DNA of 64,000 nt from NCBI GenBank assembly GCA_964467515.1, contig CAYXQP010000001.1, positions 1,509-65,508 on the forward strand. Reading direction: 5' to 3'. A program made the position numbers and the translations under genes. The stretch comes from an uncultured Eubacteriales bacterium (lineage in GTDB: Bacteria; Bacillota; Sulfobacillia; DYIH01; JBBIPI01). Numbering within the stretch: the first letter of the stretch is position 1; each line of letters opens with the position of its first letter. This document shows positions 1 to 64,000 of this stretch, one piece after another. Under the pieces are notes generated by a model. That model was not told the DNA's origin and ran no database searches. It was given only the letters and a program-made list of their open reading frames with translations.

Positions 1-733
1 TCTCCAGGCGGGAGACCTGGGCCTGGGAGATGCCGATCTCCTCGGCCACCTCCATCTGCGTCTTGCCCTGGTAAAACCTAAGAGCCAGGATCAGCTTCTC
101 CCGGTGGTCCAGGTGGCGCATGGCCTGGCGCAGGGCCAGGCTCTCCAGCCACGCTGAGTCCTCCGCCGCCTCGTCGTGGATCTGGTCCATGACGTAGATG
201 GTGTCGCCGCCGTCGTCGAAGATGGGTTCGAAGAGGGAGACCGGCTCCTGGATGGCGTCCAGGGCCAGGATCACCTCCTCCCGCGGCAGGCCCAGCTCGG
301 CCGCGATCTCCTCCACGGAGGGCTCGCGCGAGAGGCGGTGGGTGAGGGCGTCCCTGGCCTGCAGGGCCCGGTAGGCCACGTCCCGCACCGACCGGCTCAC
401 CCGGATGGGGTTGTTGTCCCGCAGGTAACGCCGGATCTCGCCCACGATCATGGGCACCGCGTAGGTGGAGAAGCGCACGTTCTGGGCCAGGTCGAAGTTG
501 TCTATGGCCTTCATGAGACCCATGCAGCCCACCTGGAAGAGGTCGTCCACGTGTTCTCCCCGATTGTGGAACCGCTGGATGACGCTGAGCACCAGACGCA
601 GGTTGCCCTGGATCAGCTCCTGCCGGGCGCCCTCGTCGCCCTCGCGCAGGCGTTGGAAGAGAACGCGCATGCGCTCGTTGCCGAGGACGGGGAGCTCGCT
701 CGTGTTGACGCCGCAGATCTCCACTTTGTTCAA
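1..733 (-). CDS. sigG: RNA polymerase sporulation sigma factor G (forespore); C-terminal ~18 aa lie beyond the window start
   Basis: The true reading frame is absent from the ORF table; ORF 78..782 is a shadow frame. Reverse-strand translation reads LNKVEICGVNTSELPVLGNERMRVLFQRL...LRFYQGKTQMEVAEEIGISQAQVSRLE, colinear with B. subtilis SigG (region 2 and the region 4 helix-turn-helix). A TTG start at 733..731 is preceded by GAGGGGGG. Confidence 0.9.
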   Translation of the reverse strand, partial: MNKVEICGVNTSELPVLGNERMRVLFQRLREGDEGARQELIQGNLRLVLSVIQRFHNRGEHVDDLFQVGCMGLMKAIDNFDLAQNVRFSTYAVPMIVGEIRRYLRDNNPIRVSRSVRDVAYRALQARDALTHRLSREPSVEEIAAELGLPREEVILALDAIQEPVSLFEPIFDDGGDTIYVMDQIHDEAAEDSAWLESLALRQAMRHLDHREKLILALRFYQGKTQMEVAEEIGISQAQVSRLE

Positions 734-753
734 GGGACGACCCCCCTCGCCCG

Positions 754-784
754 TAGTTATGGGCCGGCCGCTCCTGCTTCATGC
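754..784 (-). promoter_or_regulatory. Candidate forespore-type (sigma-F/sigma-G-like) promoter upstream of sigG: GCATGA, 17 nt, CATAACTA
   Basis: On the minus strand a -35-like GCATGA (779..784) is followed after 17 nt by CATAACTA (754..761), about 20 nt before the sigG TTG. This resembles GCATA/CATAnnTA-type forespore promoters. It rests on motif resemblance only. Confidence 0.3.
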
Positions 785-915
785 GCCCGAGGGAAGCCGT
801 TACATGCGTTACATTTACTTGGACACCCTGGGTGAAGGGGTGCGACGCGCCGCCTCTCCGGGGAACGGCGGAATACGGTGGATGTCAGCAGGCGCGCTTT
901 TCCAGCGGGAACGGT

Positions 916-1653
916 TCAGTCGCCGCTGGCCAGCTCGCGGCGCAGGCGCCGGATGATCCTCTTCTCGAGCCGGGAGATGTAGGACTGGGAGATGCCCAGG
1001 CAGTCCGCCACCTGCTTCTGCGTGCGCTCGCGGCCGTCGCGAAGGCCGAAGCGCAGCTCGACGATGCGCCGCTCGCGCCCGCTGAGGCGGTCCAGGGCCT
1101 GGCGCAGCAGGCTCAGCTCCGCCTCCTCCTCTATCCGCCGGTAGACCACGTCGGGCTCGGTGCCGCAAACGTCGGCCAGCAACAGCTCGTTGCCGTCCAG
1201 ATCCACGTTCAGGAGCTGGTCGAAGGAGACCTCCCAGCGCAGGCGGCTCTGGCGCCGGAGCTGCATCAGGATCTCGTTCTCGATGCAGCGGGAGGCGTAG
1301 GTGGCCAGCTTGATGCGCTTGCAGGGGTCGAAGCTGTTGACGGCCTTGATGAGGCCGATGGTGCCGATGGAGACCAGGTCCTCGGTGGCGATGCCCGTGT
1401 TGGCGAACTTGCGGGCTATGTAGACCACGAGCCGCAGGTTGCGCTCGATGAGGACCGTCCGCACCGCCTCGTCGCCCGCCCGCAGGCGTTCCAGTAAGTC
1501 CTCCTCCTCGTCGGCCGTGAGCGGCGGCGGCAGGGCCTCTCCCCCCGCCACGTAGTGGGTTTCCGCCGGCAGGCCGAGCCGGACCAGGAGCCGGAGCCAG
1601 AGCAGGCGCAGGTGCCGGGGGACCGCCCTCCACCCCCCGCCGGTCCCCGCCAC
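916..1653 (-). CDS. sigE: RNA polymerase sporulation sigma factor E precursor (pro-sigma-E)
   Basis: ORF 916..1710 frame. The pro-sequence and region 2, ...[32 protein letters not shown]...[14 protein letters not shown]...[13 protein letters not shown], are colinear with B. subtilis SigE. The start is most likely GTG at 1653, one nucleotide after the spoIIGA stop; the TTG at 1710 is less likely. Confidence 0.85.
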
Positions 1654-1654
1654 C

Positions 1655-2584
1655 TCAAAGGCCCGGGCCCGTTCGCCCCGCCCGCGCCGCCGCCTCGCCC
1701 TCCCCGTCAAGGCTCTCCCCTCCCCGCCCCATGGCCCCCACCAGGCGGGGCGGCACCAGGGCCTGATAGCGGCCCGACCCGCTGAGCCTCTCCCCGGTGA
1801 GGGCCACCGTCACCCTCCGCCACGTCCGGCGGCCGCCCTCCGCCTCCACCACGACCCGATCCGCCCGGAAGCCGGGCAGGAGACCGCTCGCCAGGGCCGT
1901 CCGGCACGACACGAGTCGCACCCGCCGCCGCCAGCCCGACGGCAGGTCGGCCAGGCTCGCCACGCCCCCTCCCGCGGCCACCACGCCCGGCAGGAGCCCC
2001 TCCAGGGAACCCGCCTCCGCCAGGATGACGGGCGCGCCCGTCACCGGGTCGCGAAGCCGGTGGCCAGTGTCCACGAGGCCCCACACGGTGCCCGAGCGCC
2101 CGGCGAACCAGAGGGTCACGGGCACCACCGCTCCCGGCAGGGCCAGGGCCCTCCTCCAGCCGGCGGCCCGGGGCGTCAGGCAGAGCACGAGGCCGGCCGC
2201 CAGGCCCAGGGGCCACCAGGCCGCCGCGCCGACGGCAGGGCCCGACAGCCGGTCCAGGCCCAGGGCCACCCCCGCCGCCAGGGCCGACAGGGCGTAGAAC
2301 CAGCCCACCACCCGCGCCAGGTGAGGAAGGGGAAGGGGCGCGAAGGCCGCCGCCGCGACGCCGGCCCCCGCGGCCAGGCGCGCGGCCGGGTGGTAGAGGG
2401 GGACGCCGCCCCAGGCCACGAAACCGAGGGAGTACAGGGCGCCCGCCGCGGCCGCCCCGGCCAGGCGGGGAACGGACGTCCGGGCTCCCGCCAGCCGGCC
2501 GGCGGCCCATAGCAGGACAAGCTCCAGGCAGAATTCGATGAAGAGGAGAACATCCCCGTAAACGGGCGCCAAGACGGTCGTCAC
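1655..2584 (-). CDS. spoIIGA: Sigma-E processing peptidase SpoIIGA (membrane aspartic protease)
   Basis: 309 aa with hydrophobic N-terminal helices and an [17 protein letters not shown] (DTG) aspartic-protease motif. It sits immediately upstream of sigE, as in the spoIIG operon. Confidence 0.85.
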
Positions 2585-2700
2585 ACCCTCTCGCCTGCCC
2601 GATGCCTATGCTCGGACCGTCCCGGTTATGTCCCCCGCCCCCGGGAGCCCGCGGCCGGCAAGGCGGCGCTCCCCGCCCGTGCGCCGGCAGGGCCCCGCCC

Positions 2701-3768
2701 TCAGCGCCCCCGCCCGCCGGCCACCCGCCGCAGGAAGGCCGGGATCTCCAGGTCCTCGGCGCTGAAGGGCCGCGCCTCCAGGCCGTCCAGGGAGGCCACC
2801 TTGTGCGCGCGGCGGTCGAACCCCGTGGCGATGACGGTCACCCGCACCTCGTCCTGCAGCGAGTCGTCGATGACGGCCCCGAAGATGATGTTGGCCTCGG
2901 GGTCGGCCGCCTGGGCCACTATCTCCGCCGCCTCGTTGACCTCGTAGAGGGCCAGGTTGGCGTCCCCGGTGATGTTGAGGAGGACGCCGCGCGCCCCCTC
3001 GATGGAGGTCTCCAGGAGGGGGCTGGAGATGGCCTCCTTGGCGGCGAGGGCGGCCCGGTTCTCGCCCCGGCCCACCCCGATGCCCATGAGGGCCGTGCCC
3101 GTGTCGCTCATGATGGTGCGGACGTCGGCGAAGTCAAGGTTTATGAGCCCCGGCACCGAGATGAGGTCGGAGATGCCCTGGACGCCCTGGCGCAGGATGT
3201 CGTCGGCGATGCGGAAGGCCTCGATCATGGAGGTCCGCCGCTCCACCACCTGCAGCAGGCGCTCGTTGGGGATCACGATGAGGGCGTCCACGCACTCGCG
3301 CAGGCTGGCGATGCCCCGCTCGGCCTGGCTCATCCGCCGCCTCCCCTCGAAGGGGAAGGGCTTGGTGACCACGGCCACCGTCAGGGCGCCTGCCTCCTTG
3401 GCCAGCTGCGCGATGAGGGGCGAGGCGCCCGTGCCGGTGCCGCCCCCCATGCCGGAGGTGACGAAGACCATGTCGGCCTCCCTCAGGACCTCCGCCAGCT
3501 GCTCCCGCGACTCCTCGGCGGCCCGCTCCCCCACGTCGGGATTGGCGCCCGCGCCCAGGCCCCGCGTCAGCTGGCCGCCGATCTGGACCCGGACCGCCGC
3601 CTCCGACAGGGACAGAGCCTGGGCGTCGGTGTTGACGGCGATGAACTCGACCCCCCGCAGGCCGCTCCTGATCATCCTGTTGACGGCGTTGCTGCCGCCG
3701 CCCCCCACACCGACCACCTTGATCCGCGCGTAGTCCCCGCCCTCCGTCGCGAAACCCTCCATGGCCAA
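2701..3768 (-). CDS. ftsZ: Cell division GTPase FtsZ
   Basis: 355 aa with the tubulin signature GGGTGTG and the sequence [17 protein letters not shown]. Confidence 0.95.
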
Positions 3769-3816
3769 CCCCCTCTCTCCCGCCCGCCGGCCGCCCTCCC
3801 GCCCCGGCGCGGGGAT

Positions 3817-5037
3817 TCAAAAGACCTCCCTCAGCCAGCCCGCCACTCTGTCGAGGAAGCCGCCGGCCGCCGCCCGGCGGGTCGCCTGACCGGCGTGGCG
3901 CCGGGCCGCCTCGTAGAGGAGCCCCACCCCCACCGCGAAACCGGGCGCCCCGGCCATGTCGGCCAGGCCGCCCATGTTCTCGGGCTGGCCCACCCGGACC
4001 GGCAGCTCCAGCTCCTCCTCCGCCAGTTGCGCGAGACCGCGCGTCCCGGCCACGCCCCCCGTCAGCACCACGCCCGCCGGCAGGGTCCGGGCGGCGGGAC
4101 AGGAGCGGATGGCCTCCCTGATGCCGCCCAGGATCTCCCGCAGCCGGGCCTCGATGATCTCGGCCAACTCCTTCGCCGTCACCTCGCGCATTCCCTGCCC
4201 GCCCACCGCCGGCACGGGGAAGACCCGGTCCTGGGGCGCCAGGGCGGCCAGGGCGTAACCGTAATCGATCTTGATCACCTCCGCCTGCGCCAAGGAGGTC
4301 CGCAGCACCACGGCCACGTCCGTGGTCACGTACTCGCCCCCCACGGGGAGGACCTGGGAGTGGACCACGTTCCCCCCCTGGTAAACGGCCAGCTCCGTGG
4401 TGCCGCCGCCCACGTCCGCCAGCACCACCCCGAGGTCCCGCTCGTCGTCCAGGAGGACGGCCTCGCCGGCCGCCACCACGCCGGCCACGAACCCCTCCAC
4501 CTCGATCCCCGCCCTATCCAGGCAACGGTGCAGATTCTGGAGAGCGCTGCTGGACCCGGTGACGATGTGGGCCTCGGCCTCCAGGCGTGCCCCCACCATG
4601 CCCACCGGGTCGCGGATGCCCTCGATGCCGTCCACCACGAAGCCCCGCGGCAGCACGTGGACGATCTCGCGATCGGCCGGGATGCTGACGACGCGGGCCG
4701 CCTCCATGACCCGCTCCACGTCCTGGCTAGTGATCTCCCGGTCCCGCCCCGTGACGGCCACCACGCCGCGGCTGTTGTGGGAAGCCAGGTGGGGTCCGCC
4801 CACACTCACGTAGCAGGACTGGAAGCGGTGGCCGCCCATCCGCTCGGCCCGGTGGGCCGCCTCCTGCACCGCGCGAACCGTCTCCTCGATGTCCACCACC
4901 ACGCCGCGGCGCAGGCCGCGGGAAGGGCTCTGACCGACGCCCACCACGTCGAGGCGGCTGCCCTCCATCTCGGCCATGAGGGCCAAGACCTTGGTGGTCC
5001 CGACATCCAGCCCGCAGAGCAGGCGTCTCCTGAGCAA
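3817..5037 (-). CDS. ftsA: Cell division protein FtsA (actin-like ATPase)
   Basis: 406 aa with LDVGTTKV..., the DVGGGTT motif and the FtsA fold. It lies directly upstream of ftsZ. Confidence 0.9.
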   Translation of the reverse strand: MLRRRLLCGLDVGTTKVLALMAEMEGSRLDVVGVGQSPSRGLRRGVVVDIEETVRAVQEAAHRAERMGGHRFQSCYVSVGGPHLASHNSRGVVAVTGRDREITSQDVERVMEAARVVSIPADREIVHVLPRGFVVDGIEGIRDPVGMVGARLEAEAHIVTGSSSALQNLHRCLDRAGIEVEGFVAGVVAAGEAVLLDDERDLGVVLADVGGGTTELAVYQGGNVVHSQVLPVGGEYVTTDVAVVLRTSLAQAEVIKIDYGYALAALAPQDRVFPVPAVGGQGMREVTAKELAEIIEARLREILGGIREAIRSCPAARTLPAGVVLTGGVAGTRGLAQLAEEELELPVRVGQPENMGGLADMAGAPGFAVGVGLLYEAARRHAGQATRRAAAGGFLDRVAGWLREVF

Positions 5038-5120
5038 GACCCCACCCCCCGGCCGAGATCAGCTTTCACTTCTCCGCGCCGCCCGCCTTTCCCTGCCTGC
5101 AACGGGGGGACGCCGCCGGG

Positions 5121-5966
5121 TCAGGGGACGGCCAGTTCGTCGGGGACGGGCGCGGGCGGCGGGGGCGTGATGAACCCCTCCCGCAACCCGACCACGGGCC
5201 GCCGCAGGGAGCGGACATCCACGTAGGAGACTGCCTCCCGGCGTTCCACGGCGTCCAGCATGCTCAGGGCGAGCCGGAGCCTGGTGTCCGTCTCCTCCCC
5301 CCACCCCAGGTAGACGGGGATGCCGTCCAGCAGGTAGAGCACCAGCTGGCCGTCGCGCCGCAGGTGGATTTCCGAGGCCGTCCCAGCCCAGCGCCCGCCG
5401 AGGAGGACGGCCGCCTGTAGCGCCGCCGCCAGGCCGGGCGCCCGCAACCTCTTCCCCGCCTCGGCTCTGAAGGCGGTCTCCGCCGTGACGAGGGGCAGCG
5501 AGAGCGGCACCCGCTCTCCGGCCACCGACAGCACCTGGCCGGTACCGTCCACCTCGAGCCAGAGGGGCCCCGTGCCGCGGACGTAGGCGGCGGGCCGCCG
5601 CTCGGCCACCACCAGGATGACGGTGCGGGGCCAACGGACCAGGACGCGGGCTCCCGCCACGCGCGGGTGCCGTCGCAGCCTCTCCTCCACCAGCCGGGGC
5701 CGCAGCTGCCACAGGTAGAACCGGCTCGTCAGCCCCGCCTGCCGCTGCACTTCCCCCGCCGAGAGCCGCTCCAGACCCCGCACCCGGACCTCGTCCACCC
5801 GGAAGAGAGGCGAATGGAGGAGAAGGGCGACGGCCGCCGCGACGGCCGCCAGCCAGAGGGCCGCCGCCAAGGGCGGGCGTCGCCGGGCCGCCGTCACCAC
5901 CAGGCGCGGTCGCCGCCCCCGTCCGGGGCGCCAGCCCTCTGCATAGGCGCCGCCCGGCGCGCGCAC
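5121..5966 (-). CDS. ftsQ: Cell division protein FtsQ/DivIB (POTRA domain)
   Basis: 281 aa with an N-terminal transmembrane segment followed by POTRA/FtsQ-type sequence (FRVDEVRVRGLERLSAGEV...). It lies upstream of ftsA. Confidence 0.8.
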   Translation of the reverse strand: MRAPGGAYAEGWRPGRGRRPRLVVTAARRRPPLAAALWLAAVAAAVALLLHSPLFRVDEVRVRGLERLSAGEVQRQAGLTSRFYLWQLRPRLVEERLRRHPRVAGARVLVRWPRTVILVVAERRPAAYVRGTGPLWLEVDGTGQVLSVAGERVPLSLPLVTAETAFRAEAGKRLRAPGLAAALQAAVLLGGRWAGTASEIHLRRDGQLVLYLLDGIPVYLGWGEETDTRLRLALSMLDAVERREAVSYVDVRSLRRPVVGLREGFITPPPPAPVPDELAVP

Positions 5967-6019
5967 GTTACGTCCCTGGAGCCGACCGGCCGGCGTCGGC
6001 CAAGAGGGGTTCTGCCACC

Positions 6020-7267
6020 GTGAAGCCCGCGTACCGCGTGAGCCTGGCCGCCCTGGCGTCGGTGCCCTTCGTCATGGTCCTCTCCAACTCGCTCCTCATC
6101 CCCGTCCTGCCCGCCATGCAGAAGGGCATGGACCTGACGCCCTTCCAGGCCGGACTCATCATCACGGCCTTCTCCCTGCCGGCGGGGCTCACCATCCCCC
6201 TGGGCGGATACCTCTCGGACCGCTGGGGACGCAGGGCCGTCATGGTACCGGCCCTCGTCCTCTTCGGTCTGGCCGGGCTCGCCGCGGGCCTGGCCCCCCT
6301 GCTCCTGGCCCATCCCTTCTGGGCCATCCTGGCGGCGCGCGCCGTCCAGGGCATCGGCGGAGGAGGGACGTACCAGGTGGCCATGGCCCTGGCGGGGGAC
6401 ACCTTCCAGTCCACCGAGAGGGCCAAGGCCCTGGGGATCCTGGAGGCGGCCAACGGCGTCGGCAAGGTGGTGGCACCGGTGCTGGGGTCGGCGGCAGCCC
6501 TGGCGGCATGGTTCGCCCCCTACTTCGTCTACCCCGTCCTCGCCCTCCCCAGCGCGGCCGCCGTCGGACTCCTGGCCCGCGAGCCGCCCAAGGACCACCT
6601 CCAGCGCCAGCCCCTCTCCCGTTACCTGGCCCAGGTCACCTGCGCCTGGTCCCAGGGCCGGGTCCGGCTACTCTACTCGTTCTTCGCCGGGATGGTGGCC
6701 CTTTTCCTGCTCTTCGGTGTCCTCAGCCACTACTCGGACGTGCTGGAGTACCGGTGGGGGGTGCGGGGCTTCGGCAAGGGATTGGTCGTGGCCGTCCCCC
6801 TGCTGGGCATGGCCCTGGCCACGCTGGTGGCGGGCCTGGCCCTCCAGGGGTCGGAGCGGGGCCGCGTCCGCCTCTTGCTGGCCGGGGGCTTCGGTCTGGC
6901 GGCGGGGGGGCTGGCCGCGGCCGCCCTGGCGGCGGGGCCACTCTGGTACACCCTGGGCATGGCGGGGCTCGGCGCCGGTGTCGGCCTGGCCCTCCCCACC
7001 CTCAACACGCTGGTGACGGGCGTCACCGGGGCCGGCGCCCGCGGCATCCTGACGGCCCTCTACGGCACGGTGCGCTTCCTGGGGGCCGCCCTCGGGCCGC
7101 CGGCCGCCGCCCATCTGGCCGGGGCATGGCCCGCCGGCGTCCCCTGGGCCGGCAGCGCCCTGGCCGCCGTCACGGCCTTCCTGGCCTTCCCGTTATCGTC
7201 CGCACCGCCTCCGGCGCCGGAAATGGGCCGGAAGCCCCCCGTCATCCGCCGCCGACCGGCTGCCTGA
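6020..7267 (+). CDS. MFS family transporter
   Basis: 415 aa with about 12 predicted transmembrane helices and an MFS signature GGYLSDRWGRR. Confidence 0.8.
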   Translation: MKPAYRVSLAALASVPFVMVLSNSLLIPVLPAMQKGMDLTPFQAGLIITAFSLPAGLTIPLGGYLSDRWGRRAVMVPALVLFGLAGLAAGLAPLLLAHPFWAILAARAVQGIGGGGTYQVAMALAGDTFQSTERAKALGILEAANGVGKVVAPVLGSAAALAAWFAPYFVYPVLALPSAAAVGLLAREPPKDHLQRQPLSRYLAQVTCAWSQGRVRLLYSFFAGMVALFLLFGVLSHYSDVLEYRWGVRGFGKGLVVAVPLLGMALATLVAGLALQGSERGRVRLLLAGGFGLAAGGLAAAALAAGPLWYTLGMAGLGAGVGLALPTLNTLVTGVTGAGARGILTALYGTVRFLGAALGPPAAAHLAGAWPAGVPWAGSALAAVTAFLAFPLSSAPPPAPEMGRKPPVIRRRPAA

Positions 7268-7294
7268 ATCGACGCCGCCGCGGTCTCCGGGGCG

Positions 7295-7798
7295 TCATTC
7301 CTTCTGCACCAAGCGCATGAGGGTGGAGGCCAGGTTGGGCGTCTCCTTCAGGGCCACGGCGATGGTCAGCTCGCCGAACCTGGTGGTCAGGGGTATCACG
7401 AGGCGCTGAAAGGGATCGGTAGTTATGACGGTGCCCCGCCCGATGACCAGGGCCGGCGGCGTGATGGTGCAGAGGTAGCCGGCTTCCTCGAGGAGGGCGC
7501 CGGCGCGACCGGTGATCATGTTGCCCAGCTCGCTGACGGCGCTCTCGGCCAGCGCGTCGAAAACGGCCACCGTCTGTCCCAGCATGACGGAGGCCAGCAT
7601 GCGGGCCGTGCGCTCCGACATGCCGTAGAGGACGGTGCCGCTGACGGCCCCCACCACGCCGATGATGGAGGTGACGTCGTTGGTGGTGTAGTGAGCCTGC
7701 TCCAGGCGCAGCTCGCCCCGGGCCGGCTGCTCCCCCATCTCCAGCCCCAGGACGTGGACCGCCCCGGAAACGAACGGTTCCACGAATTCGGCCTTCAC
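7295..7798 (-). CDS. cheX: Chemotaxis phosphatase of the CheC/CheX family
   Basis: 167 aa and CheX-like (...GELTIAV..., a family with a conserved E/N phosphatase motif). It is the last gene of the chemotaxis operon. Confidence 0.7.
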   Translation of the reverse strand: MKAEFVEPFVSGAVHVLGLEMGEQPARGELRLEQAHYTTNDVTSIIGVVGAVSGTVLYGMSERTARMLASVMLGQTVAVFDALAESAVSELGNMITGRAGALLEEAGYLCTITPPALVIGRGTVITTDPFQRLVIPLTTRFGELTIAVALKETPNLASTLMRLVQKE

Positions 7799-7835
7799 AC
7801 CGGACCCTCCTTGCGCGGGCGCCGCCGGGCGCCCC

Positions 7836-8636
7836 TCACGTTTCCTTCCTGTAGAAGCCGGGCCGCACGGACGCCAGCCCGTACTCCCTGGACCGGAAGA
7901 TGGTCTCCGTGCCGCCGATGAAGAGGTACCCGCCCGGCCGCAGCGCCCGGGAGAAGTGGCGGTACACGTGGTCCCTGGCCTCGTCCGTGAAGTAGATGAC
8001 CACGTTCCGGCAGAGGATCAGGTCCAGGCCCTGGGGATAGGGGTCGGCCAGCAGGTTGTGGCCGGCGAAGCGCACCGCCCGCCGCACGGCCGGGCTCACC
8101 TCCCAGCCATCGCCCCGCCGCGTGAAGTAGCGGGCGAGGATGTCCGGCGGAACGGACCTGACCTCGTCCTCGCCGTAGACCCCCTGCCGCGCGCGCTCCA
8201 GGGAGAGGCGGTCTATGTCCGTGGCGAGGATGCCGTGGCGCACGCCGGGGCTCACCTGGTCCAGGATGATGGCCAGGGTGTAAGGCTCCGCGCCGGTGGC
8301 GCAGCCGGCGCTCCAGATCTCGAGCCTCCGCCCCCCCGCCAGCAGCTCGGGCAGAACGGTGCTCTTCAATTCCTCGAACTTCTCGGGGTTCCGGAAGAAC
8401 TCCGAGACGTTGATGGTGAGGAAGTCCTTGAGGGCCTGGAGCAGGTCCGGCTCGGTCCGGATGCGCGTCCCCAGTTCCGCCAGGTCGGCCAGCCCCCAGC
8501 GCTGCACGAAGGAGCGCAGCCGGCGGTCCAGCTGCCTTCCCCGGTAGAAGTCCAGGTCTATGCCGGTCAGGTGGAGGAAACTCCGGCGCAGGGACGCGAA
8601 GGAGGGGTCGGGCTCCGCCGCGGGCAAGGGGGGCAT
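7836..8636 (-). CDS. cheR: Chemotaxis protein methyltransferase CheR
   Basis: Starting at the ATG at 8636, the protein MPPLPAAEPDPSFASLRRSFLHLTGIDL...INVSEFFRNPEKFEEL...EIWSAGCATGAEPYTLAII matches CheR. An alternative GTG start at 8723 overlaps the cheB stop (GTGA). Confidence 0.85.
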   Translation of the reverse strand: MPPLPAAEPDPSFASLRRSFLHLTGIDLDFYRGRQLDRRLRSFVQRWGLADLAELGTRIRTEPDLLQALKDFLTINVSEFFRNPEKFEELKSTVLPELLAGGRRLEIWSAGCATGAEPYTLAIILDQVSPGVRHGILATDIDRLSLERARQGVYGEDEVRSVPPDILARYFTRRGDGWEVSPAVRRAVRFAGHNLLADPYPQGLDLILCRNVVIYFTDEARDHVYRHFSRALRPGGYLFIGGTETIFRSREYGLASVRPGFYRKET

Positions 8637-8719
8637 CGCCCCCCGCGCCGCCGCCGCGCCGGCGCGCGCCGTCCCGGTCTCGTTGGTGCCCGCCGTCAGT
8701 GGGCCCGCCGTCAACGCTT

Positions 8720-9841
8720 TCACCCCTCGCCGGCCACTCTGGCCGGCCGGCCGCCCGCCCCGCGGCGCCCGGCCACCCGGCCCGCTATGGCCGCGGCGAC
8801 CCCGGCCAAGGGGAGGATCTCGTCGGCCTGCCCCATCTCCGCCACGGCGCGGGGCATCCCGTAGACGACGCAGGTGGCCTCGTCCTGGGCCAGCACCCAG
8901 CCGCCGGCCCGCCGCAGGAGCATGGCTCCCCTGGCTCCGTCCATGCCCATGCCGGTGAGGATGGCGCAGCCGGCCCGGTCGCCCCACGACCGCGCCACCG
9001 CCGCCAGGGTCACGTCCACCGCCGGCCTCACCCCGTGCTCGGGCGGGTCCAGGCTCAGCTCGACCCGGCCGGCGGCGTCCACCCGCAGGTGGCGGTTCCC
9101 CGGCGCCACCAGGACGTGGCCGTCCGTCAGCACGTCGCCCTCCTCGGCTTCCTTGACGGGCAGGCAGGAGGCCGCGTCCAGGTGCCGGGCCAGGGACGCC
9201 GTGAAGCCGGCGGGCATGTGCTGGACCACCAGCACCCCCGCCGCCAGCCCCTCGGGCAGGGCGGGAACCACCTCCATGAGGGCGGCGGGGCCGCCCGTGC
9301 TGGCGCCGATGACCACTACCTGGCTCAGGCGCCCGCCGGCACGGGGCCGGGCCGCGGGCAGGGGTCCCGCCTCCGCGGCGGCGCCGCCGCACCGCCGGCC
9401 GACGCCGGGGCCCGGGCGGAGGCGCTCCCGCGGAACGCGGGCGGCCACGCGGATCTTCTGCCACAGCTCCTCGGCCACGCGCCCCATGTCCAGGGAGATG
9501 GCGCCCGAGGGCTTGGCCACGAAATCCACGGCTCCCAGGGAGAGGGCGCGCACGGTGGCCTCGGCCCCGGGCCGCGTCAGGCTCGACACCATGACCACGG
9601 GGCGCGGCGCGCGCTCCATGATCCTGGCCAGGGCCTCCAGGCCGTTCACGCGCGGCATCTCCACGTCCAGGGTCACCACGTCCGGGTCCAGCTCCTCCAC
9701 CCGGGCGAGGGCTTCCTCTCCGTCCCTGGCCGTGCCCACCACCACCAGGTCGGCCTGGCGGCTCACCAGGTCCGCGATGACCTTGCGCATGAAGGCCGAG
9801 TCGTCCACCACCAGGACGCGGACGGCGCCCACGGGGAACAC
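8720..9841 (-). CDS. cheB: Chemotaxis response regulator protein-glutamate methylesterase CheB
   Basis: N-terminal receiver domain (VLVVDDSAFMRK...D...LDVEMP) and C-terminal methylesterase (VVIGASTGGPAAL...HMPAGFT). Confidence 0.9.
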   Translation of the reverse strand: MFPVGAVRVLVVDDSAFMRKVIADLVSRQADLVVVGTARDGEEALARVEELDPDVVTLDVEMPRVNGLEALARIMERAPRPVVMVSSLTRPGAEATVRALSLGAVDFVAKPSGAISLDMGRVAEELWQKIRVAARVPRERLRPGPGVGRRCGGAAAEAGPLPAARPRAGGRLSQVVVIGASTGGPAALMEVVPALPEGLAAGVLVVQHMPAGFTASLARHLDAASCLPVKEAEEGDVLTDGHVLVAPGNRHLRVDAAGRVELSLDPPEHGVRPAVDVTLAAVARSWGDRAGCAILTGMGMDGARGAMLLRRAGGWVLAQDEATCVVYGMPRAVAEMGQADEILPLAGVAAAIAGRVAGRRGAGGRPARVAGEG

Positions 9842-9850
9842 CCTCCTTCG

Positions 9851-10216
9851 TCAGCCGGCCTGGACCAGCACCTTGCGCACGGTCTCCAGGACGCGCTCGG
9901 GCTGGAAGGGCTTCACGATGAAGTCGCGGGCCCCCGCCTTGACCGCCTCGATGACCATGGCCTGCTGGCCTAGGGCGCTGCACATGACGATGCGAGCGTT
10001 GGGATCCACCTTCTTGATCTCCCGGACGGCCGCCAGCCCGTCCATGACGGGCATGGTGATGTCCATCATCACCAGTTCCGGCTTGTGCTCCCTGTACCTC
10101 TCCACCGCCTCCTGGCCGTTGCCGGCCTCCACCACCGAGTGCCCCTCGCCGGCCAGGAGCTGCCGGCACCGCAACCGCATGAACTCCGAGTCGTCAACCA
10201 CCAGGATGGTCGCCAC
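9851..10216 (-). CDS. cheY: Chemotaxis response regulator CheY
   Basis: 121 aa single receiver domain (ILVVDDSEFMR...MMDITMPVMDG...K). Confidence 0.9.
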   Translation of the reverse strand: MATILVVDDSEFMRLRCRQLLAGEGHSVVEAGNGQEAVERYREHKPELVMMDITMPVMDGLAAVREIKKVDPNARIVMCSALGQQAMVIEAVKAGARDFIVKPFQPERVLETVRKVLVQAG

Positions 10217-10237
10217 GTTGCACCCCTCCCTTCCGCC

Positions 10238-12340
10238 TTACCTCGCCGCCGCCAGCGCCAGGCTCTGCCCCGCTCCCGGCCGCTCCCGCCATCCCGAGAG
10301 CAGGCCGCGGGCATCGAGGATGAGGGCGAGGCTGCCGTCGCCCAGGATGGTGGCGCCGGCCAACCCCTCCACGCCGCCGATGAAACGACCCAGGTTCTTG
10401 ATGACGATCTCCTGCTCGCCCAGGAGCGCGTCCACCACCAGGCCCACCAGCCGGCCGCCGCCGTGGACGAGGACGCTGTAGAAGCGCCCCGACGCGCCGG
10501 CTTCCTCGCGGGGGAGACCGAGGCAATCGCTGAGCCAGCGGAGGGGGATCACCTGGTCGCGGACGGTGATGACCTTCTGACCCTTGAGGTGGCGGATGTC
10601 TTGACGCGCCAGGCGGATGGTCTCGGCCACCGAGGCCAGGGGCAGGGCGAAGACGCCTTCGCCCGCCCGGACGAGGAGGGCCCTGATGGTGGCCAGGGTC
10701 AGGGGGAGCACCAGGCGGAAGGTGGTGCCGCGCCCCGCCTCGGACTCCAGGTCCACGCGGCCCCCCACCCGCTCCACGTTGCGCCGCACTATGTCCATGC
10801 CCACGCCCCGGCCGGACACCTCGCTCACCGCGGCCGCCGTGCTGAAGCCGGGGGAGAAGATGAGGGCGCAGGCTTCCCGGTCGGGCAGCTCGCGGGCCTG
10901 CTCGGGGGTCAGGAGCCCCCTGGCCACGGCGGCGGCCCGCATCCTCTCGGGGTCGATGCCCCGGCCGTCGTCGGCCACCTCCACCACGATGGTGTTGTCC
11001 CGCTGGTAGGCCAGGAGCGAGACCCGGCCCACCGGGTCCTTGCCGGCGCGCCGCCGCTCCTCGGCCGTCTCGAGGCCGTGGTCGACGGCGTTCCGCAGGA
11101 GGTGGATCAGCGGGTCTCCCAGGACCTCGATGAGGGCGCGGTCCAGCTCCGTCTCGCCGCCCCGCACCGTGAACTCGATCTCCTTGCCCATGCTCCGGGC
11201 CAGGTCCCGCACCATGCGCGGGAACTTCTTGAAGAGCCGGTCTATGGGCAGCATGCGGGCCCGCAGCAGCTCGTCCTGGAGGAAGCCGGTGACGCGCGTC
11301 AGGTGGTTGGAGACGCGCGCCACGTCCGCGGCCAGCTCCTCCACGCCGGCCACGCCGCTCAGGTGGGCGGCCAGCTGGGACAGCCGGTTCCGGTCTATGA
11401 CCAGCTCGCCCACCAGGTTCATCAGGTTGTCCAGGATGGAGACGTCCACCCGCACCGTCCGCCCCTCGCCGGAGGCGTCGCCGGTGCGCTCCCCGCCGCC
11501 GGGGCTGCCGCGCTCCGGGCCCTTTTGCCCCCCGCCCTCGCCGGCCCGCCACGGCGGGGCCTGGACGCCGGGCCGTTCCGCCGGCCTGTCCGGGGGTGCG
11601 AGGGGTTCCACCGTCACCCCGCGGACGTCGCCCACTGCCAGGAGGGCGGCCCGCAACTCCTCCGGGTCCCCCTCGGCGGCCACGTACAGGGTGACCTGGC
11701 CGTCCACCCGCTCGGCCTCTATGTCGTCGAGGCTGGGGCGGCTGCCGAGGACCGCGGCCCTCTCCTGGGCCACCAGGTACGCCTGGTAGGCGCGCACCGC
11801 GGGCATGGGGCCGTCTTCGGCCAGGAGCACGTGCACCGCCAGGGGTGTCCCGGTCCGGTTCTGTTCCTCCCAGGCCTCCCACACCGCCGGGGGCACCTCG
11901 GGCGAACCGGCCGGGCGCTCCGCCCGGTCCTCCTGGCGGCCGCCGCCCGCCGCCACGGCCGCCAGCGTCTCCGTGACGGCCTCCACCTCCGGGACCTCTC
12001 CGCCCTCCAGGAACTGGACGCGCAGGCGCCGCAGACAGTCGAGCCCGCCGAAGAGGGCGTCCACCACCTCGGGACGGGGCTTGAGCTCCCCCGCCCGGAC
12101 TCTGTCCAGGACGTTCTCCAGGGCGTGGGCCACGCGGGACATGTCCAAGAGGCCCACGGCGCCCGCCGACCCCTTCACCGTGTGGGCCGCGCGAAAGCAG
12201 GCGGCCACCCCTTCCGGCGAGGCGCCCTCCCGCTCCAGCGCCAGGAACCCCTCCTCCAGGACCTGGATCTGCTCCTCCAGTTCCTCGAGAAAGAGCCTGC
12301 GCTCCTCTTCACCCAGCTCCACCAGGGACACCGGGATCAC
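10238..12340 (-). CDS. cheA: Chemotaxis histidine kinase CheA
   Basis: 700 aa with an HPt domain (AHTVKGSAGAVG), a dimerisation domain, an HATPase domain (NAVDHG...DDGRGID...GRGVGMD) and a C-terminal CheW-like domain. Confidence 0.9.
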   Translation of the reverse strand: MIPVSLVELGEEERRLFLEELEEQIQVLEEGFLALEREGASPEGVAACFRAAHTVKGSAGAVGLLDMSRVAHALENVLDRVRAGELKPRPEVVDALFGGLDCLRRLRVQFLEGGEVPEVEAVTETLAAVAAGGGRQEDRAERPAGSPEVPPAVWEAWEEQNRTGTPLAVHVLLAEDGPMPAVRAYQAYLVAQERAAVLGSRPSLDDIEAERVDGQVTLYVAAEGDPEELRAALLAVGDVRGVTVEPLAPPDRPAERPGVQAPPWRAGEGGGQKGPERGSPGGGERTGDASGEGRTVRVDVSILDNLMNLVGELVIDRNRLSQLAAHLSGVAGVEELAADVARVSNHLTRVTGFLQDELLRARMLPIDRLFKKFPRMVRDLARSMGKEIEFTVRGGETELDRALIEVLGDPLIHLLRNAVDHGLETAEERRRAGKDPVGRVSLLAYQRDNTIVVEVADDGRGIDPERMRAAAVARGLLTPEQARELPDREACALIFSPGFSTAAAVSEVSGRGVGMDIVRRNVERVGGRVDLESEAGRGTTFRLVLPLTLATIRALLVRAGEGVFALPLASVAETIRLARQDIRHLKGQKVITVRDQVIPLRWLSDCLGLPREEAGASGRFYSVLVHGGGRLVGLVVDALLGEQEIVIKNLGRFIGGVEGLAGATILGDGSLALILDARGLLSGWRERPGAGQSLALAAAR

Positions 12341-12341
12341 C

Positions 12342-12767
12342 TCACTCCTCCAGCAGGGCGGGCACGTCCAGGAGCAGGACCAACTCCCCCTCCTGGGTCC
12401 TGCCCAGACCCCGCACGAACCGCTCAGCCACGGCCGTTCCCAGGGCGTCGGCGGGTTCGGGCGCCAGGGGGGCCACGGCCAGGACGTCGTCCACCAGCAG
12501 CCCCACCGGCTCGCCCTGCCACTCGCAAACCACGATGCACTGCGCCCGCCCGTCGCCGGCGATCCCCAATTTCTCGGCCAGGCTCACCACGGGGACCACG
12601 CTGCCCCGCAGGTTGATGAGACCGCGCACGCCGGCCGGCGCCCGCGGCACCACCGTGAGCCGGCAGGCCTGGACCACCTCGCGCACGGAGCCCACTCCCA
12701 GACCCACCCGCTCCTCGCCCAGGCAGCAAACGACGAAGCGTTCGCCCGCCGTCGCTACGACCGACAC
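12342..12767 (-). CDS. cheW: Chemotaxis coupling protein CheW (copy 1)
   Basis: A CheW domain starting at the GTG at 12767 (VSVVATAGERFVVCCLGEERVGLGVGSVREVV...). This start overlaps the stop of the upstream cheW and is preceded by GGAGGGGGAG. Confidence 0.85.
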   Translation of the reverse strand: MSVVATAGERFVVCCLGEERVGLGVGSVREVVQACRLTVVPRAPAGVRGLINLRGSVVPVVSLAEKLGIAGDGRAQCIVVCEWQGEPVGLLVDDVLAVAPLAPEPADALGTAVAERFVRGLGRTQEGELVLLLDVPALLEE

Positions 12768-13240
12768 GCCGCCATCTCCCCCTCCAGGGAACCCACGGTC
12801 TCCGCCAGTTCGCCGGCATCCACGGCCAGCAGCCGGTCCAGGTCGAGCAGGAGGAGGATCCGCCCCGCCAGATCGGCCACGCCCCGCACGAAGGCGCGCA
12901 CGTGGGGCGGCACCGTGGCCGGGACCCCCTGCCACACGGACCTCTCGAAGGAGCGAACCTCCACCACTCCGTCCACCACCAGCCCCACCGCCTGCCCGCC
13001 CACGTCCACGATGACCACCACCGGCCGCTCGCCGGCCGGCTCCCGGCCGAGCCGCAGGCGCAGGTCCAGGAGGGGCACCACGCGGCCCCGCAGGTCCATG
13101 ACGCCGAGGACGTGGGGCGGACAGTCGGGCAGGGAGGTCACCCCCTCGAGGAGCCTGATCTCCCGGACGCCCGCGATGCCGGCGGCGTACTCGGCTCCGC
13201 CCACGCTGAAGACCAGGTACTTGTCCTCGCTTTCAGACAT
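12755..13240 (-). CDS. cheW: Chemotaxis coupling protein CheW (copy 2)
   Basis: 161 aa CheW domain (YLVFSVGGAEYAAGIAGVREI...VLGVMDLRGRVVPLLDLR). Confidence 0.85.
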   Translation of the reverse strand: MSESEDKYLVFSVGGAEYAAGIAGVREIRLLEGVTSLPDCPPHVLGVMDLRGRVVPLLDLRLRLGREPAGERPVVVIVDVGGQAVGLVVDGVVEVRSFERSVWQGVPATVPPHVRAFVRGVADLAGRILLLLDLDRLLAVDAGELAETVGSLEGEMAACRS

Positions 13241-13303
13241 GGGAAGTCCTCCTCCCCGCCGCAGCCGATCCGCATTCGTTGTCGTGAAAGCCCCTATCGG
13301 CCT

Positions 13304-13681
13304 TTAGCCGCCGCACCGCCGGAAGAGGAGGCGGTCCCCCGGGCGGACCCCCGCCCGGCGCAGGGAGGAAGATGGCAGTTCGAGAGTGGCCCAGGCCCCG
13401 GGGCAACCGGCCACCCGCCAGGGAGGCATTGCCTCCGCCAGGCGCAGGACGGTGCCGTCGAGGGCCAGGAAGGCCACGTCCAGGGGCTCTCGCAGGAAGA
13501 AGGTGTGGATGGCCCGGCAGGGGGTGAGGAGAATCCCGTCCCTCCCGGCCGGCCAGCCGCCCAGGACGCCTGCGAGCCGGCCCAGGAAGGCGCCGACAAC
13601 CCTGACGGACCGGGCCACCGGCCTCCCGCCCTCCACCACGACCTCGACGTCCCGCGGCAGCGCCGCGCGGGAGAGAACCAT
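13304..13681 (-). CDS. DUF192 domain protein
   Basis: 125 aa with a DUF192-like core (...GILLTPCRAIHTFFLREPLDVAFLALDG...). Confidence 0.6.
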   Translation of the reverse strand: MVLSRAALPRDVEVVVEGGRPVARSVRVVGAFLGRLAGVLGGWPAGRDGILLTPCRAIHTFFLREPLDVAFLALDGTVLRLAEAMPPWRVAGCPGAWATLELPSSSLRRAGVRPGDRLLFRRCGG

Positions 13682-13779
13682 CAGGAGCCTCCTTCCCGGA
13701 AGCCGGCAGGAAGCCGGCCCTTCACGTCGAATGTCGTATCAAGACGTCGCAACCTGTCAAAGGATCGCGGAAAGGGGGC

Positions 13780-14097
13780 TTGCCTTTGAACGGCGGTGGG
13801 ACGGCTGCCTGCGCGCGGCTGCAGGACACGCTGCGCCTTGCGGCGGTGAGGGCGGTCAAGGTCCTCCCCGAGGAGACGCTGGTGCTGACCGACTCGGGAA
13901 GCCTGACCATCCCGGCCGGCGGCGAACGGGTGACCCTCGTCGTGGGGGGCACCCTGCGCTCCCACCTGCGCCGGCCCGCCCTGGCCACCTTTCTCTACTA
14001 TCCGGGCGGCGAGGGAGCCACGGTCCTGGTGGAGGACCACGGAGACCGCTGGACGCTCCTGGTCCAGGAAAAGCCCGCCGCGGCGGCGGCCCGCTAG
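13780..14097 (+). CDS. Hypothetical protein (no recognisable family)
   Basis: A 105-codon ORF between two minus-strand genes, with high GC3 coding-like composition. A TTG start at 13780 follows AAAGGGGG, or an alternative TTG 6 nt downstream. Its 3' end overlaps the stop of the LamB/YcsF gene by 4 nt. Confidence 0.35.
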   Translation: MPLNGGGTAACARLQDTLRLAAVRAVKVLPEETLVLTDSGSLTIPAGGERVTLVVGGTLRSHLRRPALATFLYYPGGEGATVLVEDHGDRWTLLVQEKPAAAAAR

Positions 14098-14897
14098 GGA
14101 GTGGCGTCCGGCCGGGGCCGGGCGGCCCCGCGGGGGGAGCGGAGGGGAGGCGTCACCCGCACGCCCGCTCCCTCCAGGGCACCGCGCACGCGCCGGGCCA
14201 CGTCGAGGGCGCTCGGTGTGTCCCCGTGCACGCAGATGGTCTCGCAGGGGACGGACACGTAGCCGTCGGCCGCCCGCACCCGGCCCCCCGCCAGGAGGAC
14301 GGCCTGGGCCGCCGCCTCCGCAGGCGAGAGGAGGGCGGCGGGGTGCCCGCGCGGCAGGAGCCGCCCGGTCCCGTCGTAGCCGCGGTCGGCGAATCCCTCC
14401 CGGGCGACCACCAGACCGGCGCGCCTGGCCTCCCGCTCCAGGGCGGAGGCGGGCGGAGCGTACACCACGGCCGCCGGCGCCGCCCGCGCGATGGCCGCCA
14501 CCACCGCCCGGGCCACCTCGGCCCTCTCCGCCGCCAAGTGGTACAGGGCACCGTGGGGCTTGACGTGGTGGAGGCGGGCCTCCACCAGGGCGCACAGGGC
14601 GGCCAGGGCTCCGACCTGGTAGGCCACGTCGGCTTCTACCTCCTCGGGGGACACGCCGACGACCCGGCGACCAAAGCCCGAGCGGTCGGGCAGGGAGGGA
14701 TGGGCCCCCACGGCCACCCCGTGGCGGCGAGCCGACGCCACCACGCGCCGCATCTCGTAGGGATCGCCGGCGTGGAAGCCGCACGCCACGTTGACGGACG
14801 AAACCAGGGTGAAGAGCTCCGCCTCCTGCCGCGGGTCGAGGACGCCCTCCCCCGCGTCCAGGTTGAGGTCGATGGCTCGCCCCTCTGCGTCGGTCAT
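14094..14897 (-). CDS. pxpA: LamB/YcsF family protein (5-oxoprolinase subunit A, PxpA-like)
   Basis: 267 aa; an N-terminal ...IDLNLDAGEG... and the LamB/YcsF fold. No pxpB or pxpC partner is adjacent. Confidence 0.8.
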   Translation of the reverse strand: MTDAEGRAIDLNLDAGEGVLDPRQEAELFTLVSSVNVACGFHAGDPYEMRRVVASARRHGVAVGAHPSLPDRSGFGRRVVGVSPEEVEADVAYQVGALAALCALVEARLHHVKPHGALYHLAAERAEVARAVVAAIARAAPAAVVYAPPASALEREARRAGLVVAREGFADRGYDGTGRLLPRGHPAALLSPAEAAAQAVLLAGGRVRAADGYVSVPCETICVHGDTPSALDVARRVRGALEGAGVRVTPPLRSPRGAARPRPDATP

Positions 14898-14956
14898 TCC
14901 CCGCCCACCTCAGCCCGGCGCAAGACCGTCACCGTCGCCCGGTCCGGCCGTCCCGC

Positions 14957-15865
14957 CTATACCGGGCCGGCGCGCCTCATCCTCCCCTCCAGGGCGGTCG
15001 CCGCCGCCCCGGCGACAGCCGTCACCATGGCCACCCGGCCCATGGGGAACACGTGGAGGCCGCGGGCGAAGGAGGCCACCGCCCGGGCCAGCTCGCAGGC
15101 CGCCTCCAGCCCGGCCGCCTCGCCTCCCGCCTGGAGCCGGCGCAAAAGTCGGTCGGGCACGCGCACCCCGGGGATGGCCGCGACCCGCCGCGCGAACTCC
15201 AGGTCCCGCAGGGGCATGATCCCGTAAAGGATGGGGACCGCGAGCCCGGCGGCCCGGCAACGCTCCTCGAAGCGGGCGGCGTCCTCGGCCTCGAACACGG
15301 GCTGGGTCTGGACGAAGACCCCTCCCGCCTCCACCTTGGCCGCCAGCCGTTCCACCTCCCGCTCCAGGTCCGCGGCCGTCGGGTTGGCGGCCACGGCCAC
15401 CAGGAGGGAGGTGGGCGAATCGAGGGTCGCGCGGCCGGCGCGCCCGGCGTTCAACTCGGCGATGAGCCGCACCAGCCCGGGGGTGTCCAGCTCGTACACC
15501 CCTCGGGCCTCGGGGCAGTTGCCCGCCTGGGGCGGGTCTCCGTGGAGCACGAGGACGTGGCGGACCCCGAGAGCGTGAGCGCCCAGCAGGTCGGCCCGCA
15601 GACCGATCTGGTTGCGATCACGGCAGGTGACGTGGACTATGGTCTCGACGCCGGTCTCTCTCTGCACGAGGTGGGCGGCCGCGATGGCTCCCATGCGCAC
15701 GTTGGCCAGCGGGCAGTCGGTCACGTTGACGGCGTCCACCAGCGCGCCGAGCTGCCGGGCTCGCTCGAGGAAGCGCCCCGCGTCGGTGCCCCGCGGCGGA
15801 TCCAGCTCCGCCGTCAGGACGAAGGAGCCGGCTGCCAGTTTCTCGGCCAGGGTCAGCGCCAACAC
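14957..15865 (-). CDS. metF: 5,10-methylenetetrahydrofolate reductase MetF
   Basis: The C-terminal about 300 aa of ORF 14957..17773 read ...SFVLTAELDPPRG...VNVTDCPLANVRMG...VHVTCRDRN...VLVLHGDPP, a MetF (MTHFR) sequence. The start is GTG at 15865 or TTG at 15862; the upstream in-frame sequence is shadow. Confidence 0.85.
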   Translation of the reverse strand: MLALTLAEKLAAGSFVLTAELDPPRGTDAGRFLERARQLGALVDAVNVTDCPLANVRMGAIAAAHLVQRETGVETIVHVTCRDRNQIGLRADLLGAHALGVRHVLVLHGDPPQAGNCPEARGVYELDTPGLVRLIAELNAGRAGRATLDSPTSLLVAVAANPTAADLEREVERLAAKVEAGGVFVQTQPVFEAEDAARFEERCRAAGLAVPILYGIMPLRDLEFARRVAAIPGVRVPDRLLRRLQAGGEAAGLEAACELARAVASFARGLHVFPMGRVAMVTAVAGAAATALEGRMRRAGPV

Positions 15866-15949
15866 CTCCGCCGCCGGCGGGGCCGGCGCCCGCGCCGGGC
15901 GGTGCCATCGGCTCTGGAGTAACCGTAACCACCATGATACAACGAAACC

Positions 15950-17896
15950 ATGCAGACCCGCAGGAAAGCCAACACCGTGACGGTTCGTTGGACGAGGCGG
16001 GAACTGGATCTTCCTGCCGACGAGCCCCTCCATCGCTCCCTGGCCGCCGCCGGTGTGCCCGTGGAAAGCCCCTGCGGCGGATTGGGCCGGTGCGGGCGCT
16101 GTCGCGTCCTGTTCCTGACGGGAGCGCCGGCTCCCTCCGAGGCCGACCGCCGCCTGCTGAGCGGTGCCGACCTGGAGGCCGGCTGGCGGCTGTCCTGCCG
16201 CCACCTGCCGCGCGCCGGGGCGGAGATCACCCTGACCCCCTCCTGGACGCCAGCGGCCCTCGCGGCAGCCGGGCCCGGCGGGGCCACCCTGCCGGCAGCC
16301 GTCAAGGGGGCCACGGAGGCGGGGGCCGTCACCGTGCGCTCGCCCCTGGTGGAGAGCCGCACCGTGGTCCTGCCGCGGCCGGCGGCGGAGGAGACGGGCG
16401 GCGACGTGGAGAGGCTGGCCGCCGCCCTGGGTCGGCCCCTCCGGGCGGGTCTCCCCGCCCTGAGGGAAGGCGCCCTCCACCTGCGGCGCGGCGGCGAACT
16501 CCGCTGCGTCCTCGGCGACGGCGAGCTCCTGGCCGTCGCAGGGGCTGCCGGAGCGGGGCAGGCCCTGGGTCTTTGCCTCGACCTGGGCACCACGACCCTG
16601 GCCGGCTACCTCCTGGCCCTGGACACCGGGCACCAGCTGGCGGGCGCCGCCATCCCCAATCCCCAGGCTTCTCTGGGCGCCGACATCATGACGCGCCTCG
16701 GCCACGCCCTGCGGGGAAACGGCCTGGCCGAGCTGCGCCTGCTCCTGGTGGAGGGGGCCAACCGCCTCCTGGAGAGCCTCTGCCGCCAGGCCGAGTCCGA
16801 ACCCGACGCGGTGTGGGCCGTCACGGCCGTCGGCAACAGCGCCATGCACCACCTCTTCCTGGGTCTCCCGGTGGACGGCCTGGCCGCGGCCCCCTATGCG
16901 CCCCTTTCCACGGCGCCCCGCCTGGAGAGGGCCGCCGACCTGGGGCTGGCGTGCCACCCGCGGGGTCTCGTCTACCTGCCGCCCCTCCTGGGCGGCTTCG
17001 CGGGGAGCGACATGGCCGCCGTGCTCCTGGCGACCCGCCCCTGGGAAGCCGAGCGGCCCGTCCTGGTCCTGGACCTGGGCACCAACGGCGAGGTGCTGCT
17101 GGGCCACGAGGGGCGAGTGCTCACCGCCAGCGCCCCGGCCGGACCGGCCTTCGAAGGGGCCGGGCTCTCGGCCGGCCTGAGAGCCGGGCCGGGCGCCATC
17201 ACGGCCGTGGACCTGGCGACGGTGGAGGGGGAGGTGGACCTGACGGTGGAGGTGGTCGGCGGCGGGCCGCCGCAGGGCATCTGCGGGTCGGGCGCCGTGG
17301 ACGCGGCGGCCGCCCTCCTGCGGGCCGGGCTGGTGGACGCCTCCGGCCGGATCGCCGTGGACCGGCTGTCCTCCCTTCCCGCCCGCCTGGCGGCGCGGAT
17401 CAGGCCGGAGGGAGCCGGCGCCGTGACCCTGGCCCACGGTCCCGGCGGACCCGTGCTGCTCACCCAGGGCGACCTGCGCCAGCTCCAGCTGGCCAAGGCG
17501 GCCGTGCGGGCGGCCTGCGACCTGCTCCTGGCCGAGGGAGGCCTGGAGCCGGACGACCTGGGGGCGGTCCTGCTGGCCGGCGCCTTCGGCAACTACCTTC
17601 GCCCGGAGAGCGCCCTCGCCATCGGGCTCCTGCCGCCGGTGCCTCCCGAGCGCGTCGTCCCGGTGGGCAACGCGGCGGGAGTGGGGGCGATGCTCTGCCT
17701 CCTGGACGGGCTGGCCCGGAGCGAGCTGGAGGAGCGGGCGCGGCGGGTCCGGCATGTGCCCCTGGCCACTCACCCCGACTTTCAGGACCGGTTCCTGGCC
17801 GCCACTTGGTTCCCGTCGCCGGGAGGTCCCCCGGCCCCGGCCGACCGGCCGGCCCGGCCCGCCGCGGCGGGAACAACCGGTTCCAAGGGGGGGTGA
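15950..17896 (+). CDS. 2Fe-2S ferredoxin plus ASKHA-ATPase protein of the RACo / DUF4445 family (corrinoid reductive activase-like)
   Basis: 648 aa. The N-terminal plant-type ferredoxin cysteines (CGGLGRCGRCRV...SCRH) are followed by an ASKHA-fold region (LCLDLGTTTLAGYLL...VLDLGTNGEV). Divergent from metF. Confidence 0.75.
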   Translation: MQTRRKANTVTVRWTRRELDLPADEPLHRSLAAAGVPVESPCGGLGRCGRCRVLFLTGAPAPSEADRRLLSGADLEAGWRLSCRHLPRAGAEITLTPSWTPAALAAAGPGGATLPAAVKGATEAGAVTVRSPLVESRTVVLPRPAAEETGGDVERLAAALGRPLRAGLPALREGALHLRRGGELRCVLGDGELLAVAGAAGAGQALGLCLDLGTTTLAGYLLALDTGHQLAGAAIPNPQASLGADIMTRLGHALRGNGLAELRLLLVEGANRLLESLCRQAESEPDAVWAVTAVGNSAMHHLFLGLPVDGLAAAPYAPLSTAPRLERAADLGLACHPRGLVYLPPLLGGFAGSDMAAVLLATRPWEAERPVLVLDLGTNGEVLLGHEGRVLTASAPAGPAFEGAGLSAGLRAGPGAITAVDLATVEGEVDLTVEVVGGGPPQGICGSGAVDAAAALLRAGLVDASGRIAVDRLSSLPARLAARIRPEGAGAVTLAHGPGGPVLLTQGDLRQLQLAKAAVRAACDLLLAEGGLEPDDLGAVLLAGAFGNYLRPESALAIGLLPPVPPERVVPVGNAAGVGAMLCLLDGLARSELEERARRVRHVPLATHPDFQDRFLAATWFPSPGGPPAPADRPARPAAAGTTGSKGG

Positions 17897-19194
17897 CAGC
17901 CCTGGAGAAGGTCTTCTGCGACCCGGTGCACGACTTCGTGGTGGTCCGCAACCGCGTGGCCCTGGCCCTGGTGGACACCCCCGAGTTCCAGCGTCTGCGG
18001 CGCATAAGGCAGCTGGGCCTGGCCGCCGGCACCTACCCCGGCGCCGAACACACCCGCTTCGCCCATTCCCTGGGGGCCATGCACGTCCTGGAGCGGGTGC
18101 GCCGCCGCCTGGAGACCGACGCCGGGGCGGCCGACTGGGAGGCGTTGACCCTGGCCGCCCTTCTCCACGACGTGGGGCACGGTCCCTTCTCGCACCTGTG
18201 GGAGCGTCTCACCGGCACGCCCCACGAGTTCTGGACGAAGGCGGTGGTGGCCGGGGACACGGAGGTCAACCGGACTCTCCGCCGCGCCGAGGCGGACCTG
18301 CCCGAGCGCGTCCTGGGCCTGCTGGACGGCCGTCCCAAGGCTCGTCTGTCGGATCTCCTCGCGGGGCAGCTGGACGTGGACCGCATGGACTACCTCCTCC
18401 GCGACGCCCTCTTCACCGGCGCCGGTTACGGCCGCTTCGACCTGGAGCGCCTGGTCCACTCCCTGGTCGCCGCCGGCGGGGGGGTGGCCGTTCACCACCG
18501 CGGGCTGGCCAACGTCGAGGAGTACCTGCTGGCCCGCTACTTCATGTACTGGCGCGTCTACTTCCACAAGACGGTGCGAGCCGCCGAGGTCACCCTCGCC
18601 ACGGCCTGGCGCCGCGCCCGCCACCTCTTCCGCAAGGGAGACCCGCCCGAGACGCCGCCCCCCCTGCGCCCCTTCCTGGCGGGGGAACCCGCCACCCTCG
18701 GGCGGTTCCTGGCCGTGGACGACGGCGACCTGGTGGTGGCCCTGAAAGCCTGGGCTTCCTCCGGCGACCCCGTCCTGCGGGAACTGGCCGGCAGGGTGGT
18801 GGAGAGACGCTACCTCAAGCCGGCCCTGCCGCAGCCCCTCCCGGAGCTTCCCGAGGATGCCCTGCGGGCGGTGGCGCAAACGGTGGCCAGGGCCGGCTAC
18901 GACCCCGAGTGGCACCTGGCCGCCGACAGCACGGCCATGATCCCCTACGACGTGTACGATCCCGGCGCTGGCACGGCGGAGCCGGCGTCGCCCATCCTGA
19001 TCCTGGGGCCCGACGGCGGATTCCGGGAGGTGAGCGACGTCTCGCCGCTGGTGGACCGGCTGGCCAGGCTTCCCCGTCCGGCGCTGCAGGTGTACGTGCC
19101 GGCCGAGGCGCGCGAGGCTGCGGCCCGGGTGCTGGGCCCGTTGGCCCGCGAGGCGTGGAAGCAGCCGGCTCGGCCGCCCACCGCCGCGCGGTGA
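17893..19194 (+). CDS. HD domain phosphohydrolase (dGTPase-like, COG1078)
   Basis: A GTG start at 17893 overlaps the upstream stop (GTGA). The HD motif reads HSLGAMHV...LLHDVGHGPFSH...DRMDYLLRD. Confidence 0.75.
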   Translation: MTALEKVFCDPVHDFVVVRNRVALALVDTPEFQRLRRIRQLGLAAGTYPGAEHTRFAHSLGAMHVLERVRRRLETDAGAADWEALTLAALLHDVGHGPFSHLWERLTGTPHEFWTKAVVAGDTEVNRTLRRAEADLPERVLGLLDGRPKARLSDLLAGQLDVDRMDYLLRDALFTGAGYGRFDLERLVHSLVAAGGGVAVHHRGLANVEEYLLARYFMYWRVYFHKTVRAAEVTLATAWRRARHLFRKGDPPETPPPLRPFLAGEPATLGRFLAVDDGDLVVALKAWASSGDPVLRELAGRVVERRYLKPALPQPLPELPEDALRAVAQTVARAGYDPEWHLAADSTAMIPYDVYDPGAGTAEPASPILILGPDGGFREVSDVSPLVDRLARLPRPALQVYVPAEAREAAARVLGPLAREAWKQPARPPTAAR

Positions 19195-19260
19195 CGCGTC
19201 GCCGTTGAGGGGCTCCCCCGCCTCTGCTATGCTGGAGCCGTTCCGGGGGGAAGGCGGCCG

Positions 19261-20886
19261 TTGGACCAGGCCCGCGGCGAGCGGATCTACCTCTACGACA
19301 CCACCCTGCGCGACGGCGCGCAGCAGGCCGGCCTCGCCTTTTCGCTCAAGGACAAGCTGCGCATCCTGGAGCGGCTGGATGAGTTCGGCCTGGACTACGT
19401 GGAGGGCGGCTGGCCCGGCTCCAACCCCAAGGACCTGGAATTCTTCCGCCAGGCGCGCAAGCTCCGCCTGCGCACCCGCCTCGTGGCCTTCGGCGCCACG
19501 CGGCGCCCCGGCGCCACCGTCGGCCGCGACCGGCTCGTGCGGGCGCTGCTGGAGGCCGGCACGCCGGCCGTCACCGTGTTCGGCAAGAGCTGGGACCTGC
19601 ACGTGCAGCAGGCGCTGCAGACCACTCCCGCGGAGAACCTGGCCATGATCGAGGAAACCGTTTCCCACCTCAAGGCCCACGTGGCGGAGGTCATCTACGA
19701 CGCCGAGCACTTCTTCGACGGCTATCGCTCCAACCCCCGCTACGCCCTGGAAACCCTGCGGGCCGCGGTGCGCGGCGGGGCCGACTGGATCGTGCTCTGC
19801 GACACCAACGGCGGCGCCCTGCCCCACCAGGTGGCCGCGGCGGTGGCCGCCGTGCGCGCCGCCGTGGACTGCCGGCTGGGCATCCACACCCACAACGACG
19901 CCGGGGTGGCCGTGGCCAACGCCTTGGCGGCCGTTCTCGGGGGCGCCCGCCAGGTCCAGGGCACCATCAACGGCTACGGGGAGCGGTGCGGCAACGCCAA
20001 CCTGTGCACCATTATCCCCAACCTGCGGCTCAAGATGGGGCTCCAGTGCCTGCCGGGCACGGACCTGCGGGGGCTGACGGCTCTCTCCCACTTCGTGAGC
20101 GAGGTGGCCAACCGCACCCACGACCCCTCCTATCCCTACGTGGGCGCCAACGCCTTCGCTCACAAGGGGGGCGTCCACGTGAGCGCCGTGCTCCGGGACA
20201 GCCACACGTACGAGCACGTGGATCCGGAGGAGGTGGGCAACAGCCGGCGGGTGGTGGTCTCGGAGCTGGCGGGCCGATCCAACCTCCTGTGGCTGGCCAG
20301 GGAGAGAGAGGTTCACCTGGACAAGGACGACCCCGCCACGGCGGCCATCCTGGACCGGGTCAAGGAGCTGGAGTACCAGGGCTTCCAGTTCGAGGCGGCC
20401 GAGGCTTCCCTGGAGCTGCTGCTCCGCAAGGCGAGGGGCGCGTTCCCCCAATTCTTCACCCTGGAGGGCTTCCGCGTCCACGTGCACAAGCAGCCCGGCC
20501 AGCCGGCCGCCGCCGAGGCCACGGTCAAGGTGCGGGTGGGAGACCGCACCCTCCACACGGCGGCCGAGGGGGACGGCCCCGTCAACGCCCTGGACCGGGC
20601 TCTCCGTAAGGCCCTGGAGGGGGTCTACCCGGCCCTCCGCCGGATGCACCTGGTCGATTACAAGGTGCGCGTCCTGGATGAAAAGGAGGGCACGGGCAGC
20701 AAGGTGCGCGTCCTCATCGAGACGGCCGGCGAGGACGGGTCCTGGAGCACCATCGGCGTCTCGGAGAACATCATTGAGGCCAGCTGGCAGGCCCTGGTGG
20801 ACAGCATCGAGTACGGCCTCTGGCGGCACGAGGCGGCCCGGGCGCGCGAGGAACGGGCGCGGGCCGGCGCGGCCGCGGGCCAGTGA
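19261..20886 (+). CDS. cimA: (R)-citramalate synthase / 2-isopropylmalate synthase family, with a LeuA dimer domain
   Basis: 541 aa with a pyruvate carboxyltransferase domain (YLYDTTLRDGAQ...HTHNDAGVAVANALAAV) and a C-terminal LeuA-dimer domain. The TTG start follows GGGGGGAAGG. Confidence 0.8.
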   Translation: MDQARGERIYLYDTTLRDGAQQAGLAFSLKDKLRILERLDEFGLDYVEGGWPGSNPKDLEFFRQARKLRLRTRLVAFGATRRPGATVGRDRLVRALLEAGTPAVTVFGKSWDLHVQQALQTTPAENLAMIEETVSHLKAHVAEVIYDAEHFFDGYRSNPRYALETLRAAVRGGADWIVLCDTNGGALPHQVAAAVAAVRAAVDCRLGIHTHNDAGVAVANALAAVLGGARQVQGTINGYGERCGNANLCTIIPNLRLKMGLQCLPGTDLRGLTALSHFVSEVANRTHDPSYPYVGANAFAHKGGVHVSAVLRDSHTYEHVDPEEVGNSRRVVVSELAGRSNLLWLAREREVHLDKDDPATAAILDRVKELEYQGFQFEAAEASLELLLRKARGAFPQFFTLEGFRVHVHKQPGQPAAAEATVKVRVGDRTLHTAAEGDGPVNALDRALRKALEGVYPALRRMHLVDYKVRVLDEKEGTGSKVRVLIETAGEDGSWSTIGVSENIIEASWQALVDSIEYGLWRHEAARAREERARAGAAAGQ

Positions 20887-20892
20887 AAGCCC

Positions 20893-21174
20893 GTGGTGGT
20901 GGGAGCCTGCCGCCTGGTGCTCCACCTGCCCCAGGCCCGCACCCTCAAGGATAAGCGCTCCGTCGTCAAGAGCGCCCTGGACCAGCTCCACGGCCGCTTC
21001 CGGCTCGCCGTCGCCGAGGTGGGGTCCCTCGATGCGGTGCAGGTGGCCGAACTGGGACTGGCCGCCGTCGGCAGCCAGGAGAGGACGGTGCGCCAGGTCA
21101 TGGACGCCGCGGCGCGGTTCATCGAGGAGCGGTTCCCCGTGGAGCTGGGAAGCTGCGAGACCTTCTTTGCCTGA
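20893..21174 (+). CDS. DUF503 (YlxP-like) protein
   Basis: 93 aa; ...CRLVLHLPQARTLKDKRSVVKS... is typical of DUF503. Confidence 0.6.
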   Translation: MVVGACRLVLHLPQARTLKDKRSVVKSALDQLHGRFRLAVAEVGSLDAVQVAELGLAAVGSQERTVRQVMDAAARFIEERFPVELGSCETFFA

Positions 21175-21234
21175 GATATACCGCCGCCCGGAAGGGGCAC
21201 AGCCCAGGGGGACCCGCCGGGCGGCCGCCCCGCC

Positions 21235-21978
21235 TCATCTCAGGTAGCGCATGGGGTTGACGGCGCGACCGCCCACCCTCACCTCGAAGTGGACGTGGGG
21301 TCCCGTGCAGCGGCCGGAGCAACCCATCAGGGCTATCAGCTCGCCGCGCTCCACCCGCTGGCCGGCGGAGACGAGGACCCGCGAGTTGTGCCCGTAGAGG
21401 GTCTCGCTGCCGTCCCCGTGGCGGATGACGACGACGCGCCCGTAACCGTAGTACCAGGCGGCCAAGGTGACGACACCCGGGGCCACGGCCCTCACCTCGC
21501 TGCCGTAGCGCCCGGCTATGTCCACCCCCCGGTGGAACTCCCCCCGCCGCCAGCCGTAACGGGACGATATGTAGCCCCGCGCCGGCCAGGGCACGGATCC
21601 CCCCAGGTCCGCCCGCGGCAGGGCACCGGCCGCGTCGACGCCGACCGCCGCCCGCGGACGCCCGCCGGCCGGCTGACGCCTGGCGGGCCTCGCCTCCTCG
21701 GGAGCCGGCACCTCCTCCGGGGAGAGAAACTGAGTCTCCTCGGGCGGGACGATGATGGCGTCGGCGTCGGGCAGAGGCTCCTCCTCTGGCTCGCCGGTGA
21801 GGCCGGGAGCCTCGGCGGCCGCGGCCGGGACGGCCGGAAGGGCAGCCAGGGACGCGCGCGCCAGGGGCCGCTCCGCCAGGAAGGAGAGTTGCTTCGGGAG
21901 AAAGGGGGCATCGTGGAACAGGACCGATACCATGAAGATCAACGATAGCCAGCGGCGGGGGCTCAGCCTGCCAGGCAA
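21235..21978 (-). CDS. M23 family metallopeptidase (LytM-type peptidoglycan endopeptidase)
   Basis: 247 aa with an N-terminal transmembrane segment, a low-complexity linker, and a C-terminal M23 catalytic core (HRGVDIAGRYGSEVRAVAPGVV...YGHNSRV...HVHFEV). Confidence 0.8.
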   Translation of the reverse strand: MPGRLSPRRWLSLIFMVSVLFHDAPFLPKQLSFLAERPLARASLAALPAVPAAAAEAPGLTGEPEEEPLPDADAIIVPPEETQFLSPEEVPAPEEARPARRQPAGGRPRAAVGVDAAGALPRADLGGSVPWPARGYISSRYGWRRGEFHRGVDIAGRYGSEVRAVAPGVVTLAAWYYGYGRVVVIRHGDGSETLYGHNSRVLVSAGQRVERGELIALMGCSGRCTGPHVHFEVRVGGRAVNPMRYLR

Positions 21979-22142
21979 GGAGCCACACTCCTTCTGGAAG
22001 CCTCCGGGGTTAGCTGACGGGTTCGGCAGAGAAGGTGAGCCTACCGCCTGGCGGCGGATTCACCCCACAACCTGGGTCCCCCGTACCCGCGGGTGATGGC
22101 CCACGGGATTCGGCTCTTTTTTTGGTGGGCCTGCCGGCCGTT

Positions 22143-22204
22143 TGTGGTCACACTCAGCTTGTGACCACGTTCACGAACCTACCCCAAACCGGACAGGCTG
22201 TCAA
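22143..22204 (-). promoter_or_regulatory. Sigma-A-like promoter (TTGACA, 17 nt, TAGGTT) with a 9-bp inverted-repeat operator directed toward the M23 peptidase gene
   Basis: The minus strand reads TTGACA-gcctgtccggtttgggg-TAGGTT-cgtgaac-GTGGTCACA-agctgag-TGTGACCAC. The -35 is at 22199..22204, the -10 at 22176..22181, and the inverted repeat at 22143..22168. A Spo0A-box-like TTGTCGAG lies about 25 nt upstream of the -35. Confidence 0.35.
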
Positions 22205-22299
22205 GACCAACTTTCCCTCCCGCTCGACAACTTGTGTAGCCATCCTCCCACGCGCTCCGCCGGGAGGCGCGGGAGAGGCTTTCCCGCGCGCCAACACCA

Positions 22300-22324
22300 G
22301 GGGCGCAACCCCGGGTTGCGCCCC
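22300..22324 (-). terminator. GC-rich hairpin (11-bp stem GGGGCGCAACC/GGTTGCGCCCC) about 30 nt downstream of the sod stop; candidate intrinsic terminator
   Basis: A perfect 11-bp stem with a CCG loop, followed on the minus strand by UGGUGUUGG. It has no clean U-tract, which is common in high-GC genomes. Confidence 0.4.
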
Positions 22325-22354
22325 GGCAGTGGCGGAGCGTAGGGAGATGCCCCC

Positions 22355-22936
22355 TCAGCCGCGGGCCGCCAGCTGGCCCCGGTGGGCGAGCAGGTTTAGC
22401 CTCTTCACGCGGGCGTTGACCGTTTCCCAGTTCACGTTCTTCATGAAGCTCTCGATGTAGGCCTTGCGCGCCGTGCCGTAGTCGAGGAAGTAGGCGTGCT
22501 CGTAGACGTCCAGGATGAGGAGCGGCGACGCGTCCCACACCCCGTCCGAGTGGATATCCGACAGGTAGTTGTGGAGCCTGTGATCGGTCCAGTCGAAGGC
22601 CAGCACCACCCAGCCCCGCGCCGCTATGCCCAGCCCCTTGAACTCCTGCTCCCAGGCCTCATAGGAGCCGAAGTCCTCCTCGATGAGCCGGGCGATCTCG
22701 CCCTGGGGCCTGCCACCGCCGCCGCCCAGGTTTTCGAAGTAGGCCTCGTGCAGGCGGATGGCGTTGGTGGCGAAGACCTCCTCCCGCTTGAGCTCCCGGA
22801 TGAGACTGTAGGTGGCGTTGGCCTCCCCGGGGTTGGCCGTCTCCAGCTTGCTCTCGATCTCGTTGAGCTTGTTGACGTAACCCTTGTACAGAACGTCGTG
22901 GTGCTCGTCGATCTGCCTCTGGGTGAAACCCTCCAT
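22355..22936 (-). CDS. sodA: Fe/Mn-family superoxide dismutase (divergent or short N-terminus)
   Basis: ...QIDEHHDVLYKGYVNKL... corresponds to the HHxKHH region, and the C-terminal DVYEHAYFLDY is the Fe/Mn SOD metal-ligand motif. The ATG at 22936 is the likely start; the ORF extends in frame to 22972. Confidence 0.8.
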   Translation of the reverse strand: MEGFTQRQIDEHHDVLYKGYVNKLNEIESKLETANPGEANATYSLIRELKREEVFATNAIRLHEAYFENLGGGGGRPQGEIARLIEEDFGSYEAWEQEFKGLGIAARGWVVLAFDWTDHRLHNYLSDIHSDGVWDASPLLILDVYEHAYFLDYGTARKAYIESFMKNVNWETVNARVKRLNLLAHRGQLAARG

Positions 22937-23146
22937 GGCTCCCGGCTTGACCTCTCTTGCCTGCCTGGGCAACCCCCATCCCCCCTCCTCTTCCCGGCGG
23001 CCGTCCCGCCGCCTCGCGTCGGCGGGATTGTAGCATCCGCCGGCCGGCTAGTAAAGCTCTGACTTTCTAAACGATGCGGCCGCAAAAGGGCCGGTCCCGT
23101 CGCTCCCCTTGCCCGCCCGCCGGTGCCGGCACGGCGGCATGGCGGT

Positions 23147-24286
23147 CTAATAGCGCAACAGAGCGGCCACCTCGGGGACCTCGGCCGCCTGCTCCTCCCC
23201 GCGGGTGAAGGCTATCTCGGCCCCCTGCTCGCAGGCGGCGTCCACCAGGTACTGGGTCGCCTCCCGGGCCTGCCCCCTCGTCCCGCCCAGGCACCTGAGG
23301 CAGCGCCACGGCTCCCCCTCCGGCGTCACGAAGCCGCAGGCGCACTCGTAACCGCGGAGCCTGACGCCCGTGCGCAGGATCAACTGGCGCACGGCGCCGC
23401 GTTGGAGGGCCGCGCTCACGTCGTGAGGGCCCAGGGCGGCCTGCCCGCGGGCCGCCAGCTCCGCCGCCTGCCGCATCAACGCGGCTCCCCTCTCCTGGCG
23501 GTGCCGTGCCACCAGGTCCAGCACGATGGCCTCCATCTCGGCCGCGGACACGTCGGCGGCCGCGTCCACCTCGCCCAAAAGGCGCCTGGCCCAGTCCTGG
23601 GGCAGGGCCTGGCGGGCGAGGCTCCGCACCTCCGCCGGGCCGGCCAGGACGAGCCACTCGGCGGCGGCTCCGCCGGCCACGTCGGCCAGGGCCCCCACCG
23701 CCTGGCGCACATGGCGCCCCAGATGGTCCAGGATGTGGCGGTCTATCCGGCGCTCCTCCAGGTTGGCCCAGCCCCCTTCCCGCACGTTTTGCGGCACCTC
23801 GTTGCAGAAGCCGCCTCTCTCCACGAGGGCGCCGTCGTGGAGGTGGAGGAAGCGCGCCGTCTGGCGACCCACCGCCAGCACGAGGCCCGGCGGCAGCAAC
23901 CAGGACCGCTCCAGGAGGGGAAGCCGGTACGTGACGCGGTCGGCCACCGCCAGGGGCCGCACGTGGCCGTCCACGGGTAGGACCGACCAGAACCCGTCCG
24001 CCGCGCACGAGAAGAAGGCGGCTCCCTTGGCCGCAAAACCGCGCTGCGTCCGCAGCCAAGCGCCCATCCTCTCCACGTCCTCCCGCAGGGACTGGCGCGC
24101 CCGCCGCGGCAGCGACCCGCCGACCAGCGCCACCTCCTGGCCCAGGGTCCGGAACACGTTGAGATAACCGCGCGCCTGGTCACGGGCCCGATCCAGCGGC
24201 AGGTAGAGGCTCGTCACCAGCAATCCCTCGGGGGCACGGTACCGCTCCAGGGCCTCGAACTCCCCCATCTCCGCCACCACGGCCAT
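23147..24286 (-). CDS. eRF1/Dom34(Pelota)-like protein with a C-terminal Cys4 zinc ribbon (baeRF-type release-factor homologue); function unknown
   Basis: About 380 aa. The N-terminal ...GLLVTSLYLPLD... matches the first strand of the eRF1/Pelota N-domain, followed by a central domain and a C-terminal CACGFVTPEGEPWRCLRCLGG. The ATG at 24286 or 24268 is the likely start. Confidence 0.5.
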   Translation of the reverse strand: MAVVAEMGEFEALERYRAPEGLLVTSLYLPLDRARDQARGYLNVFRTLGQEVALVGGSLPRRARQSLREDVERMGAWLRTQRGFAAKGAAFFSCAADGFWSVLPVDGHVRPLAVADRVTYRLPLLERSWLLPPGLVLAVGRQTARFLHLHDGALVERGGFCNEVPQNVREGGWANLEERRIDRHILDHLGRHVRQAVGALADVAGGAAAEWLVLAGPAEVRSLARQALPQDWARRLLGEVDAAADVSAAEMEAIVLDLVARHRQERGAALMRQAAELAARGQAALGPHDVSAALQRGAVRQLILRTGVRLRGYECACGFVTPEGEPWRCLRCLGGTRGQAREATQYLVDAACEQGAEIAFTRGEEQAAEVPEVAALLRY

Positions 24287-24528
24287 CCCCCCTGCCCACC
24301 CTCCGCCGGCACGCAAGCGTACGCTGCCGAACCGCCACCCTTTCCGCCGGGAAAACATTCTCCCCCCGCGGACCGGTTTCCTCCCACCGGCCGGTCGGTT
24401 TCACCGCAGGGGGAAGGCGGTTGTCTCGCGCAGGCCGCGGGTCACCGGTCCTCGGTCCAAGTCCTGGCCGGGAAGGCCCCGCCGACCTGCGCTAAAATGG
24501 GCTGGACCGCCGGAGGAAGGAGGCCGCC

Positions 24529-27075
24529 GTGCCGTCTTTTCGCTCCCTGCTCGGCAAGCGGGTCCTGGTTTGGGACGGCGCCATGGGGACCATGCTCCAG
24601 GCGGCCGGCCTGCCCGCCGGCGGGTGCCCCGAGATCTGGAACCTGGAACGTCCCGACGCCGTCGCGGCCGTGCATCGCGCTTACGTGGAGGCCGGCGCCC
24701 TCATCCTGGAGACCAACACCTTCGGCGGCAACCGGATCAAGCTGGCTCACTACCGCCTGGCCCACCGCGTGCAGGAGATCAACGGCCGCGCCGTGGCCTT
24801 GGCCAGGGAGGCGGCGGGCGACAGGGCCCTGGTGGCGGCCTCCCTGGGCCCCACCGGCCTCTTCGTGGCCCCGCTGGGCGAGATGAGCTTCGAGGAGGCC
24901 TACGACGTCTTCGCCGAACAGGCGGCCGCCTGCGCCGCGGCCGGGGCCGATCTCTTCATCGTGGAGACCATGGCCGACCTGGGCGAGGCCAGGGCCGCCG
25001 TCCTGGCGGCTAGGGCGACCGGACTGCCGGTGGTGGCCCAGCTCACCTTCGCCGAGGGCGGGCGCACCTTCACCGGCACCGATCCCGAGACGGCGGTGCT
25101 GGTCCTCTCCTCGGCCGGGGCCGAAGTGGTGGGGGCCAACTGCTCCGTGGGCCCGGCCGAACTGGTGCAGGTGGTGCGGGCCATGGCGGCGGTGGGGCGG
25201 GTCCCCGTCAGCGTCCAGCCCAACGCCGGCCTGCCCCGGCTGGTGGGCGGCACGGAGACGGTCTTTCCCCTGGGACCGGAGGAGTTCGGCGCCTGGGGAC
25301 CGCGGCTGGTGGAGGCGGGCGCCAGCCTCGTGGGCGGCTGCTGCGGCACCGGACCCGAGCACATCCGCCGGCTGGCGCAGGCCGTCGCCGGCCTGACGCC
25401 TCCCTGGCCGGGCGCGCGGCACCCCGCGCTCACGGGTCTGGCCTCGCGCACCGGCACCTTCTGGTTTCGGGACGAACACCTCCCCCTCGTCATCGGCGAG
25501 CGCATCAACCCGACGGGCCGCAAGAAGCTCCAGGAGGACGTGGCCGAGGGGCGCTTCCTCCTGGTCCGTGAGGAAGCCCGCCGGCAGGCGGCGGCGGGCG
25601 CCCAGGCCCTGGACGTCAACGTGGGAGTGCCCGGCGTGGACGAGGCGGCCGCCATGCGCCGGGCCGTCCTGGCGGTGCAGGAGGCGGCCACCCTCCCCCT
25701 GTGCGTGGATTCCTCGACGCCGGCGGCCCTGGAGGCAGGACTGGCGGCCACCGTGGGGAAACCCCTGGTCAACTCGGCCTCGGGCGAGGCGGGCCGCCTC
25801 GAGGCGGTGCTGCCCCTGGCCCGTCGCTTCGGGGCCGCCCTCATCTTCCTGGCCCTGGACGACGACGGCATCCCCGCCACCGCCGCCGGGCGCCTGGCCG
25901 TGGCGGAGCGCCTGGTGCGGGCGGCGGAGGAGGCCGGGTTCCCCCGGGAGGACGTCTTCCTGGACTGCCTGGCCATGGCCGTGGGGGCCGACCAAGCCTC
26001 GGCCCTGGAGACCCTGCGGACCATCGGCCTGGTGAGGGAGCGGCTGGGCGTCCGCACCGTCCTCGGGCTCAGCAACATCTCCTTCGGCATGCCCAACCGG
26101 CCTCTCCTCAACGCCACCTTCCTGGCCATGGCCCTGGCCGCCGGGCTGGACGCCGTCATCATGAACCCCCTCGACCAGGCGGCCATGGACACGGTGCGGG
26201 CGGCGCGGGTCCTCCTGCGGCGGGACGCCGACGCGCGCCAGTACGTGGCGGTCATGGCGGCCCGCCCCGAGACGCCCCCGGCCGCGGCTCGGGTGGAGGC
26301 CGCGGCCGCGGAGCCGACCGCCGCGGCACCGGTCGAGGACCGGCCCCCGGCGGTTACCACCGCCGCGGGGGAGCCGGCCGAGGAGCGGCCCCCCGCGGGG
26401 GCGGAGCGGGATCCCCTCGACCAGGCCCTCTACCGGGCCGTCCTGGAGGGCAACCCGCAGGGCATCGTGCCCTTGGTGGAACAAGCCCTGGCCGCCGGCC
26501 GGGACCCCCTGGCCATGCTGAACGGCGTCCTCATCCCGGCCATCGAGGAGGTGGGCCGGCTCTTCGGCCAGGGCATCTACTTCCTGCCCCAGCTCATCCT
26601 CTCGGCCAACGCCATGAAGGCCGCCTTCGAGCGGCTCAAGCCCGAGCTGGCCCGGCGCCAGGCCGCCGAGCCGCTGGCCACCATCGTCCTAGCCACGGTG
26701 GAGGGGGACATCCACGACATCGGCAAGAACATCTGCGCCGTCCTCCTGGAGAACCACGGCTTCCGCGTGGTGGACCTGGGCCGGGACGTCCCCGCGGAGC
26801 GCATCCTGGAGGCCGCGCGCCGCGAGGGGGCGGACATCGTAGGCCTCTCCGCCCTCATGACCACCACCATGCCCCGCATGAAGGAGGTGGTGGATCTCTT
26901 CCGGCGCGAGGGGCTGGCCATCCCCGTCATCATCGGGGGTGCCGCCACCGACAAGGCCTTCGCCGAGGAGATCGGCGCCGCCGGCCACGGCGCCGACGCC
27001 GCCGAGGCGGTCCAGGTGGCGCGGCGCCTCCTCGGCCTCGTCTTTCCCGAGACCCGGACCGTGACCCCCTCCTAG
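24529..27075 (+). CDS. metH: Cobalamin-dependent methionine synthase MetH lacking the C-terminal AdoMet reactivation domain
   Basis: 848 aa made of a homocysteine S-methyltransferase domain, a pterin-binding domain, and a B12 cap plus B12-binding domain (DIHDIGKNI...GLSALMTTT). The GTG start follows GGAGGAAGGAGG. Confidence 0.9.
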   Translation: MPSFRSLLGKRVLVWDGAMGTMLQAAGLPAGGCPEIWNLERPDAVAAVHRAYVEAGALILETNTFGGNRIKLAHYRLAHRVQEINGRAVALAREAAGDRALVAASLGPTGLFVAPLGEMSFEEAYDVFAEQAAACAAAGADLFIVETMADLGEARAAVLAARATGLPVVAQLTFAEGGRTFTGTDPETAVLVLSSAGAEVVGANCSVGPAELVQVVRAMAAVGRVPVSVQPNAGLPRLVGGTETVFPLGPEEFGAWGPRLVEAGASLVGGCCGTGPEHIRRLAQAVAGLTPPWPGARHPALTGLASRTGTFWFRDEHLPLVIGERINPTGRKKLQEDVAEGRFLLVREEARRQAAAGAQALDVNVGVPGVDEAAAMRRAVLAVQEAATLPLCVDSSTPAALEAGLAATVGKPLVNSASGEAGRLEAVLPLARRFGAALIFLALDDDGIPATAAGRLAVAERLVRAAEEAGFPREDVFLDCLAMAVGADQASALETLRTIGLVRERLGVRTVLGLSNISFGMPNRPLLNATFLAMALAAGLDAVIMNPLDQAAMDTVRAARVLLRRDADARQYVAVMAARPETPPAAARVEAAAAEPTAAAPVEDRPPAVTTAAGEPAEERPPAGAERDPLDQALYRAVLEGNPQGIVPLVEQALAAGRDPLAMLNGVLIPAIEEVGRLFGQGIYFLPQLILSANAMKAAFERLKPELARRQAAEPLATIVLATVEGDIHDIGKNICAVLLENHGFRVVDLGRDVPAERILEAARREGADIVGLSALMTTTMPRMKEVVDLFRREGLAIPVIIGGAATDKAFAEEIGAAGHGADAAEAVQVARRLLGLVFPETRTVTPS

Positions 27076-28169
27076 CGGCCAGGCCCGCCCGGCGGCGTCG
27101 CCCCTGTTGACGGCCCAGGCCCGGGACTTCGGCGCCGCCGAGCAGGGAAGCCCTCGGCCAGGAGCTGCCGGAGGACGAAGCCGAGATTGGCCGGCCGCTC
27201 GGCCAGGCGGCGCAGGAAGTACCGGTACCACTCCCGGCCGCAGGGGACGTAGAGGCGGACGGGATGGCCACTCTCCCGGAGACGTTCCTGCAGGTCCCGC
27301 CGGACACCGTAGAGCATCTGGATCTCCCAGCGTGCCGGCGGGATGCCCGCCTCCCGGGTCCAGGCCACCAGCCCGGCGAGGAGCCGCTCGTCGTGGGTGG
27401 CGATAGCGGCGAAGTGGCCCGCCTCCAGGTGGCGCCGGACGAGGCGCGCGAAGTTGGCGTCCACGTCGGCCTTGCGCGGGAAGGCCCGGTCGGGCGGCTC
27501 GCTGTAGGCGCCCTTGCAGAACCTCACGTTGAGGAGGCCATGCCCGGCGGGCGCCGCACTCCCGCCGGGCGACGGCGCCGACGGAGCGGCGCGGCCGGGG
27601 GCGGGCGGCCCACCGCCGGGCAGGTCGGCGGCGAAGCGGTGCAGGCGCGCCAAGTCGGCTTCCGTGCGGTAGAGGTAGGCCTGGAGCACCACCCCCACGG
27701 CGGGCGTCTCCCGCCGCACCGCCTCGAAGAGGCGCAGGGTGCCCTCGGTGTAGCGGGAGTCCTCCATGTCGAGGCGCACGAAGGTTCCCTGGCGCTCGGC
27801 CCGGAGAGCCAGGTCCAGGACCTGGTCCCGGCAGAGCCCCTCGTCCACCTCGAGGCCCAGCTGGGTCGGCTTGACCGAGACGTGGCTGGCGAGCCCGGCC
27901 TCCCCCAGGCGCGAGAGGGCGGCGACGTAGGCGGCGTGGGCCTGCCGGGCGGCCGCCGCGTCTCCCACCGCCTCCCCCAGGATGTCGAGGGTCACGAGGA
28001 AGCCGCGGCGCTCCAGGTCGGCCACCACCCGGAGACCCTCCTCTAGGGTCTCCCCGGCCACGAAGCGCCGCGCGCCCAGGGCGAACCCGTGGCGGCGCAC
28101 CAGGTCCGCCACCGCCGGCGCCTCGCCCGCCGCCAGGATGGCCCGGCGCGCATGCAGCCAGATTGACAA
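27072..28169 (-). CDS. Proline dehydrogenase family protein
   Basis: 365 aa PRODH fold (...FVRLDMEDSRYTEGTL...LNVRFCKGAY...). The TTG start at 28169 follows GGGGTGGG. The 3' end overlaps the metH stop by 4 nt (convergent). Confidence 0.8.
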   Translation of the reverse strand: MSIWLHARRAILAAGEAPAVADLVRRHGFALGARRFVAGETLEEGLRVVADLERRGFLVTLDILGEAVGDAAAARQAHAAYVAALSRLGEAGLASHVSVKPTQLGLEVDEGLCRDQVLDLALRAERQGTFVRLDMEDSRYTEGTLRLFEAVRRETPAVGVVLQAYLYRTEADLARLHRFAADLPGGGPPAPGRAAPSAPSPGGSAAPAGHGLLNVRFCKGAYSEPPDRAFPRKADVDANFARLVRRHLEAGHFAAIATHDERLLAGLVAWTREAGIPPARWEIQMLYGVRRDLQERLRESGHPVRLYVPCGREWYRYFLRRLAERPANLGFVLRQLLAEGFPARRRRSPGPGPSTGATPPGGPGR

Positions 28170-28253
28170 CCAGACCCACCCCCGCCGGCCCGGCCCCGCG
28201 GCAGGCGAAGGCGGCTCGCGCGCGCCGGCCCGCCGCCGTCGCGGAGGGCCCCG

Positions 28254-31232
28254 CTAGCCGGTGTTGCGCAGTCCCGCCGCGATCCCGTTTATCGTGACCA
28301 GGATGGCGAAGCGCAAACGGTCCAGGTCGGCCTCGCCGCCGGCGGAGGGACACCCCGCCCCCGCGACGGTGCCGGCCGCCTTCGCCTCCGCCTCGCGGTA
28401 GCGGCGGAGGAAGCGGACCTGCAGGTAGCTGAGAGGGTCCACGTACGGGTTCCGCAGGGTGATGGACTGCCGCAAGGCCGGCTCGTTCTCCAGGAGCGCC
28501 CTCTGCCCCGTGACCGCCAGGACGTGCCGCACCGTCCGCTCATACTCCTCGGCCACGGACCCGAACACCGCCGCCCCCAGCCCCGGGTCGTCGGCCAGCC
28601 CGGCGTAGCGCGCGGCTATGTGCATGTCGGCCTTGGCCAGGGCCATCTGGAGGTTGTCCAGCACGGCCCGGAAGAAAGCCCACTCCCGGTACATCCTCCC
28701 CAGCAGCTCCGCCCCGTCCCGCCGGCCCTCGGTCCAGCGGTCGAGAGCCGTCCCGACGCCGTACCAGGCCGGCAGCAGGTGGCGGCATTGGTTCCAGGCG
28801 AAGACCCACGGGATGGCGCGCAGGTCCTCGAACCGGTGGCCCAGCTGCCTGGCCACGGGGCGCGAGCCGATGTTGAGCTCGCCGATGTGCCGGATGGGCG
28901 TCACGGCGAAGAAGTAGCGCAGCCCCGCCTCGTCCTGCCCGAATAGAAAGGCCCGGTAGGCCCGGTAGGCGTGGGCGGACAGCTCGGCCATGGTCTCCTC
29001 CCACTGGGCCGGCGCCGGCTGGCCCGCTCTCCACCCGGCGACGGCCGGGAGGCCCCTGGGTCCGTCGGCCTCCAGGAGCTTGACGGCGGCGGCCCAGACC
29101 ACCTGCTCCAGGCTGCGGAAGGCTATGCCGGGGATGAGGTAGCGGTCGGAGAGGACCTCGCCCTGCTCCGTTATCTTGAGACCCCACCGGGTGGAACCCG
29201 AGGGGAGGGCCATGACGGCGCGCCCCGTGGGTCCGCCCCCTCTGCCCAGGGCCCCGCCCCGCCCGTGGAAGAAGCGCACGCGCACGCCGGCCTCCTCCCC
29301 CAGCAGGAGGAGCCGTTTCTGGACCAGGTAGAGCTCCCAGTTGGCCGTCAGGTACCCGCCGTCCTTGTTGGTGTCCGAGTAACCCAGCATGACCTCCATC
29401 AGGGAGCCGCGGGCGGCCAGGTAGCTGCGGAAGGAGGGAGACCCGAGGAGCGCGGACAGCATCTCCCCGCCCTGCCTGAGGTCGGCCGTGGTCTCCAGGA
29501 TCGGCACCAGGTTAAACCAGCCCAGCTCGCCCGGTCCCCCGAGACCCACGGCGGCGGCCAGGAAGAGCACCTCCAGGCAGTCGCTGGGCTCGTGGGCCAT
29601 GCTCACTATGTACGTGTCCATGGCCTCCCGGCCCAGCTCGGCCCCGGCCGCGCGAAAGAGATCGAAGACCGCCAGGAGCTCCTCGGTCTCCCCGCTCAAG
29701 CCCGACCGGGCGCGGGCCCGCTCGCCCGCTTCCCGGCAAAGTGACGGATCGTCCAGGATCCCCTCCAGCACCCGGCCCCGCCGGGACTCGGGCAGGTCCT
29801 CGTAGTCCGGGCAGACGCCCGCCAGCCTCAGGATCTCGCCTACGACCCGGCCGTGCACCTGGCTGTGCTGGCGGACCTCCAGCGGGACGAGGTGGAAGCC
29901 GAAGAGCCGCACCTGCCGGATGAGCCGGCCCAGGGAACCGCGGGCCAACGCCTGGCCACCGTTGGCCAGCAGGCTTTCCTCCATGACCAGGAGGTCGTCG
30001 AGGAACTCGCGGTGGGACCGGTAGCGGCCTGGCCAGCGCTCCGCGCCGGCCGGTGACGGCGGCGTGGCGGCGGTCACCTCCAGGTTGTGCCGCCGCAGTT
30101 GCTCCAGCCGCCAGCGGATGATGGACAGCTTGCGCCGGTACGGCTCATTCTCGTCCCACCGGACGAAGTCCGGGGGCAGCTCCCCCAGGGACCGCTCGTC
30201 GGCCGCCAGGGAGGCGAGGAGGGCCTCGCTCGCTCCCACCAGGAGTGTGGACTGGCCGTAGCGGGCCATCAGGTGGCTCACCGAGGCCAGGTACTTCCTC
30301 ACGGCCAGGTCCCGTTGGAAACGCAGCGCCTCCCACGTGACCCGCGCCGTCACGTGGGGATTGCCGTCTCTGTCACCGCCCACCCAGCTGCGGAAACGGA
30401 GGAAGGTGGGCAGGGCGGCGCCGTGCCGCGCCAGGCGATCCTCGATCTCGGGGTAGTGGCGGGCCAGTTCCCTCTCCATGGCCAGGTGCACGTCCGGGAG
30501 CACGTCCCACAGGGTCTGGTCCAGGTAGAAGAGGCCCAGCCGCACCTCGTCCTCCGGCTGAAGCCGGAAGGAGCGCACCTCGCTGGTCTGCCACAGGAGG
30601 ACCAGGAGCTCCCGGATCTCGCGCTCGATCTCCTCCAGCTCCTGCGGCGTGACCAGGGGGTTCTCGCGCCGTTCCAGAGCGTCGTAGATGGCCCGCAGCA
30701 CGGCGAGCACCGTCCTCCGCGTGGCCTCGGTGGGATGGGCCGTCATGACCAGTTCCACGGAGAGCCGGCCGAAGAGATCGAGGACCCGGTCGGCCCCCAG
30801 GCCCGCCGACCGGAGGAGGGAGGCTAGGTGGCGAAGGGAGAGGGGCTGGGGCTGGCGGTGCTCCCGGTCGTACTCGCGCTTGCGGCGGACCCGGTGGTGC
30901 TGCTCGGCCAGGTTGACCAACTGAAAGTAAAGCCCGAAGGCCCTGGCCACCTGCAGGGCCGTCTCCTGGTCCAGCTCCTCCACGAAGCCGAGCAGTTCCC
31001 TTTCGGCCGCGGCGTCATAGCCGGCCCGCAACCGACGGGTGGCCAGCCGGACGCGCTCCACGGCTTCGAAGAACCGGTCGCCCCCCTGTTCGCGGAGCAC
31101 CTGTCCCAGCAGCCGGCCCAGGAACTTGACCTCTTCCCGGAGCTTGCGTTGCCTCTCGCGCAACCAGCGCTGTTCGGGATCGGCCCCCGGCCCGGAGGGC
31201 GAGGAACGGGCCTGAGCCTCCAAGCTCACCAT
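28254..31232 (-). CDS. ppc: Phosphoenolpyruvate carboxylase
   Basis: 992 aa with the Ppc motifs VMTAHPTE and FHGRGGALGRGGGP. Confidence 0.9.
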   Translation of the reverse strand: MVSLEAQARSSPSGPGADPEQRWLRERQRKLREEVKFLGRLLGQVLREQGGDRFFEAVERVRLATRRLRAGYDAAAERELLGFVEELDQETALQVARAFGLYFQLVNLAEQHHRVRRKREYDREHRQPQPLSLRHLASLLRSAGLGADRVLDLFGRLSVELVMTAHPTEATRRTVLAVLRAIYDALERRENPLVTPQELEEIEREIRELLVLLWQTSEVRSFRLQPEDEVRLGLFYLDQTLWDVLPDVHLAMERELARHYPEIEDRLARHGAALPTFLRFRSWVGGDRDGNPHVTARVTWEALRFQRDLAVRKYLASVSHLMARYGQSTLLVGASEALLASLAADERSLGELPPDFVRWDENEPYRRKLSIIRWRLEQLRRHNLEVTAATPPSPAGAERWPGRYRSHREFLDDLLVMEESLLANGGQALARGSLGRLIRQVRLFGFHLVPLEVRQHSQVHGRVVGEILRLAGVCPDYEDLPESRRGRVLEGILDDPSLCREAGERARARSGLSGETEELLAVFDLFRAAGAELGREAMDTYIVSMAHEPSDCLEVLFLAAAVGLGGPGELGWFNLVPILETTADLRQGGEMLSALLGSPSFRSYLAARGSLMEVMLGYSDTNKDGGYLTANWELYLVQKRLLLLGEEAGVRVRFFHGRGGALGRGGGPTGRAVMALPSGSTRWGLKITEQGEVLSDRYLIPGIAFRSLEQVVWAAAVKLLEADGPRGLPAVAGWRAGQPAPAQWEETMAELSAHAYRAYRAFLFGQDEAGLRYFFAVTPIRHIGELNIGSRPVARQLGHRFEDLRAIPWVFAWNQCRHLLPAWYGVGTALDRWTEGRRDGAELLGRMYREWAFFRAVLDNLQMALAKADMHIAARYAGLADDPGLGAAVFGSVAEEYERTVRHVLAVTGQRALLENEPALRQSITLRNPYVDPLSYLQVRFLRRYREAEAKAAGTVAGAGCPSAGGEADLDRLRFAILVTINGIAAGLRNTG

Positions 31233-32566
31233 TCCTCCGACAGGTCCAGCTCGCGGCGCAGGGCCTCCACGTCCACGAAGGGACGACCGGCCCGCCTCTT
31301 CTTCTCCTCCATGTTTTCCATGACCCGCAGGAGCTCGCGCAGGCGGGCCCTCCCGTCCCGCGTCTGGCAGGCCTGGCGGGGGGTCAAGCCGCCCAGCACG
31401 GGGGCCGGCTCGTCCACCCAGTCGTGGGAGAAGGGTGGCAGGGCGGACTCTCCTTCACCGAGCCCACCTTTGCCCGCCGTGGCGGGAAGCGCCAGGGAGA
31501 CGCTCTCGAACTCGTCTACCATGTGCCGGGCGGTCGCGGCGAGCACCTCCCCGAGAAGGGTCTTGCCGCGCTCCAGGCGCTCCCGCGACAGGCACTCCAG
31601 CCGGAGTCGCCGTGAGCGGAGAACCAGGGTCCCCAACACCAGCCTGCCCCCCGGCGGGCTTTCCTCCGCGGGGGCGAACCATCTCCAGACACCCTCGCCC
31701 ACCGCCTCCATGTCCGATCGCAGGGCCAGCGCCCGCACCACCTCCTCCGGATCGCCGACCCCGTACCAGGCCCTGGAGAGAAGGCACGCCTCGCCGCTCA
31801 GGGTGCGGAAGCGAGCGGGGCCGAGGGCCTGGAGGCCGCCCACCAAGAGCCGGTGTATCTCGTGGGCCCTGCCGCGGAAGTAATCCTCCCACCCGGCCGC
31901 AGGCCGCCGGCCGCGGAAGCGGGCCAGCCCCTCGGTGAGGCACCGGACGACGGACGCCTTCCACCAGCGGGGCAAGACGAGACCGGCGACGGACAGCCCC
32001 ACCTCCCCGTGGACGGGCAACAGGCGGGTCAGGACCAGGTCGAAACGGTGCAGGTTCCTGGCCGCCACCCTGTCCCAGCACCGCTGCCTGGCGCCCGTGC
32101 ACACATCCTCGAGCAAGAGCTCGCCCTCGTCCGACCGGAGCAGGACCTCGTAAAGCCCCAAGCGGCTCGAGGCCCAAGCGGCGAGGACGGCCCGTTCCTC
32201 CCCGTCCAGGTCCCGGCTCTGGGCCAGGTACCTCTCCAGGACCGTCCGTCCCCTGCCCCCCGGGCGGTAGTCGAAGACGAGCCAATCGAAGAAACGCCCC
32301 ATGCTCCCCTCGTCGTCGGCCAGGGGCAGAGCGTCCCCTCCCCCCCAGAAGGCGTCGAAGGCTCTGGCCAGCGTCTCGTCACCGACGCGGCGGCGGGCGA
32401 AGAGGAAAAGGTGATCCATGAGCCGCTCGGCCAACCGCTGGGACCTATGACGGGAAAGGGGGAGCACCTTGCAACCGACCTCCACGCCATCCACCTCCAC
32501 GGCGGCCACCCGGCCGCAAGGGAACGGGGACGTTTTTCGACAGAGAAGCGGCCACTCCTCTCGCAC
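31226..32566 (-). CDS. Hypothetical protein with a C-terminal helical domain resembling DUF2384 (the toxin-binding domain of Xre/MbcA/ParS antitoxins); translationally coupled to ppc
   Basis: 446 aa. The C-terminal ...PVLGGLTPRQACQTRDGRARLRELLRVMEN... follows the DUF2384 pattern P.LGG.TP.ELL.T..G...V..LL.R...G. Its stop at 31226 lies 1 nt from the ppc ATG at 31232. Confidence 0.6.
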   Translation of the reverse strand: MREEWPLLCRKTSPFPCGRVAAVEVDGVEVGCKVLPLSRHRSQRLAERLMDHLFLFARRRVGDETLARAFDAFWGGGDALPLADDEGSMGRFFDWLVFDYRPGGRGRTVLERYLAQSRDLDGEERAVLAAWASSRLGLYEVLLRSDEGELLLEDVCTGARQRCWDRVAARNLHRFDLVLTRLLPVHGEVGLSVAGLVLPRWWKASVVRCLTEGLARFRGRRPAAGWEDYFRGRAHEIHRLLVGGLQALGPARFRTLSGEACLLSRAWYGVGDPEEVVRALALRSDMEAVGEGVWRWFAPAEESPPGGRLVLGTLVLRSRRLRLECLSRERLERGKTLLGEVLAATARHMVDEFESVSLALPATAGKGGLGEGESALPPFSHDWVDEPAPVLGGLTPRQACQTRDGRARLRELLRVMENMEEKKRRAGRPFVDVEALRRELDLSEEW

Positions 32567-32715
32567 CTTTGACAGAAACCGCCCTTCCGCATCTCGAACC
32601 GCCGGGGTGGCGAGGCGCCCCCAGATTATGCGGTGCCCGAGGGGTGCGGTGCGACAGCCATCAACGAGGGCGCCCGCCGCTCCGGCCGGCGGCCCGCTGC
32701 GGCCGCGCGGTGCCG

Positions 32716-33516
32716 TCAGGCACGGGTGCGGAGGATGACCAGGTCCACGCGGCGGTTGCGGGCCCTATTCTCCTCGCTGTCGTTGGGGAAGCGCGGCCGC
32801 CACTCCCCGTACCCGGTGGCGGAGAGCCGCGCCGGCGGAAGACCCTCCCCCTCGGCCAGGTAACGGGCCACCACCACGGCCCGGGCCACCGACAGCTCCC
32901 AGTTGGACGGGTACCTGGCCGTGTTGATGGGTAGGTCGTCGGTGTGCCCCTCCACCGAGATGTCGTTGGGAATGCGGGCCAGGACGGGCGCTATCCGGTG
33001 GAGGATGGCCCGGGAGGCCGGCTTGAGGTCGGCGTAACCCTTCTCGAAGAAAATGAGCTCGGGAAAGCTCACCACCAGCCCCTGTTCCTCCACCGTCACG
33101 GTCACCTTGCCCGCCAGCCCCGCCGCCTGCAGCTCTCTCTGCACGACGCGAGCCACCTCCTGGAGCCGGAGTCCCTCGGCCCGGCGGGCCGGGGAGACGT
33201 CGGGACCGCGGGTTCCCTCCAGGCTGTTGGCCGCGGCGTGCGGCAGCCTGGCCTCGCTATCCACGGGAGTGGGAGACACATCCAGCAGGGAGTTGCTGAC
33301 GTTGGACCGGAGGAAGCTTGACTGGAGGGCCTGGGCGAGCTGGAGGTACTTGGCCTTGTCCATCTGGCTGATGGAGTAGAGCACGATGAAGAAGACCATG
33401 AGCAGGGTGATGAGGTCGGCGTAGGTGAGGAGCCAGCGCATGCTCCCGGCCCCGTCGTGCCCGCCTCCGTGACCACCCTCTTCGTGCGAGACCCCTTTCC
33501 TAGACACCACCATCAC
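32716..33516 (-). CDS. motB: Flagellar motor stator protein MotB (OmpA-like C-terminus)
   Basis: 266 aa with a single transmembrane segment (LLTYADLITLLMVFFIVLYS) and a C-terminal OmpA/MotB peptidoglycan-binding domain. Confidence 0.85.
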   Translation of the reverse strand: MMVVSRKGVSHEEGGHGGGHDGAGSMRWLLTYADLITLLMVFFIVLYSISQMDKAKYLQLAQALQSSFLRSNVSNSLLDVSPTPVDSEARLPHAAANSLEGTRGPDVSPARRAEGLRLQEVARVVQRELQAAGLAGKVTVTVEEQGLVVSFPELIFFEKGYADLKPASRAILHRIAPVLARIPNDISVEGHTDDLPINTARYPSNWELSVARAVVVARYLAEGEGLPPARLSATGYGEWRPRFPNDSEENRARNRRVDLVILRTRA

Positions 33517-33542
33517 CGGGGCGGCCCGCAGCGCTCCCGCAC

Positions 33543-34379
33543 CTAGGCACCGCTCTCACCGGGCTGGGCGGCGGGCGAAGGGCCCGGGGCGGCCTCGGCC
33601 TCCTCCCGCTTCTTCTCCTTCCTCTTGCTGCCGGGGAGAAAGGCCCGCAGCTTCTCCCGCACCATGGCCGGGCTGTCGCCCTTCTGGATGGAGAGCACGC
33701 CCTCGATGATCATCTGCTGGTACTCGCCCAGCAGCCGGCCGTTGTCCTTGAGCTTGTTGGCCACGGGCAACCAGAAGACGTTGGCCGTGGCTATGCCCCA
33801 GAGGGTGGCCAGGAAGGCCATGGCGATGGCGGAGCCCAGCTCGTTAGGATTCTCCAGATTGGAGAGGACGTGGATGAGGCCCATGACGGTGCCGATGATG
33901 CCCATGGTGGGCGCGTATCCGCCCGCCGTCTCGAAGATGGCGGCGCCCGTCAGGAAACGCTTGCGCGCCAGCTCCGCCTTGGTGACGAGCACGGCCTCCA
34001 CCACCTCGGAGTCGGTCCCGTCCACCACCATCTGCAAACCCTGAGCCAGGAGTTCGTCGGAGATGGTGCGGATGTCCTCCTCCAGGGCCAGGAGCCCCTC
34101 CCGCCGGGCCTTCTGCGCCAACCCCACCAGCTTGTCGATGGCCTGGGGCAGGTCACCGCCGGGACGGCGCAGCAACTCGCCGAGGAGGGAGGGGACGCGA
34201 AAGAAGTTGCCCAACCCCACGCTCATGGCCGTGGCGCCGATGGTACCGCCCAGGATGAGGAACACGGCGGAGGGAGAGATGAGCGAGCCGACGGAGCCCC
34301 CCTCCATGGCATTGGATCCGAGAATGGCCACTAGCGCGACGACGAGCCCGACGATTACTCCGAGTTCCAGAGGGACCAC
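33543..34379 (-). CDS. motA: Flagellar motor stator protein MotA
   Basis: 278 aa with four transmembrane segments and the MotA/TolQ/ExbB signature region. Confidence 0.85.
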   Translation of the reverse strand: MVPLELGVIVGLVVALVAILGSNAMEGGSVGSLISPSAVFLILGGTIGATAMSVGLGNFFRVPSLLGELLRRPGGDLPQAIDKLVGLAQKARREGLLALEEDIRTISDELLAQGLQMVVDGTDSEVVEAVLVTKAELARKRFLTGAAIFETAGGYAPTMGIIGTVMGLIHVLSNLENPNELGSAIAMAFLATLWGIATANVFWLPVANKLKDNGRLLGEYQQMIIEGVLSIQKGDSPAMVREKLRAFLPGSKRKEKKREEAEAAPGPSPAAQPGESGA

Positions 34380-34528
34380 TCCTGCTATGCTCGCCCTTGT
34401 GTCGGTACCTATCCCCCCGAAAGGACCAACGCACCCCCATACGGTATCGCGGGGAGGGGAGCCGCCGTTGAGCCGCCTCGCGGTGGGGAACTCCTCCCTT
34501 TACAATAGAGGATCAGCGGGGTGACACC

Positions 34529-35506
34529 TTGGACCCGAGGCTGCAGGAGACAGCGGCAAGGGTGCTGGCCGGAGGCGAGGTCTCGGGTGAGGAGGCTCTC
34601 CACCTCCTCCAGCTCGAGGGACCCGACGTGTACCATCTCCTGGCCTGGGCCAACGAGATCCGCGAGCGCTTCACCGGTGACAGGGTGGAGCTCTGTTCCA
34701 TCGTCAACGCCCGCTCCGGCAATTGCAGCGAGGACTGCGCCTTCTGCGCCCAGTCCTCCCGCCACGCCGCGGACGCCCCCGTCCACGGGCTGCTGGACGA
34801 GGAAACGATCCTGGCCAAGGCCAGGGCCATGGAGGCCGCGGGCGCCCGGCGCTTCGACCTGGTCACGGCCGGGTACGGCTTCACCGAGGACGACCCGGAC
34901 TTCAGGCGGATCCTGGCCATCTACCGCCGGCTGCGGCGGGAGACGGGGCTCGAGCTGTGCGCCTGTCTCGGCATCCTCACCCCCGGCGCCGCCCGCGCCC
35001 TGGTGGAGGCGGGCGTGACGCGATACAACCACAACCTGGAGACGGCCCGTTCCTTCTTCTCCCGCATCTGCACCACCCACTCCTACGACGAGCGGGTGGC
35101 CACCGTGCAAGCCGTCAAGTCCGCCGGCATGGAGGTCTGCTGCGGCGGCATCATCGGCCTGGGGGAGACACGGGAGCAGCGCGTGGAGCTGGCCCTCACC
35201 CTGAGGGAGCTGGACGTGGACTCGGTGCCCATCAACATCCTGGTCCCCCGCCCGGGCACGCCCCTGGCCCATGTCCCTCCCCTGGCGCCGGAGGAGATCC
35301 TCAAGACCTTCGCCATGTTCCGGTTCGTGCTGCCGGACAAGCTCATCAGGTACGCGGCGGGGCGCGAGGGTGCGCTGGGTCCGCTGCAACCCCTCGGCTT
35401 CCTGGCGGGGGTGAACGCCATGCTGGTGGGCGGGTACCTGACGGTGCCGGGGCGGGAGGTGGAGGCGGACGTGGCCATGGTGGCGTCCCTGGGTCTCCAA
35501 TGGTGA
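34529..35506 (+). CDS. bioB: Biotin synthase BioB (radical SAM)
   Basis: 325 aa with CSEDCAFCAQS (a CxxxCxxC motif) and the BioB fold. The TTG start follows GCGGGGTG. Confidence 0.85.
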   Translation: MDPRLQETAARVLAGGEVSGEEALHLLQLEGPDVYHLLAWANEIRERFTGDRVELCSIVNARSGNCSEDCAFCAQSSRHAADAPVHGLLDEETILAKARAMEAAGARRFDLVTAGYGFTEDDPDFRRILAIYRRLRRETGLELCACLGILTPGAARALVEAGVTRYNHNLETARSFFSRICTTHSYDERVATVQAVKSAGMEVCCGGIIGLGETREQRVELALTLRELDVDSVPINILVPRPGTPLAHVPPLAPEEILKTFAMFRFVLPDKLIRYAAGREGALGPLQPLGFLAGVNAMLVGGYLTVPGREVEADVAMVASLGLQW

Positions 35507-36090
35507 CCCGCACAGGCACGCCGGGACGCCGGCGCCGGCGCCGCAGCCCGGCCGGCGTGTACGCGGCCGCCCTGGTGCTGGTGCTGGCGGCGGCGGCCGC
35601 CGCCTACCTGGCTCGACCCGGCACGCGGCAGCCGGCGGAGGCGGCGGCGCCGGCCTTCACGCTGCCCGACACCGAGGGGCGGCAGGTGTCGTTGGCGTCG
35701 CTCCGGGGCAAGCCCGTGGTGCTGGTGTTCTTCCGCACCTTCGGGTGAGGGGTTTGCCAGCAGCAGCTCGTGGAGCTGCAGGACGTCTATCCGGAGATAA
35801 GGCGGGCCGGGGGAGAGCTGCTGGCCATCAGCGTCCGTCCCCTGGACGAGAACAGGGCAGGGCGGGCCACCCTGGGCCTCCAGTACCCCGTTCTGTCGGA
35901 CGAGACGACGGACGTGGCCACGTCCTACGGCGTGTTCAACCTCCTGGGCGACGAACTGGCCGCCCCCGCCGTCTTCGTCGTGGACCGGCGGGGGCAGATC
36001 GCCTGGCGCTACGTGGGCAGGAGCGTCGCCGACCGGCCGCAGGCGGCCGCCGTCCTCCGCCGGCTACGGGCTGCCGCCCGGCCGGGGTAG
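35500..36090 (+). CDS. Exported thioredoxin-fold thiol-disulfide oxidoreductase (TlpA/ResA/peroxiredoxin-like) with an in-frame TGA at the redox motif; candidate selenoprotein (UxxC)
   Basis: The ATG at 35500 overlaps the bioB stop (ATGGTGA). The N-terminus has an Arg-rich stretch and a hydrophobic anchor. The frame reads ...KPVVLVFFRTFG-[TGA 35746..35748]-GVCQQQLVELQDVYPEI... and continues in the same frame as ORF 35770..36090 to a TAG at 36088, about 196 codons in all. Confidence 0.6.
35763..35779 (+). other. Hairpin 15 nt downstream of the in-frame UGA: candidate bacterial selenocysteine insertion (SECIS) element
   Basis: A perfect 7-bp stem GCAGCUC/GAGCUGC closed by a GUG apical loop. 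It sits at the position expected for a bacterial selenocysteine insertion element relative to the UGA. Confidence 0.4.
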
Positions 36091-36156
36091 GACCGGTCGA
36101 GACCAAGGGGCCCGGCGGTCGTACCAAGGGGACGGCCGCGGGCGGGGCGCAACCGC

Positions 36157-37002
36157 TCAACGGGAGAATGCCAGGGCGGCGGACACGAGGGCGGGCACCT
36201 CCCACGGGAAGGAAGCCAGCCGGACGCCGGCGGCGTCGAGGGCCCTAACCTTGCTCTCGTAGGTGCCGCGGCCGCGCTCGACGATGGCCCCCGCGTGGCC
36301 CATGCGCCGCCCGGGCGGGGCGGTCCGGCCGGCGATGAAGGCCACCACCGGCTTGGACATGGTCTTGATGAACTCGGCCGCCTCCTCCTCGGCGGTGCCC
36401 CCTATCTCCCCCACCAGGACCACCGCCCGCGTGGCCTCGTCCCGTTCGAAGCGCTTGAGGAGATCGAGGAAGGAGAGGCCCACCACCCTGTCACCCCCCA
36501 TGCCCACCACCGTGGACTGACCGAGGCCGGCCGCCGTGAGGCTGTTCACTATCTCATAGCTCAGGGTGCCGCTCCGGGCTGCCACCCCCACCGGTCCGGG
36601 GCTGAAGATGGCGTTGGGGGGGATACCCAGCTTGGCCCTGCCGGGGGTGCAAACCCCGTAGGTGTTGGGGCCCACCACCAGGGCGCCCCTCTCCTGGGCG
36701 AAGGCCATGATGGCCAGGGCATCGTGGAGGGGTATGTGCTCGGTGACGATGACGACCAGCTCCAGCCCCGCGGCCACGGCCTCGAAGGCGGCGTCCCGAG
36801 CCTGCGGGGCGGGGACGAAGATGACGGAGGCGTTGACGGCGTGGGTCTCCAGGGCTTCCTCCACCGTGTCGTAGACGGGGACGCCGTGCACCGTCTCGCC
36901 GCCCCGGCCGGGCGTGACACCGGCCACGATGGGCGTGCCGTACTCCAGCATCTGCCTGGCATGAAAGCTTCCCTGCCGGCCCGTGATGCCCTGGATCAGC
37001 AC
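36157..37002 (-). CDS. sucD: Succinyl-CoA synthetase alpha subunit
   Basis: ...LIQGITGRQGSFH...SRSGTLSYE...; a GTG start at 37002. An in-frame CTG at 37032, after GAGGTGG, would give the more canonical (M)PILVDERARVLIQGITG N-terminus and overlap the sucC stop. Confidence 0.85.
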   Translation of the reverse strand: MLIQGITGRQGSFHARQMLEYGTPIVAGVTPGRGGETVHGVPVYDTVEEALETHAVNASVIFVPAPQARDAAFEAVAAGLELVVIVTEHIPLHDALAIMAFAQERGALVVGPNTYGVCTPGRAKLGIPPNAIFSPGPVGVAARSGTLSYEIVNSLTAAGLGQSTVVGMGGDRVVGLSFLDLLKRFERDEATRAVVLVGEIGGTAEEEAAEFIKTMSKPVVAFIAGRTAPPGRRMGHAGAIVERGRGTYESKVRALDAAGVRLASFPWEVPALVSAALAFSR

Positions 37003-37015
37003 GCGCGCCCGCTCG

Positions 37016-38185
37016 TCAACCAGGATGGGCAGCGTCGCCCACCTCCCCGCCCGGCGGCGCCGGCGCGGCCTGCTCCTCTGCCCCTCGCGCCGCCGCCACG
37101 GCGGCGCGGGCGGCTTCCTCCATGGAACGGTACGCCGCCAGGCCGCCCCGGCGGAGCATGGCCACCGCCTCTCCCTCGTTGGTGCCGGTGAGCCTTATCA
37201 CGAGGGGAACCCCGAGCCCCACGGCCTCGCGGGCCTGGAGGATGGCGCGCGCCACGTCGTCGCAACGGGTGATGCCGCCGAAGATGTTGACGAAGATGAC
37301 CCGGGGCCGCGTGCGGGCCAGCAGTCCCAGGGCCTTGGCCATGGGCTCCGCCGCGGCGCCTCCCCCCACGTCCAGGAAGTTCATGGGACGCCCCCCCATG
37401 TCGGCCAGGACGTCGAGGGTGGCCATGGTGATGCCGGCACCGTTGGCCATGACGGCGATGTCGCCGCCCAGCTCGACGTAGGAGAGACCCAGCCGGCGGA
37501 CCTCCTCCTCCAGTTCCGTGCCCTCGCGGACCCGCGGCAGCTCGGGGTGGCGGAAGAGGGCGTCGTCGTCCACGGTGAGGCGGCAGTCGGCCGCCACCAG
37601 GCTCCCCCCCACCACGGCCAGGGGGTTCAACTCCAGGATCTCCGCATCCAACTCGCGAAAGGCGCGGTAGCAGAGGAGGGCGATCCGAACGAAAGAGGCG
37701 GCCGTCTCCCCGCCCAGGCCCAGCCGCCGCGCCGCCTCCCGGGCCTGGTGGGCGAGAAGGCCCCACGGCACGGCCAGAGGCTCGCGGACGATCTGCCTCT
37801 CCGGCACCTCCTCGATACCGACACCACCCGCGGCGGAGGCGATGAGGACCGGGCGGCGCAGCCCCGCGTCCACGGCGAAGCCCAGGTACAGCTCCCCCTC
37901 GATGGGCAGCCGTTCCTCCACCAGCACCCGCTCCACGGGCAGGCCCCGGACCTGGGCGCCGAGGAGGGCGCCCGCGGCGGCGGCGGCTTCCTCCGGCGTC
38001 GCGGCGAAGCGCACGCCTCCGGCCCGCCCCCGGCCGCCCGCCAGGACCTGAGCCTTGACGACCACCGGCCCCAGCTCCCGGCAGGCCGCCGCCGCCTCAT
38101 CCGGCTGCGTCGCCAGCCGTCCCCGCGGCAGGGGGAGGCCGTAGGCAGCCAGCAGGCCCTTGGCCTGGTGTTCATAGAGCTTCAC
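37016..38185 (-). CDS. sucC: Succinyl-CoA synthetase beta subunit (ATP-grasp)
   Basis: 389 aa from the GTG at 38185 (VKLYEHQAKGLLAAYGLP...). This start overlaps the fumarase-beta stop (GTGA) and follows GGGGAGGG. Confidence 0.85.
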   Translation of the reverse strand: MKLYEHQAKGLLAAYGLPLPRGRLATQPDEAAAACRELGPVVVKAQVLAGGRGRAGGVRFAATPEEAAAAAGALLGAQVRGLPVERVLVEERLPIEGELYLGFAVDAGLRRPVLIASAAGGVGIEEVPERQIVREPLAVPWGLLAHQAREAARRLGLGGETAASFVRIALLCYRAFRELDAEILELNPLAVVGGSLVAADCRLTVDDDALFRHPELPRVREGTELEEEVRRLGLSYVELGGDIAVMANGAGITMATLDVLADMGGRPMNFLDVGGGAAAEPMAKALGLLARTRPRVIFVNIFGGITRCDDVARAILQAREAVGLGVPLVIRLTGTNEGEAVAMLRRGGLAAYRSMEEAARAAVAAARGAEEQAAPAPPGGEVGDAAHPG

Positions 38186-38748
38186 CGCCCGCCCTCCCCG
38201 TAGGCGGCCAGTCCCGCCTCGTAGAGATCGCCGCCCACCGTGTCGTTCACCACGAAGAGAGGAAAGTCCTCGACCTCGAAGACGTGGACGGCCTCCGTTC
38301 CCAGTTCTTCGAAGAGGAGGACCCGGGCCCGGCGCACGTGCCGGGCCAGGAGCGCGCCCACGCCGCCGAGGGCCCCGAAATAGACGGCCCCGTACCGGGC
38401 CAGGAGCCGCCGCACCTCGGCCGAGCGCCCCCCCTTGCCGATGAATCCGCGCACCCCGAGCCGTAGCATGACCTCCACGTAGGGGTCCATGCGGCCCGCC
38501 GTGGTGGGGCCGGCCGAGCCCACCGGGCGACCGGGCGGGGCGGGGGTGGGGCCCACGTAGTAGATGACCTGGCCTGCCAGGTCGAGGGGCGGTCGCCGCC
38601 CCGCCGCCACCTCCTCGGCCAGGAGCTTGTGGGCCTGATCGCGGGCCGTGTAGAGCCGGCCGCTCAGGGAGACCCGCTGCCCCGCCCGCAGGCGCCGCAC
38701 CTCCTCCTCGCCGAGGGGCGTGCGGAGGCGCACGACCTCCGGCTTCAC
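38182..38748 (-). CDS. fumB: Class I (Fe-S) fumarate hydratase / L(+)-tartrate dehydratase, beta subunit
   Basis: 188 aa from the GTG at 38748 (...LSGRLYTARDQAHKLL...GQVIYYVGPTPAPPGRPVGSAGPTTAGRMDPY...). This start overlaps the alpha-subunit stop (GTGA). Confidence 0.8.
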   Translation of the reverse strand: MKPEVVRLRTPLGEEEVRRLRAGQRVSLSGRLYTARDQAHKLLAEEVAAGRRPPLDLAGQVIYYVGPTPAPPGRPVGSAGPTTAGRMDPYVEVMLRLGVRGFIGKGGRSAEVRRLLARYGAVYFGALGGVGALLARHVRRARVLLFEELGTEAVHVFEVEDFPLFVVNDTVGGDLYEAGLAAYGEGGR

Positions 38749-39587
38749 AAAACCGCCTCCCGGAAGCGCGCCGAGTGGCACTGGATGTTGACGGCCACGG
38801 GGAGGGAGGCGATGTGGCGGGGGAAGATCTCCACGGCCACCCAGAGGGCGGTGACGCGCCCGCCGAAACCCCCCGGCCCGAGCCCCGTGGCGTTGACGGC
38901 CTCCAGGAGCTCCCGCTCCAGAGCGGCCACCTCCGGCCGCTCGTGGTGGCTGCCGACGGGCCGGAGAATGGCCTTCTTGGCCAGGTAAGCCACGTGATCG
39001 AACGTGCCGCCGATGCCAACCCCCACCACGAAGGGAGGACAGGCGGCGGGGCCGGCGTTGCGCACGGTCTCCACCACGAAGTCCCGGATACCCTCCAGGC
39101 CGTCGGCCGGACGCAGCATGGCCAGGGCGCTCTTGTTCTCGCTGCCGCCCCCCTTGGGCAGAACCCGCACCCGCACCCTGTCGCCCGGCACGATCTCCGT
39201 GTGCAGGACGGCCGGCGTGTTGTCGCCCGTGTTGCGACCCGCCCAGGGGTGATCGAGGATGGATTTGCGGAGGAGACCCTCCACGTAGGCCTGCCGCACT
39301 CCCTCGTTGACCGCCGTCGTCAGGTCGCCGCCCACCAGGTGCACGTCCTGTCCGATCTCCAGGAAGACGACGGCGAACCCCGTGTCCTGGCACAGGGGCA
39401 AGCCCTCTTCGCGGGCCACGCGCGCGTTTTCCAGGATGAGTTGGATGGCTTCCCGGCCCAGGGGCGAGTCCTCGCGGTCCACGGCGTTCCTCAGGGCCGC
39501 CACCACGTCGGGGGGAAGCTCGAAGGCGGCCTCCCGCAGCAATCCCGCGACGGCGCTGCGCACCTCCCCCACGTCGAGGAGCCGCAA
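38745..39587 (-). CDS. fumA: Class I (Fe-S) fumarate hydratase / L(+)-tartrate dehydratase, alpha subunit
   Basis: 280 aa (MRLLDVGEV...[17 protein letters not shown]...). The TTG start at 39587 lies 3 nt after the mdh stop. Confidence 0.8.
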
Positions 39588-39590
39588 GCC

Positions 39591-40547
39591 TCACTCCCCC
39601 GCCAGGCCGGCCAGGGCCGCCACCCGCTCCACGGCCTCCGCCACCGCGCGGCAGGAGGAGGCGAAGGCGGCCTCCTCTCCCGGCGTGAGGCGAAGCGCCA
39701 GCACCCTCTCCACTCCCCCGCGCCCCAACACCACGGGCACGCCGGCAAAGACGCCGCTCTGACCGTACTCGCCGTCCAGGTAGGCGCTGCACGGCAGGAT
39801 GCGGCGCTGGTCCCGCAGGACGGCCTCCACCATCTCCCCCACGGCGGCGCCGGGCGCGTAGAAAGCGCTGGCCCCCATCAACTCCACTATCTCGCCGCCC
39901 CCGAAACGGGTCCGCTCCACCAGCCTCTCCAGGGTCTCCGGGGCGAGGAGCTCGGTGACCGGTATGCCGCCAGCGAAAGCGTAGCGCACCAGCGGCACCA
40001 TGGCGTCACCGTGCCCGCCCAGGACCAGGGCCGTCACGTCCCGCACCGACACACCCAGCTCGAGGGCCAGAAAGGTCCGAAACCGGGCGCTGTCCAGGAT
40101 GCCCGACTGGCCGACGACACGCGCGGCGGGCAGGCCGCTGGCCCGCCACGCCACCCAGCACATCACGTCGAGGGGATTGGTGAGGACCACGAGGCAGGCG
40201 TCGGGCGAGAGTGTAACGGCCCGCTCCACCACCTGGCGCACGATGCGCGCGTTGGTGTCCAGGAGGTCGTCCCTGCTCATCCCCGGCTTGCGCGCCACCC
40301 CGGCGGTCACCACGATGACGTCGGATCCCGCCGTGTCCGCGTAGTCGTCCGTCCCGTACACGCGGACATCGAAGCCCTCGATGGGCCCGGCCTGTTGCAT
40401 GTCCAGGGCCTTGCCCCGGGGCAGGCCCGGCACCACGTCCAGGAGGACCACGTCGGCCAGCTCCCGCCGCGCAAGGAAATGGGCGGCGGCCGCGCCCGTC
40501 GCCCCGGCGCCCACGATGGTAACCTTGCCCCTCACCCTCGGCGCCAT
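39591..40547 (-). CDS. mdh: Malate dehydrogenase (LDH-like family)
   Basis: 318 aa from the ATG at 40547 (MAPRVRGKVTIVGAGATGAAAA...); Rossmann GxGxxG and the LDH/MDH fold. The start follows GGGGTGAGGAA. Confidence 0.85.
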   Translation of the reverse strand: MAPRVRGKVTIVGAGATGAAAAHFLARRELADVVLLDVVPGLPRGKALDMQQAGPIEGFDVRVYGTDDYADTAGSDVIVVTAGVARKPGMSRDDLLDTNARIVRQVVERAVTLSPDACLVVLTNPLDVMCWVAWRASGLPAARVVGQSGILDSARFRTFLALELGVSVRDVTALVLGGHGDAMVPLVRYAFAGGIPVTELLAPETLERLVERTRFGGGEIVELMGASAFYAPGAAVGEMVEAVLRDQRRILPCSAYLDGEYGQSGVFAGVPVVLGRGGVERVLALRLTPGEEAAFASSCRAVAEAVERVAALAGLAGE

Positions 40548-40650
40548 TTCCTCACCCCGCGGAAAGAACCCTCTTGGGCCCTCAGCGGCTCCCGGCGCCA
40601 CCGGCGGCCGGCGCACGGGGACCCGGGCCGCGCGGCGGTGCCGCCGCCCG

Positions 40651-42009
40651 TCAAGCGAAGTGCTCCGGCAAGAAGCGCCTGGCCGCCGCCAGCATCTCGT
40701 CCTGGGAGAGGGCCGTAGTCCGCCCGTTCTCATACTGCTCCATGACCCAGGAATGGATGCGCTCCACGGCCGGGTGCTTCTTGTCCAGCGGGTCGGCTCC
40801 CCTTGCCAGGAGTTGCTGGTTCAGCCAGAAGGCGACGCCGGCCAGGCCGGACTTGTCGGTGATGTTGATGCCCAGGGGGCGCCGCAGGAGGCGGGCCGTG
40901 TCGAAGATGTTGTAGACCTCTTCATTCTTGATGAGGCCGTCCACGTGGATCCCCGCCGCCGTGACGTTGAACTGGGAGCCGACGAAGGGGTGGCGGGGCG
41001 GTATCTCCTCCCCCACTTCGCGCCGGTAGTACTCGGCCAGCTCCGTTATCACGGTGGTGTCGATGCCGTCCATGCGCCCCGTGAGACCGATGTACTCCAT
41101 GAGGAGCCCCTCCAGGGGGGGGTTGCCCGTGCGCTCGCCGATGCCGAAGACGGTGCCGTTGGCCGCGGCGCACCCGTACAGCCAGGCGGTGGATGCGTTG
41201 ACGAGCCCCTTGTGGAAGTCGTTGTGGCCGTGCCACTCCAGCTGGCCGCCGGGGACGCCCGCATCGTGGATCATGGCGTGCACCAGCCTCGGGACGCTGC
41301 GCGGCAGGCCCGCCCCCGGGTACGGCACCCCGTAGCCCATGGTGTCGCAGAGCCGGATGCGCACGTGGATGCCGGACTCCTCCTGGAGCCGCATGAGCTC
41401 CCGGGCGAAGGGGACCACGAAGCCGTACACGTCGGCCCGCGTCACGTCCTCGAAGTGGCAGCGCGGCCTCACCCCGGCCGCCAGGGCGGCCTCCACCACC
41501 TCCAGGTAGCGGCGCAGGGCCTCGCGGCGGGTCCAGCCCAGCTTGAGGAAGATGTGATAGTCGGAGCAGGAAGTGAGGATGCCCGTCTCGCGGAGGCCCA
41601 TGGACCTGACCAGGCTGAAGTCCTTGGGATTGGCCCGGATCCACCCCGTCACCTCGGGGTACGCGTAACCCCGCTCCAGGCACCGGGTCACCGCCTCGCG
41701 GTCCCGGTCGGTGTAGAGGAAGAACTCGCACTGGCGGATGACGCCCGCGCGGCCTCCCAACCGGTGCAGGAAGTCGAAGATGTCCACGATCTGCCGCACC
41801 GTGTACGGCGGCCGGGCCTGCTGGCCGTCCCGGAAGGTGGTGTCGGTGATGAATATGTCCGGCGCGGGGGACATGGGCACCTCGAGCCCGTCGAAGAGGA
41901 CGCGCGGCGGCTCCACGTAGGGGAACTGCTCGCGCAAGAGGTTGGGCTCGTCCACGTCCTGGAGGGGAAAGTCAGCCTGAACGGGTTTGAGCCAGTCCGC
42001 CCTGCCCAC
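40651..42009 (-). CDS. Homocitrate/Re-citrate synthase family protein (LeuA/NifV-like; clostridial Re-citrate synthase type)
   Basis: ...NLLREQFPYVEPPRVLFDGLEVPMSPAPDIFITDTTFRDGQQ... followed by a DRE-TIM-barrel HMGL-like domain. The start is likely GTG at 42009, after GAGGGTGGGGTGG; the ORF extends to 42093. Confidence 0.7.
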   Translation of the reverse strand: MGRADWLKPVQADFPLQDVDEPNLLREQFPYVEPPRVLFDGLEVPMSPAPDIFITDTTFRDGQQARPPYTVRQIVDIFDFLHRLGGRAGVIRQCEFFLYTDRDREAVTRCLERGYAYPEVTGWIRANPKDFSLVRSMGLRETGILTSCSDYHIFLKLGWTRREALRRYLEVVEAALAAGVRPRCHFEDVTRADVYGFVVPFARELMRLQEESGIHVRIRLCDTMGYGVPYPGAGLPRSVPRLVHAMIHDAGVPGGQLEWHGHNDFHKGLVNASTAWLYGCAAANGTVFGIGERTGNPPLEGLLMEYIGLTGRMDGIDTTVITELAEYYRREVGEEIPPRHPFVGSQFNVTAAGIHVDGLIKNEEVYNIFDTARLLRRPLGINITDKSGLAGVAFWLNQQLLARGADPLDKKHPAVERIHSWVMEQYENGRTTALSQDEMLAAARRFLPEHFA

Positions 42010-42200
42010 GCCACCCCACCCTCGCCCAGGGCGGCCCCCGGCGCGGCCGACCTGCCCGGTCAGGGGTAGAGCTGCCATGGCCGGCCAGGCCACCCACTCA
42101 TGGGACCATTATAGGAGCGTCCCCCACCGGTGGCAAACCAAAACCGGCGGGGCGGCCACGCCCCCGCAGGCGAGGGCCGGACCCGAGCGGCTCCCGGCCA

Positions 42201-42341
42201 TCAACCTCTGCGCGCAGCCCGCTCCAGGTCGCCGAGCCTGTCCTCCACCGCCTTCTGGCGGCGCTGCAGGTTCATGACGAAGAGGATGAGTCCCACCCAG
42301 ATGATGCTGTAGCCGATGAACATCCAGACCTCCGGCTTCAC
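42201..42341 (-). CDS. ccmD: Heme exporter protein CcmD (small single-TM protein)
   Basis: 46 aa, VKPEVWMFIGYSIIWVGLILFVMNLQRRQKAVEDRLGDLERAARRG. The GTG start overlaps the ccmC stop (GTGA). Confidence 0.5.
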   Translation of the reverse strand: MKPEVWMFIGYSIIWVGLILFVMNLQRRQKAVEDRLGDLERAARRG

Positions 42342-43009
42342 CGCCGTCCCTCCTCCCTGAGATGCTCCCGCCAGGCTTCCACCCGCCAGCGCAGGTCCTC
42401 GGTCCGCAGGCGCCAGCGGAGGATGTAGACATACAGTAACGTGAAGGTCAGGACCGCCACACCCATGGCCGCCCCCATCAGGGGCTCCATGTCCATCTTG
42501 CCGATGCGGACCACCTCCGGGTGCAGCCCCCGCCACCAGCGCACCGACATGTGGATGATGGGCACGTCGAAGAAACCGAGGATGCCCAGGGCGGCGGCCA
42601 GCCGGGCCCGGCGTTCGTCCCCCTCGGCCGTGGCCCGCAGATACAGGTAGCCGATGTAGATGAGCCAGAGGACAAGGGTGGCCGTCAGCCGGGGGTCCCA
42701 GGTCCACCAGGTGCCCCACACGGCCCGCGCCCAGGTGGCTCCCGAGAGGAGCGCCATGCTGGTGAAGAAGACGCCCAGCTCCGCCGAGGAGTAGGCCAGC
42801 CGGTCGTAGCGCCGCTCGTTGGTCCGCAGATAGAGGATGCTGGCCACGAACACCACCAGGAAGCTCAGGTAGGCGTTCCAGGCCGAGGCCACGTGGAAGT
42901 AGAAGATCCGCTGCGGTGGTCCCATGGTGTGCTCCTCCGGAGCCACGAGGAGGCCCATGGCCAGCGCCACCGGACCCATCACCGCCAGGAGCCATCCGAG
43001 AGCCGTCAT
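42338..43009 (-). CDS. ccmC: Heme exporter protein CcmC
   Basis: 223 aa; ...WGTWWTWDPRLTATLVLW... is the CcmC tryptophan-rich motif. Confidence 0.85.
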   Translation of the reverse strand: MTALGWLLAVMGPVALAMGLLVAPEEHTMGPPQRIFYFHVASAWNAYLSFLVVFVASILYLRTNERRYDRLAYSSAELGVFFTSMALLSGATWARAVWGTWWTWDPRLTATLVLWLIYIGYLYLRATAEGDERRARLAAALGILGFFDVPIIHMSVRWWRGLHPEVVRIGKMDMEPLMGAAMGVAVLTFTLLYVYILRWRLRTEDLRWRVEAWREHLREEGRR

Positions 43010-43025
43010 GCACCCATCCCTCCCG

Positions 43026-43706
43026 TCAGCCTTCGAAGAGATAATCGAACAACACGAAGGGCAGAGCCACGAAGATGAGGTCGTACGCCCCCAGGAAGGC
43101 GAAACCCGCCAGGGCGCCGGCCCCGTCGCCGGCCAGAGCGGCCTCCGTGGCCCGCACGCTGGCGATGATGACGGGGGCCAGGAGGGGAAAGAGGAGGAGG
43201 GGGAGCAGCACCTCGCTGGCCCGCGTCCCGCCCGCCAGCACGCTGACGAAGGTCCCCACCGCCGTGAAGCCCACGGTGCCGAGGAGCAAGGCCGCCGCCA
43301 GGAGGGGCAGGCTGCCCCGCCACGGCTCGCCGAGGAAGACGAAGAAGAGGGGCGTGAGGACCACCTCCATCCCCAGCATGAAGAGGACGTTGCTGAGGCA
43401 CTTGCCGAGGAAGAGGGTGCTCCTGTCCACCGGCGTGAGGAGGAGCCCCTGGAAGGCGGCGTTGTACCGCTCCATGGCGAAGGAACGGTTGAGGCCCAGG
43501 GAACCGCCGAAAAAATAGGCGATCCACATGATGCCGGCGAATATGGGCCCGAGGTCGTGCTCCGCCGGGTTGAAGGCGAAGCTGAAGATGACCAGGATCA
43601 TGAAGGCGAAGAGGAGGAGCGAGAAGAGCATCTCCCGGGCGCGCAGCTCCACGACGAGGTCCTTCCAGACCAGGGTCAGCACGGGTCCCATCAGGCTTCC
43701 TCCCAC
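43026..43706 (-). CDS. ccmB: Heme exporter permease CcmB
   Basis: 226 aa with six transmembrane segments in the CcmB family. An internal ATG at 43691 would give a TGATG overlap with the ccmA stop. Confidence 0.8.
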   Translation of the reverse strand: MGGSLMGPVLTLVWKDLVVELRAREMLFSLLLFAFMILVIFSFAFNPAEHDLGPIFAGIMWIAYFFGGSLGLNRSFAMERYNAAFQGLLLTPVDRSTLFLGKCLSNVLFMLGMEVVLTPLFFVFLGEPWRGSLPLLAAALLLGTVGFTAVGTFVSVLAGGTRASEVLLPLLLFPLLAPVIIASVRATEAALAGDGAGALAGFAFLGAYDLIFVALPFVLFDYLFEG

Positions 43707-44422
43707 GGCGCCGCAGCCGCGGCCGGCGCACCCACGGCTTCCTCGTAGAGGGCGGCCAACTCCGCGGCGCCCCTGCCCCGGACCGGCACATGACAGGCGA
43801 CAGACCCCCGGTGGAGGACGGCGAAGGCGTCGGCCACCTGAGCGCTGGCCTCGAAGTCGTGGGAGACCAGGAGACAGGTCCCGCCCTCCGCCCGGAAACG
43901 GCCCAGCAGCTCCACCAGGAGAGCCTGCCCGTCCCGGTCCAGCCCCGTGAAAGGCTCGTCCAGCAGCAGCACGCGCGGCCGCTGCACCAGGGCCCGGGCG
44001 ATGGCCAGCCGCTGCTGCATGCCGCGGGAGAAGGTGCCCACCGGGTCACGTGCATAGGGCTCGAGGCCGACGGCCGCCAGGAGCTCGTCCACCCGCCTGC
44101 CCGCATCGGTAACACCGTACAGGCCGGCGTAGAAACGCAGGTTCTCCGCCGCCGTCAGGTAGTCGTAGAGAAAGGTCTGGTGCGCCACCACGCCCAGGCA
44201 GCGCCTCACCTCCGCCTCCCGGCCGCGGAGGGGACGATCCTGCCAGAGCAGTTGCCCCGACGACGGCCGCTGCAGGAGGGCCAGGATGCGCAGGAGGGTG
44301 CTCTTGCCCGCGCCGTTGGGACCGTGCAGGGCCAGAACCCGCCCCGGCACCAGGTCCAGGTCCACCCCCCGCAGAACCTCCCGCAGGCCGTGCCTCTTGG
44401 TGACGCCTCGCGCCGCCAGCAC
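43691..44422 (-). CDS. ccmA: Heme exporter ATP-binding protein CcmA (ABC ATPase)
   Basis: Walker A (GPNGAGKST), the signature motif (SRGMQQRLAIARAL) and Walker B (LLLDEP). The start is likely GTG at about 44422, because the ORF otherwise overlaps ccmF. Confidence 0.8.
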   Translation of the reverse strand: MLAARGVTKRHGLREVLRGVDLDLVPGRVLALHGPNGAGKSTLLRILALLQRPSSGQLLWQDRPLRGREAEVRRCLGVVAHQTFLYDYLTAAENLRFYAGLYGVTDAGRRVDELLAAVGLEPYARDPVGTFSRGMQQRLAIARALVQRPRVLLLDEPFTGLDRDGQALLVELLGRFRAEGGTCLLVSHDFEASAQVADAFAVLHRGSVACHVPVRGRGAAELAALYEEAVGAPAAAAAPWEEA

Positions 44423-44435
44423 TCCGGGCCTCTCG

Positions 44436-46619
44436 TCAGCCGCCGACAGACGGAGACCGGCGCCTGCGCCGTCCCTCGCCGCCGCCCTCTCGCCCGCGTC
44501 CGCCACCCTCTGCGCCACCGTCCGCCTGCGCCGCCGGGCTTCGCTGCTGGACAGCGACCCGCTCCAACTCGCCCCGCAGCTCCGCGTACGCGTCGGGGTC
44601 CAATTTGCCCGACCGGTAGTCCACCTCCAGCTCCGCCAGCCGGCGCAGGGCCGCCTCCGCGCGCCCCGCCGGCACCGCTCTGGTGAAGGCGATGGTCCAG
44701 AGGGTGCCGAATATGATCAGGTAGAAACCGATCCAGACCCAGGCCACACCGGGATTCCACCAGCTCTTGAAGGTGGCGGCGGCCCCGGCCGCCTCCCAGC
44801 CCACCAGGATGATGTACAGGTCGCCCGCCAGGGTGCCCATGATGGCGGCCTCGGTGGACGGCCCCATCTGCTCGTAGCCGGGATAGAAGCGGCGCTCGGG
44901 CTTGAGCGTGGTCACGTAGCGACCGTCCTTCTCCACGTTCATGAGAGCGTAAACGGAACCCACGTTGCCGGGGAGGACATCCTCCATCAATCCCTGATAG
45001 GTGACCCGATAGCCGTAGAGGTCGAAGGACTGGCCCACCCGCAGTCCGGGCGTCTCCAGCACCTGCTGGAAAAACTGGGAGGCCACGATGCCGAAGGCCA
45101 TGACCACCACGCCCACGTGCACCGAATAGCCGCCGTAGCGCCGGGGGTTCTTGAGGAAGAGCCGTCCCAGACCCCGCACGAAAGATTCCCCCGTGAGGCG
45201 GGCCCTGGCGCGCCCCGCCACCCAGAACTCCCGCAAGGCCACCGCCAGGGCGAACAGGGCCACCGCGTCACCCAGCACGGCACCGGCCCTGCGCATCCCC
45301 AAGAGCACCAGCGTCACCGCCATGGCTGCGCCCAAGGCCAGCGGCACGGCGCCGAGGCGGGCCAGCCGGCCCGCCGCGGCCCGCCGCCACCCGAGCAGGG
45401 GGCAGACCCCCATGAGGGCGAGGAGGGCCACGAAGAGGGGTCCGCCCACGCGGTTGAAGTAGGGGGCGCCCACGGTCACGTCCTGGCCCGCCAGCCTGGT
45501 GATGAGCGGATAGGTGGTGCCCAGCAGCACCACCAGGGTGATGCCCACCAGGATCAGATTGTTGACGAGGAAGCTCGTCTCCTTGGACCAGGTGGACTCC
45601 AGGGAGCCGCCCTCGGCCACCACGTCGTACCGGTCGAAGACCAGGTACAGGGAGCCGGCCATGACGAGGCCGATGAAGCCCATGAACCACGGCCCGATGG
45701 GCGACTGGGCGAAGGCGTGGACCGAGTTGAGGATGCCGCTCCGGGTGACGAAGGTGCCGAAGACCACCAGCACGAAGGTGAAGATGATGAGGAGGATGTT
45801 CCAGTTCTTCAACAGGCCGCGGCGCTCCTCCACCATGGCCGAGTGGAAGAAGGCCGTGGCCACCAGCCACGGCATGAAGGAGGAATTCTCCACCGGGTCC
45901 CAGCCCCAGTAGCCGCCCCAGCCCAGCTCGTGGTAAGCCCACCAGCCGCCCACCACGATGCCGGCCGTGAGGAAGAGCCAGGCCACCATGGTCCACCGCC
46001 GCGTGATGCGGAGCCAGTCGGTGCCGCGGTGGCGGTTGAGAAGGGTGGAGATGCCGAAGGCGTAGGGCACCGTCATGCCCACGAAGCCGGTGTAGAGGAG
46101 AAGCGGGTGCCCCATCATGCCCGGGTCCTGGAGCAGAGGCGTCATGCCGCGGCCGTCGGGCGGGGCCGGGAACTGCTGGCGGAAGGGATCGGCTATGAAC
46201 CCGACGATGAGGGAGAAGAAGGCGGAGATGAAGGCGAGCACCGCCAGGGCGTGGGGAAGGAGCTGACCGGCCTCCCGCTCCCACAGGTAGGCCACCAGGG
46301 CGGTGTAGATGGTCAGCATCCAGAGCCAGAGGAGCAGGGATCCCTCCTGGGACGACCAGAAGGCACTGATCTTGTACATGGTGGGCTGGTCGATACGGCT
46401 CGTGGCCTCCACGTAGGCAACGCTGAAGTCATTGGTCAGCAGGGCGTAGAAGAGGGCGACGGCGGCCAGGCTGACGAGGCCGAGCAGGAGGAGGAGCCCC
46501 CGCCTACCGGCGCGGACCAGACCCGCGTCGCGCCGGTGGCCCCCCAGGGCCAGCAGCGCCACGCAGACCAGGGAAACGAAAAAGGCGAGGACGAGGCTCG
46601 CGTGTCCCAGCTTGGGCAT
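44436..46619 (-). CDS. ccmF: Cytochrome c-type biogenesis protein CcmF (heme lyase), with a C-terminal extension
   Basis: 727 aa with multiple transmembrane segments, a WWD-type tryptophan-rich region (...WAYHELGWGGYWGWDPVENSS...) and conserved histidines. Confidence 0.85.
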   Translation of the reverse strand: MPKLGHASLVLAFFVSLVCVALLALGGHRRDAGLVRAGRRGLLLLLGLVSLAAVALFYALLTNDFSVAYVEATSRIDQPTMYKISAFWSSQEGSLLLWLWMLTIYTALVAYLWEREAGQLLPHALAVLAFISAFFSLIVGFIADPFRQQFPAPPDGRGMTPLLQDPGMMGHPLLLYTGFVGMTVPYAFGISTLLNRHRGTDWLRITRRWTMVAWLFLTAGIVVGGWWAYHELGWGGYWGWDPVENSSFMPWLVATAFFHSAMVEERRGLLKNWNILLIIFTFVLVVFGTFVTRSGILNSVHAFAQSPIGPWFMGFIGLVMAGSLYLVFDRYDVVAEGGSLESTWSKETSFLVNNLILVGITLVVLLGTTYPLITRLAGQDVTVGAPYFNRVGGPLFVALLALMGVCPLLGWRRAAAGRLARLGAVPLALGAAMAVTLVLLGMRRAGAVLGDAVALFALAVALREFWVAGRARARLTGESFVRGLGRLFLKNPRRYGGYSVHVGVVVMAFGIVASQFFQQVLETPGLRVGQSFDLYGYRVTYQGLMEDVLPGNVGSVYALMNVEKDGRYVTTLKPERRFYPGYEQMGPSTEAAIMGTLAGDLYIILVGWEAAGAAATFKSWWNPGVAWVWIGFYLIIFGTLWTIAFTRAVPAGRAEAALRRLAELEVDYRSGKLDPDAYAELRGELERVAVQQRSPAAQADGGAEGGGRGREGGGEGRRRRRSPSVGG

Positions 46620-46622
46620 GGG

Positions 46623-47066
46623 CTACGACCTCTTCCCCTCGGACCCGGAGCCCTTTTGCGTCTCGATGTAACGCGACGGGCACTTGACGAGGAGCTGCCG
46701 GGCCTGGAACACGCCGTTTTCATCCACCCTGCCCCCCGCCACCACCTCGATGCCCCTGCCGGTGGAGGGCTGCACCTCGTCCGTCAGGGTATCGGGCTTG
46801 GCCCCGTGGTGGAAGACCTGGATGGTCCTGCCCCCGTCCTCCAGGGTGAAGCGCACGTCCAGGGCCATGGGGTCGTAGCGGAGGCTGCCCGGGACCACGT
46901 AGCCCTTGACCTGCACGTACTTGTCCCCCAGCTCTCCCTTTTTGGACAGATATTCGTCCACCGTGTAGTAGAAGGTGGCGTTGGGTCTCAGGTTGAGCCC
47001 CGCCAGGGCCAGGATGGCGCCCAGCACCGCCACGGTCGCCAGGGTTATCTTGGTGCTCCTGCTCAT
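46623..47066 (-). CDS. ccmE: Cytochrome c-type biogenesis heme chaperone CcmE
   Basis: Starting at the ATG at 47066 (MSRSTKITLATVAVLG...), a single transmembrane segment is followed by the CcmE OB-fold (VKGYVVPGSL...FTLEDGG). The start follows GGGAGG. Confidence 0.8.
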   Translation of the reverse strand: MSRSTKITLATVAVLGAILALAGLNLRPNATFYYTVDEYLSKKGELGDKYVQVKGYVVPGSLRYDPMALDVRFTLEDGGRTIQVFHHGAKPDTLTDEVQPSTGRGIEVVAGGRVDENGVFQARQLLVKCPSRYIETQKGSGSEGKRS

Positions 47067-47216
47067 GTGCACGACCTCCCGGTTGGAACAGTGCCAGTCA
47101 CAATCGCATTTATCGTAGCAGCCGCGCCGGCACATCGCATCAGAAGGGCATAAGAATTGAAAGCCGCACCGAACCAAAGGACACGTGGCGACGCGGCACC
47201 GGGGCGGCGGCGCGCG

Positions 47217-47615
47217 TCAGACCACGCGGACGGGTTCCTCTTCGACCCGGCCGTCGCGGATGAGAAAGGCTCGGAGGACGGGCCGGTCGGGCACGGCCAG
47301 GGACAGGATCAGATAGCGGGCATCGGGATAGTGGGCCTGGGCCACGTCGGTGGCGGAGGGATAGGCCTCGGTCCGCGGATGGGAGTGGAAGACGGCCACC
47401 AGCTCCTCTCCCGCCTCCTCGGCCGCCCTGAGGTGGCGGAGAAGCTGCGCGGGCGGGATGCGGTATCTCACCTCGGGCCGGGGGTCCTCGTTATCGGTGG
47501 GCACGAAGCGCTCCGGCCGGCCCCCGTTGCCCAGGAGGAGGCCGCACGCCTCCCGGGGAGCCTGGGAACGAGCATGGGCCACCAGCGCCTCGTAGACGGT
47601 CCGGGAAATCTTCAC
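47217..47615 (-). CDS. JAMM/MPN+ metalloprotease (Mec+-type; candidate CysO C-terminal processing peptidase)
   Basis: The JAMM motif EACGLLLG ... HSHPRTEAYPSATD (E, HxH, S, D). The GTG start at 47615 overlaps the cysM stop (GTGA). Confidence 0.75.
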   Translation of the reverse strand: MKISRTVYEALVAHARSQAPREACGLLLGNGGRPERFVPTDNEDPRPEVRYRIPPAQLLRHLRAAEEAGEELVAVFHSHPRTEAYPSATDVAQAHYPDARYLILSLAVPDRPVLRAFLIRDGRVEEEPVRVV

Positions 47616-48583
47616 CGCCCGTCGCCCTCCATCATGCTGAGGTACCGCTCGCCCGTGTCGGGCAGGATGGCCACCACCGTGCGGCCGACGCCCAGCCGCT
47701 CCGCCACCCGCAGGGCGGCCCAGACGGCGGCGCCGCTGGAGAAGCCGCACAGGATGCCCTCCTCGCGGGCCAGGCGCCGCGCCGTGGCGATGGCGTCCTC
47801 GTCCCGCACGGCCACCACCTCGTCATAGACGGACCGGTCCAGGACGCCCGGCACGAAGCCCGCCCCCAGGCCCTGGATGCGCGTGAAGCCCGGCCGACCG
47901 CCGGAGAGGACCGCCGACCGCGCCGGCTCCACGGCCACCACGCGCACCCCCGGAACCTCCTCCCGGAGCACCCGGCCCACCCCCGTGAGGGTCCCGCCCG
48001 TGCCTACCCCGGCGACGAAGGCATCCAGGTGGCCGCCCGTGTCCGCCAGAATCTCGCGGGCTGTCGTCTCGCGGTGGACGGCCGGGTTGGCGGGGTTCTC
48101 GAACTGGCGGGGCAGAAAGTAGCCGTGCCGGCCCGCCAGCTCCCGGGCGGCGTAGACGGCTCCCGTCATGCCCTCGATGGCCGGCGTCAGGACGAGCTCC
48201 GCGCCCAGCCACTGGAAGAGGCGGCGGCGCTCCACGCTCATGTCCTCGGGCATGGTGAGGATGAGCCTGTACCCGCGGGCGGCCGCCACCACGGCGAGCC
48301 CTATCCCCGTGTTGCCGCTGGTGGCCTCCACGACGGTATCGCCCGGGCGGAGTAGCCCCTCCCGCTCGGCGGCCTCGATCATGGAGAGGGCGATCCGGTC
48401 TTTCACGCTCCCGCCGGGATTGCGGGACTCCAGTTTGCCCAGCACATGGGCGCAGCCGGGAGGAACGACGCGCCGGAGCCGAACCAGGGGGGTGCGACCG
48501 ATGGTGGCCAGGACGTCGGGCGCCACTCCGGGCCAAGGGGGCAGGTCGCCGTCCCCCGGCTGGGGTGCCATCTCGGGCGCCAT
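47612..48583 (-). CDS. cysM: Cysteine synthase (CysM/CysK; PLP-dependent)
   Basis: ...SVKDRIAL...TSGNTGIGLA...GVGTGGTL... are the PLP-fold cysteine synthase motifs. Confidence 0.85.
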   Translation of the reverse strand: MAPEMAPQPGDGDLPPWPGVAPDVLATIGRTPLVRLRRVVPPGCAHVLGKLESRNPGGSVKDRIALSMIEAAEREGLLRPGDTVVEATSGNTGIGLAVVAAARGYRLILTMPEDMSVERRRLFQWLGAELVLTPAIEGMTGAVYAARELAGRHGYFLPRQFENPANPAVHRETTAREILADTGGHLDAFVAGVGTGGTLTGVGRVLREEVPGVRVVAVEPARSAVLSGGRPGFTRIQGLGAGFVPGVLDRSVYDEVVAVRDEDAIATARRLAREEGILCGFSSGAAVWAALRVAERLGVGRTVVAILPDTGERYLSMMEGDGR

Positions 48584-48587
48584 GGGC

Positions 48588-48878
48588 CTAGCGCCGCCCG
48601 CCGGCGCCGCCCGCCATGGCGGGGATGAAAGCCACCTCGTCTCCGTCCCGCAGGGCCGTGTCCACGCCCTGCAGGCCCCTGATCTCCTCCTGGTTCACGA
48701 AGACATTGATGTACTCGGCCACCTGGCCCCGCTCATCCAGGATCTGCCGAGCGAGCTGCGGGTAGCTCTCGGCCAGGCGGCGCAGCAGCTCGGCCACCGT
48801 GCCCGCCTCCACGGCCAGGCGCGCCTGACCGTCCGTGTGGCGCCGGAAGGGCGTAGGTACGTACACGTTGACAGTCAC
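48588..48878 (-). CDS. cysO: ThiS/MoaD-family sulfur-carrier protein (CysO-like), with a short C-terminal extension after Gly-Gly
   Basis: 96 aa, MTVNVYVPTPFRRH...GDEVAFIPAMAGG-AGGRR. The GG is followed by five residues, which fits a pro-form trimmed by the adjacent JAMM protease. It sits immediately upstream of cysM. Confidence 0.7.
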   Translation of the reverse strand: MTVNVYVPTPFRRHTDGQARLAVEAGTVAELLRRLAESYPQLARQILDERGQVAEYINVFVNQEEIRGLQGVDTALRDGDEVAFIPAMAGGAGGRR

Positions 48879-49165
48879 GCCATCACCGTCCCTTTCTCCC
48901 GGGCCATTTTACCGAATGTTGCTCGCCTGCTGCGAGCACCCCCGAATCCCGAGTGCATTCATCGGGTTTGACGTGATTTTAGCCAGGAGGGGGGACCCGG
49001 TCAAGAAGCCGTTCAGACATCATCGGGGACGGGGTCGCCGCCCGAGGGCAGCAACGGCCCCTCCGCCCGTCTGTCAGCGGCGGCCGGTGGCGTGGAGTCC
49101 CGTCACCTCCTCCGCGGTGCGCCGATAAACTGCTATCGCTTTCCGCCCGGGTGGCGGGGGAGGTG

Positions 49166-50742
49166 ATGGGGGTGGCGGGGGGTGCCATGCCGATGCCGGG
49201 CGGGGAAGCCATGCCCGCACCCGAGCGCGACGCCAATCCGGCGCTCCTCTCTCACGCGGCCGCCGAGCTGCCCCTCCTGGGAGCCCTCCTGGCCTATGCC
49301 GCCGAGCGCCCGGCCCGCTTCCACATGCCGGCCCACCAGGGCGGGCGCGGGGCCCCCTCCCCCCTCGTGGCCGCCATCGGACCGCGGGCCCTCAACCTGG
49401 ACGTGACCGGGGTCGAGGGCCTGGACGACCTGCACCAGCCGGGGGGGCCATCGCCGCCGCTGAGCGGCGGGCCGCCGCCCTCTTCGGGGCCGACCGGACC
49501 TTCTTCCTGGTGAACGGCACCACGGCCGGCGTCCAGGCCATGCTCCTGGCCGCCGCCGGCCCGGGCGAGCGCGTGGCGGTGCCTCGCAACGCCCATAAGT
49601 CCATCGTGTCCGCCCTCATCCTGAGCGGAGCCGAGCCCGTCTTCCTCCTGCCCGCCCTGGACCCGGTCCTGGGGATACCCCTGGGCGTCCCGCCCGGCGA
49701 GCTGGCCCGCGCCCTGGGGCGCGGGTGCCGGGCCGCCCTGGTGGTCAGCCCCACCTACCACGGCCTCTGCTCCGACCTCGGCGCCCTGGCGGCGGCCGCC
49801 CACGCGGCGGGCATACCTCTCCTCGTGGACGAGGCCCATGGAGCCCATTTCGGGTTCCACCCCGCCCTCCCTCCCTCGGCCCTGGCCCAGGGAGCCGACG
49901 CCTGCGCCCAGGGCGCCCACAAGGTCCTCGGCAGCCTGACCCAGGCCTCCCTCCTCCACGTGAGGGGCGAAAGGCTTCCGGCGGCGCGGGTGCACGAGTT
50001 GCTGCGGATCCTCCAGTCCACCAGCGCCTCCTACCTCCTGCTGGCGTCGCTGGAGGCGGCCTGCTGGCAGATGGGCCGCGACGGCCGCGAACGCCTGGCC
50101 CGCACCCTGGCGCTGGCCGCCGAGGTGCGGGAACGGCTGCGGCGCCTGCCGGGGCTGCACGCGCCCGGCGAGGAGATGGCGAAGCGACCGGGCGTGGCCG
50201 CCTGGGACCCCACCCGTCTCCTGGTGCTGGTGGACCAGCTGGGCATCACCGGCCGCCAGGCGGAGCTGTACCTCCGCACGCGCCACGGCATCCAGGCGGA
50301 ACTCTCCGATCTGCGCTTCCTTCTCTTCCTCTTCACGCCGGGCACGGCCCCGGCCGACGCGGAGAGGCTGGTGCTCGGCCTGGCCGACCTGGCCCGCCAC
50401 GCCGTCGCCCTGCGCGACCCCGCCCGCCAGCGGTTGCTCCGCGAAGCCGCCGCCCTGCCCCCCCTGCCGCCGTTGCCGCCCGCCGCCGCCACGCCGCGGG
50501 AGGCCTTCTTCGCTCCCCGCCGCCGCGTCCACCTGGAGGCGGCCCGCGGTTCCGTGGCCGCCGAGGTGGTCACCTGCTATCCGCCCGGCATCCCCATCCT
50601 CTGGCCCGGTGAGCGCATCACGGCGGAAGCCGTGGCCTACCTCTCCCTCCTCCGGCGGGCCGGTTTCCACTTCTCGGGGCCGGTGGACCCGGAACTGGAG
50701 ACGGTCCAGGTCCTCGCCGGCCGGGCGGGTGGCCGCCGGTGA
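49166..50742 (+). pseudogene. Orn/Lys/Arg decarboxylase family (PLP-dependent) gene split by an apparent 1-nt deletion in a G7 tract; this may be an assembly artefact
   Basis: The N-terminal frame reads ...LLGALLAYAAERPARFHMPAHQGGRG...LDVTGVEGLDDLHQPGG, then shifts at GGGGGGG (49441..49447). The +1 frame continues ...FLVNGTTAGVQAMLLAAAGPGERVAV... to 50742. One extra G would restore QPGGAIAAAERRAAALFGADRTFFLVNGTT. The ATG at 49166 follows GGGGGAGGTG. Confidence 0.5.
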
Positions 50743-51695
50743 GCCCGCGCGTCACCAACGCCTTCGCCAGGCTCTTGCTGGAGGGGGCGGGGGCGCCGCG
50801 GACGGAGGTGGTGGTCCAGTCCACGCGCCCGCCGAACCCCGCCGCCGCCGCGGAGGGTCGGGTCGTCACCGTCCTCCTGCCCGGCTTAACCCTCAACATG
50901 CCGCCCGACTGCCTCCCCGTCCTGGACGGCCTGGTTCAGGCCCTGGAGGTGACGGAAACCGGAGAGGGGGTGCTGGTGCGGGTGCTCCTGGACCAGGAGG
51001 CGCCGTGGGAGGTGGCCCGGAAGGAGGGCTGGCCGGCGGAGACCATCCTCTCCTTCTCCCACGAGCCGCTCCGCGCCGTGCTGGCGGGACACGCCGTGCT
51101 GGTGGACCCCGCTCACGGCGGACGGGACACCGGGGCCCGCGGGCCCGTCAACCTGGTGGAGAAGGATGTGGTCCTGGACGTGGCCAGACGGCTGGCCCGC
51201 CACCTGGAGTCCGTCGGCGCGCGACCCCTCCTGACCAGGGACGCCGACCGCGCCCTGGCGGCCGCGGAACGCTGGGCCGCCTGCAGCCGGCGCGAAGCCG
51301 CCTGTCTCGTCCACCTCCACACGGGCCACGAACCTGGATACGCGCGCGGCTTCCGGACCCTCTTCTCCCTCCGCTCCGCCGGCAGCCGCGAGCTGGCCCT
51401 GGCCCTCCACCGGCGCCTTTCGGCGCGCCTTCCCTCCCCCGACCGCGGCTGCCACCCCCTTCCGTCCCGCCGGCGTTACCCCCTGCCCGCGGCGCTGGTG
51501 GAGGTGGTCAACCTGGCCCATCCGCTGGACGAGGCGCAGATGCGCGACACAGTCTTCAAGGAGAGGGCGGCCAGGGCCATCTTCGCGGGCATCAAGGACT
51601 TTCTGGCCGCCTCCCGGCAGCCGTCGCCCGGAAGCGGCCCGTCGACGGCCTCCACCCGGCCTCCGCAACCCGGGGGGGAGGAACGCCAACCATGA
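50739..51695 (+). CDS. N-acetylmuramoyl-L-alanine amidase (Amidase_3; CwlD-like)
   Basis: ...HAVLVDPAHGGRDTGARGP...EKDVVLDVARRL... is an Amidase_3 core. The GTG start overlaps the upstream stop (GTGA). Confidence 0.8.
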   Translation: MSPRVTNAFARLLLEGAGAPRTEVVVQSTRPPNPAAAAEGRVVTVLLPGLTLNMPPDCLPVLDGLVQALEVTETGEGVLVRVLLDQEAPWEVARKEGWPAETILSFSHEPLRAVLAGHAVLVDPAHGGRDTGARGPVNLVEKDVVLDVARRLARHLESVGARPLLTRDADRALAAAERWAACSRREAACLVHLHTGHEPGYARGFRTLFSLRSAGSRELALALHRRLSARLPSPDRGCHPLPSRRRYPLPAALVEVVNLAHPLDEAQMRDTVFKERAARAIFAGIKDFLAASRQPSPGSGPSTASTRPPQPGGEERQP

Positions 51696-52378
51696 CGGCC
51701 TGGCGCCCCCTGCCCCTCCGCACCCATCTCCTGTCTCCTGGCGAGGAGCCGGCGGAGGTGGTCCGCCGCTATGCCGTGCCCGTGGCGGAGGCCGGGGACG
51801 TGGTCTGCCTCGCCGAGTCGGCCCTGGCCGTCCTCCAGGGCCGCGCCGTCCCCTCGGAAACGGTGCGCCCCTGCCTCCTGGCCCGACTCCTGTGCCGTCT
51901 GCCCGACCCCGCGGGCAGCCTGGCCACCCCCCAGGCCATGCACTTGGCCATCGCCGAGGTGGGGACCCCGCGCATCCTGGCCGGGGTGGTGGCGGCCGGC
52001 CTGGGTCGCCTCCTGGGGAGGCGGGGAGACTTCTACCGGGTGGCGGGGCGGTCCCTGGCCCAGATCGATGACATCGCCGGCACCCTTCCCCCCTACGACC
52101 GCTGCGTGGTGCTCGGCCCCAAGGAACCCGAGGCCGTGGTGACCCGCATCAAGGCGGAGACCGGCCTGGGGGCCTGTGTCACCGATGTCAACGACCTGGG
52201 GCGGGTGGACATCCTGGCCGCCACGCCGGACGTGGACAGGGAGGCCGTGGCCGGGGCGCTGCGGCGCAACCCCCACGGCAACGCCGACGAGCGCACGCCC
52301 CTGGTGCTCCTGCGCCGGGAGGAGCCGCGCCCCGGCGGCCGCGGGGGCGGGGACGGGCGGCTCCTCACCGGCGAAATA
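51692..52378 (+). CDS. CofE-like protein (COG1478; F420-0:gamma-glutamyl ligase-related fold), function unknown; 3' end unresolved
   Basis: The ATG at 51692 overlaps the amidase stop (ATGA). MTAWRPLPLRTHLLSPGEEPAEVVRRYAVPVAEAGDVVCLAESALAVLQGRAV... resembles the CofE N-terminal (GD-VV-x3-ES/K-x5-GR) pattern. No in-frame stop occurs before 53233. Confidence 0.45.
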
Positions 52379-53101
52379 GCGCTCGAGACCCCTCGCCACG
52401 GCCGCGGCCAGCCGGTCGCGGTGGGAGGGATCCGCCAGCAGCTCCCGGTCCCGGGCGTTGGAGAGGAAACCCACCTCCACGAGGACGGCCGGCACGGGGC
52501 TCTCCCGGAGGAGGTAGAGGTCCGCGGGGATGGCTTCCCGGTAATTCTCGGGGTCGAGAGCCACCAGCTCCCGCTGGAGGAGGAGGGCGAGGCGCCTTCC
52601 CTCCGCCGATGTCTCCCAGTAGAAGGTCTGAGCCCCGAATTGGCCGGGATCCGGGAAAGCGTTGGCGTGGATGCTCAGGAAAACGTCGGCGTCGTCGGCC
52701 GCCTTGAGCCTCAGGCGCAGGTCCTCGCGGTCGTCCTGGGCGTGGGCCGCGTCTTTGTGGCGGGTCAGCACCGGATGCCCGCCACGGGCGCGGATCTCGC
52801 GGGCCAGGCGCCGGGCCAGGTCCAGGGTCAACTCCTTCTCCACCAGTCCGCCCCGCGCCACGCCGCCGTCGAAGCCGCCGTGGCCGGCGTCCACCGCCAC
52901 CACCCGCCCCGCCAGGGGACGGTGCGTGGCCACCCAGAAGACCTCCACCACGGCGCCCGTGCCGGCGGCCGCCACCAGGGCCGCCGCCGCCCACGCCCCG
53001 ATCACCGGCAGCGTCACGGCCGCGACGAGGGGGCGCAGCCCGCGTCTGCGGCGTCCCCTCCAGCCCCGTACCCTTCTCTCCCCCATCCCCCTCCCCACCA
53101 T
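52352..53101 (-). CDS. N-acetylmuramoyl-L-alanine amidase (Amidase_3) with an N-terminal membrane anchor; 3' end unresolved
   Basis: ...VVAVDAGHGGFDGGVARGGLVEKELTLDLARRLA...FLSIHANAF...LVEVGFLSNARDRELL.... The credible protein ends near ...RYFAGEEP at about 52350, but the frame stays open to 51476. Confidence 0.7.
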
Positions 53102-53186
53102 GCCCGACGGCCCCTTCCGGCCGTCTCGTTGCCTCCTCCCAGAGAGACTATGCGGTGGAGGGGCCGGGTACGTCGCACCGCCGGCT

Positions 53187-53891
53187 TCAGAGGGGGGCGA
53201 GTAAGGCGGGGTCGTCGTGGCGGGGGGAATTGACCCGGTGCGAAACAGGGTGGAGGGTGAGGGCGTCGCCGGCGAGAGGGGCGAGGAGACGGGCCAGGGC
53301 GGCCGGATCGGTGAGGGAGGGATCGAGCCAGCCCTCCTCCGCCTCCGGGCGCAGGATCACCGGCATCCGCTCGTGCAGGGACCGCAGGGCGCCGTCCGCC
53401 GCCGTGGTGAGGATGGCGAAGCCGGGCTCGCCGTCGGGTCCGGTCTCCCAGAGGCCGGCAAAGGCGAAGAGGCCGCCCTCCCGCGGGCGGACGTAGAAGG
53501 GGTCCCGGCGGTGGGCCTCCTGGCGCCACTCGTAGAAGCCGTCGGCGGGGACGAGGCAGCGGCGGTGGCGCAACGCACGGCGGAAGGCGGGCCGCTCGGC
53601 CGCCGTCTCGGCGCGGGCGTTGATGAAAGGGCCGTGCCCGCGCTGTCGGCTTCCCCCCTCGCTCGGTCCCGGGCGAGGGCCGGTGCCCGCCCAGGCCGGC
53701 TCCAGGCCCCAGCGCATGGCCAGCCCCCGGCGACCGCCTTCAGCATGGGGTCCCGGCCCGGCCGTGACCACCAGGGCGAGCTGGGAAGGGGCGATGTTGT
53801 AGCGCCCGCACACCCCGGCCGGCAGCGCCGCCAAGCCGAAGCGCCGGGCCACCGTCACGGGGTCGGCGGTGAGGGTGTAGCGCCCGCACAC
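53187..53891 (-). CDS. SOS-response-associated peptidase (SRAP/YedK; abasic-site DNA-protein crosslink family)
   Basis: An N-terminal MCGRY... with Cys2 as the catalytic residue, and the DUF159/SRAP fold (...FYEW...). Confidence 0.8.
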   Translation of the reverse strand: MCGRYTLTADPVTVARRFGLAALPAGVCGRYNIAPSQLALVVTAGPGPHAEGGRRGLAMRWGLEPAWAGTGPRPGPSEGGSRQRGHGPFINARAETAAERPAFRRALRHRRCLVPADGFYEWRQEAHRRDPFYVRPREGGLFAFAGLWETGPDGEPGFAILTTAADGALRSLHERMPVILRPEAEEGWLDPSLTDPAALARLLAPLAGDALTLHPVSHRVNSPRHDDPALLAPL

Positions 53892-53893
53892 GG

Positions 53894-54334
53894 TCAGCGA
53901 AGGGCGGGCGTGGCCGCGGCTTCGTCCACGATGGCCCGGATGACGACCTCGACCTCCTCGGGCACTCCGCCCAGGTCGGCTCCCGGAAAGAAGGCGCCGA
54001 TGGCCGTGGGCCGCATGGCGGCGATGACCGTGCGCCCGTCCTCCTCGTACACGGCGATGGGACAGGGCAGAAAGATGCTGATGAGGTTGTCGGCGGCCAG
54101 GACCCGGTGGGCGTACCGGGCACCGCAGACCTCGACGATTTGCATGGGACCCCGCTCGAAACCCTTTTCCCGCAGGAGGGTGGCCACGTCGTGCCGTCCC
54201 AGCACGCGGAAGCCCTTCTCCCCCGCCTTAGCCTCCACCGCCGCCACCGCCTCGGGGACCGGCTTCGCCGTCGTCACCCAGAGGGCGAAATCCTCTCTCC
54301 GCAACGGGATCACCTCCCGGACCAGTCTCGCCAC
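53894..54334 (-). CDS. DUF302 domain protein
   Basis: 146 aa; the DUF302 core ...ATLLREKGFERGPMQIVEVCGARYAHRVLAAD.... It lies 3 nt upstream of the SRAP gene. Confidence 0.7.
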   Translation of the reverse strand: MARLVREVIPLRREDFALWVTTAKPVPEAVAAVEAKAGEKGFRVLGRHDVATLLREKGFERGPMQIVEVCGARYAHRVLAADNLISIFLPCPIAVYEEDGRTVIAAMRPTAIGAFFPGADLGGVPEEVEVVIRAIVDEAAATPALR

Positions 54335-54377
54335 CGCATCAAAAATGGTAGCACCTGAGTCCCGGCGGCGCCCGTCG

Positions 54378-54590
54378 TCAGGCCTCCTCGGCCTCGTAAC
54401 CGGCGCGGCGGATGGCTTCCTTTATGAAAGCCGCGTCCACGGCCCCTTCCTCGTACTCCACCGTGACGCGCTTGCCGCCCAGGTCCACCCCCACCGAGCG
54501 GACGCCGCCCAAGCCCCCCACGGCCTGCTTGATGCGCCGCTCGCAATGCCCGCACGACATCCCCGGAACCCGCAAGGTGGCAACCGCCAT
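54378..54590 (-). CDS. copZ: Copper chaperone CopZ (HMA domain)
   Basis: MAVATLRVPGMSCGHCERRIKQAV...; GMxCxxC heavy-metal-associated motif. The start is likely the ATG at 54590. Confidence 0.8.
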   Translation of the reverse strand: MAVATLRVPGMSCGHCERRIKQAVGGLGGVRSVGVDLGGKRVTVEYEEGAVDAAFIKEAIRRAGYEAEEA

Positions 54591-54650
54591 TCCCCATCCT
54601 CCTCCTCGCATCGTGGCTAAAGCCAGAGTCTTGCGGCGGCCTTTTCTCGG

Positions 54651-54962
54651 TCAGCCGCCGTGACGGTGGCGCCCGTCACCGCCCTCCCCCGCCCGCGCAC
54701 CTGCTCTGCCAGCACCGCCGCCTTGCCATCCGCCATCGCCTCCCCCACCGGATCCTGCCTCGGGGCCTCCGCCCGGCAGGGCGCGCCGCGCCAGGGGGAT
54801 GACCACCGGCAGGGTGATGATCAGGGTCAGGAGCACCACCCAGGCCAGGCCGCCCCCCACCGCCACGCCACCCAGGCCCGCGCGGGCAGCCGCCAAGGCG
54901 TAGAGGATGCCGGCCGCCAGGGCGATGGCCCAGCAGGTGTAGGTCGCCCGCCTCACCGTCAA
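54651..54962 (-). CDS. Possible small membrane protein (two TM helices) between copA and copZ
   Basis: 103 codons with two hydrophobic helices and a Gly-rich, low-complexity tail. No family was recognised; this could be a shadow ORF. Confidence 0.3.
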   Translation of the reverse strand: MTVRRATYTCWAIALAAGILYALAAARAGLGGVAVGGGLAWVVLLTLIITLPVVIPLARRALPGGGPEAGSGGGGDGGWQGGGAGRAGARAGEGGDGRHRHGG

Positions 54963-55056
54963 GAGCCTCTCCTCCCTCCGCCCCGCGCCCCTCCTCGTGC
55001 ACCGCCGCGGAAACCGCGGCCGAGGCGGCGGCAGGGCGCGTCACCCCCCGGCCGCC

Positions 55057-57594
55057 TCAGGCGGCGGCAGGGCGGAACCGCTTGAGCAGCAGCGTGTTCA
55101 GCGTCACCGACACGGAGCTCGTGGCCATGAAGAAGGCCGCCAGCTCCGGGCTCACGATCCAGCCCCGCCACGGGTAGAGCAGGCCGGCGGCGATGGGTAT
55201 GCCCAGCACGTTGTAGACGAAGGCCCAGAACAGGTTCTGCCACACCTTGCCCATGGTGGCCCTGGCCACCTGGAGGGCGGCCACCACCCCGCTCAGGTCC
55301 TCCCGGATGAGGATCACGTGGCCCGTCTCCTTGGCCACGTCGGTGCCGCTGCCGATGGCGATGCCCACGTCCGCCTGCGCCAGCGCCGGGGCGTCGTTGA
55401 CGCCGTCGCCCACCATGGCCACCTTGCGGCCCTCGCCCTGCAGGGCGGCCACCTCCCGCGCCTTGTCGCCCGGCAACACCTCGGCCAGCACCCGCTCGAT
55501 GCCCACCTGCCGGGCGATGGCCCGCGCCGTCCGGGCATTGTCGCCCGTGATCATCACGACCTCCAGGCCCAAGCGCCTGAGGGCGGCCACGGCCTCGGCC
55601 GCGCCCGGCTTCACCGTGTCGGCCACAGCCACCACGCCCTTGAGCTCGCCGTCCGCGGCCAGGAACATGGCCGTCTTCCCGTCTTCCTCCAGCCGCTCGG
55701 CCAAGCCCAGCACCCCTTCGCTGGTCACGCCCCGCTCCCGCATGAGCTTCCGGTTGCCGAGCAGTACCCGGCGGCCACCCACCCGCGCCTCGACCCCGTG
55801 GCCCGGTATGGCCTGGAAGGACGCGGGTTCCGCCACCTCCACCCCCTGGTCGCGCGCCGCCCGCACGATGGCCTCGGCCAGCGGGTGCTCCGAGTACCGC
55901 TCCACAGCGGCCGCCAGGGCCAGGGCCTCGCTGCACCAGAAGGGGCTCTCCACCGGCCGCCCCTCCTCCACCGCCACCACGTCGGTGACGGAGGGCTCGC
56001 CCCGGGTGAGGGTGCCCGTCTTGTCGAAGACGATGGTGTCGAGGCGCGTGGCCGCCTCCACCGCGTCGGCACCCTTGAAGAGGATGCCGTTCTCCGCCGC
56101 CTTGCCGATGCCGGCCATCATGGCGCTGGGCGTGGCCAGGCCCACGGCGCAGGGGCAGGAGATGACCAGCACCGTCACGCTCAGGAGGAGGGCGAAGCCG
56201 AAGGGGCCGATCTCCCCCAGCGTGTACGGCGAGAGGAGGAAGCGGCTCTCGGGCCGGAAGAAGGCGCCGTAGCCGTAGAAGAGCCAGAAGAGGAAGACGA
56301 TGAGCGACAGCGCGTGCACGCCCAGGATGAAGTGGCCCGCCACCCAGTCGGCCAGGCGCTGGATGGGCGCCCTGGAGCCTTGGGCCTCCTCCACCAGGCG
56401 GATGATCTGGGCCAGGGCCGTCTCCTTGCCCACCCTGGTGGCGCAGAACCTGAGCATCCCCGTCTTGTTGATGGTGCCGCCGGTGACGGCGTCTCCCTGC
56501 CTCTTCTCCACGGGTAGGCTCTCGCCCGTGAGCATGGACTCGTCCACGGCCGAGTAGCCCTCCAGCACCACCCCGTCCACCGGCACCGACTCGCCCGGCC
56601 GCACCACCACCACGTCGTCCACCCGCACCTCGTCCGCCGCCACCTCCACCTCCCGCCCGTCGCGGACCACGCGGGCCACCTTGGGCTGGAGCTTCATCAA
56701 CCGGCGGATGGCCTCGGAGGTGCGCCCGCGGGTGAGGGCCTCCAGGTACCGGCCGAGGACGATGAACATGGTCAGGAGGGCCGCCGACTCGAAGAAGACG
56801 GCCTTCTCCCCGCCGAAGCCCGCCCGGGGGAAGAGGGTGTTGACGACGGCGATGAGGTAGGCGGCGCCGATGCCCGTGGCGTAGAGGAGGTTCATGTCCG
56901 TGACGCCCCGGCGCAGCCCGTGGTAGGAGTTGCGGAAGAACTGCCATCCCGGCCCCGCCACCACGGGGGTGGTCAGGAGCCACAGCAGGTAGCGGTTGCC
57001 GAACCAATGGGGGAGAAAGCCCACGTAGTTGCTGAAAGTGCCGGCCATAACCAGGAGGGAGAGGGGCACGGCCAGGAGGAGGTGGCGCCGCTGCCGGACG
57101 ATCTCCCGCTGCCTGGCCTCCTGCTCCCGGTCGATGGCCTCGACCCCTTCCAGCACCTGGCGGGCCGGGTAGCCGATCCCCTCGAGCAGCCGCCTCAGCT
57201 CGGCCGGCTCCACCAGGCCGGCGTAGTAGGCGATGCGCGCCACCGACGTGGCCTGGTTGACCTCCGCCTCCACCACGCCCGGGACGCCGCGCAGGGCCTT
57301 CTCCACCACCCCGGCGCAGTGGGGGTTGTCGGCGCCCTCCACGAAGAGCCGCAGCTCCTCCCGCGCCACCCGGTAGCCCACGTCGGCCACGGCCCGGGCC
57401 AGCTCCTCCGGCGAGGCCCGCCCGGGCTCGAAGGTCACGGCCGCCTGGCCGGCCGCCAGGTTGACGGTGGCCTCCCTCACCCCGGGCACGTTGCGCAGGG
57501 ATTCCTCCACGGCCCGCACGCAGGCGGCGCAGGTCATGCCCTCCACCTTGAGCGTGCAGCGTTCCTGCTCGGCCAACGTCACCACCCTCGCCAA
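55057..57594 (-). CDS. copA: Copper-translocating P1B-type ATPase CopA with two N-terminal HMA domains
   Basis: 845 aa with the motifs GMTCAACV and [11 protein letters not shown] (HMA), CPC, DKTGTLT and GDGVNDAP. Confidence 0.9.
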
Positions 57595-57685
57595 CCGTTG
57601 TTATCGGAAACAGGTTACCTCTTTGAACCGGCAGCTACAAAACCACCTGCTTCGGCCCGGATGGCTTCGCCGACGCCGGCCCCCA

Positions 57686-58660
57686 TCACTCCTCGGCGCC
57701 GCTGTGCCAGAACCGCCCGCCGTCCTCGCTCCGGTAGACCCGGCCCCAGCCGTCCACCGCCAGGATCACGTCGGGCCGGGAGGGGCTCACGGCGGCGGCC
57801 ACGGCGTCGGCCACGCCCAGCGGCCGCCAGGTGGCTCCCTCGTCCGCGCTCACGAGCACCCCCCGGTCCGTGGTGGCCAGGAGCCGGCCGCCCCTGGCGT
57901 CGAACGAGAGCCCCATCACCATGGCACCGACGGGGGTGAGCGTGGTTCACGTACGGCCGCCGTCCCGGCTGACCAGGACCCCCTTCTCCATGGTCCCCGC
58001 CCAGATCACGTCCTCCCCGGCGGTGCGGCCGGCCCGCACGGCCAGCCCGTGGGTGGACTGGGGCAGCTCGGCGGTGACGTCGGTCCACGTCCCGCCGCTG
58101 TCCTCGCTGCGCAGGAGCCCCCGACCCACCACAAAGGCGTACAGGCGACCAGGATCGCCGTCGGCGAGGGCCAGACCGTGCACGTCGGCGCTGGCGAGGT
58201 CCCGGCTCGCCCGCCAGGTGCGCCCGCCGTCCTCGCTCACGGCGAAGCCCAGGTGGATGCCGGCGTAGACGCGGCCCGGCCGCGCCGCGGAAGCGGCGAG
58301 CCCCATGATGTCGCCGCCCAGCGCGGCCTGCTGCCACGTCCGCCCGCCGTCCTCGGTGAGGAAGAGCCCCTGGTGCGTGCCGGCCACGGCCCGCCGGTCG
58401 TCGGCCGGGTCGAAGACGAGGGCGTGGAAGTCGCCGGCCCCTATCTTCCACGCGGACCCGCCGGCCGAGGCCCCGCCGCCCGCGGGCGAGCGCCTGTCCA
58501 GCCACACGGTCAGGCCCACCAGCACCAAGCCCAGCACCACGGCGCCTGCCACCAACGGTAGGAGGCCTCGCCCCGCCTCTCCCCGGCGCCGCCCGGGCGC
58601 CGCTTCCTTCTTACCGACCGGTGAAGCCGCCTTCGTGGGAGATGCCGCGCCGCCCTTCAC
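57686..58660 (-). pseudogene. Membrane-anchored BNR/Asp-box repeat protein (Ycf48-like beta-propeller) interrupted by one in-frame TGA
   Basis: ORFs 57947..58660 and 57686..57922 are in the same frame, separated only by the TGA at 57947..57949. Four Asp-box-like repeats precede the TGA and four follow it. The TGA falls where the conserved Trp of S-x-D-x-G-x-T-W should be (SRDGGRT-*). Confidence 0.55.
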
Positions 58661-58789
58661 CGCCCATCGCTCCTCCCGCGCTCTGTCCGTTCCAGCTTAG
58701 TCTCCCCGCTTGTGGCGATGGTGTAAGGGATGTGTGGATCTTGTGAAGCACGGCCGCCGGCAGGGCGCGATCGCCCACGTCGCGACGCG

Positions 58790-59799
58790 CTAGCCGATGT
58801 GCGCCACGCCCGGGACGAGGGCGGCCAGGACCCCGAGCAGCACCGCCCCCGCCGTGACGACCGCCAGGGGGACGAGCACCGGCCAGCGGCGGCGCGGGTC
58901 GTCCGTCGGACTCCGATCGAGGAACGGGAAGATGACCAGGAAGGCCAGCAACAGCATGGGCACCCAGAAGAGGGAGGCTACGCCCAGGCGGTTCTCCAGG
59001 GCGTAGAGGGGCAGGAAGACCCACGGGGGCTTCGTCACCTCGATCCCCTCGACGCCCGGCGGTCCGAGCGGCGCCGGCCGGAGCGCGGCCAGGAGGACGA
59101 GGGCGCCCGCCAGCAGGAGGCCGTAGGCCGCCAGCACGCCCAGGTGCTCGAGGAAGGTGGATGCGGCCTCGTCCCGTCCCCGCGGCGGCGCCTCCTTCCC
59201 CTCCGGCCCGGCGGCCACGGCCAGGCCGTGCACCCGGACGAGGAAGAAGTGGGCCACGAGGAGCAGCGTGATAGGAAGGGGAGCATGGAGATGTGGCTCA
59301 CGAAGGTCCTGAGGAGGAGGGGAACCCTCTCCACCGGCGCGGCCGAGAACCAGAGCCCGAGGGAGGCCAGGAAGCCGGCGATAGCCTCGTTGTGGGCCAT
59401 GGCCTCCACGGCCTCCTGGTCGGCCCGGAGCACCGTCCCGGTGAAGTACACGCCCACCGTTAGAAAGAGGAGAGCGACACCGACGAGCCAGTTGGCCTCC
59501 CGGGGCCGGCGGTAGGAACCCCACCAGGCGACGCGCAGGAGGTGCAGGATAACGGCCAGAATCATGGCCTGGGCCGCCCAGAAGTGGACGCCGCGCACGA
59601 AGGAGGCGCGCCCGCTCCGCGCTATCTCGCTCACGCTCTGCCAGGCGGCATCGGGCATGGGGTGGTAGGAGCGCGCCAGCGCCAGGCCGGTGACCAGGAG
59701 CAGCGCGAAGCTCACGAGGGCCAGCCCGCCCCTGGCCCGGCGGACGGTCACCGGCGGCATCCGCTGCACGGCCTCGCTCCCGCCAGCCTGCTCCCTCAT
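58790..59799 (-). pseudogene. Cytochrome b of a b6f/bc-type complex (fused b6 plus subunit-IV-like) with an apparent 1-nt deletion in a C4 (G4 on +) tract
   Basis: The N-terminal frame from the ATG at 59799 reads MREQAGG...FVRGVHFWAAQAMILAVILHLLRVAWWGSYRRPREANWLVGV...RTFVSHISMLP. At about 59277..59280 it shifts into the frame reading ...LLLVAHFFLVRVHG...KPPWVFLPLYALENRL.... One extra C would restore HISMLPLPITLLLVAHFF. Confidence 0.65.
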
Positions 59800-60355
59800 C
59801 GCCTGGTCCTCCTCCCGAGGAAGTACCCGCCGGCCGCCGCCAGGATGTAGCCGCTGGCAACGGCCAGGAGCAGGCCACCGTCGGCGGCCGGCCTCGGCTC
59901 GGGCGGCACCGCGGCGGGTGGGGGCACTGGGGCGAGGCCAGCAACAACGCCACCGCCTGCCGCACAAGGGTGGGCGCGTCCCGGGGGAGCTCCCCCTCAT
60001 GGGCCCGCGCCCCCTCGACCGTGCCGAGCGCCATCGCCACGACCACGCTCAGCGCCACCGTGAAGAACGTCCGCGCCATGCGACACGTCCTCCGCCCGCT
60101 GACCTGGAGAAGCATTTTCAGAGAAAACGGCCACCGGCACAAGGTAAATGTGTTGATATTGTGAATTCATAGGGTAAGAGTAGACGTAAAGCGCCCGAGC
60201 GATAGAATGGTAACCGGTGATGAAACATGTCTGCCGGGGGCAAAGGCACAGGCGGCAAGGCTGCTGCGACCTCTTCCACGGCTTCGACCGGTGGCCGGGG
60301 CCGGCAGCGGCGGAACCGGGGGCGGAGTCCATGGAAACCGCGCGTGGGTTTAGGT

Positions 60356-60871
60356 ATGATCGTCGGGAGTGCAGGTGTCTTCCTGGTCCTGCTTCTCCTT
60401 TTGGCCAGAGGGTGGCCGAAGCCAGCGGGGCAAGATGCCTCACCCTCCCCGGCCGGCCCCGGCAGCCCGGCGGCGGAAGGCGCAGCGGCCCTCGGTCCGG
60501 ATTCCCCCCGGGACGAAATCGTCGCCGCCGCGCGCCGAGGCAATATCTCCTCCCTCTGGAAGGGAGGAGATACGCGCCCCCTGCTGAATCCCGAGCAGTT
60601 TACCGGAGAGCGTTTCAACGGCCTTGACGTGGCCGAGGGTTACCGTCTCGCCGCGGCGACTCCGCCCGACGTCCTGGATGAGATCTTCTGCTACTGTTAC
60701 TGTGCGTTGAACCACGGGCACAGGAGCCTCCTGAGCTGCTTCACGGACATGCACGCAACCCGGTGCGTGGTCTGCCTGCGCCAGGTGCGGCGGGCCTACG
60801 AGCTCTACCGCCAGGGCGCCGACATCCGCCGGATAGAGGAGACCATCGACCGCGAGTTCGCTGTAGGCTAG
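60356..60871 (+). CDS. PCYCGC-motif family protein (Cys-rich, N-terminal signal/TM); function unknown
   Basis: The ATG at 60356 is preceded by an AT-rich promoter-like island at 60120..60215 (TTGATA...TAAGAG; TAGAAT). The protein has the hydrophobic N-terminus MIVGSAGVFLVLLLLLARG and ...DEIFCYCYCALNHGHRSLLSCFTDMHATRCVVC.... Confidence 0.5.
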   Translation: MIVGSAGVFLVLLLLLARGWPKPAGQDASPSPAGPGSPAAEGAAALGPDSPRDEIVAAARRGNISSLWKGGDTRPLLNPEQFTGERFNGLDVAEGYRLAAATPPDVLDEIFCYCYCALNHGHRSLLSCFTDMHATRCVVCLRQVRRAYELYRQGADIRRIEETIDREFAVG

Positions 60872-60963
60872 GGAAGGCGCGAAAACCGGCGCACCCGCGT
60901 CGTCGCCCCCACCGGCGTCGAGACCGGCATGGGCGACGGCGTCCGCGCCGTTCACAACCGCCA

Positions 60964-61506
60964 TCAGACCCGCGTCACCTGGCTCGGATCGTAGTTCAAC
61001 CGCCGGGTGATCTTGCCCGTGTCGACGATGACGGTCCCGTCCTTGATCTCGATGGCCATCAGGTCCATGGAGCGCGGGGCCGGGCCCGCCACCTTCTGCC
61101 CGGTGATCTCGTAGATGGACCCGTGGCACGGGCAGTGGAAGCGGCCCGGGTCCTCGGGCGGCGACCAGGGCACGGTGCAACCGAGGTGCGGGCACTTCCA
61201 GTACAGGGCCAGCAACCCTTCCGGCAGGCGTGCCAGGTAGAACTTGCCCTCGGTGACCTTGGTCACGCTGTTGACGGGGAAGTCGCCCACCCTGCCGGCC
61301 ACGACCTTGCCGCCGAAGCCGGTGGCCTTCATGGGCCAGAAGCTGCCCAGGCTCGCGACGCCGCCCTGGATCAGGAAGACCCCCACGGAACCCCACATGG
61401 CGTGCCGCAGCAATTGCCGCCGGGTGATCCGCCCTCCGGGCGTTCCCCCGGGCTTCCTCTCGGGCTTCTCCTGCGGCGTGCCCCTCTCCTTTTCCTCGCC
61501 AGCCAC
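60964..61506 (-). CDS. Rieske [2Fe-2S] protein of a cytochrome b6f/bc-type complex (Tat signal)
   Basis: ...RITRRQLLRHAMWGSVGVFL is a twin-arginine signal, and CPHLGC ... CPCHGS are the Rieske cluster ligands. The start is about the GTG near 61506; the ORF extends to 61719. Confidence 0.8.
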   Translation of the reverse strand: MAGEEKERGTPQEKPERKPGGTPGGRITRRQLLRHAMWGSVGVFLIQGGVASLGSFWPMKATGFGGKVVAGRVGDFPVNSVTKVTEGKFYLARLPEGLLALYWKCPHLGCTVPWSPPEDPGRFHCPCHGSIYEITGQKVAGPAPRSMDLMAIEIKDGTVIVDTGKITRRLNYDPSQVTRV

Positions 61507-61717
61507 GAGCAATCCCCCTGAGGCAGCGTACGCCACGCCCTTGGAGGCGCCGTGGAGGCGGTGTGGGGATTCTGTGAAGCGCGCGGCGGGGCCGGCGCTC
61601 CGGGGTCCGGCCGCCACCAAGGGCCGGCCGAAGCCGGAAGCCGGGCCGCCAGCATCCGGCCGTGACAAACGGGCGCCCGTCCCCGCGCGATAGGATGGTC
61701 GAGAAGGGGGTGGGGCC

Positions 61718-63391
61718 ATGCCGGCCGCGGTCTCCGGCTGGACGGTGCGCCGCCGCTACCGCCACATCCTCCAGACCCTGGCCCGCCACGGCCTCGGCTT
61801 CTCCCTGGCGCGCTACGGGCTGGCCGGCCTGATACCCTTCCACCGCGGCTGGCTCGGCCACCCGCCCCAGGCCGACCCGTACACCCAGGCCCAGCACCTG
61901 CGCCTGGCCCTGGAGGAGCTGGGCGTAGCCTTCATAAAGCTCGGCCAGGTCCTCAGCACCCGCGCCGACCTCCTCCCACCCGAATTCATCGAGGAGCTGT
62001 CGCGCCTGCAGGCCAGCGTGCCGCCCGTCCCCTTCGAGGAGATGGAGGCCGTGCTGCGGGAAGAGCTGGGCGAGGACTACCTGAGCCGCTTCGCCCGCTT
62101 CGACCGCGAGCCGCTGGCGGCCGCCTCCATCGGACAGGTCTACCGGGCGCGCCTGCGGACGGGGCCGGAGGTGGTGGTCAAGGTCCAGCGCCCCGGCCTG
62201 CGGGCCGAGGTGGCCGTGGACCTGGCCATCCTGCGGCGGCTCGCGCGCCGCGCCCTGCGGACGCGGGCCGGCGAGGTCATGGACGTGTCCGACCTCATGG
62301 AGGAGTTCGCCCTCACCCTGGAGAGGGAGCTCGACTACGTGGCGGAGGGGCGGAACGCCGACCGCTTCCGCGCCAACCTCAAGAACGTAGCCTGGGTGCG
62401 CATCCCCCGGGTGTTCTGGGAGCACTCCACCACGCGCGTCCTCACCATGGAGGCGGCCACCGGCGTCCGCAGCGACGACGAGGAAGCCCTCGACAGGCTG
62501 GGCTTGGACAGGCACGACCTGGCCGTGCGCTCGGCCCGCCTGCTCCTCAAGATGGTCTTCGAGGACGGCTTCTTCCACGCCGACCCCCACCCCGGCAACT
62601 TCTTCCTGGGCGAGGACGGCTCCCTTACCCTCGTCGACTTCGGCATGGTGGGGTCCTTCGGCGAGGTGCAGCGGGAGCGCCTGGTGGCGCTCCTGGGTGC
62701 CCTGGCCCGCCAGGACGCCGAGGCCCTGGTGGAGGCCATGCTGGACCTCGGCGCCGGTCTCTCGGCCCTCCAGCGGCAGGCCCTCACCCAGGAGGTGGGG
62801 CGCCTGCTCTCCAAGTACGCGGAGCGGACCCTTGCCGACATCTCCCTGCAGGTCCTGATGACGGAGCTCTTCCAGGTCGCCTACCGCCACCGCCTGCGCC
62901 TGCCGTCCAACCTGGCCCTGCTGGCCAAGACGGTGGCCATGGCCGAGGGGCTGGGGCGGCGCCTCGACCCCGGCTTCCGGTTCATGGACGTGCTCCTGCC
63001 GTATAGCCGGCGGCTCCTTCTCCGCGAGTACGGCCCCCGCGGCTTCAGCCGGCGCCTCCCGCTCCTGGCGGAGGAACTCCTGGAGGCGACGCCGCGCCTG
63101 CCCGGCACCCTCTACCGCGTGCTCAGGCGCGCCGAGCGGGGCGATATGAGCTGGCAGGCCGACGCCCGCCAGTACGCCGACCTCACGGCCCTTCTCCGGG
63201 GCGCCGCCGCCCGCCTGGCGGCCAGCGTCCTCCTGGCCGGACTCCTCGTGGCGGCGGCCGTGCTCATCCAGGCCACCCACGACCACCCGGCTTCCCCCTG
63301 GCACCTCCTGGCCGGCGTGACCCTCGCGTCCGCCGGCGGGCTCGCGCTGTGGTTCCTCCGCGCCCTGCGCCGCTGGGCCAACCCGCCCTGA
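61718..63391 (+). CDS. ubiB: ABC1/UbiB-family atypical kinase
   Basis: 557 aa in the AarF/ABC1 kinase domain (...AAASIGQVYRARL...FHADPHPGNFFL...) with a C-terminal transmembrane region. Confidence 0.85.
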   Translation: MPAAVSGWTVRRRYRHILQTLARHGLGFSLARYGLAGLIPFHRGWLGHPPQADPYTQAQHLRLALEELGVAFIKLGQVLSTRADLLPPEFIEELSRLQASVPPVPFEEMEAVLREELGEDYLSRFARFDREPLAAASIGQVYRARLRTGPEVVVKVQRPGLRAEVAVDLAILRRLARRALRTRAGEVMDVSDLMEEFALTLERELDYVAEGRNADRFRANLKNVAWVRIPRVFWEHSTTRVLTMEAATGVRSDDEEALDRLGLDRHDLAVRSARLLLKMVFEDGFFHADPHPGNFFLGEDGSLTLVDFGMVGSFGEVQRERLVALLGALARQDAEALVEAMLDLGAGLSALQRQALTQEVGRLLSKYAERTLADISLQVLMTELFQVAYRHRLRLPSNLALLAKTVAMAEGLGRRLDPGFRFMDVLLPYSRRLLLREYGPRGFSRRLPLLAEELLEATPRLPGTLYRVLRRAERGDMSWQADARQYADLTALLRGAAARLAASVLLAGLLVAAAVLIQATHDHPASPWHLLAGVTLASAGGLALWFLRALRRWANPP

Positions 63392-63453
63392 GCCAGCTGT
63401 AGGAAGCGCCAGCATGACAGCAGCCCCCCTGACACACTTTGGGAGGTGACAGC

Positions 63454-63732
63454 ATGAGACTCGTGATCGGTGTCATGGGGACGGCCGACGCGCCCATCCC
63501 CGACGAAGCGCGAGAGAAGGCGCTGCGCCTTGGCAGGGCCGTAGCGCGGAGCGGCTGCATCCTCATCACCGGCGGCTGCCCGGGGCTTCCCTACGCGGCC
63601 GTGCAGGGTGCCAGGGCGGAGGGCGGCCTGGTGGAGCGGCTCATCGTCTATTACCGCGGGCAGCACTATAAGCGGCCCAACTGCTTCTGCCCCGCCGAGG
63701 ATGAGCAGGACGCCGAGGCCCGGGCCGGTTGA
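63454..63732 (+). CDS. LOG/TIGR00725-like Rossmann-fold protein (short)
   Basis: MRLVIGVMG...ALRLGRAVARSGCILITGGCPGLPYAAVQGA... resembles the N-terminal half of LOG/SLOG-family proteins. At about 93 aa it may be truncated. Confidence 0.45.
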   Translation: MRLVIGVMGTADAPIPDEAREKALRLGRAVARSGCILITGGCPGLPYAAVQGARAEGGLVERLIVYYRGQHYKRPNCFCPAEDEQDAEARAG

Positions 63733-63741
63733 CCCGGGAGG

Positions 63742-64000
63742 TTACGCCCCCACGTCGGCCCGGCGGGGATGGTGGAGGTGCTCCCTGGTGAGGGGCAGGG
63801 CGTTGTTGAGGCCCTTGGAGAAGAGGATCTGGTGCACGTCCAGGCCCGTCGTGCGAAAGGAGGCGGCGCTGGCCCGGAGGTACAGCCGCCACATGCGGAC
63901 GAAGCGCTCCCCGTAGGCGTCCCGCACCCTGTCCACTCGGGCTTCGAACCGTTCCGCCCACCGGTCCAGGGTCAGGGCGTAGTGCAACCGGAGGCTCTCC
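63742..64000 (-). CDS. cfa: Cyclopropane-fatty-acyl-phospholipid synthase, C-terminal part (the N-terminus lies beyond the window end)
   Basis: ...HYALTLDRWAERFEA...WRLYLRASAASFRTTGLDVHQILFSK... is the CFA-synthase C-terminal signature. The frame continues past 64000. Confidence 0.75.
   Translation of the reverse strand, partial: ESLRLHYALTLDRWAERFEARVDRVRDAYGERFVRMWRLYLRASAASFRTTGLDVHQILFSKGLNNALPLTREHLHHPRRADVGA

What the first reader, a model, noticed from the sequence alone, without database searches (positions are those of the whole stretch)
57686..58660. BNR/Asp-box beta-propeller protein with a single in-frame TGA exactly at a conserved Trp codon
ORFs 57947..58660 and 57686..57922 are collinear in one frame, interrupted only by the TGA at 57947..57949. 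Both halves carry Asp-box repeats (S-x-D-x-G-x-T-W: EDGGRTW, SEDGGRTW, SEDSGGTW, SRDGGRT-*, ADEGATW, SEDGGRFW). The TGA replaces the W of the fourth repeat, so it is a TGG to TGA point change. That is not a homopolymer error, unlike the other disruptions in this window.

Three explanations remain. It may be a true nonsense mutation (a recent pseudogene). It may be a base-call error. Or the UGA may be read through, since near-cognate Trp readthrough of UGA is the commonest natural suppression. The full-length product would be an N-terminally anchored, Ycf48-like propeller encoded next to the cytochrome b6f-like genes.
Basis: seen in the sequence. Interest (0 to 1): 0.5.

Follow-up and report, generated by a model that had tools for sequence, protein, structure and literature searches.

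The report
Recent nonsense mutation in propeller gene
A gene for a membrane-anchored, six-bladed propeller protein next to copper-export genes carries a real, recent TGG-to-TGA stop mutation that a near-identical strain lacks, so it is an ordinary new pseudogene allele and not a recoding signal.

Summary
On the minus strand, ORFs 58660..57947 and 57922..57686 are one 324-codon reading frame broken only by TGA at 57947..57949. That TGA replaces the Trp of the fourth of six Asp-box repeats. The position is Trp in 58 of 59 homologues, all of them single proteins.

The stop is not an assembly error. An independent Logan assembly of run SRR11582147 has the same TGA. A contig from the sibling run SRR11582145 is 99.87% identical, has no indels, and has TGG, encoding the intact 324-aa protein. 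The two closest orthologues (about 85% identical) also have TGG.

TGA is the main stop codon in this window (33 of 50 coding-like ORFs). No stable RNA structure follows the stop, and no other in-frame TGA occurs.

The best reading is a recent nonsense allele still segregating in the population. It gives a null or leaky allele through basal tRNA-Trp readthrough only.

The protein is not Ycf48. It has six blades rather than seven and fails the Ycf48 and F510_1955 model cut-offs. Its family sits next to copper and envelope thiol-redox genes in all nine neighbourhoods examined. The adjacent cytochrome b gene is also broken, by a 1-nt frameshift.

The parts
57947..58660 (-). N-terminal part of the broken gene (237 codons plus the premature TGA). 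It holds a basic cytoplasmic tail, a TM anchor, blades 1-3 and most of blade 4.
   Evidence: identical to P0002
58670..58677 (-). Shine-Dalgarno-like GGGAGGAG, 9 nt upstream of the GTG start at 58660
   Evidence: read from the sequence
58493..58549 (-). Predicted single transmembrane helix (residues 38-56), the N-terminal anchor
   Evidence: AlphaFold2 model, helix 38-56; coordinates
57947..57949 (-). Premature TGA replacing TGG (Trp238, last residue of Asp-box 4). The change is G to A at window 57947.
57686..57946 (-). Untranslated remainder of the gene (86 codons plus the natural TGA stop): last strand of blade 4 and blades 5 and 6. An ATG at 57922 opens the 78-aa ORF, and no Shine-Dalgarno sequence precedes it.
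55057..57594 (-). copA (P-type copper ATPase with N-terminal HMA domains), immediately downstream. This is the conserved neighbour of the propeller gene in both close relatives.
54378..54611 (-). copZ-like HMA metallochaperone gene, same strand, further downstream

Best explanation
The locus is one gene for a type-II membrane-anchored protein with a compact six-bladed Asp-box beta-propeller on the outside of the cell. It has been knocked out in this genome by a single G-to-A transition that turns the conserved Trp238 codon TGG into TGA. The mutation is real and evolutionarily very recent. It is still polymorphic, because a strain about 99.9% identical over this locus, found in a sibling sequencing run, keeps TGG and the intact protein. 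Translation stops inside blade 4. The product lacks one strand of blade 4 and all of blades 5 and 6, cannot close the ring, and is most likely degraded (inferred). Only the ordinary low-level misreading of UGA by tRNA-Trp would give a trace of wild-type protein (inferred from E. coli data). From its gene neighbourhoods, the intact protein most likely acts as an extracytoplasmic interaction scaffold in copper homeostasis and envelope thiol-redox maintenance (inferred by association, not shown). Paralogues in the lineage may buffer its loss.
For: The stop and the frame are as described. The repaired protein is a BNR/Sortilin-Vps10-type propeller. Trp238 is W in 58 of 59 homologues, all of which are single proteins of 277-351 aa that reach the last blade. 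The closest orthologues, L001 (FWPU01000558) and L003 (a MAG labelled Clostridiales bacterium), have TGG at the aligned codon and an uninterrupted gene followed by copA. Logan contig L002 (SRR11582147) has the same TGA, with 4 SNPs and no indels over 7,467 nt against the window. Logan contig L004 (SRR11582145) has TGG and encodes the exact repaired 324-aa protein, with 9 SNPs and no indels over 6,704 nt. Within the gene, the two alleles differ only by the stop and one synonymous site, so no decay has yet occurred. TGA ends 33 of 50 coding-like ORFs in the window, and the other same-frame ORF pairs are normal gene junctions. The RNA downstream of the stop folds no better than shuffled sequence, z = +0.8. 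The AF2 model (pLDDT 85.7) shows a TM helix at residues 38-56 and six blades, each with an Asp-box, and places the stop in blade 4. Copper and thiol-redox genes appear in all nine neighbourhoods examined. Paralogues lie nearby in relatives.
Against: I could not see reads, sequencing platform or sample metadata. The independence of the window's assembly from SRR11582147 is therefore inferred only from the 4 SNPs between them. Because the allele is so young, the intact downstream sequence cannot distinguish a dead gene from a gene rescued by readthrough. The functional assignment rests only on gene neighbourhood. No experiment or paper was found for this family.
Confidence: 0.87

Rival explanations
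1. The TGA is a sequencing or assembly error, and the organism really has TGG.
For: It is a single-base difference. The neighbouring cytochrome b gene also looks broken, which could suggest a low-quality consensus. Reads were not available to me.
Against: A separate k-mer-based assembly of run SRR11582147 has the same TGA and differs from the window at 4 other sites. The sibling run SRR11582145 gives TGG on a haplotype with 8 further private SNPs. The two states therefore behave as alleles of distinct haplotypes, not as noise. A systematic platform error would be expected in both runs.
Confidence: 0.04
2. The UGA is decoded at a useful rate, either as Trp by near-cognate tRNA-Trp readthrough or by programmed recoding, selenocysteine or an altered code. 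The gene would then remain functional at reduced dosage.
For: UGA is misread by Trp-tRNA-Trp at about 2-4% in E. coli K-12 reporters (PMC10570021). Such readthrough would restore exactly the wild-type residue. From my own knowledge, not tested here, an A 3' of UGA, as in this UGA-A context, was reported to favour leakiness in E. coli. The downstream 86 codons are still intact.
Against: TGA is not conserved: L001, L003 and L004 all have TGG. No stable downstream hairpin or SECIS-like structure is present. The ancestral residue is Trp, not Cys. TGA is the commonest genuine stop in the window, and no other gene has an in-frame TGA. No tRNA gene lies in the window. The intact downstream sequence is explained by the allele's youth.
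Confidence: 0.06
3. The two ORFs are a functional split gene whose two polypeptides reassemble into one propeller.
For: An ATG lies 8 codons after the stop (57922). Gene callers list both ORFs in two assemblies.
Against: No Shine-Dalgarno sequence precedes the ATG. The break lies inside blade 4, not between blades. The C-terminal piece has no signal peptide or anchor, while the N-terminal piece is anchored with its propeller outside, so the two would be on opposite sides of the membrane (inferred). All 59 homologues, and the sibling strain, have one chain.
Confidence: 0.02

Closest known systems
Ordinary nonsense (TGG to TGA) pseudogene alleles segregating in bacterial populations
   Same: It is a single G-to-A transition at a Trp codon. 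The ancestral state is kept in the sister strain and in orthologues. No further decay has occurred. Paralogues are available.
   Different: Nothing differs in kind. The only notable point is that both alleles can be seen in sibling public sequencing runs.
Ycf48 / HCF136, photosystem II assembly factor (PDB 2XBG, 5OJR)
   Same: Both are single-domain Asp-box beta-propellers of about 300 aa on the outer (lumenal) side of an energy-transducing membrane. Foldseek hits have probability 1.0 and TM about 0.5. The Pfam PSII_BNR match is marginal, 27.7 bits against a cut-off of 27.
   Different: This protein has six Asp-box blades. Ycf48 has seven (seven is from my knowledge of 2XBG). The NCBIfam Ycf48 model scores 25.8 bits against a cut-off of 326. 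It has a TM anchor instead of a lipoprotein or signal peptide. Its neighbours are copper and thiol-redox genes, and its relatives are labelled Clostridiales, Chloroflexi and Dehalococcoidia, which are not oxygenic phototrophs.
F510_1955 family 'glycosylhydrolase' (NCBIfam NF045728), named after an Anoxybacillus BNR lipoprotein of unknown function
   Same: It is the best-scoring named family, E = 1.4e-37. Plasmid homologues carry this name. Its function is also unknown (PMC3948429).
   Different: The score of 129.3 bits is below the family cut-off of 175, and the match is in 3 pieces. The F510_1955 protein was described as a lipoprotein, whereas this one has a TM anchor and no lipobox Cys.
GH74 xyloglucanases (e.g. 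PDB 6P2M, 7KN8, 2CN2)
   Same: They are the top Foldseek matches and share the Asp-box propeller repeat.
   Different: GH74 enzymes are about 700-780 aa (target lengths). From my own knowledge, they comprise two tandem seven-bladed propellers forming a catalytic cleft. The match covers only about a quarter of the target (TMt about 0.25) with rmsd 6-11 Å. No carbohydrate genes lie nearby.
Basal UGA readthrough by tRNA-Trp in E. coli
   Same: The codon is the same, and the near-cognate tRNA would insert the original amino acid.
   Different: That is a background error of a few per cent (PMC10570021). Nothing here (conservation, structure, context) marks this site as a selected readthrough signal.

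Membership tests
BNR/Asp-box beta-propeller superfamily (Pfam PF02012 BNR, PF15902 Sortilin-Vps10) | Repeated S-x-D-x-G-x-T-W motifs at about 40-45 aa spacing, scoring above the Pfam gathering thresholds | tested here: met
   Six motifs are present. BNR scores 44.3 bits against 27, and Sortilin-Vps10 scores 59.8 bits against 33.
BNR/Asp-box beta-propeller superfamily | Beta-propeller fold | tested here: met
   The AF2 model has pLDDT 85.7 and pTM 0.77 and shows six four-stranded units. Foldseek hits to GH74 and Ycf48 propellers have probability 1.0.
Ycf48/HCF136 PSII assembly factor | Scores above the NCBIfam PRK13684 equivalog cut-off | tested here: not met
   25.8 bits against a cut-off of 326, and the match covers only residues 188-240.
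Ycf48/HCF136 PSII assembly factor | Seven-bladed propeller | tested here: not met
   The model has six Asp-boxes and six blades. TM-score to Ycf48 chains is only about 0.5, with rmsd about 6 Å.
Ycf48/HCF136 PSII assembly factor | Occurs in oxygenic phototrophs and acts on D1/PSII | tested here: inconclusive
   No photosystem gene was seen among the window ORFs scanned. The closest named relative is a MAG labelled Clostridiales. The whole genome was not available.
F510_1955 family glycosylhydrolase (NF045728) | Scores above the equivalog cut-off of 175 bits | tested here: not met
   129.3 bits. The protein is related but outside the curated family boundary.
GH74 xyloglucanase | Two tandem seven-bladed propellers of about 700 aa with a catalytic cleft | tested here: not met
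   This protein has a single propeller of about 250 aa. TM normalised to the target is about 0.25.
Programmed UGA recoding (selenocysteine or readthrough signal) | UGA conserved at the site in orthologues | tested here: not met
   TGG is present in L001, L003 and L004.
Programmed UGA recoding (selenocysteine or readthrough signal) | Stable stem-loop (SECIS-like or stimulatory) just 3' of the UGA | tested here: not met
   The 81-nt fold has z = +0.80, and 157 of 200 shuffles fold at least as well.
Altered genetic code with UGA = Trp or Gly (tables 4 and 25) | UGA not used as a terminator and frequent in-frame UGA in genes | tested here: not met
   33 of 50 coding-like ORFs end in TGA. This is the only in-frame TGA inside a domain in 64 kb.
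Pseudogene by nonsense mutation | Premature stop in a frame that is uninterrupted in orthologues, with loss of essential parts of the fold | tested here: met
Pseudogene by nonsense mutation | Absence of a functional full-length product | not testable with these tools
   This needs proteomics, ribosome profiling or a reporter assay.

The most novel reading that the evidence does not exclude
The TGA allele is not a dead gene but a hypomorph kept in the population. Readthrough of UGA-A by tRNA-Trp would restore the exact wild-type protein at a few per cent. Dosage of a copper-linked envelope propeller would then be tuned by a nonsense polymorphism, possibly responsive to growth state, since UGA readthrough varies with physiology in E. 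coli.
Probability: 0.05. Interest if true: 0.45.

Novelty: already known. Interest (0 to 1): 0.15.

Why it matters
The direct value is for annotation. The two ORFs should be annotated as one pseudogene or disrupted allele of a single propeller gene, not as two genes, a selenoprotein or a recoding site. The stop should not be 'corrected' as an assembly error.

Two smaller points follow. First, this uncharacterised Asp-box propeller family, often labelled 'Ycf48-related', 'sialidase' or 'F510_1955 glycosylhydrolase', sits next to copper and envelope thiol-redox genes in every neighbourhood I examined. That gives a testable functional lead. Second, the natural TGA/TGG pair in near-identical strains would serve as a ready-made knockout comparison if the organisms are ever cultured.

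Tried and rejected
- **Altered genetic code.** Rejected, because TGA is the main stop codon.
- **Other in-frame stops in the window.** The eight other same-frame adjacent ORF pairs I inspected are ordinary gene junctions; several have an obvious ribosome-binding site and start codon after the stop, and none splits a domain.
- **Selenocysteine or a stimulatory structure.** No stable fold follows the stop. The ancestral residue is Trp in 58 of 59 homologues.
- **Suppressor tRNA nearby.** No tRNA gene lies in the window.
- **More close relatives.** The genome-contig scan gave one locus, L003. The metagenome-contig scan gave only FWPU01 again plus distant hits.
- **Sample identity.** Full-text search for SRR11582145, SRR11582147, FWPU01, GCA_900174565, MTF170219 and JBBIPI01 found nothing. 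Platform and habitat remain unknown.
- **Literature on the family.** There is one descriptive mention of F510_1955 with function unknown. Proteobacterial COG4447 BNR proteins are linked to an RND export cluster in a fitness study, which is a different context. I found nothing on a copper link.
- **Decay test.** Comparing downstream and upstream divergence between the TGA and TGG alleles is uninformative, because they are identical downstream of the stop.
- **Ycf48 membership, GH74 membership and F510_1955 equivalog membership.** Each failed a defining test.

Full report
**1. The observation**

Read on the minus strand, window 58660..57686 is one frame of 325 codons with a single internal stop, TGA at 57947..57949 (…GGC CGT ACG TGA ACC ACG…).

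The mechanical ORF list gives a 237-aa ORF (GTG 58660 to 57947) and a 78-aa ORF (ATG 57922 to 57686) in that same frame.

A GGGAGGAG motif lies 9 nt upstream of the GTG.

Third-position GC is 0.91 before and 0.98 after the stop, so both halves look coding in this 72% GC genome.

**2. It is one gene in every relative, and the codon is Trp**

With W restored, the 324-aa protein finds 1,378 homologues.

- In an alignment with 59 of the best, all are single proteins of 277-351 aa that extend through the last blade.
- Column 238 is W in 58 and F in 1.
- The two closest orthologues have an uninterrupted gene with TGG at the aligned codon. They are L001 (metagenome contig FWPU01000558, 85% aa identity) and L003 (MAG labelled 'Clostridiales bacterium MTF170219_bin_3', 82%).

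**3. The stop is real and still polymorphic**

The 90%-identity cluster of the truncated protein has three members:

- the 237-aa fragment (NCBI and Logan);
- the 78-aa fragment (NCBI and Logan);

| Contig | Source run | Codon at 57947..57949 | Difference from window |
|---|---|---|---|
| L002 | Logan SRR11582147 | TGA | 4 SNPs, no indels, over 7,467 nt |
| L004 | Logan SRR11582145 (sibling run) | TGG | 9 SNPs, no indels, over 6,704 nt |

A three-way comparison shows 11 variable sites:

- Eight are private to L004, including 57947.
- Two are private to L002.
- One is private to the window.

TGA therefore sits on two slightly different haplotypes, and TGG sits on a third that is about 0.1% diverged.

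Inside the gene, the alleles differ only by the stop and one synonymous site (58559). TGG is ancestral, because both outgroups have it.

This pattern fits a true, very recent nonsense SNP. It does not fit a base-call or assembly artefact.

One limitation remains. I could not see reads, platform or metadata (one search found no paper), so the independence of the window's assembly from SRR11582147 is inferred only from the SNPs between them.

**4. Nothing indicates recoding**

- TGA terminates 33 of 50 coding-like ORFs in the window.
- The eight other inspected cases where two coding-like ORFs abut in one frame are ordinary gene junctions, for example the cheY/cheB-like junction TGACGAAGGAGGGTG.
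- The 81 nt around and after the stop fold no better than shuffles, with z = +0.80.
- The window holds no tRNA gene.
- The ancestral residue is Trp, not Cys, which argues against selenocysteine.
- Basal misreading of UGA by Trp-tRNA-Trp is real, about 2-4% in E. coli K-12 reporters (PMC10570021), and would restore the wild-type residue. The allele may therefore be leaky, but that is true of any TGG-to-TGA mutation.

**5. What the truncation does**

An AlphaFold2 model built on the 60-sequence alignment has mean pLDDT 85.7 and pTM 0.77. It shows:

- a disordered, Lys/Arg-rich N-terminus;
- one TM helix at residues 38-56;
- from about residue 70, six units of three to four strands, each unit carrying an Asp-box.

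The stop falls at the end of the Asp-box of blade 4. The 237-aa product would therefore lack the last strand of blade 4 and all of blades 5 and 6, and could not close the ring (inference).

The 78-aa ORF has no Shine-Dalgarno sequence and no export signal. Even if it were made, it would be on the opposite side of the membrane from the anchored N-terminal fragment. This argues against a functional split gene (inference).

**6. What the protein is**

| Model or library | Score | Cut-off |
|---|---|---|
| Pfam Sortilin-Vps10 | 59.8 bits | 33 |
| Pfam BNR | 44.3 bits | 27 |
| Pfam PSII_BNR (marginal, partial match) | 27.7 bits | 27 |
| NCBIfam F510_1955 family | 129.3 bits | 175 |
| NCBIfam Ycf48 | 25.8 bits | 326 |

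Foldseek against the PDB gives GH74 propellers and Ycf48 with probability 1.0 but TM only about 0.5 and rmsd about 6 Å or more. That is expected for a six-bladed propeller compared with seven-bladed ones.

It is therefore an Asp-box propeller related to, but outside, the curated F510_1955 and Ycf48 families. The F510_1955 founder protein has no known function (PMC3948429).

**7. Likely role**

Every neighbourhood I examined carries copper or envelope thiol-redox genes.

| Locus or protein | Neighbouring genes |
|---|---|
| Window, L001, L003 | copA immediately downstream. In the window and L001, then an HMA chaperone and DUF302. |
| P0024 | Starts 2 nt after a CopC-CopD fusion; a redoxin and two cupredoxins follow |
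| P0004 | BlaI/CopY-type repressor, M56 protease, redoxin, SCO1 |
| P0013 | Cytochrome c, BlaI/M56, DsbD_2 |
| P0018 | Multicopper oxidase, DsbD, BlaI/M56, DUF2933 |
| P0029 | Cupredoxin, BlaI/M56, redoxin, DsbD |
| P0084 | Redoxin |
| Rubrobacter and Deinococcus plasmids | DUF2933 directly upstream and DUF305 in both; CopC, CopD and DUF1775 in Rubrobacter; a CDF transporter in Deinococcus |

One homologue is fused to CcmH, and a paralogue is fused to a redoxin.

I infer an extracytoplasmic scaffold or assembly role in copper homeostasis and envelope redox. This is association only. No literature on it was found.

Relatives carry two or three such propeller genes within 17 kb, which may make loss of one tolerable.

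**8. The surroundings**

The cytochrome b gene is itself broken by a 1-nt frameshift near 59262..59275, inside helix D between the two His ligands. Joining the two frames raises the Pfam Cytochrom_B_N_2 match from profile positions 2-104 (69 bits) to 2-169 of 169 (91 bits).

Both Logan contigs share this frameshift.

This PCYCGC-cytochrome b segment is replaced by unrelated ORFs in L001 and is missing between ubiB and the propeller gene in L003. The b6f link is therefore not conserved, whereas the copA link is.

**9. Verdict**

This is a real but ordinary feature: a young, segregating nonsense allele (TGG to TGA, a G-to-A transition) in a copper-associated Asp-box propeller gene.

| Explanation | Confidence |
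|---|---|
| Recent, segregating nonsense allele | about 0.87 |
| Functionally meaningful readthrough or recoding | about 0.06 |
| Sequencing or assembly error | about 0.04 |
| Functional split gene | about 0.02 |

Interest is low. The useful outcomes are the correct annotation and a functional lead for the family.

Noticed in passing
window 58790..60000 (- strand), shift near 59262..59275: The cytochrome b gene next door has a 1-nt frameshift inside helix D, between the two haem-ligating His residues (context CTCCCCTTCCTATC). Joining the frames restores a full-length Pfam match (2-169 of 169, 91 bits against 69). The same frameshift is present in both Logan contigs, so it is not peculiar to this assembly.
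   Followed up: partly
window 58761..60966 compared with L001 6793..7925 and L003 5603..5770: The segment between the Rieske gene and the propeller gene varies among close relatives. The window has a PCYCGC gene plus cytochrome b. L001 has three unrelated small ORFs. In L003, ubiB lies directly next to the propeller gene, and PCYCGC and Rieske lie on the other side of copA.
   Followed up: partly
loci L010-L018, L001, L003; window 53187..58660: This F510_1955-like Asp-box propeller family lies beside copper or envelope thiol-redox genes in all nine neighbourhoods examined. The partners include CopA, CopZ, CopCD, SCO1, cupredoxin, multicopper oxidase, TlpA-like redoxin, DsbD, a BlaI/CopY-type repressor with an M56 protease, DUF2933 and DUF305. 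No paper on this association was found.
   Followed up: partly
window 60454, 60514, 60558 (PCYCGC gene, + strand): Three of the eight SNPs private to the TGG haplotype (L004) cluster within 105 nt of the PCYCGC gene. This may be a small recombination tract or a locally fast-evolving gene.
   Followed up: no
window 58660..58667 (- strand): An ATG 7 nt upstream of the GTG start is out of frame because of one extra G relative to L003 (ATGGGCGGTG against ATGGCGGTG). The gene therefore appears to start at GTG here.
   Followed up: no
L003 747..1469 and 12935..13828; L001 587..1315: Relatives carry paralogous Asp-box propeller genes close by, one of them fused to an AhpC/TSA-type redoxin domain. The redoxin-fused copy probably lies just beyond the 64,000 end of this window.
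   Followed up: partly
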